A stretch of 46,276 nt of DNA from a virus (lineage: Duplodnaviria; Heunggongvirae; Uroviricota; Caudoviricetes): IMG/VR virus record IMGVR_UViG_2623620505_000005, one strand, 5' to 3'. Shown one piece after another: positions 1 to 46,276 of this stretch. Numbering within the stretch: position 1 is the stretch's first letter; every line of letters begins with the position of its first letter. A program made the translations under genes and the position numbers. The notes under the pieces were generated by a model. The model saw nothing but the letters and a program-made list of their open reading frames with translations, did not search any database and was not told the origin of the DNA.

Positions 1-90
1 TTGCCTCCCCCCCGTTGATGGGTAAAATAGCCGCAATTTTTCGTTTTCAACAAGCGCGGCGCGATGCCGCTTACTCAAGAAGAAAGAATT

Positions 91-165
91 ATGACGTTGT
101 CTCCTTATTTGCAAGAGGTGGCGAAGCGCCGCACTTTTGCCATTATTTCTCACCCCAATAATTAA
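91..165 (+). pseudogene. prfC: 5' fragment of prfC (peptide chain release factor 3), truncated at the prophage junction
   Basis: Translates [22 protein letters not shown], which matches my recollection of the E. coli PrfC N-terminus, then diverges (NN-stop) at about position 157. AT-rich phage DNA follows. Confidence 0.6.
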
Positions 166-319
166 GTCTAAATTAAAGCTCTTTTACTTTTTCAAAGTCC
201 TTTCAGTTAATTGATGTTTGGTTTTATAAGTCATTTGAATACAGTTAGTTATGTGGCTTCTTTAATTGAAAATTCTTTCATGTAACTTTAAATCGATCAG
301 GTTGCTTTCATCAAAAATC

Positions 320-376
320 TGTACATATGTTTGTACATAATGTACAAAGCAGCAGAGGTGTTTTGCGATTTGTACA
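320..376. promoter_or_regulatory. Cluster of four TGTACA palindromes directly upstream of int (candidate int promoter/operator or arm-type sites)
   Basis: TGTACA at 320-325, 332-337, 341-346 and 371-376, ending 10 bp before the int ATG at 386. Confidence 0.4.
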
Positions 377-385
377 AGGTGAGTA

Positions 386-1624
386 ATGGCGCTGTCTGAT
401 GCGTGGTTGCGTTCAGTCGTTGGAAAGGAACGTGATAAGGTTTTGGTTAAATCCGATCGTGATGGTCTGTCTGTCAGAGTATCACCGAAAGGTCGCGTAG
501 TGTTCCAATATCGTTATCAATGGGCAGGGAAAGGTGAGCGCCTTGATATCGGAACTTACCCGGCAACTGGATTAAAAGAGGCCAGAGAAGAAGTTATCCG
601 TCTCCGTGGTGAACTCGAGTCAAACCGCAATCCACGATTAGTCAAGCAGGCTGAAAAACGAAAAGCTACTGAAGCCATGACGGTAGAGTCTGTGATCCGT
701 GCCTGGTATGAAGCATATTGTGTAAAAAATAAAAAAGGTTCTGAACAGATACTCCGCTCGTTTGAGCTGCACCTGTTCTCTAAAATCGGGAATATCCCTC
801 ACGATGCAGCTACATTGCATGATTGGTTAGAAGTCCTAGAGCCTCTTAGCACCAAGACTCCAGCAATAGTAGACCGATTGCTAATTAACGCAAAGCAGGC
901 TCATGTCTGGGCGTATAAGAGAAAGCTCATTGAAACTCGCCCACTGTCGGATATCACGGGTAAAGATATGGATATCCGTAAAGGTCAGAAAAAACGGTTT
1001 CTGACACATGATGAAATTAGCATCCTTTATGCTGCGATCGATGGTTCTCGAATGGTTCCTAAATACCGAGCCTTCATTAAACTATTGCTGCATTTTGGTT
1101 GCCGTAGTTCAGAGCTAATTACTGCTAGGGTGGATGATTTTGATTTCATAAATAAGGTATGGACTGTACCACCAGAACGACATAAGACTGGGGACATAAC
1201 AGGCGAACCGCTAAAGCGGCCCATTATTGAACCGGTTGAAGAGCTTATAAAATACGTTATCTCTATGAACAACGGTTCCGATATGCTTTTTACTAAGGAA
1301 GGAAGCAGGGAGCCAGTTGGTCGGACATCATTGCAGTCGCTGCCTTACAATTTAATGCAGTTCGCATGGCGACGTTTGGGGTATCAATTTCCTCATTGGT
1401 CTCTTCATGATTTGAGACGAACAGCACGAACAAACTTTTCTGATCTTACTGCGCCTCATATTGCTGAAATAATGCTCGGTCATAAACTGCCAGGGGTATG
1501 GCAAGTTTATGATAAGAGCGATTATCTAGAAGAACAGCGTAAAGCCTATCAGGCATGGTGGGATAGGGTTGATTCGATTCTTACTTACACTAATTTAGGT
1601 TCCAACAGACAGCCTATTGAATAA
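386..1624 (+). CDS. int: Tyrosine site-specific integrase (P4-like)
   Basis: 412 aa; conserved catalytic-region motifs read in the translation (R in FGCRSSEL, HDLRRTARTN, Tyr in VYDKSDYLEE); sits at the prophage junction. Confidence 0.9.
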   Translation: MALSDAWLRSVVGKERDKVLVKSDRDGLSVRVSPKGRVVFQYRYQWAGKGERLDIGTYPATGLKEAREEVIRLRGELESNRNPRLVKQAEKRKATEAMTVESVIRAWYEAYCVKNKKGSEQILRSFELHLFSKIGNIPHDAATLHDWLEVLEPLSTKTPAIVDRLLINAKQAHVWAYKRKLIETRPLSDITGKDMDIRKGQKKRFLTHDEISILYAAIDGSRMVPKYRAFIKLLLHFGCRSSELITARVDDFDFINKVWTVPPERHKTGDITGEPLKRPIIEPVEELIKYVISMNNGSDMLFTKEGSREPVGRTSLQSLPYNLMQFAWRRLGYQFPHWSLHDLRRTARTNFSDLTAPHIAEIMLGHKLPGVWQVYDKSDYLEEQRKAYQAWWDRVDSILTYTNLGSNRQPIE

Positions 1625-1738
1625 TGAATAGACATACAGAGTAAGAAAATAGTAATGATTCTTGGATTATAATTAACTGATTGCTGATATTTCGATTTGC
1701 CGATTTATGAAGAGACGGTCATTATACTTATAAAAACA

Positions 1739-1770
1739 CCACTCCTTATCCTTACAGAAATAAGGAGTGG
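1739..1770 (-). terminator. Rho-independent terminator for the leftward avcD-like transcript
   Basis: 11-bp perfect inverted repeat CCACTCCTTAT / ATAAGGAGTGG with a 10-nt loop, 7 bp past the stop codon of the 1777..3372 gene; the minus-strand transcript continues UGUUUUUA. Confidence 0.5.
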
Positions 1771-1776
1771 AAACAG

Positions 1777-3372
1777 TTATGGCTGAGACTCTGGTTTAGC
1801 AATCTCGTTTATAAATTTCTTAGCTACAACAGTCTCATACTTTCTATAATCATCAAGATATTGAACATCTATATGATTTTTGTAGCGAGCATTAAATTTA
1901 TTTGCAGCCCCTGTTTTATCATCTTTACGTTCATCCGTTGGTCTGAAAAATTTATGGTAGCGGCGGGGTGATACCCCCTCAAAATCACAAAATATTACTT
2001 TGGAAGATTCTTCGTTCTTTGTTATTGCATCATTATGCAGATCAAGAGCAAGGCTTTTATCAAATGGCTCTATATATACTACTTTTTTTATTCCAGATGC
2101 GACAATATGCCTTGCACAGTTGTGGCAGGGATAGGTTGTCGTAAAAAGAATTTTATCTTTAGTATCGCCGTTTTGTTTTCTAGCCATTGATGTAATGACG
2201 TCCATTTCAGCATGAATTGATCTGGAGTACTCCATTACACTTGATATTTTGCTGTCTTTGTAAATGCCTTCTGCAATATTATCTAATTTGTTTAGAAGTC
2301 GTGTTATATTAATATCGGCAACAGTTTGTCCTGCGGAAATACCTAATACACTTCTTACTTCGGTTGATAATATGCTTTTTATACGGTCTTTAATTTTTAG
2401 CTTGTTTGCATCATTATAACACTTACCACTTTTGTGAACGCATCGATGATCGTTATCAAAATCATCACTGCTATACAACCCGCCACCAGCTTTAGGTACG
2501 TCGTTCTTACCCACGGCAAGCAAATTCCCTTCATCATCAAACAGTGCAGCCCCTACTTGACGTGATAAACAAGCTGATTGTAATGATGTTGAAAAGGCAG
2601 CATACATACCTTTCTCGTTAAAAGTTGGTGTTAAACCATTTTTGCCATGAATAAGACCGAAAAACCGATCAATCTTCTTCTTTAATTCACTTTTTTGGCT
2701 GAAGTTATTTTTAATAAAAAAATCTGAATCAAGAATGGTTTCCCCGGTTCTTTGTCCATACGGATCAGAGGATTTATTATCAATATTGATAATTAAATGA
2801 AGGTCGTCCTTTGCCGATTCGTCAGCAATGAGATTCGGAATTCGGTAATCTAAATCGCGCAAAACTCCTAACAAATAGAAATTATGCTGATATATAACTC
2901 TGAATAACTCTATTTCTTCCGGCCTTTTGAATTGATCAATGATGAAGACAGTACCTTTATATTCATCATTATTATAATCAATATTCTTTTTCGCTGCTGC
3001 GATTGCTGCAATAGCAGCTTCTGCAAGCAACTCATTTTTTTCGTAATGTTTACGAAGTTTATTGGCAATATCCTGGAGTTTTAAATGTCTATTAACTTGT
3101 GTGCTTTCGGATACCTTCAGTGCTGCGGGCTCAAAATATAATGGGTCTTCCATAAGCGCACTTATGCGGATGTGTACAACATTATACCCCCATTCTTTGG
3201 ATATCTCTTCGATAATTTTGTTTATCGTTCTCATGCCACATCCAACATATCCACACAATCCAAGATAAATATCTTTTGATTGTCGTGAATTCACAATCTC
3301 AAGTGATGATGCCGATGTTGAGCCTTTTTTTTCATTCAGCTTTTGTGGAGTTTTTTTTGCTGCTTCAGCCAT
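1777..3372 (-). CDS. avcD: P-loop NTPase / deoxycytidylate-deaminase fusion protein, AvcD/DCD-like anti-phage dCTP deaminase
   Basis: 531 aa. C-terminal half has the zinc-deaminase signature (SACLSRQVGAAL ... HAEMDVI ... PCHNCARHIVASGIKKVVY); N-terminus has a glycine-rich P-loop-like segment (GLCGYVGCGMRT). Size and architecture match the AvcD/DCD family; AT-rich relative to the phage backbone. Confidence 0.7.
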   Translation of the reverse strand: MAEAAKKTPQKLNEKKGSTSASSLEIVNSRQSKDIYLGLCGYVGCGMRTINKIIEEISKEWGYNVVHIRISALMEDPLYFEPAALKVSESTQVNRHLKLQDIANKLRKHYEKNELLAEAAIAAIAAAKKNIDYNNDEYKGTVFIIDQFKRPEEIELFRVIYQHNFYLLGVLRDLDYRIPNLIADESAKDDLHLIINIDNKSSDPYGQRTGETILDSDFFIKNNFSQKSELKKKIDRFFGLIHGKNGLTPTFNEKGMYAAFSTSLQSACLSRQVGAALFDDEGNLLAVGKNDVPKAGGGLYSSDDFDNDHRCVHKSGKCYNDANKLKIKDRIKSILSTEVRSVLGISAGQTVADINITRLLNKLDNIAEGIYKDSKISSVMEYSRSIHAEMDVITSMARKQNGDTKDKILFTTTYPCHNCARHIVASGIKKVVYIEPFDKSLALDLHNDAITKNEESSKVIFCDFEGVSPRRYHKFFRPTDERKDDKTGAANKFNARYKNHIDVQYLDDYRKYETVVAKKFINEIAKPESQP

Positions 3373-3382
3373 TGCTAATTAC

Positions 3383-3568
3383 CTAGTCGAAAACTATATC
3401 AGTATTTATTATTTCAAAAAATGCATCAAGAATTTCTTTATTTTTCTTTTTACTTTCAAATGAAATGACATTATCTTGATTAAATGTTGTTAATTCAATG
3501 CAGATAGAATCAACCTGATCATTGGCGGCGATGCTCGATTCTATTTCATTAAATGCTATTACATTCAT
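3383..3568 (-). CDS. Small ORF (61 aa) co-oriented immediately upstream of the avcD-like gene; may be non-coding and mark an AvcI-like antitoxin sRNA locus
   Basis: ORF ends 10 bp before the avcD-like start codon; no recognisable domain. AvcD systems are known to carry their sRNA antitoxin directly 5' of avcD. Confidence 0.25.
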   Translation of the reverse strand: MNVIAFNEIESSIAANDQVDSICIELTTFNQDNVISFESKKKNKEILDAFFEIINTDIVFD

Positions 3569-3665
3569 TTATCTTATCCAAACATAATAAAAAACCATAT
3601 GGCCTTTAGTGTACAACAAAACCATACTCTTTCCCCTCATTTTAGAGGGGGAAGTGTGGTCCACA

Positions 3666-3932
3666 TCATGTTTTTTCCCACCCATGAAAATGTTCACCTA
3701 GGCTGGTGAGGCATTTTATGTACATCAACTCTTTGAGTTGAATCATTATTTTAGTATTTTTTCTATCATTGTGTAAATGTCTTCGTTTCAATACATCATG
3801 CTTGGGGAGCGGTCCCCGTTTCCTGATAATTAATGCTTGTGGATAGCAACGTCCGTGCCTGTATCGCTCAGACAGACGCTTACCGTGCCATAGACGTGTC
3901 TGTTCACATACGTCATTCAATAACTCCTGCAA
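3666..3932 (-). CDS. Hypothetical protein (Arg/His-rich), overlaps the excisionase-like gene in another frame
   Basis: 88-aa ORF with no recognisable domain; its start overlaps the 3' end of the 3913..4107 ORF. Confidence 0.3.
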   Translation of the reverse strand: MQELLNDVCEQTRLWHGKRLSERYRHGRCYPQALIIRKRGPLPKHDVLKRRHLHNDRKNTKIMIQLKELMYIKCLTSLGEHFHGWEKT

Positions 3933-4107
3933 ACCTGTAAATCTTGCGTGAAGCCCATTTATTTGGGCATGATTTAATATCAGGATCTGGAAAATCAGGC
4001 CTGTACTTCTGGCCAGTTCTCCGGTTTACGCTGTTCCAGCGAAGAACTGTCGATACTGAAACGCCACAGAAGTCGGCGACTTGTTTAGTTGTCATTAAGT
4101 TGTTCAT
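3913..4107 (-). CDS. Excisionase-like helix-turn-helix DNA-binding protein
   Basis: 64 aa; N-terminal TTKQVADFCGVSVSTVLRW is a typical excisionase/MerR-type HTH; located in the int-proximal early-left operon. Confidence 0.5.
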   Translation of the reverse strand: MNNLMTTKQVADFCGVSVSTVLRWNSVNRRTGQKYRPDFPDPDIKSCPNKWASRKIYRFAGVIE

Positions 4108-4727
4108 TACTTCACCTCCTGCGGCGGTTCCGGTAGCGGCATCCAGTGGGTTACTTTCGATGCCGGTTCTTCTCCATTGTCAGTAACTGCCCACCATTTG
4201 TTTCTCGAACAATCATAATACCCTTCGAAGGTATCGCACTCAGTCCAGCCGTAAGACTTACCCCAACACCAAACATACTGTTTATCGTTCGGCATTCGCT
4301 CACTACAGCTTATCCAACCATCCGGAGTTACCGGAGAGTTGCCCGACAGCTTGTTCAACTTGTAAGTCTGGCTTACAGGTTTGGCACCATGAAGCATGGT
4401 GGCGCGGCAGGCGTTCCAGCCTTCATCAAAACCGACTATGCCATTATTTAAAGACGGACGAGCATCTGGCACCACCAGTACTGGCTTGGCTATATATAGC
4501 GGCTGAACATACCAGCCCTTTGATAACCAACTGTCAGCAATGTTTTTGCTCCTGGTTATTGCCGGAATACCTAAGCCATTGTCTGAATGCAGCCATGCCA
4601 CCGGCTCCTCTTCTAGCGATGCCAGAGCAATTTCATAAGCACGGCGCTCAATATCGTCTCGAACCTCTAGGCTGCTGATTCGTTCTTTGATTTCTTTAAT
4701 CAGTTCTTTATTGGTAAATGTGGTCAT
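4107..4727 (-). CDS. DUF551 domain phage protein
   Basis: 206 aa; C-terminal Trp-rich segment ending THWMPLPEPP is typical of DUF551 proteins of lambdoid early-left regions. Confidence 0.65.
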   Translation of the reverse strand: MTTFTNKELIKEIKERISSLEVRDDIERRAYEIALASLEEEPVAWLHSDNGLGIPAITRSKNIADSWLSKGWYVQPLYIAKPVLVVPDARPSLNNGIVGFDEGWNACRATMLHGAKPVSQTYKLNKLSGNSPVTPDGWISCSERMPNDKQYVWCWGKSYGWTECDTFEGYYDCSRNKWWAVTDNGEEPASKVTHWMPLPEPPQEVK

Positions 4728-5089
4728 TATGCTCCAGCCTCCGGCGCTTTGGGTATTACTGCCCAGTGAGTGATATTGAAGTTTTCAAGGTCCCCGACCT
4801 GAAATGTCCACTGCCATTCTCCGGTTTCTTTTTGTCCCCAGGTGTACCAGAGAGAACGCCAGCCAATCAGCCAGCCTTCTCCATTAGCATCAAATAACAG
4901 AACACTTTCATTTGCTGGTGGCAGTTCAGCTGACACTGGTATTATTTTGTTTTCCAGTGCCGCACATTTAGCTTCAAGCGCGTCGAATTTACGTACCAGG
5001 TACTCAGCATTTGTTTCGTTCACTTTCAGATCTCGCGGTACACATTTCCCGCGAAGAAACCCTTCCATTTCGAAAATATTCATGCGCAT
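4727..5089 (-). CDS. DUF551-like phage protein (YfdS-like)
   Basis: 120 aa; C-terminal THWAVIPKAPE resembles the DUF551 tail; start overlaps the upstream gene's stop. Confidence 0.55.
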   Translation of the reverse strand: MRMNIFEMEGFLRGKCVPRDLKVNETNAEYLVRKFDALEAKCAALENKIIPVSAELPPANESVLLFDANGEGWLIGWRSLWYTWGQKETGEWQWTFQVGDLENFNITHWAVIPKAPEAGA

Positions 5090-5616
5090 TTGCGTAACTC
5101 CGATAAATCGTTAAAACGTTCCATAAACATCCCGTAGGCATGACCCGGTGCCAGTGGAATCACGTTGAACATCTCTGTTGCCCGGATGCCTTCCAGTACA
5201 GGCCAGAAAGAGCCATCATCAAGCCCGAGATCGCGGCGTTCGGTTGCCAGCATGATGAGATCGGCATATTTCACGGGCGTACTCATAACTGGGGGTAACC
5301 CGTATTTCTCACGGATTACGGCGTCTATTTTTTCTTCCATCCGTTTATAGTCAGGAAGAAGTCGTTTCAGTGGTGCGGGGATGTCCTGGCAATATGCTTC
5401 TGTTGCATCATGCATTAACGCTTCAAAAGCAAATTCCTGCGGTACCAGCTGGCTGCAAAGCACCGCATGTTGGGCGACGCTGTAGAAGTGTGAAAGATGC
5501 CCTGCAAAGCGACAGATATTTGAAAGGGAAACCGCGATATCGTTAATAACGATGTCGTCTTTATTTATCTTGTCATAATAAAAATGCTTCCCGGAAAAAG
5601 TTTTAATAAATGACAT
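5080..5616 (-). CDS. HD-domain phosphohydrolase (YfdR-like 5'-deoxynucleotidase)
   Basis: HD motif in LMHDATEAYCQDIP. Start chosen at the ATG at 5614-5616 (MSFIKTF), which has a GGAGA Shine-Dalgarno 7 nt upstream; gives 178 aa. The track ORF extends further to 5679. Confidence 0.7.
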   Translation of the reverse strand: MSFIKTFSGKHFYYDKINKDDIVINDIAVSLSNICRFAGHLSHFYSVAQHAVLCSQLVPQEFAFEALMHDATEAYCQDIPAPLKRLLPDYKRMEEKIDAVIREKYGLPPVMSTPVKYADLIMLATERRDLGLDDGSFWPVLEGIRATEMFNVIPLAPGHAYGMFMERFNDLSELRKCA

Positions 5617-5744
5617 TTTGTTCTCCACGTTATGTGCGCTGCACCGCACTGAATTTTGGTAAAAAGAAGCCCTTACCATCCGGCGATTATTGAGTTAATT
5701 ACGTTTCCATAAATGCCCCCGCAGGGGCATTTGCAGTAATGAAA

Positions 5745-6569
5745 TCAGGCGGTGAAAGTACCAATAAAGGTTTCTACTTTGCTGTCTTTGAATTTCTCAA
5801 CAAGCAGATCACGAAATTCGTTAGCCATTTCTTCCTGCACCGCTTCCAGCTGAATAATGCGCAGAACCAGTACAGGACGATCGCCAGTGATAATGCTGAG
5901 ACGTAATTTAAACGGACGTTCTTTCAAGCTTTCAAACGGAACGCATTTAAATTCAAATGCCACTGGCATAATGTCTTTGGTCTTCGCTTCGACAGACTCC
6001 ATCAGGGAGCGTTTGCCGCTGAAGTCATTATCTTCAAAATCAGCGGTTTGGTTCGCTTCAATTGTGATTTTACGGATCGCCGCAGCCGCTTTGGTTGCCT
6101 GAATGGTGTCACCATTAGCATCAAAGCCCACAAGGTAGTCGGCCCAGTCTTCAATCCATTCTGCCAGTGACTTCTGGGAGTTACGCTCGCCATTAACAGA
6201 CAACAGAGCAGAGAACGGTGCTGTCTTTTTCAGTTTGAGAGTGGCAGTGTTATCTGCGTGACCTGGCTCATCAATAGTACCCAGGTTAAGCACACTGACG
6301 GCACGCATATTATCGGCATCGATAAAGCAGCGGGTGCCTTCATCTGCAAGATCTTTAGAATAACGGGTAAAGTCATCGATGCTGGCAGTGGAAAGCGCAC
6401 CACGGAAACGGAAACGATTTAAATTAAATTTTTCCAGATCATGAATGCGGAAATTCTCAGGCAATGCCACAGCATCGGCACCAATCTTACTGATGATTTC
6501 ATTAACACCCTGAGCAGAAATAAGGGCATGGATTTGATTAATTGCGGTTGCGTCTAAGTTATGAGACAT
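5745..6569 (-). CDS. YfdQ-like (DUF2303) phage protein
   Basis: 274 aa; length and position (next to an HD hydrolase and a 120-aa protein) match my recollection of the yfdP-yfdQ-yfdR-yfdS block of the E. coli CPS-53 prophage. Confidence 0.55.
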
Positions 6570-6634
6570 AATCAGTCCTCACTATATAAAGATATTCAGT
6601 GATGAGATAAATAATCAGTTTATTAAGTATGATA

Positions 6635-6997
6635 TTAACGACCTGCTGCGCGGAGTTTTCCGTCAGGTTCACCGGCAAGAGTCAGTAATTGTCCCTGGTC
6701 TTCCTGCAGAATAGTCAGGCGACCACCGCGATTGACATACATCGGCGTTTCGGTGGTGTCTTCTTCGGAAATTTTCCCGCGGTTAGTCGGGCGAACATAT
6801 GAGAGTTTGTGTTTGATTTTCACACGGTTCTCATCAAATGGTTCGATTTCCAGGTTGAGTGAGACCTTACCTTTGGTTTTCGTGTTCATCACACCGGAAG
6901 CGACTTCACTGAGAACTGCGCCGATTTTTGTTTCAAATACGCCGCCGTCCAGCTCCCCGATAAATGCCTGCACATCAGTACTGCGTTCGCTAGCCAT
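6635..6997 (-). CDS. Hypothetical early-left protein (YfdP-like); first gene of the leftward early operon
   Basis: Start set at the ATG at 6995-6997 (MASERS...), preceded by GAGGAG with a 7-nt spacer; 120 aa. The track ORF begins 62 codons further upstream with no ribosome-binding site. Confidence 0.5.
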   Translation of the reverse strand: MASERSTDVQAFIGELDGGVFETKIGAVLSEVASGVMNTKTKGKVSLNLEIEPFDENRVKIKHKLSYVRPTNRGKISEEDTTETPMYVNRGGRLTILQEDQGQLLTLAGEPDGKLRAAGR

Positions 6998-7611
6998 TTT
7001 GTTGCTCCTCATCATATCGACCCTGCAAGGCCGATTAGTTTCTCCACAAAACAGAGAAGAACACCTGCGGTGGCAGCCGCCCGGATGGATTGGGTTATGA
7101 GCCCGTCGTCCGGTGATGCTCTTCTCTGTTTTGTAAAAAGAGCGGTACCAGCCGGAAGCAAGTGTACAAACTGGTACCGCCAAAGCAGTGGCTGTTGTGG
7201 TGACCGGTGCTGATCTCCGGCTTGCGGTTATTTCAGACTCTCACGGGCGTTTAATTGCCCCGCCGAACAGCTCTTTTCCGCAATAGCTGCAATGTCTTTC
7301 GCGCATCAGCCTGCGCATTCACCACAACGCTGAGAGCACTTAGCCAGTTACGGCACCACACTTTGTCGCGGTTCCATAAATGCCCTCATCGTTGCACCCT
7401 GGTCTCTTCCCAGGCGTCAAACCGAATCGCCACGCTGGTTAGGCGTCTTATCAGCATCATCATTGACTTGCACATTCCGGCTACCTGGTTTGTTTGCCCG
7501 AGCAAGGAGTGGATTGTCCCCTTTAACGTCACCAGACCGCTAACGACGCATGTGCCATACGCCGTGTTACAACCAAATTTTGTTAGTACCTTGTTTGTTG
7601 GTCTGGAAAGA

Positions 7612-7640
7612 AAGATAAAATGAAGTTGCGCATTATGCAA
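7612..7640 (-). promoter_or_regulatory. Candidate pL promoter (leftward), overlapping the OL operator
   Basis: On the minus strand: TTGCAT (-35), 17-nt spacer, TATCTT (-10); the -35 lies inside an operator repeat. Confidence 0.3.
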
Positions 7641-7664
7641 GTGTTTTTATTGCGAGATATGCAA
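7626..7664. promoter_or_regulatory. OL operator: two 15-bp dyad sites of the repressor motif TTGCG-N5-TGCAA
   Basis: TTGCGCATTATGCAA (7626-7640) and TTGCGAGATATGCAA (7650-7664), centres 24 bp apart; same motif as the sites between cI and cro. Confidence 0.5.
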
Positions 7665-7681
7665 TTTTGTGGGTAATGAAA

Positions 7682-7699
7682 AGCCACCTTCGGGTGGCT
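7682..7699 (-). terminator. Hairpin downstream of cI (weak terminator)
   Basis: AGCCACC-TTCG-GGTGGCT stem-loop 21 bp past the cI stop codon, followed on the minus strand by only UUUC. Confidence 0.35.
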
Positions 7700-7719
7700 A
7701 ATTGATGAGGAGGTAAGGG

Positions 7720-8412
7720 TTAATTGTGTCGCTTAAGGGTTTGTGACTGGCTGATTAAGACCTTTCCAAAGACCATAAACCGGTGTTCATTTTCGCTGGT
7801 AATTCCCCATTCACGGTAAATCTGGTTATCAGAAATCACCAGTAGTTTGTCAGGTATCATTTGCAGTCGTTTGACATAAATTTTATCATCAAAACCAAAT
7901 ACATAGATACCATCTCCATCAAACTGATTGATACTGACATCAACGAAGATGAGATCTCCTGGCTCAATGGTTGGACACATACTGTCCCCACGAACGTTGA
8001 TAACTTTAATGTGATTGGCTGGTCGTCCGCCAAACATCGATACAGCATTATCAGTTCGGTATTCAATGGCATGAATCACATCAATGACATCACCGCCCTG
8101 GATAAGGCCATTTCCCGCACTGGCACTGACATCCAGCATTTCAATACGGAATACATCCTTCACCTGCGCAACATCCTCACTAATACTGTTTTTACATACA
8201 GTATTACTTTTGAAGTCTGAGGTAAAGAGATCAGCAATATCAACACCTAAGCTCCTGGCAATATTACTCAGGGCTTGTTCAGTGAATTGTTTCTGCTTAC
8301 CTGTTTCCAGGCGTGAGATATTCGCCGCATCCACTCCTATTGCTTCAGCGAGATCGGCGATTTTCATGTTCTTCGCCTGGCGAAGTTGTCTGACTCGATT
8401 TCCTATGTTCAT
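7720..8412 (-). CDS. cI: CI-type prophage repressor (HTH plus S24 LexA-like autopeptidase domain)
   Basis: 230 aa; N-terminal HTH (KIADLAEAIGVDAANISRLETGK) and C-terminal S24 peptidase signature (GDSMCPTIEPGDLIFVD); divergent from a Cro-like gene; no Shine-Dalgarno, start 20 bp from the first operator. Confidence 0.9.
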   Translation of the reverse strand: MNIGNRVRQLRQAKNMKIADLAEAIGVDAANISRLETGKQKQFTEQALSNIARSLGVDIADLFTSDFKSNTVCKNSISEDVAQVKDVFRIEMLDVSASAGNGLIQGGDVIDVIHAIEYRTDNAVSMFGGRPANHIKVINVRGDSMCPTIEPGDLIFVDVSINQFDGDGIYVFGFDDKIYVKRLQMIPDKLLVISDNQIYREWGITSENEHRFMVFGKVLISQSQTLKRHN

Positions 8413-8432
8413 GCGTTTATTACATTTCTTTA

Positions 8433-8495
8433 TTGCGCGTTAAGCAAATCAACTTGCGCAAAATATTTGCGTGAAATAATATGCTTATCACGCAA
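8433..8495. promoter_or_regulatory. OR operator region: three dyad sites related to TTGCG-N5-(A/T)GCAA between cI and cro
   Basis: TTGCGCGTTAAGCAA (8433-8447), TTGCGCAAAATATTTGCG (8454-8471), ATGCTTATCACGCAA (8481-8495); centres about 23-25 bp apart. Confidence 0.55.
8454..8482 (+). promoter_or_regulatory. Candidate pR promoter
   Basis: TTGCGC (-35, 8454-8459), 17-nt spacer, TAATAT (-10, 8477-8482), then GGAGG and the cro ATG at 8510. Confidence 0.4.
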
Positions 8496-8509
8496 TATGT
8501 GGAGGTTAT

Positions 8510-8770
8510 ATGCAATCACCATTACGGAATGTGCGTAAAGCGCACGGATTTACTTTGCAGCATGTTGCTGCGGGCGTTCAGGTCAATCCAGCGACGCTGA
8601 GTCGTATTGAAAGACTGGAACAAATTCCATCTATCGACCTTGCAGAACGTCTGGCCAATTTTTTTAAGGGTGAAATCAGCGAAATGCAGATTCTTTATCC
8701 GGCACGTTTTCAATCTAGCCAAAACCAGAATGGGTTTAAACCACAGGAACAGGAGGTAAGCCGTGGGTAA
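8510..8770 (+). CDS. cro: Cro-like HTH regulator
   Basis: 86 aa; HTH (FTLQHVAAGVQVNPATLSRIER); first gene of the rightward operon, divergent from cI. Confidence 0.7.
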   Translation: MQSPLRNVRKAHGFTLQHVAAGVQVNPATLSRIERLEQIPSIDLAERLANFFKGEISEMQILYPARFQSSQNQNGFKPQEQEVSRG

Positions 8771-9314
8771 GCATCACTGGAAAGTGGAAAAACAACCTGA
8801 CTGGTACGTGAAAGCTGTCAGAAAAACTATCGCGGCATTGCCAGGTGGTTACGCTGAAGCTGCTGACTGGCTGGATGTAACAGAGAACGCATTATTTAAT
8901 CGCCTTCGTGCCGATGGTGATCAGTTTTTTCCGTTGGGATGGGCAATGGTTTTACAGCGTGCGGCTAGTACTCATCACATTGCGGATGCTGTTGCACAGT
9001 CTGCTGGTGGGATGTTTGTATCGCTTCCTGAAATTGAGGAAGTAGAGAACGCCGATATAAACCAGCGCCTGCTGGAAGTCATCGAACAGATCGGGAGTTA
9101 CTCAAAGCAGATTCGTTCGGCAATCGAAGATGGGGTCGTGGAGCCACACGAGCAGACAGCAATTAATGATGAGTTGTATCTGTCAATTTCGAAGCTCCAG
9201 GAGCATGCAGCACTGGTCTACAAAATCTTTTGCGCTCCAGAAAAGAGTGACGCCCGCGAGTGTGCAGCTCCGGGCGTCGTGGCGTTTTGTGTCTGTGGAG
9301 AAACTAACGCATGA
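8763..9314 (+). CDS. Early regulatory protein (CII-like / YdaT-like), function uncertain
   Basis: 183 aa; directly follows cro with overlap, the position cII occupies in lambda; no motif I can assign with confidence. Confidence 0.4.
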   Translation: MGKHHWKVEKQPDWYVKAVRKTIAALPGGYAEAADWLDVTENALFNRLRADGDQFFPLGWAMVLQRAASTHHIADAVAQSAGGMFVSLPEIEEVENADINQRLLEVIEQIGSYSKQIRSAIEDGVVEPHEQTAINDELYLSISKLQEHAALVYKIFCAPEKSDARECAAPGVVAFCVCGETNA

Positions 9315-10462
9315 ACAGTTTAACGGCAAATAACCGTTTGTCGCAACAGCTGGTGGTCAGTGTCGCTGAACACCGGTTGTTATGGCATGAATGCAGATTA
9401 CCAAATCACCTGGCTGTAAGTAACCACAGAGAACTTTACCTGACTGTGGGGGGCGAGTTGTGCAGGAACTTAACCGCTGGTTTCGTGACGGAAGAGGACT
9501 TTATGTTCATGTTATTCGTTGGGAGCCAGAAACACAGCGCGTTATCTATCTTCGCAAAGACTACCCGCATGAGTGCTTTAGTCCTTTGTGGAAATTCAGG
9601 CGTGATTTTGTTGAGTGTGAAGGACCACCAGCACATTGATTCTGCCATTCCGGGACGTTACACTGTTCAGGCACCTTATAAAACGGGTGCCGGGCGTGGA
9701 AACCCGGAATTCACCAAAGCGCACAACCGCGCTCTTGCGGTTTTTTTGTGTCATGAGCAGCATTACGCCCAAATTATGGTGGGGCGTGCAGGGCCAACTT
9801 CGGTTGGGCCGGGTTCTTTGGTGACCGGTATTTCCACCCCTGTACGTCTCACCACCAATAAGGTCGTGGAAAGCCTTGGTGGTGAGTTATTAAAAATCAC
9901 CAAAGAGGCTGCCATCATGGCTACGATCCCAACCCTCACTCAACCTGAAATTGCCATCGTTGATGGTCAGGCTGTTACTTCATCCTTGGCTGTTGCCAAC
10001 TTCTTCTCCAAACGTCATGACGATGTACTGAAAAAGATCCGCACGCTTGAATGCTCAGCATCATTCACTGCCCGCAATTTTTCGGTGAGTGATTACACTG
10101 ATTGCACAGGTCGCAAACTTCCTTGCTACCAAATCACACGCGACGGTTTTGCGTTTCTTGCTATGGGTTTCACGGGTAAACGTGCTGCCCAGTTCAAGGA
10201 GGCATACATCAATGCCTTTAACCAGATGGAGAAACAGCTTTCAAAGCCCTCTGTACCGAGCGACGTTGCACATAACGCCAGCGTTCTCTGTTCCTACATT
10301 TCATCAATTCATCAGGTCTGGCTGCAGCAGCTTTATCCTATGTTGGCAAAAGCCGAATCTCCGCTGGCTGTTAGCTTGTATGACTATATTAATGATGCTT
10401 CGGCACTGGCCTGCCTCATAAATTTGTCGCTGAACCCTTCAGAGGTATGGGGGCGCAAATGA
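9311..10462 (+). CDS. Rha-family phage regulatory protein with a long N-terminal extension
   Basis: The C-terminal 181 aa (from the ATG at 9917, which has an AAGAGG ribosome-binding site) resemble Rha regulatory proteins; the upstream 202 codons are in frame with no stop and no recognised domain. Confidence 0.55.
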   Translation: MNSLTANNRLSQQLVVSVAEHRLLWHECRLPNHLAVSNHRELYLTVGGELCRNLTAGFVTEEDFMFMLFVGSQKHSALSIFAKTTRMSALVLCGNSGVILLSVKDHQHIDSAIPGRYTVQAPYKTGAGRGNPEFTKAHNRALAVFLCHEQHYAQIMVGRAGPTSVGPGSLVTGISTPVRLTTNKVVESLGGELLKITKEAAIMATIPTLTQPEIAIVDGQAVTSSLAVANFFSKRHDDVLKKIRTLECSASFTARNFSVSDYTDCTGRKLPCYQITRDGFAFLAMGFTGKRAAQFKEAYINAFNQMEKQLSKPSVPSDVAHNASVLCSYISSIHQVWLQQLYPMLAKAESPLAVSLYDYINDASALACLINLSLNPSEVWGRK

Positions 10463-10679
10463 TCCGGAATATTTTCAAACGGTTTACCAATCAGACTTTC
10501 CGTTGTCCTCGCCCCGGTCAGTGGTACACCACGCCTGCAGGGCATGTTCTACGTGTCAGCCTGGTTGACCGTGAATGTCAGAAGGTGATTTGTGAACCGC
10601 TGGGCCGTAATTATCGCGTCAGTATGCCGCTTATAGCCTTTCGCTCCGGAAAAAACATGAAGCATCTCGGAGGTGCAGC

Positions 10680-11486
10680 ATGAGTATGGAGCTGATGGTT
10701 AAAGCGATGAAAATTCGAGTGGGAAATCCATTGCGAAAACTGGTTCTGATTAAGCTGGCTGATAATGCCAGCGATCAGGGGGAGTGCTGGCCCAGCTACC
10801 AGCATATTGCTGACCAGTGCGAGATTAGCAAACGTTCTGTGATGAATCATATTGCGGCCCTTTGTGAGTCCGGGCTGGTAAAAAAAGTCACCCGGAAAGG
10901 TGAAAAAGGTAACTCAAGTAATATCTATCTCCTTCATCTGGATGGTGCAGGAGATTCACTAGGGGGTAGTGCAAATAATTCACTATCTGGTGCAGCAAAT
11001 TCACCAGGTAGTGCAGGAGTTGCACCAGGGGGTAGTGCAGGAGATTCACCCAGAACCAGTCACTCTTTTGAACCAGTCAAAGAACCAATAGCTGTTGGTG
11101 CATCAGTTGATGAGTCCGTGCGAGTTCGTTCAAACCGACCGGAATACTCTCCGGAGTTTGAGCAGGCATGGCTGGCATATCCCAAACGTGCTGGTGGCAA
11201 TTCAAAATCTGCAGCCTTCAAAGCCTGGAAAGCCCGTTTGAATGAGGGAGTAAACCCCGAAACCATGCTGGAAGGTGTGAAACGCTACGCGGGCTGGGTA
11301 TCTGCGATGGGTAACAGCGGCACACAATTTGTGAAACAGGCTGTCACGTTCTTTGGTCCGGATCGTCATTTCGAAGAATTCTGGGAAGTTCCTGCGGTAT
11401 CTGCAGCCAGACGCGAGGACCCGTACTTCAAAGCCAGTTACGACAACGTGGACTACAGCCAGATCCCGGCAGGATTCAGGGGGTGA
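10680..11486 (+). CDS. Replication initiator (lambda O-like: N-terminal HTH, internal iteron-encoded linker)
   Basis: 268 aa; N-terminal winged-helix-like segment; a Gly/Ser/Ala-rich linker is encoded by a tandem iteron array, as ori-lambda sits inside O. Confidence 0.6.
   Translation: MSMELMVKAMKIRVGNPLRKLVLIKLADNASDQGECWPSYQHIADQCEISKRSVMNHIAALCESGLVKKVTRKGEKGNSSNIYLLHLDGAGDSLGGSANNSLSGAANSPGSAGVAPGGSAGDSPRTSHSFEPVKEPIAVGASVDESVRVRSNRPEYSPEFEQAWLAYPKRAGGNSKSAAFKAWKARLNEGVNPETMLEGVKRYAGWVSAMGNSGTQFVKQAVTFFGPDRHFEEFWEVPAVSAARREDPYFKASYDNVDYSQIPAGFRG
10944..11050. repeat. Iteron array (five ~22-bp direct repeats) inside the O-like gene; candidate phage origin
   Basis: Repeats begin at 10944, 10967, 10989, 11009 and 11033; consensus about (G/T)RGTGCARNARNTTCAC(C/T); the first and last are identical over GTGCAGGAGATTCAC. 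Confidence 0.5.
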
Positions 11487-11977
11487 TCATGAGTCTTTTG
11501 AATGAAGTTCAGAAATTCATTGAAGCCCATCCGGGGTGTACTTCCGGAGACATTGCGGATGCTTTTGCAGGTTACTCACGGCAGCGCGTTCTGCAGTCAG
11601 CAAGCAAGTTACGTCAGAGTGGGCGTGTGGCTCACCGTTGTGAAGGAGATACACGCAGACATTTCCCACGCCTGACTGAGAGAGCGCAGGAGCCGGAACC
11701 ACAACCAGTTCGTGAAACCAGACCTGTGCGCAATTTCTATGTCGGCACTAACGATCCCCGGGTGATTTTGTGCCTGACCCGCCAGGCGGAAGAACTGGAG
11801 TCTAGGGGCTTATACCGTCGTGCTGCAACGGTGTGGATGGCGGCATTCCGTGAAAGCCACTCCCAGCCAGAACGAAACAATTTTCTGGCGCGTCGTGAGC
11901 GGTGCTTACGGAAAAGCAGCAAGCGCGCTGCATCAGGTGAAGAGTGGTATCTGTCAGGGAATTACGTGGGGGCTTAA
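11483..11977 (+). CDS. Hypothetical protein; possibly a PerC/ANR-like small regulator (weak)
   Basis: 164 aa; segment EELESRGLYRRAATVWMAAF is reminiscent of PerC-family proteins. This is a weak recollection, not verified. Confidence 0.45.
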   Translation: MIMSLLNEVQKFIEAHPGCTSGDIADAFAGYSRQRVLQSASKLRQSGRVAHRCEGDTRRHFPRLTERAQEPEPQPVRETRPVRNFYVGTNDPRVILCLTRQAEELESRGLYRRAATVWMAAFRESHSQPERNNFLARRERCLRKSSKRAASGEEWYLSGNYVGA

Positions 11978-12630
11978 TGAGTAATAAATATTGCCAGGCG
12001 CTGGTGGAGCTGCGGAACAAACCAGCCCATGAACTGAAGGAAGTGGGCGATCAGTGGCGCACGCCGGATAACATTTTCTGGGGAATTAACACCCTGTTTG
12101 GCCCGTTTGTTCTGGATCTGTTCACTGACGGTGATAACGCCAAATGTGCCGCGTATTACACGGCGGAAGACAACGCGCTGGCGCATGACTGGTCAGAACG
12201 TCTTGCGGAGCTTAAAGGTGCTGCCTTTGGTAATCCCCCATACAGCCGCGCCAGTCAGCATGAGGGGCAATACATCACCGGCATGCGTTACATCATGAAG
12301 CATGCCAGTGCCATGCGTGATAAAGGCGGGCGCTATGTTTTCCTGATCAAAGCTGCCACCAGCGAAGTGTGGTGGCCGGAAGACGCAGACCATATTGCTT
12401 TTATTCGCGGGCGTATTGGTTTTGAACTTCCTGCCTGGTTTATCCCGAAGGATGAGAAGCAGGTGCCGACAGGCGCTTTCTTCGCTGGTGCTATTGCTGT
12501 TTTCGACAAGACCTGGAAGGGACCGACAATCAGCTACATCGGGCGCGATGAACTTGAGGCATGTGGTGAGGCGTTTCTGGCGCAGGTTCGCCAGCAGGCA
12601 GAAAAACTTGTCAGGGAGATGGCGGCATGA
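11977..12630 (+). CDS. Phage Dam-like N6-adenine DNA methyltransferase
   Basis: NPPY catalytic motif (FGNPPYSRAS). Start at the ATG at 11977, overlapping the upstream stop (TAATG) with a G-rich ribosome-binding site; the track ORF starts at a GTG 33 nt earlier. Confidence 0.8.
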   Translation: MSNKYCQALVELRNKPAHELKEVGDQWRTPDNIFWGINTLFGPFVLDLFTDGDNAKCAAYYTAEDNALAHDWSERLAELKGAAFGNPPYSRASQHEGQYITGMRYIMKHASAMRDKGGRYVFLIKAATSEVWWPEDADHIAFIRGRIGFELPAWFIPKDEKQVPTGAFFAGAIAVFDKTWKGPTISYIGRDELEACGEAFLAQVRQQAEKLVREMAA

Positions 12631-12953
12631 CGACGTTAACCCAATGCCAGCAGCAGGTGCTGGATATGCTGATTTCTTACCAGCAAGAGCGTGGCTTTCC
12701 GCCAACCAATCAGGAGGTGGCAACCATGCTGGGATACCGTTCAGTGAATGCAGCGGTGGAGCATCTTCGCGCACTGGAGAAAAAAGGCGTCATCACGATA
12801 AAGCGTGGCGTGGCCCGGGGGATAACGCTTCATACCGCGGTGAAGGACGACGACAGCGAGGCGGTCGGGATTATCCGCGCACTGCTTGCCGGTGAGGAAA
12901 ACGCCAGGCTGCGTGCAGCTCACTGGTTACATGAGAGGGAACTGAAAGTATGA
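12627..12953 (+). CDS. LexA-type DNA-binding domain protein
   Basis: 108 aa; N-terminal LTQCQQQVLDMLISYQQERGFPPTNQEVATMLGY resembles the LexA winged-helix DNA-binding domain; no peptidase domain. Confidence 0.55.
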   Translation: MTTLTQCQQQVLDMLISYQQERGFPPTNQEVATMLGYRSVNAAVEHLRALEKKGVITIKRGVARGITLHTAVKDDDSEAVGIIRALLAGEENARLRAAHWLHERELKV

Positions 12954-13339
12954 AGCTGATTCTGCCTTTTCCGCCCAGCGTGAACACGTACTGGCGACAC
13001 CCCAACAAAGGGGCGTTTGCAGGTAAGAGCCTGATAAGCGCGGCGGGGCGAAAATTCCAGAGCGCGGTGTGTGCAGCAATAGTTGAGCAGTTACGTCGTC
13101 TGCCAAAACCAACGTCGGCACCTGCTTCAGTGGAGATCGTGTTGTTTCCTCCAGATAACCGGATCCGCGATCTGGACAACTATAACAAGGCGCTGTTTGA
13201 CGCCCTGACCCACGCTGGTGTGTGGGAAGACGACAGTCAGGTGAAAAGAATGCTGGTGGAGTGGGGACCGGTTATCCCGGAAGGGAAGGTCGAGATCACT
13301 ATCAGTAAGTACGAGAAAACGGCGGGTGCAGCCGCCTGA
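12950..13339 (+). CDS. rusA: RusA Holliday-junction resolvase
   Basis: 129 aa; sequence and length match the RusA family (ILPFPPSVNTYW ... DLDNYNKALFDAL). Confidence 0.85.
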   Translation: MKLILPFPPSVNTYWRHPNKGAFAGKSLISAAGRKFQSAVCAAIVEQLRRLPKPTSAPASVEIVLFPPDNRIRDLDNYNKALFDALTHAGVWEDDSQVKRMLVEWGPVIPEGKVEITISKYEKTAGAAA

Positions 13340-13358
13340 TTAAGAGGAGAAACGAAGT

Positions 13359-14168
13359 ATGAATAATCTGATGGTTATTGATGGTATTGAAGTTCGTCGT
13401 GATGCTTATGGACGTTACAGCCTGAACGATCTGCATCGCGCAGCAGTAGCATCTGGTGCAAATGCCAGAACCAAGGAGCCAGGAAAGTTTCTTTCCAGCC
13501 AACAAACTGTTGAGCTTGTTCATGAATTGACCAACACCCAGAATTTGGGTGTTGACCCGGTGAGTGTGATTCATGGGGGAAATGAACGGGGAACGTATGT
13601 CTGTAAGGAACTGGTGTATGCCTATGCAATGTGGATCAGCCCGTCATTCCATCTGAAGGTGATCCGTACTTTCGATATGGTAACCAGCGCGCCGGAAAAG
13701 TTATCCGGACAGGCTGCTGACAAGATGCAGGCTGGCGTGATCCTGCTGGACTTTATGCGCCGGGAGTTAAATCTGTCTAACTCTTCAGTGCTTGGTGCCT
13801 GTCAGAAACTCCAGGAGGCTGTTGGCTTACCGAATCTGGCACCGCGCTATGCCATTGATGCTCCTGCTGACGCGCCTGATGGCTCAAGCCGCCCCACGCT
13901 GTCACTGAGTGCACTGCTGAAGCAGTATGGTATCCGCCTGACAGCTAATCAGGCATATCACCAGATGGTGAAGCTGGGGATCGTCGAGCAGCGCGAACGA
14001 TACAGCCGTACCGCGATTAACAACATCAAAAAATTCTGGTCGCTGACAGCGAAAGGCTGCATGTTCGGCAAGAACATCACCAGTCCCGCAAATCCGCGCG
14101 AGACGCAGCCGCACTTTTTCGAATCCCGATTCCCTGAGCTGTTAAAGCTGCTCGATACCGTTCATTGA
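13359..14168 (+). CDS. KilA-N domain protein
   Basis: 269 aa; N-terminal KilA-N-like region (IDGIEVRRDAYGRYSLNDLHRAAV). Confidence 0.7.
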   Translation: MNNLMVIDGIEVRRDAYGRYSLNDLHRAAVASGANARTKEPGKFLSSQQTVELVHELTNTQNLGVDPVSVIHGGNERGTYVCKELVYAYAMWISPSFHLKVIRTFDMVTSAPEKLSGQAADKMQAGVILLDFMRRELNLSNSSVLGACQKLQEAVGLPNLAPRYAIDAPADAPDGSSRPTLSLSALLKQYGIRLTANQAYHQMVKLGIVEQRERYSRTAINNIKKFWSLTAKGCMFGKNITSPANPRETQPHFFESRFPELLKLLDTVH

Positions 14169-14169
14169 G

Positions 14170-15165
14170 GTGACCGTGAGAGCACTACTGACCCCTGAAA
14201 TTGCCCCGCGTATGGGGATCGTATTGTTCAGACCCGGTTCAGAGCTGATGCCCCTGTTTATGCAGGGGCGTGTCCTGCTGGAGCCTGAGCCGGAACGTTA
14301 TTCATCTTTTGCCAGTGGTGCCGTTCCGGCGGCATCACAACCGCTGGCGGATGATCCTGCCGTTCGGGCCGTGTTCCGCAATGAGGCAGTGATCCGTCGT
14401 GCTGGTGGAGTGGAATGTCTTGAAAGCTGGTTACTTCGTGAAAAAGGCTGCCAATGGCCTCATTCCGACTGGCACAGCGAGAACATGACCACAATGCGAC
14501 ACGCGCCGGGCGCAATCCGTCTGTGCTGGCACTGCGATAACCAGCTGCGCGATCAGTTCACGGAACGGCTGGAATCAATGGCAACGGATAACTGTGCCCG
14601 CTGGGTGTTGTCTGTCGTGCGTCGGGATCTCGGTTTTGATGATAGTCACGTTGTGACAATGCCGGAACTGTGCTGGTGGCTGGTTCGTAATGACCTGGCG
14701 GATGCCTTACCGGAAAGTGCAGCCCGTAAGGCACTGAGATTACCGAAGCCTGTTGTGCCGTCTGTCACCCGGGAAAGTGACCTTGTGCCTTCGGTTCCTG
14801 CCACCAGCATCATCCAGGATAAAGCGAAAAAGGTGCTGGCGCTGAAAGTGGATCCGGAGTCGCCGGAGTCTTTTATGTTACGCCCAAAACGTCGCCGCTG
14901 GGTTAACGAAAAGTACACGCGCTGGGTTAAGACGCAGCCGTGTGCATGTTGTGGAAAGCCTGCTGATGATCCCCACCACCTGATAGGCCACGGTCAGGGC
15001 GGGATGGGTACAAAAGCGCATGACCTCTTTGTGTTGCCTTTGTGCAGAAAGCATCACGACGAGCTGCATGCGGATACCGTGGCATTTGAAGAGAAGTATG
15101 GCTCCCAGCTGGAGCTGATATTTCGTTTTATCGATCGTGCGCTGGCAATAGGCGTACTGGCGTAA
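14170..15165 (+). CDS. DUF968 domain protein (YdfU-like)
   Basis: 331 aa; Cys/His-rich C-terminus (CACCGKPADDPHHLIGHG ... CRKHHDELH); sits immediately upstream of Q as ydfU does in the Qin prophage; GTG start. Confidence 0.7.
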   Translation: MTVRALLTPEIAPRMGIVLFRPGSELMPLFMQGRVLLEPEPERYSSFASGAVPAASQPLADDPAVRAVFRNEAVIRRAGGVECLESWLLREKGCQWPHSDWHSENMTTMRHAPGAIRLCWHCDNQLRDQFTERLESMATDNCARWVLSVVRRDLGFDDSHVVTMPELCWWLVRNDLADALPESAARKALRLPKPVVPSVTRESDLVPSVPATSIIQDKAKKVLALKVDPESPESFMLRPKRRRWVNEKYTRWVKTQPCACCGKPADDPHHLIGHGQGGMGTKAHDLFVLPLCRKHHDELHADTVAFEEKYGSQLELIFRFIDRALAIGVLA

Positions 15166-15178
15166 GTGGAGAACGAGC

Positions 15179-15931
15179 ATGAACCTTGAATCCTTACCGA
15201 AATATTACTCCCCAAAATCTCCAAAATTGAGCGATGACGCACCGGCGACAGGCTCGGGTGGTTTAACAATTACGGATGTAATGGCTGCGCAGGGGATGGT
15301 GCAGTCGAAAGCACCGCTTGGGTTTGCCTTATTCCTGGCAAAAGTTGGTGTTCAGGATCCTCAGTTTGCGATTGAAGGTCTGCTCAATTACGCGATGGCA
15401 CTGGATAACCCGACATTGAACAAATTGAGTGAAGAAACCCGGTTACAGATCATCCCTTACCTTGTGAATTTTGCCTTTGCTGATTATTCCAGGTCTGCGG
15501 CAAGTAAGGCTCGCTGTGAGCATTGTGCTGGTACTGGATTTCATAATGTATTGCGCGAAGTGGTGAAACACTCCAGAAGCGGGGAATCTGTTATCAAGGA
15601 AGAGTGGGTGAAGGAACTGTGTCAGCATTGTCATGGTAAGGGAGAAGTCAGCACAGCGTGCAGAGGGTGTAAGGGTAAAGGTATTGTCCTGGATGAAAAA
15701 AGAACCCGGCTTCATGGCACGCCTGTTTATAAGGTTTGTGGGCGTTGCAATGGAAACCGGTTTAGCCGTTTACCAACCACACTGGCGCGGCTTCATGTCC
15801 AGAAGCTGGTACCAGACCTGACGGATTATCAGTGGTACAAAGGATATGCAGATGTCATTGATAAACTGGTTACAAAGTGCTGGCAGGAAGAAGCATATGC
15901 AGAGATACAATTGAGAAAGGTGACAAGATAA
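15179..15931 (+). CDS. Q: Late-gene antiterminator Q (250-aa zinc-binding type, QuuQ-like)
   Basis: 250 aa with CxxC clusters (CEHCAGTG, CQHCHGKGE, CRGCKGKG, CGRCNG); followed by a terminator and then the lysis genes. Confidence 0.75.
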   Translation: MNLESLPKYYSPKSPKLSDDAPATGSGGLTITDVMAAQGMVQSKAPLGFALFLAKVGVQDPQFAIEGLLNYAMALDNPTLNKLSEETRLQIIPYLVNFAFADYSRSAASKARCEHCAGTGFHNVLREVVKHSRSGESVIKEEWVKELCQHCHGKGEVSTACRGCKGKGIVLDEKRTRLHGTPVYKVCGRCNGNRFSRLPTTLARLHVQKLVPDLTDYQWYKGYADVIDKLVTKCWQEEAYAEIQLRKVTR

Positions 15932-16038
15932 ATGGTTTTCGCCGAAGATGACGACATGATGCTTGCGTTTTTCAAAAAATATGGATAAGATTTTCACAAC
16001 GATGGGCTTTGTATGTCTACCGTTGATAAGATTTAAGA

Positions 16039-16062
16039 ACCCGCCACTGAGCGGGTTTTTTT
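16039..16062 (+). terminator. Rho-independent terminator downstream of Q (tR'-like)
   Basis: ACCCGC-CACTGA-GCGGGT stem-loop followed by seven T residues, about 110 nt after the Q stop codon. Confidence 0.6.
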
Positions 16063-16160
16063 GTACCTGTAAACTTGGTGCAATACAGTAAACACGCTGG
16101 TGGTCGTGAATACTGACTTTTTATCTTGCTGGCTTTTTAGACAAGAGTTATTGGTATGTC

Positions 16161-16388
16161 ATGTTAACCAGAAGGGAAAAAGACATGCTAAAACAGCAAG
16201 ATATGACAGAAACCGCCGCCGCAGTCCTTCATTTCTTACCTGCTGACAAGTGGGTAACGCCACGCATGATGACGAGAACTACCGGAGTAAGCGAAGCCCG
16301 GTGCCAGTTAATACTGACTCAGTTAGTTCTGGCGGGGCTGGCGAAGGATAACGGCGGGTACGGGAATAAATTCAGACGCTGCCAGTAA
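16161..16388 (+). CDS. Small hypothetical protein in the Q-to-S moron site
   Basis: 75-aa ORF with no recognised domain, lying between the tR'-like terminator and the methyltransferase. Confidence 0.35.
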   Translation: MLTRREKDMLKQQDMTETAAAVLHFLPADKWVTPRMMTRTTGVSEARCQLILTQLVLAGLAKDNGGYGNKFRRCQ

Positions 16389-16538
16389 TGGCGGTTTCCT
16401 GCTGTGAAAATGGGCGGCTGGTGGGTGTTGGTAGCACCTGCCAGCCATTCGCTCATGCTTACTGGTCACAAGCGAACCACGGCCCACTGCTTTAGCGCAA
16501 AAGCAGAGTGAGCCTACCAGAGTTACGCTTACTGATCC

Positions 16539-17591
16539 ATGAAAAATACTGTAAAAATAAACAGTGTTGATTTAATCAACGCTGATTGCCTGCATTTTAT
16601 TCAGTCCCTGCCTGATGATTCCATTGACCTGATTGTTACCGATCCGCCGTACTTCAAGGTGAAACCCAACGGCTGGGACAATCAGTGGAAAGGGGACGAA
16701 GATTACCTTAAGTGGCTGGACCACTGTCTGGCCCAGTTCTGGCGGGTGTTAAAACCTGCCGGAAGCCTTTACCTGTTCTGTGGGCATCGCCTGGCATCTG
16801 ATATTGAGATCATGATGCGTGAACGTTTCAACGTGCTTAACCATATCATCTGGGCGAAGCCGTCCGGACGTTGGAATGGGTGTAATAAAGAAAGTCTGCG
16901 CGCATATTTTCCTGCCACAGAGCGCGTTCTGTTTGCTGAACATTACCAGGGGCCATATCGCGGCAAAAGTGACGGCTATGCGGAAAAAGAAAGGGAACTC
17001 AAACAGCGCATAATGGCACCGCTGATATCGTATTTCAGGGATGCTCGTGCCGAACTGGGTATAACGGCAAAACAGATTGCCGAAGCCACAGGTAAGAAAA
17101 ATATGGTTTCCCACTGGTTTGGTGCCAGTCAGTGGCAGTTGCCGAATGAGGCTGACTATCGGAAGTTACAGGCACTGTTTTCCCGTATAGCGGCAGAGAA
17201 GTTTCAGGAACAACAACTGGAACAACCACACCACCAGCTGGTGGCATCTTATGATTCACTGAATCGCAAATATTCTGAATTGCTGGATGAGTTTAAATCT
17301 CTCCGGCGCTATTTCTCCGTATCAGTCTCCGTGCCTTATACCGATGTCTGGATGCATAAACCCGTTCAGTTCTACCCGGGTAAACATCCGTGTGAGAAAC
17401 CGGCGGATATGCTCAGGCAAATAATCAATGCCAGTAGTCGACCAGGTGATCTGGTTGCTGATTTTTTTATGGGATCCGGTTCCACAATAAAAGCAGCAAT
17501 GGCGTTGGGGCGTCGGGCCTTAGGTGTTGAGCTTGAGTCAGAGCGGTTTAACCAGACAGTGAAAGAGATAAACGAGCTGGTGGGGAAATAA
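16539..17591 (+). CDS. DNA methyltransferase (beta-class N6-adenine/N4-cytosine), orphan
   Basis: 350 aa; DPPY motif near the N-terminus (LIVTDPPYF) and a SAM-binding FxGxG motif at the C-terminus (DFFMGSGST); no adjacent restriction endonuclease gene. Confidence 0.85.
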
Positions 17592-17597
17592 TCTGGT

Positions 17598-17619
17598 GGC
17601 CACGTCAGGTGGCCTTTTT
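17598..17619 (+). terminator. Rho-independent terminator between the methyltransferase and the holin
   Basis: GGCCAC-GTCAG-GTGGCC stem-loop followed by TTTTT. Confidence 0.55.
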
Positions 17620-17658
17620 ATTTCCATTACACAGCACCCGCATCTGCGAGGTGGGGTT

Positions 17659-17874
17659 ATGAAATCCATGGATAAGTTAACAACGGGTGTCGCCTATGGC
17701 ACCTCAGCAGGTAGTGCCGGGTACTGGTTTTTACAGTTGCTCGATAAAGTCACGCCCTCACAGTGGGCGGCAATAGGTGTGCTGGGTAGTCTGGTATTTG
17801 GCTTGCTGACGTATCTGACAAACCTTTATTTCAAGATTAAAGAAGATAAGCGTAAGGCTGCGAGAGGTGAATAA
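17659..17874 (+). CDS. S: Pinholin (phage 21 S21-type) with dual-start motif
   Basis: 71 aa from the ATG at 17659; begins MKSMDK (two starts, Met1 and Met4) and matches my recollection of S21 nearly residue for residue. The track ORF starts 21 codons earlier. Confidence 0.85.
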
Positions 17875-18371
17875 TGTCGCCATCATTACGCAAGGCTGTT
17901 GCTGCTGCTATTGGTGGTGGGGCTGTTGCCATAGCGTCTGTGCTCATTACTGGTCCGAGTGGTGACGATGGCCTGGAAGGTGTCAGCTACATACCATACA
18001 AAGATATCGTTGGTGTATGGACTGTATGTCACGGGCATACAGGAAAAGACATCATGCTCGGTAAAACGTATACCAAAGCAGAATGCAAAGCACTCTTGAA
18101 TAAAGACCTTGCCACTGTCGCCAGACAAATTAACCCGTACATCAAAGTCGATATACCGGAAACAACGCGCGGCGCTCTTTACTCGTTCGTCTACAACGTG
18201 GGTGCTGGCAATTTCAGAACATCGACGCTTCTTCGCAAAATAAACCAGGGCGATATCAAAGGCGCATGTGACCAGCTACGTCGCTGGATATACGCTGGCG
18301 GTAAGCAATGGAAAGGCCTGATGACTCGTCGTGAGATTGAGCGTGAAGTCTGTTTGTGGGGGCAACAATGA
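17874..18371 (+). CDS. R: SAR endolysin (phage 21 R21-type lysozyme)
   Basis: 165 aa; N-terminal Gly/Ala-rich signal-anchor-release segment ([18 protein letters not shown]); closely matches my recollection of R21. Confidence 0.9.
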
Positions 18372-18805
18372 GCAGAGTAACCGCGATTATCTCCGCTCTG
18401 GTTATCTGCATCATCGTCTGCCTGTCATGGGCTGTTAATCATTACCGTGATAATGCCATTACCTATAAAGAACAGCGCGATAAAGCCACGTACATCATCG
18501 CTGACATGCAGAAGCGTCAACGTGATGTAGCAGAACTCGACGCCAGATACACAAAGGAGCTTGCTGATGCTAACGCGACTATCGAAAGTCTACGTGCTGA
18601 TGTTTCTGTTGGGCGTAAGCGCCTGCAAGTCGCCGCCACCTGTGCAAAGTCAACGACCGGAGCCAGCGGCATGGGCAATGGAGAAAGCCCAGGACTTACA
18701 GCAGATGCTGAACTCAATTATTACCGTCTCCGAAGTGGAATCGACAAGATAACCGCGCAGGTTAACTACTTGCAGGAGTACATCAGGACGCAGTGCTTAA
18801 AATAA
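18368..18805 (+). CDS. Rz: Rz i-spanin
   Basis: N-terminal transmembrane segment followed by a coiled-coil region; ATG overlaps the endolysin stop (ATGA); contains an embedded +1-frame Rz1. Confidence 0.8.
18561..18752 (+). CDS. Rz1: Rz1 o-spanin (lipoprotein embedded within Rz)
   Basis: 63 aa entirely within Rz in another frame; lipobox LLGVSAC followed by a Pro-rich segment. Confidence 0.75.
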
Positions 18806-18850
18806 TTTTAATTTCACTGAAATTTAACAAGTGAAGTGACTTTCAGGAAA

Positions 18851-18876
18851 ATGCCTCGCAGATGCGGGGCATTTTT
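18851..18876 (+). terminator. Rho-independent terminator after Rz
   Basis: 9-bp stem ATGCCTCGC / GCGGGGCAT with loop AGAT, followed by TTTT. Confidence 0.6.
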
Positions 18877-19168
18877 GTACAGGTATTTCACCGCGCACCG
18901 CAGCGCACTCAACCACGTCGAACCAAACCCTTTGGAATGAGCCTTTGAGTAGTCAGTTAGTGCTGGTGAGCCTTGACGGGCTGATCTCCTATGCAGCAAA
19001 GGTTCATCTCAAAGTAAGGCGAACGCTATGACAAACCAAGATTCTATAGACCTATCTGATCTTCGTGGAATGGTCAGTTTTCCAGACAAAAGGTAATCAC
19101 CATAGTCGTATGGCTATGAATCTTGTTGCTGCAGATAAGCATTTTGTGATTGAAGTGGTCAAATCTCT

Positions 19169-19199
19169 CAAATGCAGTAAAATGCAGTGCGCTATAATT
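19169..19199 (+). promoter_or_regulatory. Candidate promoter of the PD-(D/E)xK-like gene
   Basis: Perfect TATAAT at 19194-19199, preceded by a direct repeat AATGCAGT(A/G) x2; AAGGAG Shine-Dalgarno at 19216-19221; ATG at 19227. Confidence 0.3.
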
Positions 19200-19226
19200 C
19201 AGTAACGGAGGGAGTAAGGAGAAGTC

Positions 19227-19847
19227 ATGAAAGATCAAGATGTTAGGTTCGCGGTGCATCATAAGCTTTTGAAAGAATCGCATTTAGATCCTGACTGCCT
19301 TGTGGTCGATGAATTTTCCATATCCCTTGGCGCCAGTAGAGCAGACATTGCTGTAATAAATGGTGTTATACACGGGTACGAGCTCAAAAGTGAATATGAC
19401 TCTTTGGAGCGTTTGCCTCTTCAAATCAAGCATTATTCTTCTGTAATGGACAAGGTTACTCTTGTCGTAGCTGAGAAACATCTTGAGGGAGCATTAAAGT
19501 TAATCCCAGGTTGGTGGGGCGTTAAAACGGTTTCTGTTGGGCCAAAAGGCGCCATTCTTATAAAGCACATGCGTGGAGAAAAGCTTAATCGAAACCATAA
19601 CTCATTGATGCTCGCTCAATTGCTTTGGAAAGATGAATGTATCGACGTACTTGAACGATGGGGCTATTCCAAAGGAATCAAAAGCAAGCCCCGATTTGAG
19701 TTATGGAATATTATTGCGGAAAATATTCCAATAGCGAATCTCAGGCTTGAAGTCAGAACAGCCTTAAAGAAACGCGTAGGCTGGAAAGTTAAGGCTTGGC
19801 AGGCTGAGTCTGCGCCAACCAATAAAGCTGTCTCACGACTAACGTAA
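19227..19847 (+). CDS. PD-(D/E)xK nuclease-like protein (possibly sce7726-family)
   Basis: 206 aa; N-terminal residues in the order expected for a restriction-endonuclease-like core (E in VVDEF, D in RADIAV, E-x-K in YELK); AT-rich; 3' end overlaps the convergent neighbour by 59 bp. Confidence 0.55.
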   Translation: MKDQDVRFAVHHKLLKESHLDPDCLVVDEFSISLGASRADIAVINGVIHGYELKSEYDSLERLPLQIKHYSSVMDKVTLVVAEKHLEGALKLIPGWWGVKTVSVGPKGAILIKHMRGEKLNRNHNSLMLAQLLWKDECIDVLERWGYSKGIKSKPRFELWNIIAENIPIANLRLEVRTALKKRVGWKVKAWQAESAPTNKAVSRLT

Positions 19848-20856
19848 TATGGTGCGTATGTGCAACTTTACGCCATTCTTTAGAGCCGCCAGATTTGTTA
19901 GCGCCTAATGATCTTTGGTAAATGTAATCATCCCCCCAACTAAATTTGGAGCCAAAGACTTGATACTCTGGCGAACTAACAAGGGTAGTACATAAGTTTT
20001 TAGTTTGGCCCCATCCATTTCCTTTAACTGCGGTACCTTTTACAAAGATCCATGAGGTATCGTTCGAATATCTCACTGAGACATACTGAGACATGAAGCG
20101 TGGGTCTACGCTCGTAATGGTAGAGCTAGCGGTGGGATAATCACTAAAACTTGGCGTTCTTCCATTGCTAAAATTCTGTACTACATACATCCAAAGATCG
20201 TATTCATGGCGCGGAATATGATGAACTTGATGTTGCGGTATCCCTGCCTGTGATGCAGGGTATGCGGTTGAAGATAAAATCAAGTTTCTCCACGGAGCTT
20301 GGCCTGATAATGTGTTGACCATGCTTAATGCTTGTTGTTTTAAACTATCAGTTGCGTTTTGAATATCTCCAAAATCAATGATTACATCAATTAAACTAGG
20401 ATGAATATTTAAGTGGTTAACCAGACTTGTGAATTGGTGCCATGTCTGGGGGGTGATAGATATAGCGAGCCCATTGATTAAGTTGCGTTGAACAGCATGT
20501 ATATAGTTTGTTGAATATGCGGGAGAGACAACAGGGATAATTTCCTTACCATTTACTCTAGCATCTTGGATACACATATCTAGAGGATGATGGCGGCTCG
20601 AACCATGTTTATCTAAATATTTAACATCCAGCAAAACAGGACGATTGGCTTTCCAGGATGCCGCAAGATTAATACCGAAGTCAGATAAGTAAGAACTCAA
20701 ACTCTTCTTGTAGCATTCGTTTTCATAATCCCAGTCTATGTCTGGAATGGTAATGATCGGAGTAAAACCAGAGAGCGTAGTTTGATCTAAAAGCATCAGA
20801 GATTCATATTCAGCAGGCTTCCATTTCAGCTGTGGGTAATATTGATGTTGACTCAT
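19789..20856 (-). CDS. P4 beta-family protein (Beta_protein / possibly sce7725-family)
   Basis: 355 aa; N-terminus YYPQLKWKPAEYESL resembles the start of the phage P4 beta-protein family as I recall it; strong AAGGAG Shine-Dalgarno; convergent with and overlapping the PD-(D/E)xK-like gene. Confidence 0.55.
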   Translation of the reverse strand: MSQHQYYPQLKWKPAEYESLMLLDQTTLSGFTPIITIPDIDWDYENECYKKSLSSYLSDFGINLAASWKANRPVLLDVKYLDKHGSSRHHPLDMCIQDARVNGKEIIPVVSPAYSTNYIHAVQRNLINGLAISITPQTWHQFTSLVNHLNIHPSLIDVIIDFGDIQNATDSLKQQALSMVNTLSGQAPWRNLILSSTAYPASQAGIPQHQVHHIPRHEYDLWMYVVQNFSNGRTPSFSDYPTASSTITSVDPRFMSQYVSVRYSNDTSWIFVKGTAVKGNGWGQTKNLCTTLVSSPEYQVFGSKFSWGDDYIYQRSLGANKSGGSKEWRKVAHTHHITLVVRQLYWLAQTQPAKP

Positions 20857-21067
20857 TAAAACTCCTTAAAATCTTTACTTATCCTAAGTATAGTGTTATG
20901 GCGTAACGCCAATTGTTTTTATACACTTGAAAACATTGGGAAAAGTTGAGCTATATCTAAATTTACAAAATTGGATGTTATAGAAATCGAGGTTTCAACT
21001 AGGCATGGAACTGCAAAATTTTTAATGCCTGCACGCGAAAGTCGTTGGCGGGTCCTTTCCGGCGATC

Positions 21068-21091
21068 CGACAGGTTACGGGGCGGCGACCT
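21068..21091. other. cos site: cosN with the lambda-type 12-nt cohesive end GGGCGGCGACCT
   Basis: CGACAGGTTACG followed by GGGCGGCGACCT (21080-21091), as at the junction of the lambda genome ends; repeat-rich cosB-like sequence lies between here and nu1. Confidence 0.7.
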
Positions 21092-21267
21092 CGCGGTTTT
21101 TCACTATTTATGAAAATTTTTCAGGGAAAATCGTGTCGGTACTTCTCGAATATAACTTTTTGTTTTTTTTAATATTTCATCCGTAAAGGTCCGACATGAA
21201 AGTGTCCGAAAATGCCTTTTTCTGGCGTTTTCATGTCGGGCCTTGTATTTGATAATGGGTTGTTTTC

Positions 21268-21816
21268 ATGAAGGTTAATAAAAAGAGGCTTGCCGAAATT
21301 TTCAACGTGGACCCGCGGACGATTGAACGCTGGCAGTCTCAGGGACTCCCTTGCGCCTCCAAAGGTAGTAAGGGCATTGAATCTGTATTTGATACTGCCA
21401 TGGCAATTCAGTGGTATGCGCAGAGGGAAACTGATATCGAAAACGAAAAGCTCCGCAAAGAACTGGACGATTTGCGTGCGGCAGCGGAGTCAGATTTACA
21501 ACCCGGCACCATTGACTATGAACGCTACAGGCTCACAAAAGCGCAGGCAGATGCGCAGGAACTGAAAAATGCCCGTGAAGACGGAGTAGTGCTGGAAACT
21601 GAACTGTTTACCTTCATTCTGCAACGTGTGGCACAGGAGATTTCGGGGATACTTGTGCGTGTGCCGTTGACATTACAGCGTAAATATCCGGACATTTCAC
21701 CATCACACCTTGATGTGGTGAAAACTGAAATCGCGAAAGCCTCCAATGTTGCAGCTAAGGCCGGTGAAAACGTGGGCGGGTGGATCGATGATTTCAGACG
21801 CGCAGAAGGCAGCTAA
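21268..21816 (+). CDS. nu1: Terminase small subunit Nu1
   Basis: 182 aa; closely matches lambda Nu1 as I recall it, including IENEKLR and DLQPGTI(D/E)YER. Confidence 0.9.
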
Positions 21817-23716
21817 TGCAGCCGGTGCGATAGCTACAGGGCTTTTATCTCTCATTATTCCTGTTCCACTGACGACAGTTCAGTGGGCCAATAAACATTA
21901 TTACCTTCCTAAAGAGTCGTCTTATACCCCGGGGCGGTGGGAAACACTGCCGTTTCAGGTTGGCATCATGAACTGTATGGGCAACGATCTGATTCGCACG
22001 GTTAACCTGATTAAATCTGCCCGTGTTGGTTATACAAAGATGTTGCTGGGAGTGGAGGCTTATTTTATTGAGCATAAATCACGCAACAGCCTTCTTTTTC
22101 AGCCCACGGACTCAGCTGCTGAAGATTTTATGAAATCTCATGTTGAGCCAACGATAAGGGATGTTCCTGCATTGCTGGAGCTGGCTCCATGGTTCGGAAG
22201 AAAACACCGCGATAATACGCTCACCCTGAAGCGTTTTTCCTCCGGTGTGGGGTTCTGGTGTCTGGGTGGTGCGGCAGCAAAAAACTACCGTGAAAAATCC
22301 GTGGATGTGGTCTGTTATGACGAGCTTTCCTCGTTCGAACCGGATGTTGAAAAAGAGGGTTCGCCAACCCTGCTGGGGGATAAACGTATTGAGGGCTCTG
22401 TATGGCCAAAATCCATTCGCGGCTCGACGCCTAAAATCAAAGGCTCCTGCCAGATCGAAAAAGCCGCTAACGAGTCGGCACACTTCATGCGTTTTTATGT
22501 GCCCTGTCCGCACTGTGGGGAGGAGCAGTATCTGAAATTTGGCGATGATGCCTCGCCTTTCGGTCTTAAGTGGGAGAAGAATAAGCCAGAAAGTGTTTTC
22601 TACCTTTGTGAGCATCATGGCTGTGTGATCCATCAGTCTGAGCTTGACCAGAGTAACGGGCGGTGGATCTGTGAAAACACGGGCATGTGGACCCGTGACG
22701 GCCTGATGTTTTTCAGCGCCCGGGGTGATGAAATTCCGCCGCCGCGCTCCATCACTTTCCATATCTGGACGGCGTACAGTCCGTTCACCACATGGGTACA
22801 GATTGTCTATGACTGGCTGGATGCACTGAAAGATCCCAACGGCCTGAAAACCTTTGTGAACACCACGCTGGGCGAGACCTGGGAAGAGGCCGTGGGCGAA
22901 AAACTCGATCACCAGGTACTGATGGATAAGGTTGTGCGTTACACGGCGGCGGTGCCTGCCCGGGTGGTTTATCTGACGGCGGGCATTGACTCGCAGCGAA
23001 ACCGTTTTGAGATGTATGTCTGGGGATGGGCTCCGGGAGAGGAAGCCTTTCTGGTGGATAAAATCATCATTATGGGGCGTCCCGATGAGGAAGAGACGCT
23101 GTTACGTGTGGATGCGGCGATCAACAAAAAATACCGCCATGCAGACGGAACCGAAATGACTATTTCTCGTGTCTGCTGGGACATCGGGGGGATCGATGGC
23201 GAAATCGTTTATCAGAGGTCAAAAAAACATGGTGTTTTCCGGGTGCTGCCGATAAAAGGCGCATCTGTCTATGGCAAGCCGGTGATCACCATGCCAAAAA
23301 CCCGCAATCAGCGGGGCGTGTATCTGTGTGAAGTGGGGACGGACACCGCAAAAGAAATTCTCTATGCCCGTATGAAAGCCGATCCCACGCCTGTGGATGA
23401 AGCCACGTCGTATGCCATCCGTTTTCCTGATGATCCGGAGATTTTTTCGCAGACAGAGGCGCAGCAACTGGTCGCGGAAGAGCTTGTGGAGAAGTGGGAA
23501 AAAGGAAAGATGCGTCTGCTGTGGGATAACAAAAAGCGGCGTAACGAAGCGCTGGACTGCCTGGTGTATGCCTACGCGGCATTACGTGTGTCCGTGCAAC
23601 GCTGGCAGCTTGATCTGGCTGTACTGGCAAAATCCCGGGAAGAAGAGACGACCCGGCCAACCCTTAAAGAACTGGCAGCGAAGCTGTCCGGAGGAGTGAA
23701 TGGTTACAGTCGCTGA
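21788..23716 (+). CDS. A: Terminase large subunit A
   Basis: Lambda gpA-like throughout ([25 protein letters not shown]). Start chosen at the ATG at 21788, overlapping the end of nu1 as in lambda; the track ORF starts at 21746. Confidence 0.9.
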
Positions 23717-23906
23717 ACTGCAGGCGCTGCGTCAGGCGCGCCTTGATTTATTAACCGGTAAACGGGTGGTGTCTGTCCAGAAAGATGGTCGCAGAATTGA
23801 ATATACGGCGGCTTCTCTGGATGAGCTTAACCGGGCGATCAATGATGCGGAGTCGGTACTGGGGACAACCCGGCGTCGCCGTCGTCCGCTGGGAGTGAGG
23901 TTATGA
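23700..23906 (+). CDS. W: Head-tail joining protein W
   Basis: 68 aa; lambda gpW-like (TGKRVVSVQKDGRRIEYTA). Confidence 0.85.
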   Translation: MVTVAELQALRQARLDLLTGKRVVSVQKDGRRIEYTAASLDELNRAINDAESVLGTTRRRRRPLGVRL

Positions 23907-25495
23907 AACGAACGCCTGTCCTGATTGATGTGAACGGCGTTCCGCTTCGTGAGAGTCTCAGCTACAACGGGGGCGGTGCAGGATTTGGCGGGCAAATGGC
24001 TGAGTGGTTGCCACCGGCGCAGAGTGCCGATGCGGCCCTGCTGCCCGCGTTGCGTCTGGGGAATGCCCGGGCAGATGATCTGGTGCGCAATAACGGAATA
24101 GCGGCTAATGCGGTGGCTCTGCATAAGGATCACATTGTCGGGCATATGTTTCTGATCAGCTACCGTCCGAACTGGCGCTGGCTGGGGATGCGGGAGACCG
24201 CAGCAAAAAGCTTTGTCGATGAGGTGGAGGCGGCCTGGTCGGAATACGCCGAAGGGATGTTTGGCGAGATCGACGTGGAAGGAAAACGCACGTTCACGGA
24301 ATTTATCCGTGAAGGTGTGGGCGTTCATGCGTTTAACGGCGAAATCTTTGTGCAGCCGGTCTGGGATACGGAAACCACGCAGTTATTCCGTACGCGTTTT
24401 AAAGCCGTGAGTCCGAAACGGGTGGACACGCCTGGACACGGTATGGGGAACCGTTTTCTGCGGGCCGGTGTGGAGGTCGATCGATATGGCCGTGCCGTCG
24501 CGTACCATATCTGTGAGGATGATTTTCCGTTCTCTGGTAGTGGACGATGGGAACGGATCCCGCGTGAACTTCCCACCGGGCGTCCGGCCATGCTGCATAT
24601 TTTCGAGCCGGTGGAGGACGGGCAGACCCGTGGGGCTAATCAGTTTTACAGCGTCATGGAACGGCTGAAGATGCTCGATTCCCTGCAGGCAACACAGCTT
24701 CAGTCGGCCATAGTGAAGGCGATGTATGCAGCGACGATTGAAAGTGAACTTGATACCGAAAAGGCCTTTGAATATATCGCCGGCGCGCCACAGGAGCAGA
24801 AGGATAATCCGCTTATTAATATTCTGGAGAAGTTCTCCAGCTGGTATGACACGAATAACGTGACACTGGGCGGTGTCAAAATTCCGCACCTTTTCCCTGG
24901 TGATGATCTGAAACTACAGACTGCGCAGGATTCAGACAATGGATTTTCTGCGCTTGAACAGGCGCTGCTGCGGTATATCGCCGCCGGTCTTGGCGTTTCC
25001 TACGAACAGTTGTCCCGTGATTACTCGAAGGTCAGTTACTCAAGTGCCCGCGCCTCCGCCAATGAGTCGTGGCGCTATTTTATGGGGCGGCGAAAATTTA
25101 TTGCGGCCCGGCTGGCCACGCAGATGTTTTCCTGCTGGCTGGAAGAGGCACTTCTTCGGGGGATTATTCGTCCGCCACGGGCACGTTTTGATTTTTATCA
25201 GGCGCGATCAGCCTGGTCACGGGCAGAGTGGATTGGTGCCGGAAGAATGGCCATTGACGGGCTCAAGGAAGTCCAGGAATCAGTGATGCGCATTGAGGCC
25301 GGACTGAGCACGTATGAGAAAGAGCTGGCGCTGATGGGCGAGGATTATCAGGACATTTTCCGCCAGCAGGTCAGGGAATCTGCTGAGCGGCAAAAAGCCG
25401 GACTCTCACGTCCGGTGTGGATAGCGCAGGCGTATCAGCAGCAGATAGCGGAGAGTCGCAGGCCGGAAGAGGAGACAACACCACGTGAGACGTAA
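23903..25495 (+). CDS. B: Portal protein B
   Basis: 530 aa; lambda gpB-like, in the lambda position. Confidence 0.9.
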   Translation: MKRTPVLIDVNGVPLRESLSYNGGGAGFGGQMAEWLPPAQSADAALLPALRLGNARADDLVRNNGIAANAVALHKDHIVGHMFLISYRPNWRWLGMRETAAKSFVDEVEAAWSEYAEGMFGEIDVEGKRTFTEFIREGVGVHAFNGEIFVQPVWDTETTQLFRTRFKAVSPKRVDTPGHGMGNRFLRAGVEVDRYGRAVAYHICEDDFPFSGSGRWERIPRELPTGRPAMLHIFEPVEDGQTRGANQFYSVMERLKMLDSLQATQLQSAIVKAMYAATIESELDTEKAFEYIAGAPQEQKDNPLINILEKFSSWYDTNNVTLGGVKIPHLFPGDDLKLQTAQDSDNGFSALEQALLRYIAAGLGVSYEQLSRDYSKVSYSSARASANESWRYFMGRRKFIAARLATQMFSCWLEEALLRGIIRPPRARFDFYQARSAWSRAEWIGAGRMAIDGLKEVQESVMRIEAGLSTYEKELALMGEDYQDIFRQQVRESAERQKAGLSRPVWIAQAYQQQIAESRRPEEETTPRET

Positions 25496-26990
25496 TCTTT
25501 CACACATTATTGCCGCAGCATTCAATGAACCGCTGCTTCTGGAGCCCGCCTATGCGCGGGTTTTCTTTTGCGCGCTCGGGCGCGAGATGGGGGCAGCAAG
25601 TCTTTCGGTACCACAACAGCAGGTACAGTTTGATGCTCCCGGAATGCTGGCTGAAACGGACGAGTACATGGCCGGAGGTAAACGACCTGCCCGTGTTTAC
25701 AGGGTGGTGAACGGTATTGCTGTACTGCCGGTGACCGGCACGCTGGTGCACCGGCTGGGTGGTATGCGGCCATTTTCCGGAATGACAGGCTATGACGGTA
25801 TTGTCGCCTGTCTTCAGCAGGCAATGGCGGATAGCCAGGTGCGGGGCGTACTGCTGGACATTGACAGTCCGGGCGGGCAGGCCGCCGGCGCGTTTGACTG
25901 CGCTGACATGATTTACCGCCTCCGTCAGCAGAAGCCGGTCTGGGCACTGTGCAATGACACGGCCTGTTCTGCAGCCATGCTGCTGGCGTCGGCCTGCTCC
26001 CGACGGCTGGTTACCCAGACATCCCGTATCGGTTCCATTGGCGTGATGATGAGCCATGTCAGCTATGCCGGTCATCTGGCGCAGGCCGGTGTGGATATCA
26101 CGCTGATTTACTCAGGGGCGCACAAGGTGGATGGCAATCAGTTTGAAGCGTTGCCGGCAGAGGTTCGCCAGGACATGCAGCAGCGGATTGATGCGGCGCG
26201 CCGGATGTTTGCCGAAAAAGTGGCGATGTTTACCGGTCTGTCTGTTGATGCAGTCACGGGAACAGAGGCCGCCGTTTTTGAAGGTCAGTCCGGCATTGAG
26301 GCCGGGCTGGCGGATGAATTAATCAATGCGTCGGATGCCATCAGTGTGATGGCCACGGCGCTGAACAGTAATGTCAGAGGAGGCACTATGCCGCAATTAA
26401 CTGCAACGGAAGCCGCCGCGCAGGAGAACCAGCGAGTGATGGGGATCCTGACATGCCAGGAAGCGAAAGGACGTGAACAGCTTGCCACGATGCTGGCAGG
26501 ACAACAGGGCATGAGCGTTGAACAGGCCCGGGCGATTCTGGCCGCGGCGGCACCGCAGCAGCCGGTGGCATCCACGCAGAGTGAAGCCGATCGCATTATG
26601 GCGTGTGAAGAAGCGAACGGTCGTGAACAACTGGCGGCAACACTGGCGGCGATGCCGGAGATGACGGTGGAAAAAGCCCGCCCGATCCTGGCTGCTTCAC
26701 CGCAGGCGGATGCCGGACCATCACTCCGTGATCAGATCATGGCACTGGATGAGGCAAAAGGGGCTGAGGTGCAGGCTGAACAGCTGGCTGCCTGCCCGGG
26801 AATGACTGTGGAGAGCGCCCGGGCTGTGCTGGCTGCGGGATCAGGTAAGGCAGAACCGGTCTCTGCATCCACAACCGCCATGTTTGAACATTTCATGGCG
26901 AACCATTCACCGGCAGCGGTACAGGGTGGCGTGCCACAGACGTCAGCAGATGGTGATGCGGACGTGAAAATGCTCATGGCCATGCCATGA
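25485..26990 (+). CDS. C: Head maturation protease C with nested scaffold (Nu3-like) region
   Basis: 501 aa; lambda gpC-like N-terminus (AFNEPLLLEPAYARVFFCAL) and S49/ClpP-like core; C-terminal part has three tandem ~38-aa repeats. Confidence 0.85.
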   Translation: MRRNLSHIIAAAFNEPLLLEPAYARVFFCALGREMGAASLSVPQQQVQFDAPGMLAETDEYMAGGKRPARVYRVVNGIAVLPVTGTLVHRLGGMRPFSGMTGYDGIVACLQQAMADSQVRGVLLDIDSPGGQAAGAFDCADMIYRLRQQKPVWALCNDTACSAAMLLASACSRRLVTQTSRIGSIGVMMSHVSYAGHLAQAGVDITLIYSGAHKVDGNQFEALPAEVRQDMQQRIDAARRMFAEKVAMFTGLSVDAVTGTEAAVFEGQSGIEAGLADELINASDAISVMATALNSNVRGGTMPQLTATEAAAQENQRVMGILTCQEAKGREQLATMLAGQQGMSVEQARAILAAAAPQQPVASTQSEADRIMACEEANGREQLAATLAAMPEMTVEKARPILAASPQADAGPSLRDQIMALDEAKGAEVQAEQLAACPGMTVESARAVLAAGSGKAEPVSASTTAMFEHFMANHSPAAVQGGVPQTSADGDADVKMLMAMP

Positions 26991-27026
26991 AGCCAGTGCT
27001 GACCATCAATAGGAGGTTTTTACAAT

Positions 27027-27374
27027 ATGGTGACGAAAACCATCACTGAACAGCGTGCGGAAGTACGTATTTTTGCCGGTAATGATCCGGCTCATACCGC
27101 CACAGGCAGCAGCGGGATTTCCTCGCCAACACCGGCACTGACGCCCCTGATGCTGGATGAAGCCACCGGGAAACTGGTGGTCTGGGACGGACAGAAAGCC
27201 GGTAGTGCGGTTGGCATACTGGTACTGCCGCTTGACGGCACAGAGACGGCGCTGACGTATTACAAGTCGGGAACCTTTGCGACGGAGGCAATCCACTGGC
27301 CTGAAAGTGTGGATGAACACAAAAAGGCCAACGCCTTTGCTGGCAGTGCCCTGAGTCACGCGGCGCTGCCGTAA
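27027..27374 (+). CDS. D: Head decoration protein D
   Basis: 115 aa; lambda gpD-like (DPAHTAT, TPLMLD, YKSGTF); AGGAGG ribosome-binding site. Confidence 0.85.
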   Translation: MVTKTITEQRAEVRIFAGNDPAHTATGSSGISSPTPALTPLMLDEATGKLVVWDGQKAGSAVGILVLPLDGTETALTYYKSGTFATEAIHWPESVDEHKKANAFAGSALSHAALP

Positions 27375-27431
27375 CACGTTATCAGGCCACCGCGGTGGCC
27401 TGACTGATTTCTGAATGAAAGGAACTGATTT

Positions 27432-28460
27432 ATGGGATTGTTTACGACCCGCCAGTTACTCGGTTATACCGAACAAAAAGTTAAATTTCGTGCGCTATTT
27501 CTGGAGCTGTTTTTCCGCCGTACGGTGAATTTCCATACCGAAGAGGTGATGCTGGACAAAATTACCGGAAAAACGCCGGTGGCGGCCTATGTCTCCCCGG
27601 TTGTTGAAGGAAAAGTGCTGCGTCATCGTGGTGGTGAAACCCGCGTGTTGCGTCCGGGCTACGTCAAGCCGAAACACGAATTTAATTACCAGCAGGCGGT
27701 TGAGCGCCTTCCTGGTGAAGATCCATCTCAACTGAATGATCCGGCTTACCGCCGTCTGCGTATCATTACCGATAACCTCAAACAGGAAGAGCACGCGATT
27801 GTCCAGGTGGAAGAAATGCAGGCGGTAAATGCTGTGTTGTATGGCAAATACACCATGGAAGGAGACCAGTTCGAGAAAATTGAGGTCGATTTTGGCAGGT
27901 CGACGAAGAATAACATCACTCAGGGTGGTGGTAAGGAGTGGTCAAAACAGGATCGTGACACGTTCGATCCTACACATGATATTGACCTCTACTGCGACCA
28001 GGCCAGCGGTCTTGTGAATATTGCCATTATGGACGGTACCGTCTGGCGTCTTCTGAATGGTTTTAAGCTGTTCCGCGAAAAACTGGATACCCGTCGCGGT
28101 TCAAATTCTCAACTCGAAACGGCAGTGAAAGATCTGGGCGCAGTGGTGTCCTTCAAGGGGTATTACGGCGATCTGGCCATTGTGGTGGCGAAAACGTCTT
28201 ATATAGCAGAAGACGGTATCGAAAAACGTTATCTTCCAGATGGCATGCTGGTTCTGGGGAATACTGCTGCAGATGGGATCCGTTGTTACGGTGCCATTCA
28301 GGATGCTCAGGCGTTGTCCGAAGGTGTGGTGGCCTCTTCCCGTTATCCGAAACACTGGCTGACGGTAGGGGATCCCGCCCGTGAATTTACCATGACGCAG
28401 TCCGCGCCGCTGATGGTGTTGCCGGACCCGGATGAGTTTGTGGTGGTACAGGTGAAATAA
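27432..28460 (+). CDS. E: Major capsid protein E
   Basis: 342 aa; lambda gpE-like along its length (TGDPAREFTM, LPDPDEFV). Confidence 0.9.
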   Translation: MGLFTTRQLLGYTEQKVKFRALFLELFFRRTVNFHTEEVMLDKITGKTPVAAYVSPVVEGKVLRHRGGETRVLRPGYVKPKHEFNYQQAVERLPGEDPSQLNDPAYRRLRIITDNLKQEEHAIVQVEEMQAVNAVLYGKYTMEGDQFEKIEVDFGRSTKNNITQGGGKEWSKQDRDTFDPTHDIDLYCDQASGLVNIAIMDGTVWRLLNGFKLFREKLDTRRGSNSQLETAVKDLGAVVSFKGYYGDLAIVVAKTSYIAEDGIEKRYLPDGMLVLGNTAADGIRCYGAIQDAQALSEGVVASSRYPKHWLTVGDPAREFTMTQSAPLMVLPDPDEFVVVQVK

Positions 28461-28468
28461 TCCGTGAG

Positions 28469-28498
28469 CGGGGGCGAAATGCCCCCGTGTCTTTTTTC
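28469..28498 (+). terminator. Terminator-like hairpin immediately after E
   Basis: CGGGGGC-GAAAT-GCCCCCG stem-loop followed by TGTCTTTTTT, 9 bp after the E stop codon. Confidence 0.4.
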
Positions 28499-28511
28499 AC
28501 AGGGGGCTGAT

Positions 28512-28886
28512 ATGGCAACGAAAGAGCAAAATCTGAAACGGCTTGATGAACTGGCCCTGATTCTGGGGCGTGAGCCGGATATATCCGGGAGTGCCGCAGA
28601 GATAGCGCAGCGGGTGGCAGAATGGGAAGAGGAAATGCAGTCATCCGGCGATGATGTACAGGTTATGAATATGGATATCCGGGAGCGGGAAACCGCGGCT
28701 CATGATGTTCGTGAGGAAACATCCGGCGCGTTAACGCGCATCAGAGTTCTGACCTGCCTCCATCTCTGTGGCGTTGATGGTGAAACGGGGGAATCCGTTG
28801 AGCTTGCGGATGTTGGTCGGGTGATTCTGATTATGTCCTCAGATGCAAAAACACACGTTGATGGTGGAATGGCTGTTTATGCGTGA
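28512..28886 (+). CDS. FI: DNA packaging protein FI-like
   Basis: Occupies the FI position between E and FII; start at the ATG at 28512 with an AGGGGG ribosome-binding site after the hairpin; acidic protein; sequence differs from lambda FI. Confidence 0.55.
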   Translation: MATKEQNLKRLDELALILGREPDISGSAAEIAQRVAEWEEEMQSSGDDVQVMNMDIRERETAAHDVREETSGALTRIRVLTCLHLCGVDGETGESVELADVGRVILIMSSDAKTHVDGGMAVYA

Positions 28887-29232
28887 TTTTCAGAATGCCT
28901 TTGATGCCGCCCTTGCCGGGGTGGACAGTACGATTGTTGAAGTGATGGGCATCAGTGCGCAGTTCACCTCCGGTGCACAGCGTGGCGGCGAGGTTCATGG
29001 CGTTTTTGACGATCCGGAGTCGCTGGGTTTTGCCAGTAGTGGGATCCGTATTGAAGGAAGTAACCCGTCATTATTTGTGCTTACGGATACGGTTTGTGCT
29101 GTACGGCGTGGTGACACGCTGACCATTAACGGCGAGATGTTCTGGGTGGACCGTGTTTCTCCGGATGACGGAGGGAGTTGTTATCTCTGGCTCAACCGGG
29201 GGCAACCACCTGCCGCCAGCCGTCGTCGCTGA
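28879..29232 (+). CDS. FII: Head-tail connector protein FII
   Basis: 117 aa from the ATG at 28879; lambda FII-like (VDRVSPDDGGSC, LWLNRG). Confidence 0.8.
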   Translation: MRDFQNAFDAALAGVDSTIVEVMGISAQFTSGAQRGGEVHGVFDDPESLGFASSGIRIEGSNPSLFVLTDTVCAVRRGDTLTINGEMFWVDRVSPDDGGSCYLWLNRGQPPAASRRR

Positions 29233-29243
29233 AAGGGGGATGT

Positions 29244-29822
29244 ATGGCCATACAGGGTCTTGAGCAGGCCGTTGAAAACCTCAGCCGTATCAGCAGAACG
29301 GCGGTGCCCGGTGCCGCCGCAATGGCCATTAACCGCGTTGCTTCATCCGCGATATCGCAGTCGGCGTCACAGGTTGCCCGTGAGACAAAGGTACGCCGGA
29401 AACTGGTAAAGGAAAGGGCCAGGCTGAAAAGGGCCACGGTCAAAAATCCGCAGGCCAGAATCAAGGTTAACCGGGGGGATTTGCCCGTAATCAAGCTGGG
29501 TAACGCGCGGATTGTCCTGTCCCGACGCAGGCGTCGTAAAAAGGGGCAGCGTTCAGCCCTGAAAGGTGGCGGCAGCGTGCTTGTGGTGGGAAACCGTCGT
29601 ATTCCCGGCGTGTTTATTCAGCAACTGAAAAATGGCCGGTGGCATGTCATGCAGCGTGTGGCCGGGAAAAACCGTTACCCCATTGATGTGGTGAAAATCC
29701 CGATGGCGGTGCCGCTGACCACGGCGTTTAAACAAAATATTGAGCGGATCCGGCGTGAACGTCTTCCGAAAGAGCTGGGCTATGCGCTGCAGCATCAACT
29801 GAGGATGGTAATAAAGCGATGA
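29244..29822 (+). CDS. Z: Tail completion protein Z
   Basis: 192 aa from the ATG at 29244; essentially the lambda gpZ sequence as I recall it. Confidence 0.85.
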   Translation: MAIQGLEQAVENLSRISRTAVPGAAAMAINRVASSAISQSASQVARETKVRRKLVKERARLKRATVKNPQARIKVNRGDLPVIKLGNARIVLSRRRRRKKGQRSALKGGGSVLVVGNRRIPGVFIQQLKNGRWHVMQRVAGKNRYPIDVVKIPMAVPLTTAFKQNIERIRRERLPKELGYALQHQLRMVIKR

Positions 29823-30214
29823 AACATACTGAACTCCGTGCAGCCGTACTGGATGCACTGGAGAAGCATGACACCGGGGCGACGTTTTTTGATGGTCGCC
29901 CCGCTGTTTTTGATGAGGCGGATTTTCCGGCAGTTGCCGTTTATCTCACCGGCGCTGAATACACGGGCGAAGAGCTGGACAGCGATACCTGGCAGGCGGA
30001 GCTGCATATCGAAGTTTTCCTGCCTGCTCAGGTACCGGATTCAGAGCTGGATTCGTGGATGGAGTCCCGGATTTATCCGGTGATGAGCGATATCCCGGCA
30101 CTGTCAGATTTGCTCACCAGTATGGTGGCCAGTGGCTATGACTACCGGCGCGACGATGATGCGGGCCTGTGGAGTTCTGCCGATCTGACTTATGTCATTA
30201 CCTATGAAATGTGA
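29819..30214 (+). CDS. U: Tail terminator protein U
   Basis: 131 aa; matches lambda gpU. Confidence 0.9.
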
Positions 30215-30221
30215 GGACGAT

Positions 30222-30962
30222 ATGCCTGTACCAAATCCAGCAATACCGGTGAAAGGTGCCGGGACCACCCTGTGGGTTTATAACGGGAGCGGCGACCCTT
30301 ATGCGAACCCGCTTTCAGACGTTGACTGGTCGCGTCTGGCTAAAGTTAAAGACCTGACGCCCGGCGAACTGACCGCTGAGTCCTATGACGACAGTTATCT
30401 CGATGATGAAGATGCGGACTGGACCGCGACCGGGCAGGGGCAGAAATCCGCCGGAGATACCAGCTTCACGCTGGCGTGGATGCCCGGAGAGCAGGGGCAG
30501 CAGGCGCTGCTGGCGTGGTTTAATGAAGGTGATACCCGTGCCTATAAAATCCGCTTCCCGAACGGCACGGTCGATGTGTTCCGTGGCTGGGTCAGCAGTA
30601 TCGGTAAGGCGGTGACGGCGAAGGAAGTGATCACCCGTACGGTGAAGGTCACCAATGTGGGCCGTCCGTCAATGGCAGAAGATCGCAGTACGGTGACGGC
30701 GGCAACCGGTATGACTGTGACGCCTGCCAGCTCCTCGGTGGTGAAAGGGCAGAGCACCACGCTGACCGTGGCATTCCAGCCGGAGGGCGCAACTGACAAG
30801 AGCTTCCGTGCGGTGTCAGCGGATAAAACAAAAGCCACCGTGTCGGTCAGTGGTATGACCATCACCGTGAAAGGCGTTGCTGCAGGTAAGGTCAACATTC
30901 CGGTTGTATCCGGTAATGGTGAACTTGCTGCGGTTGCAGAAATCACTGTCACCGACAGTTAA
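30222..30962 (+). CDS. V: Major tail tube protein V
   Basis: 246 aa from the ATG at 30222 (MPVPNP...); matches lambda gpV. Confidence 0.9.
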
Positions 30963-30977
30963 TCCGGAGAGTCAGCG

Positions 30978-31400
30978 ATGTTCCTGAAAACCGAATCATT
31001 TGAACATAACGGCGTGACCGTCACGCTTTCTGAACTGTCAGCCCTGCAGCGTATTGAGCATCTCGCCCTGATGAAACGGCAGGCAGAACAGGCGGAGTCA
31101 GACAGCAACCGGAAGTTTACTGTGGAAGACGCCATCAGAACCGGCGCGTTTCTGGTGGCGATGTCCCTGTGGCATAACCATCCGCAGAAGACGCAGATGC
31201 CGTCCATGAATGAAGCCGTTAAACAGATTGAGCAGGAAGTGCTTACCACCTGGCCTACAGAGGCAATTTCTCATGCTGAAAACGTGGTGTACCGGCTGTC
31301 TGGTATGTATGAGTTTGTTGTGAATAATGCCTCTGAACAGACAGAGGACGCCGGGCCCGCAGAGCCTGTTTCTGCGGGAAAGTGTTCGACGGTGAGCTGA
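30978..31400 (+). CDS. G: Tail assembly chaperone G
   Basis: 140 aa; matches lambda gpG. Confidence 0.9.
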   Translation: MFLKTESFEHNGVTVTLSELSALQRIEHLALMKRQAEQAESDSNRKFTVEDAIRTGAFLVAMSLWHNHPQKTQMPSMNEAVKQIEQEVLTTWPTEAISHAENVVYRLSGMYEFVVNNASEQTEDAGPAEPVSAGKCSTVS

Positions 31401-31816
31401 GTTTTGCCCTGAAACTGGCGCGTGAGATGGGGCGACCCGACTGGCGTGCCATGCTTGCCGGGATGTCATCCACGGAGTATGCCGACTGGCACCGCTTTTA
31501 CAGTACCCATTATTTTCATGATGTTCTGCTGGATATGCACTTTTCCGGGCTGACGTACACCGTGCTCAGCCTGTTTTTCAGCGATCCGGATATGCATCCG
31601 CTGGATTTCAGTCTGCTGAACCGGCGTGAGGCTGACGAAGAGCCTGAAGATGATGTGCTGATGCAGAAAGCGGCAGGGCTTGCCGGAGGTGTCCGCTTTG
31701 GCCCGGACGGGAATGAAGTTATCCCTACTTCCCCGGATGTGGCGGACATGACGGAGGATGACGTAATGCTGATGACAGTATCAGAAGGGATCGCAGGAGG
31801 AGTCCGGTATGGCTGA
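30978..31816 (+). CDS. T: Tail assembly chaperone G-T fusion made by a programmed -1 ribosomal frameshift
   Basis: Slippery heptamer G GGA AAG at 31376-31382 near the end of G; the -1 frame continues as the T ORF (31382..31816) with no start codon of its own. Confidence 0.75.
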
Positions 31817-34370
31817 ACCGGTAGGCGATCTGGTCGTTGATTTGAGTCTGGATGCGGCCAGATTTGACGAGCAGATGGCCAGAGTCAGGCGTCATTTTTC
31901 CGGTACGGAAAGTGATGCGAAAAAAACAGCGGCAGTCGTTGAACAGTCGCTGAGCCGACAGGCGCTGGCTGCACAGAAAGCGGGGATTTCCGTCGGGCAG
32001 TATAAAGCCGCCATGCGTATGCTGCCTGCACAGTTCACCGACGTGGCCACGCAGCTTGCAGGCGGGCAAAGTCCGTGGCTGATCCTGCTGCAACAGGGGG
32101 GGCAGGTGAAGGACTCCTTCGGCGGGATGATCCCCATGTTCAGGGGGCTTGCCGGTGCGATCACCCTGCCGATGGTGGGGGCCACCTCGCTGGCGGTGGC
32201 GACCGGTGCGCTGGCGTATGCCTGGTATCAGGGCAACTCAACCCTGTCCGATTTCAACAAAACGCTGGTCCTTTCCGGCAATCAGGCGGGACTGACGGCA
32301 GATCGTATGCTGGTCCTGTCCAGAGCCGGGCAGGCGGCAGGGCTGACGTTTAACCAGACCAGCGAGTCACTCAGCGCACTGGTTAAGGCGGGGGTAAGCG
32401 GTGAGGCTCAGATTGCGTCCATCAGCCAGAGTGTGGCGCGTTTCTCCTCTGCATCCGGCGTGGAGGTGGACAAGGTCGCTGAAGCCTTCGGGAAGCTGAC
32501 CACAGACCCGACGTCGGGGCTGACGGCGATGGCACGCCAGTTCCATAACGTGACGGCGGAGCAGATTGCGTATGTTGCTCAGTTGCAGCGTTCCGGCGAT
32601 GAAGCCGGGGCATTGCAGGCGGCGAACGAGGCCGCAACGAAAGGGTTTGATGACCAGACCCGCCGCCTGAAAGAGAACATGGGCACGCTGGAGACCTGGG
32701 CAGACAGGACAGCGCGGGCATTCAAATCCATGTGGGATGCGGTGCTGGATATTGGTCGTCCTGATACCGCGCAGGAGATGCTGATTAAGGCAGAGGCTGC
32801 GTTTAAGAAAGCAGACGACATCTGGAATCTGCGCAAGGATGATTATTTTGTTAACGATGAAGCGCGGGCGCGTTACTGGGATGATCGTGAAAAGGCCCGT
32901 CTTGCGCTTGAAGCCGCCCGAAAGAAGGCTGAGCAGCAGACTCAACAGGACAAAAATGCGCAGCAGCAGAGCGATACCGAAGCGTCACGGCTGAAATATA
33001 CCGAAGAGGCGCAGAAGGCTTACGAACGCCTGCAGACGCCGCTGGAGAAATATACCGCCCGTCAGGAAGAACTGAACAAGGCACTGAAAGACGGGAAAAT
33101 CCTGCAGGCAGATTACAACACGCTGATGGCGGCGGCGAAAAAGGATTATGAAGCGACGCTGAAAAAGCCGAAACAGTCCGGCGTGAAGGTGTCTGCGGGC
33201 GATCGTCAGGAAGACAGTGCTCATGCTGCCCTGCTGACGCTTCAGGCTGAACTCCGGACGCTGGAGAAGCATGCCGGAGCAAATGAGAAAATCAGCCAGC
33301 AGCGCCGGGATTTGTGGAAGGCGGAGAGTCAGTTCGCGGTACTGGAGGAGGCGGCGCAACGTCGCCAGCTGTCTGCACAGGAGAAATCCCTGCTGGCGCA
33401 TAAAGATGAGACGCTGGAGTACAAACGCCAGCTGGCTGCACTTGGCGACAAGGTTACGTATCAGGAGCGCCTGAACGCGCTGGCGCAGCAGGCGGATAAA
33501 TTCGCACAGCAGCAACGGGCAAAACGGGCCGCTATTGATGCGAAAAGCCGGGGGCTGACTGACCGGCAGGCAGAACGGGAAGCCATGGAACAGCGCCTGA
33601 AGGAACAGTATGGCGATAATCCTCTGGCGCTGAATAACGTCATGTCAGAGCAGAAAAAGACCTGGGCGGCTGAAGACCTGCTTCGCGGGAGCTGGATGGC
33701 AGGCCTCAAGTCCGGCTGGAGCGAGTGGAAAGAGAGCGCCACGGACAGTATGTCGCAGGTTAAAAGTGCTGCCACGCAGACCTTTGATGGTATTGCACAG
33801 AATATGGCGGCGATGCTGACCGGCAGTGAACAGAACTGGCGCAGCTTCACCCGTTCCGTGCTGTCCATGATGACAGAAATTCTGCTTAAGCAGGCAATGG
33901 TGGGGATTGTCGGGAGTATCGGCAGCGCCATTGGCGGGGCTGTTGGTGGCGGCGCATCCGCGTCAGGCGGTACAGCCATTCAGGCCGCTGCGGCGAAATT
34001 CCATTTTGCAACCGGAGGATTCACAGGAACCGGCGGCAAATATGAGCCAGCGGGGATTGTTCACCGTGGTGAATTTGTCTTCACGAAGGAGGCAACCAGC
34101 CGGATTGGTGTCGGCAACCTGTACCGCCTGATGCGGGGCTATGCGGAAGGTGGTTATGTGGGCGGTGCCGGAAGTCCGGCGCAGATGCGGCGGGCTGAAG
34201 GCATTAATTTTAATCAGAACAATCACGTGGTGATTCAGAACGACGGTACGAATGGTCTGCCAGGTCCACAGATGATGAAGGCAGTGTATGACATGGCCCG
34301 CAAGGGTGCCCGTGATGAAATTCAGACACAGATGCGTGATGGTGGCCTGTTCTCCGGAGGTGGACGATGA
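31809..34370 (+). CDS. H: Tail tape measure protein H
   Basis: 853 aa; same length as lambda gpH and near-identical to it as I recall it. Confidence 0.9.
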   Translation: MAEPVGDLVVDLSLDAARFDEQMARVRRHFSGTESDAKKTAAVVEQSLSRQALAAQKAGISVGQYKAAMRMLPAQFTDVATQLAGGQSPWLILLQQGGQVKDSFGGMIPMFRGLAGAITLPMVGATSLAVATGALAYAWYQGNSTLSDFNKTLVLSGNQAGLTADRMLVLSRAGQAAGLTFNQTSESLSALVKAGVSGEAQIASISQSVARFSSASGVEVDKVAEAFGKLTTDPTSGLTAMARQFHNVTAEQIAYVAQLQRSGDEAGALQAANEAATKGFDDQTRRLKENMGTLETWADRTARAFKSMWDAVLDIGRPDTAQEMLIKAEAAFKKADDIWNLRKDDYFVNDEARARYWDDREKARLALEAARKKAEQQTQQDKNAQQQSDTEASRLKYTEEAQKAYERLQTPLEKYTARQEELNKALKDGKILQADYNTLMAAAKKDYEATLKKPKQSGVKVSAGDRQEDSAHAALLTLQAELRTLEKHAGANEKISQQRRDLWKAESQFAVLEEAAQRRQLSAQEKSLLAHKDETLEYKRQLAALGDKVTYQERLNALAQQADKFAQQQRAKRAAIDAKSRGLTDRQAEREAMEQRLKEQYGDNPLALNNVMSEQKKTWAAEDLLRGSWMAGLKSGWSEWKESATDSMSQVKSAATQTFDGIAQNMAAMLTGSEQNWRSFTRSVLSMMTEILLKQAMVGIVGSIGSAIGGAVGGGASASGGTAIQAAAAKFHFATGGFTGTGGKYEPAGIVHRGEFVFTKEATSRIGVGNLYRLMRGYAEGGYVGGAGSPAQMRRAEGINFNQNNHVVIQNDGTNGLPGPQMMKAVYDMARKGARDEIQTQMRDGGLFSGGGR

Positions 34371-34696
34371 AAACCTTCCGCTGGAAAGTGAAACCCGGTA
34401 TGGATGTGGCTTCGGCCCCATCTGTAAGAAAGGTGCGCTTTGGTGATGGCTATTCCCAGCGAGCGCCTGCCGGGCTGAATGCCAACCTGAAAACGTACAG
34501 CGTGACGCTTTCTGTCCCCCGTGAGGAGGCCACGGTACTGGAGTCGTTTCTGGAAGAGCACGGGGGCTGGAAATCCTTTCTGTGGACGCCGCCTTATGAG
34601 TGGCGGCAGATAAAGGTGACCTGCGCAAAATGGTCGTCGCGGGTCAGTATGCTGCGTGTTGAGTTCAGCGCAGAGTTTGAACAGGTGGTGAACTGA
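34367..34696 (+). CDS. M: Tail tip protein M
   Basis: 109 aa; matches lambda gpM. Confidence 0.9.
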   Translation: MKTFRWKVKPGMDVASAPSVRKVRFGDGYSQRAPAGLNANLKTYSVTLSVPREEATVLESFLEEHGGWKSFLWTPPYEWRQIKVTCAKWSSRVSMLRVEFSAEFEQVVN

Positions 34697-35394
34697 TGCA
34701 GGATATCCGGCAGGAAACACTGAATGAATGCACCCGTGCGGAGCAGTCGGCCAGCGTGGTGCTCTGGGAAATCGATCTGACAGAGGTCGGTGGAGAACGT
34801 TATTTTTTCTGTAATGAGCAGAACGAAAAAGGTGAGCCGGTCACCTGGCAGGGGCGACAGTATCAGCCGTATCCCATTCAGGGGAGTGGTTTTGAACTGA
34901 ATGGCAAAGGCACCAGTACGCGCCCCACGCTGACGGTTTCTAACCTGTACGGTATGGTCACCGGGATGGCGGAAGATCTGCAGAGTCTGGTCGGCGGAAC
35001 GGTGGTCCGGCGTAAGGTTTACGCCCGTTTTCTGGATGCGGTGAACTTCGTCAACGGGAACAGTGACGCCGATCCGGAGCAGGAGGTGATCAGCCGCTGG
35101 CGCATTGAGCAGTGCAGCGAACTGAGCGCGGTGAGTGCCTCTTTTGTACTGTCCACGCCGACGGAAACGGACGGTGCCGTTTTTCCGGGACGTATCATGC
35201 TGGCCAACACCTGCACCTGGACCTATCGCGGTGATGAGTGCGGTTATCACGGTCCGGCGGTCGCGGATGAATATGATCAGCCGACGTCCGATATCACGAA
35301 GGATAAATGCAGCAAATGCCTGAGCGGCTGTAAGTTTCGCAATAACGTCGGCAACTTTGGCGGCTTCCTTTCCATTAACAAACTTTCGCAGTAA
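34696..35394 (+). CDS. L: Tail tip protein L
   Basis: 232 aa; matches lambda gpL. Confidence 0.9.
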   Translation: MQDIRQETLNECTRAEQSASVVLWEIDLTEVGGERYFFCNEQNEKGEPVTWQGRQYQPYPIQGSGFELNGKGTSTRPTLTVSNLYGMVTGMAEDLQSLVGGTVVRRKVYARFLDAVNFVNGNSDADPEQEVISRWRIEQCSELSAVSASFVLSTPTETDGAVFPGRIMLANTCTWTYRGDECGYHGPAVADEYDQPTSDITKDKCSKCLSGCKFRNNVGNFGGFLSINKLSQ

Positions 35395-35399
35395 ATCCC

Positions 35400-36143
35400 A
35401 TGACACAGACAGAATCAGCGATTCTGGCGCACGCCCGGCGATGTGCGCCAGCGGAGTCGTGCGGCTTCGTGGTGAGAACACCGGAGGGGGAAAGATATTT
35501 TCCCTGCGTGAATATCTCCGGTGAGCCGGAGGAGTATTTCCGGATGTCGCCGGAGGACTGGCTGCGGGCAGAGATGCAGGGTGAGATTGTGGCGCTGGTC
35601 CACAGCCACCCCGGTGGTCTGCCCTGGCTGAGTGAGGCTGACCGGCGGCTGCAGGTGCAGAGTGATTTGCCGTGGTTGCTGGTCTGCCGGGGGGCGATTC
35701 ATAAGTTCCGCTGTGTGCCGCATCTCACCGGGCGGCGCTTTGAGCACGGGGTGACGGACTGTTACACGCTGTTCCGGGATGCTTATCATCTGGCGGGGAT
35801 TGAGATGCCGGATTTTCATCGCGGGGATGACTGGTGGCGTCACGGTCAGAATCTCTATCTGGATAATCTGGAGGCCACAGGGCTGTATCAGGTGCCGTTG
35901 TCATCAGCACAACCGGGCGATGTGCTGCTGTGCTGTTTTGGTTCATCGGTGCCGAATCATGCCGCCATTTACTGTGGTGATGGCGAGCTGCTGCACCATA
36001 TTCCTGAACAACTGAGCAAACGAGAGAGGTATACCGACAAATGGCAGCGACGCACACACTCCCTCTGGCGTCACCGGTCATGGCGCGCATCTGCCTTTAC
36101 GGGGATTTGCAACGATTTGGCCGCCGCATCGACCTTCGTGTGA
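35400..36143 (+). CDS. K: Tail tip assembly protein K (JAB/MPN plus NlpC/P60-like)
   Basis: Matches lambda gpK; the long form includes the conserved N-terminal ESCGFVV and HSHPGG; an internal Met at 35544 would give the 199-aa form. Confidence 0.85.
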   Translation: MTQTESAILAHARRCAPAESCGFVVRTPEGERYFPCVNISGEPEEYFRMSPEDWLRAEMQGEIVALVHSHPGGLPWLSEADRRLQVQSDLPWLLVCRGAIHKFRCVPHLTGRRFEHGVTDCYTLFRDAYHLAGIEMPDFHRGDDWWRHGQNLYLDNLEATGLYQVPLSSAQPGDVLLCCFGSSVPNHAAIYCGDGELLHHIPEQLSKRERYTDKWQRRTHSLWRHRSWRASAFTGICNDLAAASTFV

Positions 36144-36712
36144 AAACGGGGGCTGAAGCCATCCGCGCACTGGCCACACAGCTCCCGGCGTTTCGTCAGA
36201 AACTGAGCGACGGCTGGTATCAGGTACGGATTGCCGGGCGGGACGTCAGCACGTCCGGGTTAACGGCGCAGTTACATGAGACTCTGCCTGACGGCGCTGT
36301 GATTCATATTGTTCCCAGAGTCGCCGGGGCCAAGTCAGGTGGCGTATTCCAGATTGTCCTGGGGGCTGCCGCCATTGCCGGATCATTCTTTACCGCCGGA
36401 GCCACCCTTGCAGCATGGGGGGCAGCCATTGGGGCCGGTGGTATGACCGGCATCCTGTTTTCTCTCGGTGCCAGTATGGTGCTCGGTGGTGTGGCGCAGA
36501 TGCTGGCACCGAAAGCCAGAACTCCCCGTACACAGACAACGGATAACGGTAAGCAGAACACCTATTTCTCCTCACTGGATAACATGGTTGCCCAGGGCAA
36601 TGTTCTGCCTGTTCTGTACGGGGAAATGCGCGTGGGGTCGCGGGTGGTTTCTCAGGAGATCAGCACGGCAGACGAAGGGGACGGTGGTCAGGTTGTGGTG
36701 ATTGGTCGCTGA
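36041..36712 (+). CDS. I: Tail tip assembly protein I
   Basis: 223 aa; matches lambda gpI; overlaps the 3' end of K as in lambda. Confidence 0.85.
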   Translation: MAATHTLPLASPVMARICLYGDLQRFGRRIDLRVKTGAEAIRALATQLPAFRQKLSDGWYQVRIAGRDVSTSGLTAQLHETLPDGAVIHIVPRVAGAKSGGVFQIVLGAAAIAGSFFTAGATLAAWGAAIGAGGMTGILFSLGASMVLGGVAQMLAPKARTPRTQTTDNGKQNTYFSSLDNMVAQGNVLPVLYGEMRVGSRVVSQEISTADEGDGGQVVVIGR

Positions 36713-36772
36713 TGCAAAATGTTTTATGTGAAACCGCCTGCGGGCGGTTTTGTCGTTTATGGAGCGTGAGGA

Positions 36773-39700
36773 ATGGGTAAAGGCAGCAGTAAGGGGCATA
36801 CCCCGCGCGAAGCGAAGGACAACCTGAAGTCCACGCAACTGCTGAGTGTGATCGATGCCATCAGCGAAGGGCCGGTTGAAGGTCCGGTGGATGGATTAAA
36901 AAGCGTGCTGCTGAACAGTACGCCGGTGCTGGACAGTGAGGGGAATACCAATATATCCGGCGTCACGGTGGTGTTCCGGGCCGGTGAGCAGGAGCAGACA
37001 CCGCCGGAGGGATTTGAATCCTCCGGCTCCGAGACGGTGCTCGGTACAGAAGTGAAATATGACACGCCGATCACCCGGACCATCACGTCGGCAAACATTG
37101 ACCGTCTGCGTTTTACTTTCGGCGTGCAGGCACTGGTGGAAACCACCTCAAAGGGGGACCGGAATCCGTCGGAAGTCCGCCTGCTGGTTCAGATACAACG
37201 TAACGGTGGCTGGGTGACGGAAAAAGACATCACCATTAAGGGAAAAACCACCTCACAGTATCTGGCCTCGGTGGTGGTGGATAACCTGCCGCCGCGCCCG
37301 TTCAATATCCGGATGCGCAGGATGACACCGGACAGCACCACAGACCGGTTGCAGAACAAAACGCTCTGGTCGTCATACACCGAAATCATCGATGTGAAAC
37401 AGGGCTACCCGAACACGGCACTGGTCGGCGTAAAGGTGGATTCGGAGCAGTTCGGCAGCCAGCAGGTGAGTCGTAATTATCATCTTCGCGGGCGCATTCT
37501 GCAGGTGCCGTCGAACTATAACCCGCAGACGTGGCAATACAGCGGTATCTGGGACGGAACGTTTAAGCCGGCATACAGCAACAACCCGGCCTGGTGTCTG
37601 TGGGATATGCTGACCCACCCGCGCTACGGCATGGGGAAACGTCTTGGTGCGGCGGATGTGGATAAATGGGCGCTGTATGTCATCGGCCAGTACTGCGACC
37701 AGTCAGTGCCGGACGGTTTTGGCGGCACGGAGCCGCGCATCACCTGTAATGCCTGGCTGACCACGCAGCGTAAGGCGTGGGATGTGCTCAGTGATTTCTG
37801 CTCGGCGATGCGCTGTATGCCGGTATGGAACGGGCAGACGCTGACGTTCGTGCAGGACCGACCATCAGATAAGGTGTGGACCTATAACCGCAGTAATGTG
37901 GTGATGCCGGATGATGGCGCGCCGTTCCGCTACAGCTTCAGCGCCCTGAAGGACCGCCATAATGCCGTTGAGGTGAACTGGATTGACCCGAACAACGGCT
38001 GGGAGACGGCGACAGAGCTTGTTGAAGATACGCAGGCCATTGCCCGTTACGGTCGTAATGTCACGAAGATGGATGCCTTTGGCTGTACCAGCCGGGGGCA
38101 GGCACACCGCGCCGGGCTGTGGCTGATTAAAACTGAACTGCTGGAGACGCAGACCGTGGATTTCAGCGTGGGTGCTGAAGGGCTTCGCCATGTACCGGGC
38201 GATGTCATTGAAATCTGCGATGATGACTATGCCGGTATCAGCACCGGTGGTCGCGTGCTGGCGGTGAACAGCCAGACCCGGACGCTGACGCTCGACCGTG
38301 AAATCACGCTGCCATCCTCCGGTACCACGCTGATAAGCCTGGTTGACGGAAGTGGTAATCCGGTCAGCGTGGAGGTTCAGTCCGTCACCGACGGACTTAA
38401 GGTGAAAGTGAACCGGGTTCCTGACGGCGTTGCAGAATACAGTGTGTGGGGGCTGAAGTTGCCGACGTTGCGTCAGCGCCTGTTCCGCTGTGTGAGTATC
38501 CGTGAGAACGATGACGGCACGTATGCCATCACTGCCGTGCAGCATGTACCGGAAAAAGAAGCCATCGTGGATAACGGGGCGCACTTTGACGGCGACCAGA
38601 GCAGCACGGTGAATGGTGTCACGCCGCCAGCGGTACAGCACCTGACCGCCGAAGTCACCGCAGACAGCGGGGAATATCAGGTGCTGGCGCGCTGGGACAC
38701 GCCGAAGGTGGTGAAGGGCGTGAGCTTCCTGCTCCGTCTGACCGTAACAGCGGATGACGGCAGTGAGCGGCTGGTCAGCACGGCCCGGACGACGGAAACC
38801 ACATACCGCTTCACGCAACTGGCGCCAGGAAACTACAGGCTGACAGTCCGGGCGGTAAATGCGTGGGGACAGCAGGGCGATCCGGCATCGGTATCGTTCC
38901 GGATTGCCGCACCGGCAGCACCGTCGAGGATTGAGCTGACGCCGGGGTATTTTCAGATAACCGCCACGCCGCATCTTGCGGTTTATGACCCGACGGTACA
39001 GTTTGAGTTCTGGTTCTCGGAAAAGCGGATTACCGATATCAGGCAGGTTGAAACCACAGCCCGCTATCTTGGTACGGCGCTGTACTGGATAGCCGCCAGT
39101 ATCAATATCAAACCGGGCCATGATTATTACTTTTATATCCGCAGTGTGAACACCGTTGGCAAATCGGCATTCGTGGAGGCCGTCGGTCGGGCGAGCGATG
39201 ATGCGGAAGGTTACCTGGATTTTTTCAAAGGCAAGATAACCGAATCCCATCTCGGTAAAGAGCTGCTGGAAAAAGTTGATTTGACGGAGGATAACGCCAG
39301 CAGACTGGATGAGTTTTCGAAAGAGTGGAAGGACGCTAACGATAAGTGGAATGCCATGTGGGGCGTCAAAATTGAGCAGACCAAAGACGGCAAACATTAT
39401 GTCGCGGGTATTGGCCTCAGCATGGAGGACACGGAGGAAGGCAAGCTGAGCCAGTTTCTGGTTGCCGCTAACCGTATCGCGTTTATTGACCCGGCAAACG
39501 GGAATGAAACGCCGATGTTTGTGGCGCAGGGCAACCAGATATTCATGAACGACGTGTTCCTGAAGCGCCTGACGGCCCCCACCATTACCAGCGGTGGAAA
39601 TCCGCCGGTATTTTCCCTGACACCGGACGGGCGGCTGACGGCGAAAAATGCGGATATCAGTGGCAGTGTGAATGCGAACGCCGGGACGCTCAACAATGTC

Positions 39701-40168
39701 ACGATTAACGAGAACTGTCGGGTTCTGGGAAAACTGTCCGCGAACCAGATTGAAGGCGATATTGTTAAAACAGTGGGCAAAGCTTTCCCCCGGGACTCCC
39801 GTGCACCGGAGCGGTGGCCGTCAGGAACCATTACCGTCAGGGTTTATGACGATCAGCCTTTTGACCGGCAAATTGTTATTCCGGCGGTGGCATTCAGCGG
39901 TGCTAAACATGAGCGGGAACATAACGATATTTATTCGTCATGCCGTCTGATAGTGCGGAAAAACGGTGCTGAAATTTATAACTGTACCGCGCGGGATAAT
40001 ACGCTGATTTATACAGGTGTTATTGATATGCCTGCTGGTCGCGGCCACATGACGCTGGAGTTTTCGGTGTCAGCATGGCTGGTAAATGACTGGTATCCCA
40101 CAGCAAGTATCAGTGATTTGCTGGTTGTGGTGATGAAGAAATCCACTGCAGGCATCACGATTAGCTGA
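36773..40168 (+). CDS. J: Central tail fibre / host specificity protein J
   Basis: 1131 aa; lambda gpJ-like from N-terminus to C-terminus. Confidence 0.9.
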
Positions 40169-40187
40169 ATTTTATCACCCAGATACG

Positions 40188-40211
40188 GGCGCCAGAAATG
40201 GCGCCTTTTTT
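40188..40211 (+). terminator. Rho-independent terminator after J
   Basis: GGCGCC-AGAAAT-GGCGCC stem-loop followed by TTTTTT. Confidence 0.6.
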
Positions 40212-40235
40212 ATTGCAGAAAAGCGAGAGGTAATT

Positions 40236-40835
40236 ATGCGTAAAGTTTGTGCAGCCATTTTATCCGCAGCCATCTGTCTGGCCGTATCCGGTGCGCCTGC
40301 ATGGGCGTCTGAGCAGCAGGCCACGCTGAGCGCGGGGTATCTTCATGCCCGGACGAACGCTGTCGGTAGTGATGATCTGAACGGGATTAACGTGAAATAC
40401 CGTTATGAGTTTACGGACACGCTGGGGCTGGTGACGTCATTCAGTTATGTCAATGCCAAAGATGAGCAAAAAACGCATTACAGCGATACCCGCTGGCATG
40501 AAGATTCCGTGCGTAACCGCTGGTTCAGCGTGATGGCGGGGCCGTCTGTGCGCGTGAATGAATGGTTCAGCGCGTATGCGATGGCGGGTGTGGCTTACAG
40601 CCGTGTGTCGACTTTTTCCGGGGATTATATCCGCGTAACTGACAATAAGGGGAAAACGCACGATGTGCTGACCGGAAGTGATGACGGTCGCCACAGCAAC
40701 ACGTCTCTGGCGTGGGGGGCTGGCGTGCAGTTTAACCCGACCGAGTCCGTGGCCATTGATGTCGCTTATGAAGGTTCCGGCAGTGGCGACTGGCGCACTG
40801 ACGGTTTCATCGTGGGTGTCGGTTATAAATTCTGA
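40236..40835 (+). CDS. lom: Lom outer-membrane protein (Ail/OmpX family virulence-associated moron)
   Basis: 199 aa; signal peptide and beta-barrel sequence nearly identical to lambda Lom as I recall it; flanked by its own terminators. Confidence 0.85.
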   Translation: MRKVCAAILSAAICLAVSGAPAWASEQQATLSAGYLHARTNAVGSDDLNGINVKYRYEFTDTLGLVTSFSYVNAKDEQKTHYSDTRWHEDSVRNRWFSVMAGPSVRVNEWFSAYAMAGVAYSRVSTFSGDYIRVTDNKGKTHDVLTGSDDGRHSNTSLAWGAGVQFNPTESVAIDVAYEGSGSGDWRTDGFIVGVGYKF

Positions 40836-40861
40836 TTAGCCAGGTAACACAGTGTTATGAC

Positions 40862-40888
40862 AGCCCGCCGGTTCAGGCGGGCTTTTTT
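40862..40888 (+). terminator. Rho-independent terminator after lom
   Basis: AGCCCGCC-GGTTCA-GGCGGGCT stem-loop followed by TTTTT. Confidence 0.6.
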
Positions 40889-40899
40889 GTGGGGTGAAT

Positions 40900-43197
40900 A
40901 TGGCAGTAAAGATTTCAGGTGTACTGAAAGACGGCACAGGAAAACCGGTACAGAACTGCACAATCCAGCTGAAAGCAAAACGTAACAGTACCACGGTGGT
41001 GGTGAACACGCTGGCCTCAGAAAATCCGGATGAAGCCGGGCGTTACAGCATGGACGTTGAGTACGGTCAGTACAGCGTTATTCTGTTGGTGGAAGGATTC
41101 CCGCCGTCACATGCCGGGACCATCACCGTGTATGAAGATTCCCGACCCGGTACGCTGAATGATTTTCTCGGTGCCATGACGGAGGATGATGTCCGTCCGG
41201 AGGCACTGCGCCGTTTTGAACTGATGGTGGAAGAGGTGGCGCGTAACGCGTCCGCGGTGGCACAGAACACGGCAGCCGCGAAGAAGTCAGCCGGCGATGC
41301 CAGCACATCAGCCCGTGAGGCGGCAACCCATGCGACTGATGCTGCAGACTCAGCACGCGCAGCCAGCACGTCAGCCGGGCAGGCCGCGTCGTCGGCACAG
41401 GAAGCGTCTTCCGGTGCAGAAACGGCATCAGTAAAGGCCACTGAGGCATCAAAAAGTGCAGCCGCTGCAGAGTCCTCGAAAAGCGCGGCGGCCACCAGTG
41501 CTGTTGCCGCGAAAACGTCAGAAACGAATGCGGCAGCGTCACAACAATCAGCCGCCACCTCAGCATCCACCGCGACCGCGAAAGCGTCAGAAGCTGCCAC
41601 CTCAGCCCGTGAGGCGGAGGCCTCAAAAGAGGCAGCAAAATCATCAGAAACGAACGCATCATCAAGCGCCAGTGGTGCAGCCTCCTCGGCAACGGCGGCA
41701 GAAAATGCCGCGAAGGAGGCAAAAACATCCGAGATGAACGCCAGGTCTTCTGAAACGGCAGCAGCACAGAGCGCATCCGCTGCGGCGGGCTCTGAAAAAG
41801 CAGCTGCATCATTGGCCGGCGAGGCATCCGGTAAGGCGGAAGAGGCTGCAGGGAGCGCAGCGGTGGCAGCGCAGAGCAAAAGTTCTGCTGAGTCTGCAGC
41901 AACACGTGCAGAGAATGCGGCCAGACGGGCAGAGGAGATTGCATCTGCTGTGAGCCTGGAGGATGCCAGTACGACCACAAAGGGGGTTGTCAGGCTCAGT
42001 AACCGTACTGACAGTACTTCACAGACAGAGGCCGCCACATCCCTGGCAGTCAGTAACGTCATGAATGAGGTGAAGACAAAAGCGTCACTGGATAGTCCGG
42101 TCTTCACCGGTACCCCTATGACACCGACACCACCGGACGATGCTTCAGGTCTGGAAACAGTGAATGCGGCGTTTGTCCGCAAACTGCTTGCTGCTCTTGT
42201 GGGTTCATCTCCTGAAACCCTGGACACGCTGAACGAACTGGCGGAGGCGCTGGGTAATGACCCGGCGTTTTCCGTAACGATAATGAAGATGCTGGCCGGA
42301 AAACAGCCTTTAAATCCCGTTCTGACTGCGTTAGGCAGTCTTCCATCCGGTGAAGATGGGTTTCCCAGTTTTAGCGGTAACGGGCAGTGTTCTCTGGCTC
42401 CTGTTTCTGAAAAAGGGAAACAGCTGTTGTCACAATCCACAGCCGAAGAGATGTGTGACGTTCTGGGTATCAATGGAAATAGTGGAAACTCAGCAGCAGG
42501 CGGAAATTATGGGCTTCAGTCAGGCATTTATGACAGAACGCAGGGGCGGGCCGCTGTTGCAGGAAGTCTGGGATTCGGGCATATCTTCACAAAAGGTGAC
42601 GTTCTCAGCTTTTCGTCGAAGGAAGTGCTTCTTGACTGGATCTCAAATGCCACACCGGGGCGGTATACGGTCAGCGCTGACTGCGAAATTATACCGGAAG
42701 TACAGTTTACAGGTGTGATTGATTTATTTTTCGCTGATGAGATGCGGAATAACCTTACTGTCCCGCTGATGCTGAAGATGGCTGTTTTTTACGGGATGAA
42801 CGGTGAACTGTATCGGGCAACATACGATGCCATACATGGCCCTTCACTGAGTGAATGGGTGAAAATAAATATTGACCTGTATGATATTGCCAAAATCCTG
42901 AGCATGACCACAAACGATAATTATGGTGATCCGTATGCTGGAAGCATAACACTGGCAGCCTTTAATAGCCGTGGCAGCACTAAAACAGCTAGCGTCGTAC
43001 GAGGGCAATATTACCCGGGCTCCGTCCTTACTCCCGTGGTATTCAGTGTTCCGGAGGGGGCATTATCGTCGCCGAAGATTGGGCTTTCTGGTACAGAGAA
43101 GCACACATTGCCGGGTGTTTACCGTGCATTATCCGGAACCCCGGATTACACCGGAGAAGGTGAGTTTATTATTGCTGCTTTTATAAGGACGATGTGA
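40900..43197 (+). CDS. stf: Side tail fibre protein Stf (lambda-type N-terminus, different C-terminal receptor-binding region)
   Basis: Start at the ATG at 40900 (MAVKISGVLKDG, as in lambda Stf); central Ala/Ser-rich tract; the C-terminal ~300 aa do not match lambda Stf as I recall it. Confidence 0.8.
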   Translation: MAVKISGVLKDGTGKPVQNCTIQLKAKRNSTTVVVNTLASENPDEAGRYSMDVEYGQYSVILLVEGFPPSHAGTITVYEDSRPGTLNDFLGAMTEDDVRPEALRRFELMVEEVARNASAVAQNTAAAKKSAGDASTSAREAATHATDAADSARAASTSAGQAASSAQEASSGAETASVKATEASKSAAAAESSKSAAATSAVAAKTSETNAAASQQSAATSASTATAKASEAATSAREAEASKEAAKSSETNASSSASGAASSATAAENAAKEAKTSEMNARSSETAAAQSASAAAGSEKAAASLAGEASGKAEEAAGSAAVAAQSKSSAESAATRAENAARRAEEIASAVSLEDASTTTKGVVRLSNRTDSTSQTEAATSLAVSNVMNEVKTKASLDSPVFTGTPMTPTPPDDASGLETVNAAFVRKLLAALVGSSPETLDTLNELAEALGNDPAFSVTIMKMLAGKQPLNPVLTALGSLPSGEDGFPSFSGNGQCSLAPVSEKGKQLLSQSTAEEMCDVLGINGNSGNSAAGGNYGLQSGIYDRTQGRAAVAGSLGFGHIFTKGDVLSFSSKEVLLDWISNATPGRYTVSADCEIIPEVQFTGVIDLFFADEMRNNLTVPLMLKMAVFYGMNGELYRATYDAIHGPSLSEWVKINIDLYDIAKILSMTTNDNYGDPYAGSITLAAFNSRGSTKTASVVRGQYYPGSVLTPVVFSVPEGALSSPKIGLSGTEKHTLPGVYRALSGTPDYTGEGEFIIAAFIRTM

Positions 43198-43763
43198 TGA
43201 AAATAAAAAAAATCAGCGAACAAAGGTATCTTGAAACCGGAGATGTTGACTGCATGGTCGAGTTTTCAGGTATGGAAATGCCACTTCCATACACAGCTTC
43301 GGCAAATGATACAGCAGAAACTGGCCGGCAAATCTGGCAGGAACTGCAGAGTGGCAGATGGGGTGAAATCGCCCCGTTCACAGTCACGCCTGAAGTTATT
43401 GCCGCAGCCAGAGATGCCAAAAAGTGGGAAATCGAAGCCTGGCGCACAGAACAGGAAGCGCAGCCGTTCACATTCGAATGGAACGGACACACCTGGAATG
43501 GCGGCCCCGACTCGCTGGCCCGCCTTTACCCGGTGGTAATGGCTGCAGGGGCTGACTCAGGGCAGTGGGACGTTATGACATGGAGTGATGCTGATAATCA
43601 GCAGGTGAAACTGTCGATGACGGAACTGGAGGAGCTGGCTGCAGCTATGGCGCAGGCGCAGGTTGATCGCAATAATGAGATTTATCGTCATCAGCGTGAA
43701 ATGAAAGAGGAACTGAGCAATCTCCTGGATTTGAAGCAGGTTAGGGAGTTCAGTCCAGAATAA
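43194..43763 (+). CDS. Putative tail fibre assembly chaperone cognate to the Stf C-terminal module
   Basis: 189 aa; ATGA overlap with the stf stop (translational coupling); Trp-rich; no lambda Tfa signature. Confidence 0.45.
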   Translation: MMKIKKISEQRYLETGDVDCMVEFSGMEMPLPYTASANDTAETGRQIWQELQSGRWGEIAPFTVTPEVIAAARDAKKWEIEAWRTEQEAQPFTFEWNGHTWNGGPDSLARLYPVVMAAGADSGQWDVMTWSDADNQQVKLSMTELEELAAAMAQAQVDRNNEIYRHQREMKEELSNLLDLKQVREFSPE

Positions 43764-43856
43764 GAAAAAACGTAGTACATCGTATTCAAGAGGATCTATG
43801 CTGGCATCGTAGCTGTTTTTAAACAGTAAGTAGCCGTTGAAGGTCACAGGGGAAAA

Positions 43857-44219
43857 ATGCTCTTTGACTTGGCTTCCGGGGACGCACTATTTATCTCTGA
43901 ACCAGGCCCATTAGCGGAAAATGTCACCTGGTTGTCGCCGGAAGGGGAATATCAGAAGTGGAACGGTACAGCCTGGGTGAAAGATGCAGAAGCAGAAAAA
44001 CTATTCCGGATCCGGGAGGCGGAAGAAACAAAAAACAGCCTGATGCAGGTAGCCAGTGAGCATATAGCGCCGCTTCAGGATGCTGTAGATCTGGAGATCG
44101 CAACGGAGGAAGAAAATTCGTTGCTGGAAGCCTGGAAAAAGTATCGGGTGTTGCTGAACCGTGTTGATACATCAACTGCACCTGATATTGAGTGGCCGGA
44201 AGAACCAGACACAATGTAA
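43857..44219 (+). CDS. tfa: Tail fibre assembly protein Tfa, lambda-type, N-terminally truncated remnant
   Basis: 120 aa corresponding to roughly residues 75-194 of lambda Tfa (GDALFISE ... [20 protein letters not shown]); the N-terminal ~74 residues are missing. Confidence 0.6.
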
Positions 44220-44220
44220 G

Positions 44221-44269
44221 CAAAAAAGAAAAACCGCAGACACGACGTATGCAGGACGTGCTGCGGTTT
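44221..44269 (-). terminator. Terminator for the leftward two-gene operon at the right end (also lies after tfa)
   Basis: 9-bp stem AAACCGCAG / CTGCGGTTT; on the minus strand the stem is followed by UUCUUUUUUG. Confidence 0.55.
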
Positions 44270-44384
44270 GGCTAGTAAACTTTTGATAGTGCGAGTATTG
44301 AATGATTTCCAGCCATTACTCATTTTACGCATTTCACGCGCAAGAGAAATTGAATTTTATTCCTCTGTCACCACATGACGGGGA

Positions 44385-45143
44385 TTAATATTCTGGATTT
44401 TTTATTTCTAAATCAGATAAAGCATTAATTCTTATTTTTTCTAAGGCTTTATCCATGGCCCCCTTGATTCTGTATCCATAATCATCCGGTTCTTCATATT
44501 CCTGTGGGGACGGATTTGTACCAATATTCTCAATTAATTCATTTAAAATAACAGTTACTTCTTTATTAAGAAGGACTGCTTTAGTTAACATCATCTCTGT
44601 TAATGCTGTGAAGGCTAGGCTAAGTTTCTGTTGTAGCTCTTTATTTTTTAATTTAAGGTCTTCATCGTTTAGTGCTTTATCACGGTCTTCGTGAGCCTGT
44701 TGTACTTCATCCCAAAACTGCTTTTCTTGTTCTTGATTAAAATATCCTTGATAACTATTGGCTACATATGTTGGCATCATGTGAATCTCAATAATTTCAA
44801 ATTCATTATCAGCCCATTTTTTTATACTAAGTAACTGAGTGTAAATGTACTCATACATATCGTACTTTTTTTGCCAGATTTGTTGAGAAATCCACAACTC
44901 AGAAGTAATCTTTTTTTCTATATCTTTGATAGTTGTTGTATTTAATGCTAACTGCTTTCTGAGTATTTCATAGTTAGCGTTGGTAGCAGAAATTTTTGCT
45001 TTTTCAGTTATAAAAGAAACAATAAAGTTCACTATGAGAGCTGCAATAATAATAGCGAAGCTCAACCCTAAAATCTCTGTGGTTGAGAAATTAGATGACT
45101 GTAATGCTTTGATAAGTTCAAAAAACTGTTTTTCTGTGAGCAT
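44385..45143 (-). CDS. Hypothetical membrane-anchored protein, downstream gene of a right-arm accessory operon
   Basis: 252 aa; one N-terminal hydrophobic helix (ILGLSFAIIIAALIVNFIVSFI) then a Lys/Glu-rich, probably coiled-coil region; AT-rich; no recognised domain. Confidence 0.6.
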   Translation of the reverse strand: MLTEKQFFELIKALQSSNFSTTEILGLSFAIIIAALIVNFIVSFITEKAKISATNANYEILRKQLALNTTTIKDIEKKITSELWISQQIWQKKYDMYEYIYTQLLSIKKWADNEFEIIEIHMMPTYVANSYQGYFNQEQEKQFWDEVQQAHEDRDKALNDEDLKLKNKELQQKLSLAFTALTEMMLTKAVLLNKEVTVILNELIENIGTNPSPQEYEEPDDYGYRIKGAMDKALEKIRINALSDLEIKNPEY

Positions 45144-45241
45144 GGTGCCTTACCAAAAATTAAGACTGTTATCTATATAAAAATGTTACCCAAGAGGGAT
45201 TGTAATGAAATAACAAACCGGCACATTGGCCGGTTTGAAGT

Positions 45242-46276
45242 TCAAGGGGGTGAGATTGTAGAGGCGTTACCTTGTTCTATCACACCAGACCTAATCTTAT
45301 AACTACCAAGGATGTTGACCGTTTTATTATTTTTCATCGCGTCAAAAATTAAGCCTATTTCATCAGGATCATTGATAAAACTGGTATCAACATAGATCGG
45401 GAATGAATCATCACCTGTTGGCTCATGGCAGCTTAACGTTAGCTTATCGGCTGAGCGTTTTATACTATCAATGACAACTTCCAATGTTTGCTGCTCTGAC
45501 TTAGCCTTTTCAATTGGGTTCTTGATGATTTCTTGAACCTGACCTTGCGAAAGCTCAATATTGCTGGCCCCGCGGATCGTCACTTTGTCTGCATCAGATG
45601 CACCTTTAAGAACTCCAGTGTATGCCTTAGCTGTGTGCTCTTGGATACCTTCGGCGCGCTCTATCGTATCAATACCTTCATGTGCTTTTATTGCAGACAG
45701 CATACCATCGCGTAGAATTGTCATCCGCTCGGATTCTGCTCGCTGTTTTGCTTCTTCCAGTTGTAACTCAATAGTTTTGGTTTCGACTTGTGTCTGATGA
45801 TCTAAGTAGGACGTACCGACCCATGCGCCGCCTAAAACTAAGACAGCAAACAGGAAACACATTGTTTTCTGTCTTGGGCTCATACCTTGTGTTACCTTCT
45901 CAAATGCGTTACCAAAGGAATCAATAAGTTCTTTAACTGAGGTGATAATTTCTGTGCAGCCAGGATTGATAGTAAAAACCAACTCTGCAGCTTCTCGATC
46001 CTCAGCAGTGAGCTTCTGTAAGTTAGAGGTTTTGTACTTGATTAGAGTAAAAACCTTGTACATCTCAGTTTGAAATTCACAGATACCCTGTGCCAAACTT
46101 GCAGGCAGAGTACCATTATACTTATCTTCATCACCAAAAAATTTGAAATCAATACTTTCTAAGAAGTTTAACTTCAAATTTTCAATGTGGATTTCTTCGC
46201 CTGAAATAACTCGTCCGAAAATATTTTCTATATCATCAATATCATTGATTTCATAGGCCTGAATTGCATCTTCCAT
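45242..46276 (-). CDS. Hypothetical protein with a central transmembrane segment, upstream gene of the right-arm accessory operon
   Basis: 344 aa; central hydrophobic helix (MCFLFAVLVLGGAWVGTSYL) followed by a coiled-coil-like region; the start codon is at the last base of the window, so the 5' end may be incomplete. Confidence 0.55.
   Translation of the reverse strand: MEDAIQAYEINDIDDIENIFGRVISGEEIHIENLKLNFLESIDFKFFGDEDKYNGTLPASLAQGICEFQTEMYKVFTLIKYKTSNLQKLTAEDREAAELVFTINPGCTEIITSVKELIDSFGNAFEKVTQGMSPRQKTMCFLFAVLVLGGAWVGTSYLDHQTQVETKTIELQLEEAKQRAESERMTILRDGMLSAIKAHEGIDTIERAEGIQEHTAKAYTGVLKGASDADKVTIRGASNIELSQGQVQEIIKNPIEKAKSEQQTLEVVIDSIKRSADKLTLSCHEPTGDDSFPIYVDTSFINDPDEIGLIFDAMKNNKTVNILGSYKIRSGVIEQGNASTISPP

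Follow-up and report, generated by a model that had tools for sequence, protein, structure and literature searches.

The window analysed here is a 46,276-nt stretch of DNA from a Caudoviricetes virus (IMG/VR record IMGVR_UViG_2623620505_000005), and it is 100% identical to its source, a prophage adjoining prfC in Escherichia coli 1303. At its right end lie two minus-strand open reading frames of 344 and 252 aa, hereafter gene A and gene B, which are present where the initial annotation had placed them and are also annotated in RefSeq (WP_001555707.1 and WP_041124208.1, respectively). The GC content at 44-46 kb was 0.37-0.41, vs 0.50-0.60 across the tail genes at 22-43 kb. This bore out the AT-rich composition noted for the region relative to the tail genes and supported its description as acquired cargo in the right-arm accessory region. 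Flanking sequence beyond the window was obtained for the right junction and contained, in order, a leader, the second copy of a direct repeat, a dinI-like gene and prfC. The resident repressor gene is located at window positions 7184-7719, and no convincing gene was found in the slot behind it. An annotated anti-phage dCTP deaminase is present beside the integrase of the same prophage. The features of the region are collected in Table 1.

Table 1. Features of the right end of the window (coordinates refer to the 46,276-nt window).
Feature	Coordinates	Strand	Basis and remarks
Intrinsic terminator ending the B transcription unit (hairpin 44231-44269, U-run 44222-44230)	44222..44269	-	Folding
Direct repeat of ~100 bp, copy 1; backbone element (3' region of dinI-like gene and terminator)	44231..44329	.	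Sequence comparison
Mobile cassette of 2.26 kb, in-window part (leader, A, spacer, B)	44369..46276	-	84% nt identity to an E. hormaechei prophage block
Gene B, 252 aa	44385..45143	-	ORF; conserved N-tail of 22 residues, one membrane helix, all-helical bundle of ~200 residues
B, codons of the single membrane helix, residues ~24-45	45009..45074	-	Kyte-Doolittle maximum of 2.79 at residue 24
Conserved motif GTAAC.T.TT.ATATA.AG, ~45 nt upstream of the B ATG	45166..45191	-	Common to B-only loci L012 and L018/19, and to L024
Intrinsic terminator of A (9-bp GC-rich stem 45214-45237, T-rich tail)	45203..45237	-	Folding and homologue comparison
Gene A, 344 aa, PHROG 6191	45242..46276	-	ORF and profile match; predicted single inner-membrane span
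A, OB-fold beta-barrel, residues 259-342, predicted periplasmic	45251..45502	-	Predicted structure
A, sole membrane helix, residues 138-158	45803..45865	-	Alignment and hydrophobicity; C140 and G150 invariant
A, alpha/beta domain, residues 1-135, predicted cytoplasmic	45872..46276	-	Alignment and model

The ATG of gene A is the final codon of the window, and the protein could be aligned over its full length with 26 homologues and with PHROG 6191 (E = 2.2e-92; residues 4-342 matched to profile positions 4-332 of 338); the reading frame was judged to be complete. PHROG 6191 is a phage protein family annotated as being of unknown function. Intact full-length homologues were found in Enterobacterales, Aeromonas and Pasteurella at 30-95% identity. 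The structure model of A had a pLDDT of 80.8, with low confidence for the membrane helix (pLDDT 37-53). Within the alpha/beta domain, conservation across the family peaks at residues 45-110. Further along the model, a helical hairpin (residues 169-225) precedes the C-terminal domain, where residues 259-342 form a five-stranded beta-barrel that could be superposed on known OB folds. Three Lys and Arg residues flank the membrane helix on its N side and one on its C side, which under the positive-inside rule points to an N-in, C-out topology. A is predicted to cross the inner membrane once, with the alpha/beta domain inside the cell and the helical hairpin and OB fold in the periplasm. Conservation was equal on both sides of the membrane. 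The coiled-coil-like character that had been ascribed to A could not be confirmed as its main feature; the protein contains a globular alpha/beta domain and an OB fold.

When the two sequences were scanned against Pfam, NCBIfam, PADLOC and PHROGs, the sole match was that of A to PHROG 6191, and profile searches of solved structures by sequence gave no match. No homology to characterised exclusion or defence proteins was detected in PADLOC, Pfam or NCBIfam; the best hits to PADLOC-DB 2.0 had an E value of ~0.02 (Csx16, LeoBC) and did not constitute a defence match. Weak matches to Csx16 and GspM occurred in the A family, each in one of 27 members, and were for this reason regarded as chance matches. 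A signal peptide, an enzyme motif or a match to a virulence family was likewise absent from the scans of A and B. All matches in a Foldseek search of A against viral models were uncharacterised proteins, and a literature search for the accessions, the PHROG number, mEp332 and PhiR12 retrieved no functional study. The earlier statement that the two proteins have no recognisable domains thus holds at the sequence level for Pfam, NCBIfam and PADLOC, but not beyond it: A is a member of PHROG 6191, and the sensitive searches, which found no characterised sequence family, revealed its C-terminal OB fold at the structure level.

Gene B likewise encodes a protein with one hydrophobic helix, so that the description of the pair as membrane-anchored proteins with a single helix each, from families without assigned function, was supported. 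The charges flanking the B helix are ambiguous (two vs three Lys and Arg residues), and so is its topology under the positive-inside rule. A profile search of the full database recovered 197 clusters (50% identity) at E ≤ 0.001; the ten clusters looked up by name were 'hypothetical' or unnamed. Among 83 relatives that were scanned no consistent Pfam or PADLOC match was present, with one match each to three unrelated PADLOC models. The family is unannotated; its members travel as single cargo genes, at the ends of prophages and on an integrative conjugative element (ICE). At prophage ends, B homologues often have SOS-linked neighbours (SRAP, UmuD/C, DinI), and relatives also occur near RnlAB and other defence genes. 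B is probably another accessory or defence gene, and its product would be a separate membrane-tethered helical-bundle protein expressed from its own promoter.

Strong purifying selection acts on A and B alike: at dS 0.67-0.88, dN/dS was 0.050 and 0.054, respectively. Damaged copies do occur: strains ARS-C101 and EC6 have a B gene with 1 bp deleted, B is partial at two loci (L032/L077), and A is truncated at one (L062). Such copies would fit the notion that the two frames are decaying or spurious ORFs in AT-rich junk, but this is highly improbable and is effectively refuted by the selection analysis; the intact homologues and the confident structure models of both proteins argue against it as well.

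The two genes had been interpreted as an operon, and this interpretation was not upheld when the distribution of both families was determined. By tblastn across all fetched loci, A was found without B in 49 loci, ~45 of which had enough downstream sequence to be informative, and B without A in 13. The pair was seen only at loci whose A has an identity of at least 94%, that is, in one shallow clade, and A copies at 93-95% identity exist that lack B (L036, L037). Among complete E. coli genomes, both genes were present in 28, a divergent A only in five and a divergent B only in seven, with no overlap. In the survey of which prophages carry the pair, the families were therefore apart far more often than together. 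An apparent A-B copy of 90% identity in E. coli SCU-306 was left out of the evidence because the assembly is error-rich.

The signals between the genes point the same way. The intergenic hairpin described previously is real, although its 9-bp stem (45214-45237) begins 4 nt past the A stop codon, vs the 8 bp, 45215-45236 and 6 bp given before; its folding energy was -14.6 kcal/mol (z -4.2). In all eight other A homologues examined, seven of them at A-only loci, a GC-rich hairpin directly follows the stop codon, and in seven of the eight a T-run comes after it. Since the hairpin accompanies every A homologue examined, A-only loci included, it was assigned to A as its own terminator and not to an operon. 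The T-run is imperfect in the window copy (GTTATTTCATT), and read-through from A into B may therefore occur. In B-only loci the conserved motif upstream of B reads as an extended -10 element (TGnTATAAA-like), which suggests that it is B's own promoter. A strict sigma-70 promoter scan returned no site upstream of A or B, the B motif falling below the scan threshold, and the promoter proposals for both genes are thus drawn from conservation only.

Taken by its sequence signals, the junction holds a terminator and a putative promoter, and co-occurrence does not extend across the range of the two families; A and B are probably two separate prophage cargo genes and not one operon. A functional two-component system, for example a membrane sensor and a membrane effector that would be transcribed together from the leader preceding A, appears improbable. 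The genes are co-oriented, lie 98 bp apart and experience equally strong purifying selection, the intergenic T-run is imperfect, and the leader-A-spacer-B block is intact at 84% nt identity between this lambdoid prophage of E. coli and one of Enterobacter that adjoins smpB. That adjacency and the ~98-bp spacer were kept over dS ~0.7-0.9 in two prophage backbones provides some evidence for a shared role. These observations are opposed by the many loci with one gene only, the confinement of the pair to a single shallow A clade and the A copies at 93-95% identity that stand without B, and also by the hairpin and the B upstream motif, which were inherited from A-only and B-only contexts, respectively. 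Moreover, hhalign detected no profile similarity between the A and B families.

The leader, A, the spacer and B constitute a cassette that extends 351 bp beyond the window end, to approximately window position 46627 (L001 10407). A 2273-bp block is 84% identical at the nucleotide level to part of an Enterobacter hormaechei prophage (L024 4528-6775), which is of a different prophage type and lies beside smpB. The cassette is bordered on either side by one copy of the ~100-bp repeat; the second copy (L001 10401-10499) is outside the window, immediately after the dinI-like stop codon. The copies are ~90% identical and spaced 2390 bp apart. HK97, mEp460 and Stx phages have a conserved counterpart of the repeat and terminator element, and mEp460 has a single copy between stf and dinI, which represents the ancestral single-copy state. 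The strong terminator that had been reported at 44221-44269 is present, at 44222-44269 (-20 kcal/mol, z -4.2; none of 200 shuffled sequences folded as well; tail UUUUUCUUUUUU), but it is part of this conserved backbone element and not of the cargo. The dinI-like gene, after which the cassette comes, carries two LexA-box-like sites, and its terminator copy is devoid of a U-run. We propose that the cassette entered the dinI-like gene's terminator, at a site that has the tail-fibre genes on one side and attR near prfC on the other, and that it would consist of two unrelated single-gene modules in tandem without forming an operon.

The usual home of the A family is directly behind a prophage CI repressor gene, where A is co-oriented with the repressor and has its own terminator; this is the lambda rexAB slot. 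Of the 26 distinct neighbourhoods in which A homologues lie, 21 have a repressor directly upstream (20 HTH plus Peptidase_S24 repressors and one HTH_3 repressor), with gaps of 11-120 bp, and the repressors were down to 15% identical to one another. In the annotated regions of the sequenced phages mEp332 and PhiR12_2 an A homologue lies between cI and N, and the other PhiR12 phages carry the same homologue. One A locus retains lambda cI-rexA junction sequence. The cI-N slot is a known site of RexAB and BstA (PMC8585504). Given their co-oriented position behind the repressor, the A homologues of those phages are presumably made in the lysogen together with it; in the window A is not beside the repressor, and we infer lysogenic expression here. 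In the window prophage A may have moved to the right arm and would depend on a conserved upstream region of ~115 bp that travelled with the gene. These proximal 115 bp are common to A-only loci and contain an invariant TAnnAT. One close A copy sits amid type III effector genes (NleG, SopA-like) in another prophage.

A phage-exclusion or abortive-infection role is plausible for A and B, and especially for A, for which the position of 21 of 26 homologues behind repressors provides contextual support; a repressor-linked location across more than 20 immunity types is typical of exclusion genes. The intactness of the genes, their purifying selection, the separability of A from B, the regulatory signals, the genomic surroundings and the predicted folds come directly from the analysis, whereas topology, expression and any anti-phage function are things we infer. 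The best overall explanation, to which we assign an even chance, is a tandem cassette of independent modules in which A would encode an exclusion protein made in the lysogen and directed against superinfecting phages at the cell envelope, and B would be a separate accessory or defence gene. On the periplasmic side, A would encounter the injection apparatus of the arriving phage or its route of entry through the inner membrane, and the cytoplasmic domain would stabilise or relay the block. A more far-reaching version can be put forward tentatively: A may represent a widespread, so far unrecognised single-protein prophage defence family that takes turns with rexAB and bstA in the position behind the repressor and acts across the inner membrane. 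Its OB fold in the periplasm would detect or capture injection machinery or DNA, and its conserved cytoplasmic domain would execute or relay the block. In that case the cassette would carry a portable form of the defence, independent of the repressor and with a promoter of its own, beside B as a second, unrelated membrane-tethered defence gene.

Two other functions were considered, both of which we regard as unlikely. In one, A would act in a Rex-type abortive infection, in which a domain senses infection, the membrane helix oligomerises, the membrane potential collapses and the infected cell dies. The family occupies the slot of RexAB and BstA, both abortive-infection systems; its membrane helix is highly conserved, with the two invariant residues and a GGxxxG-type small-residue motif at residues 149-154, and the large conserved cytoplasmic domain would be superfluous for a simple periplasmic block. 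Yet A has one membrane helix vs four in RexB and shows no similarity to RexA, and a target on the envelope side accounts more readily for a periplasmic OB domain that is just as conserved. In the other, A and/or B would be lysogenic-conversion genes outside phage defence, with a role in envelope remodelling, stress tolerance, colonisation or the timing of induction or lysis. The A copy amid effector genes, the SOS-linked neighbours of B homologues and the location of the cassette after a dinI-like gene with LexA-box-like sites and a terminator copy lacking its U-run would agree with this, and RexAB itself, as reportedly described by Thomason et al. in 2021, modulates the lysogeny-to-lysis transition. 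It is countered by the lack of a signal peptide, enzyme motif or virulence-family match in the family scans, by the linkage of A to repressors of many immunity types and by the B relatives near RnlAB and other defence genes.

If A is indeed an exclusion or defence protein, its combination of a cytoplasmic domain, one helix and a periplasmic OB fold would be a new fold architecture for the repressor-linked slot, and, being a single gene, it would be a convenient model in which to study the sensing or blocking of infection by a lysogen at the inner membrane. Sequences are already available for isolated phages with an A homologue, mEp332 and PhiR12. The cassette would also exemplify a repressor-operon gene that moves out, acquires its own putative promoter and spreads through recombination at a conserved terminator element. 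Should neither gene affect phages, the two would remain orphan cargo genes with good conservation, an unremarkable outcome.

Among known systems, lambda RexA/RexB resembles the A family in position: A homologues lie directly after cI, on the same strand and before N, and are closed by a terminator, and a membrane protein is present in both. A is a single gene, however, and not two, it has one helix, vs four in RexB, and a large domain on either side of the membrane, and the A of the window is not beside cI. No relationship to lambda RexA was apparent with hhalign (probability 0.1% for A and 3.6% for B). HK97 gp15 is an example of the single-pass inner-membrane superinfection-exclusion proteins; gp15-like proteins are much smaller than A and lack a conserved cytoplasmic domain or OB fold. 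With GspM of type II secretion A shares a single-pass inner-membrane layout and a helix after the membrane segment. GspM is also the depositors' label for the mEp332 and PhiR12 homologues, and was rejected as neither the GspM/T2SSM profile nor the fold was recovered. BstA of the BTP1 prophage, an abortive-infection protein encoded downstream of cI, is comparable to A as single-gene prophage cargo that is tightly linked to the repressor and has its own rho-independent terminator (PMC8585504). It differs from A, which has no Pfam match and is predicted to span the membrane with a periplasmic OB fold; BstA is described as localising to phage DNA replication sites inside the cell (PMC8585504). SNIPE (PD-lambda-1) is a nuclease, bound to the membrane, that cuts phage DNA during injection, a one-gene defence tethered by one membrane helix near its N-terminus, with a short N-tail in the periplasm and its body in the cytoplasm (PMC13190303). 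B may share this layout, but it has no Pfam domain or PADLOC match and its body is a plain helical bundle, so that it was not assigned to SNIPE.

The window matched E. coli 1303 (NZ_CP009166.1) at 100% identity and is a complete lambdoid prophage of that strain, inserted between yjjG and prfC. The initial annotation had described two co-oriented minus-strand genes at its right end, encoding proteins with one hydrophobic helix each, in DNA more AT-rich than the tail genes and furnished with a strong terminator and an intergenic hairpin. All of this held: both ORFs are annotated in RefSeq, each protein contained exactly one hydrophobic segment, the GC content was 0.37-0.41 vs 0.50-0.60 in the tail genes, and both hairpins were recovered by folding energy. 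The ATG of gene A, the last codon of the window, was confirmed as the true start by end-to-end alignment of the protein to the PHROG 6191 profile (E 2e-92) and to homologues of many genera. Past the right end of the window came a 351 bp leader, a dinI-like gene whose promoter has a pair of LexA-box-like sites (CTGT-N8-ACAG), and prfC.

Features of the right-end cargo and of the predicted gene A protein
Feature	Position	Strand	Details
Gene A	45242-46276	minus	344 aa, WP_001555707.1
Gene B	44385-45143	minus	252 aa, WP_041124208.1
Terminator	44222-44269		-20 kcal/mol, z -4.2 (folding energy)
A-B intergenic hairpin	45214-45237		-14.6 kcal/mol, z -4.2 (folding energy)
Repeat copy 1	44231-44329		includes terminator hairpin
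Repeat copy 2	L001 10401-10499		directly after dinI-like stop codon
A alpha/beta domain	residues 1-130		AlphaFold model
A membrane helix	residues 138-158		AlphaFold model
A helical hairpin	residues 169-225		AlphaFold model

The adjoining tail-fibre region (40894-44219) had a rearranged look: RefSeq calls stf a C-terminally truncated pseudogene and tfa (43857-44219) lacking its N-terminus, and a 767-aa ORF rich in alanine and serine (40894-43197) was intact, as was a DUF4376 gene (43194-43763). An Rfam IS009 (RF02111) match on the plus strand (44020-44176; 173 bits, gathering score 117) fell inside the truncated tail fibre assembly gene, at its 3' end. At another accessory site, directly after the integrase and in a low-GC patch (35-37% GC), the prophage carries a recognised defence gene, as indicated by the RefSeq annotation 'anti-phage dCTP deaminase' (WP_041124189.1; 1777-3372, minus; 3777-5372 in locus L089).

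The cargo was bracketed by a ~100-bp direct repeat whose copies were about 90% identical. HK97, mEp460 and Stx phages carry this element as conserved backbone, as do about 2,800 E. coli genomes; mEp460 has a single copy, which separates the tail fibre gene from dinI. In copy 2 (L001, the locus extending beyond the window, 10385-10445; about window 46605-46665) the -20 kcal/mol hairpin was kept and the U-run lost, because the cassette starts at that point, right after the dinI terminator stem. Given this loss and the LexA-box-like sites, SOS-induced transcription from the dinI-like promoter might read into gene A. Between the repeats, the stretch L001 10407-8149 (window 46627-44369) was 84% identical over 2273 bp to part of an Enterobacter hormaechei prophage of different build, which adjoins smpB and has myovirus-type tail fibres. 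The sharing of this block indicates, at the level of sequence, that leader, A, spacer and B move as one cassette. Compared between the two cassettes, A had a dN/dS of 0.050 at dS 0.67 and B one of 0.054 at dS 0.88, and leader and spacer identity was only 72-78%; by these comparisons A and B are both functional genes. Disrupted gene copies were occasional.

The proposal that the two genes form an operon was not borne out, and apart from the prophages sharing the cassette they occurred separately. Across all fetched loci, tblastn found A without B at 49 loci (about 45 informative, with enough downstream sequence), B without A at 13, and the pair only where A matched the window copy at 94% identity or more; outside this shallow clade co-occurrence was never found among these loci. 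Two A copies 93-95% identical (L036 and L037) were already without B. The 95%-identical copy, in another lambdoid prophage (L036 1838-7305), lay 3' of tail tip gene J, with NleG-family and SopA-like type III effector genes on either side. Of 5,426 complete E. coli genomes, both genes were present in 28 (one an error-rich assembly); 5 had only a divergent A and 7 only a divergent B, and these two sets did not overlap. The hairpin 3' of the A stop had a counterpart at each of the eight other A homologues examined, of which seven were at A-only loci; the sequence varied around a constant design, a GC-rich stem with a T-run after it in 7/8, which identifies the intergenic hairpin, on comparative grounds, as the intrinsic terminator of A itself. 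Upstream of B, a ~20-nt motif about 45 nt 5' of the ATG was common to the window and B-only loci of Klebsiella and Aeromonas; it reads as an extended -10, and we infer a candidate promoter of B's own. The proximal 115 bp upstream of A were common to the window and A-only right-arm copies and contained an invariant TAnnAT. A strict promoter scan recovered neither upstream site, so both promoters are proposed from conservation.

Neither protein had been assigned to a recognisable family. This stood for B, which matched nothing in Pfam, PHROGs, NCBIfam or PADLOC, and in part for A, which matches PHROG 6191 and whose homologues had no Pfam domain. Homologues of A occurred only in Enterobacterales and Pasteurella, all named 'hypothetical'. 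Their distinct same-strand upstream neighbours (n=26) included 20 HTH + Peptidase_S24 CI repressors and one HTH_3 repressor, at gaps of 11-120 bp. Identity among these repressors was as low as 15%, so A has been paired with many immunity types. Phages mEp332 and PhiR12_2 (annotated region) had the order cI-A-N, other PhiR12 phages had the same homologue, and at one locus the cI-A spacer opened with lambda's own cI-rexA junction sequence. Judged by gene order, the usual place of the A family is the rexAB slot, a known hotspot that is also home to bstA (PMC8585504). Downstream of the resident repressor (7720-8412, minus), none of the ORFs in the roughly 540 bp at 7184-7719 was convincing, so this prophage's own rex-type slot appears to be vacant. 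In Pasteurella phage Pmp14 (L029 1882-3960), a reverse-transcriptase gene (Pfam RVT_1, annotated 'polymerase'), itself with a small regulator upstream, was followed after 84 bp by a 31%-identical A homologue; the locus may be a defence-type RT module with an A-like membrane protein as partner.

The AlphaFold model of A had a pLDDT of 80.8 and a pTM of 0.69 and comprised four parts, the three tabulated and an OB fold. The membrane helix was flanked by three K+R before vs one after, which predicts a cytoplasmic N-domain and a periplasmic OB fold. Conservation was equal on both membrane sides, and matches among viral models were uncharacterised proteins only. Depositors had labelled A homologues 'T2SS GspM containing protein', a name that was unsupported.

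Gene B had no match in 50,697 phage records. In Klebsiella, Citrobacter and E. coli, close homologues (47-91% identity) lay at the ends of prophages, in many cases with an SRAP gene following and UmuDC, DinI or RnlAB nearby; in Aeromonas, a homologue stood alone, inserted between genes for formate dehydrogenase. A profile search of the full database returned 197 clusters (50% identity) at E <= 0.001; the matches listed were mostly about 200-260 aa, and the ten clusters checked by name were 'hypothetical' or unnamed. Distant members occurred in a Serratia prophage remnant and an integrative conjugative element. The SRAP (YedK-like) gene, 240-320 bp downstream of B in Klebsiella, Citrobacter and Enterobacter (L012-L017, L024, L073, L076), was 83-87% identical, more conserved than the adjoining B, and absent from the window, Aeromonas and other E. 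coli copies.

On the best-supported reading, one mobile cassette holds two single-gene cargo modules that are independent of each other and stacked together. Its main rival, in which A and B are a genuine two-component system, has co-transfer of the block as its one supporting point and is opposed by the separation of the genes in all fetched loci outside the shallow clade. For A as an independent module, its usual home next to the repressor, its self-contained terminator and its predicted envelope-spanning design argue for a putative superinfection role, in which a lysogen-expressed protein would act at the inner membrane on phages that superinfect. We favour putative entry exclusion over Rex-like abortive infection by a modest margin. 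For the role of B, the only arguments are that mobile elements carry it and which genes lie around it. The genes may instead have a non-defence conversion role, and the dinI terminator copy without its U-run upstream of A makes an SOS link conceivable.

Gene A had no similarity to RexA, and of the described exclusion proteins compared none had its architecture. Both families are uncharacterised; the kind of element, prophage cargo probably for exclusion, is a familiar one.
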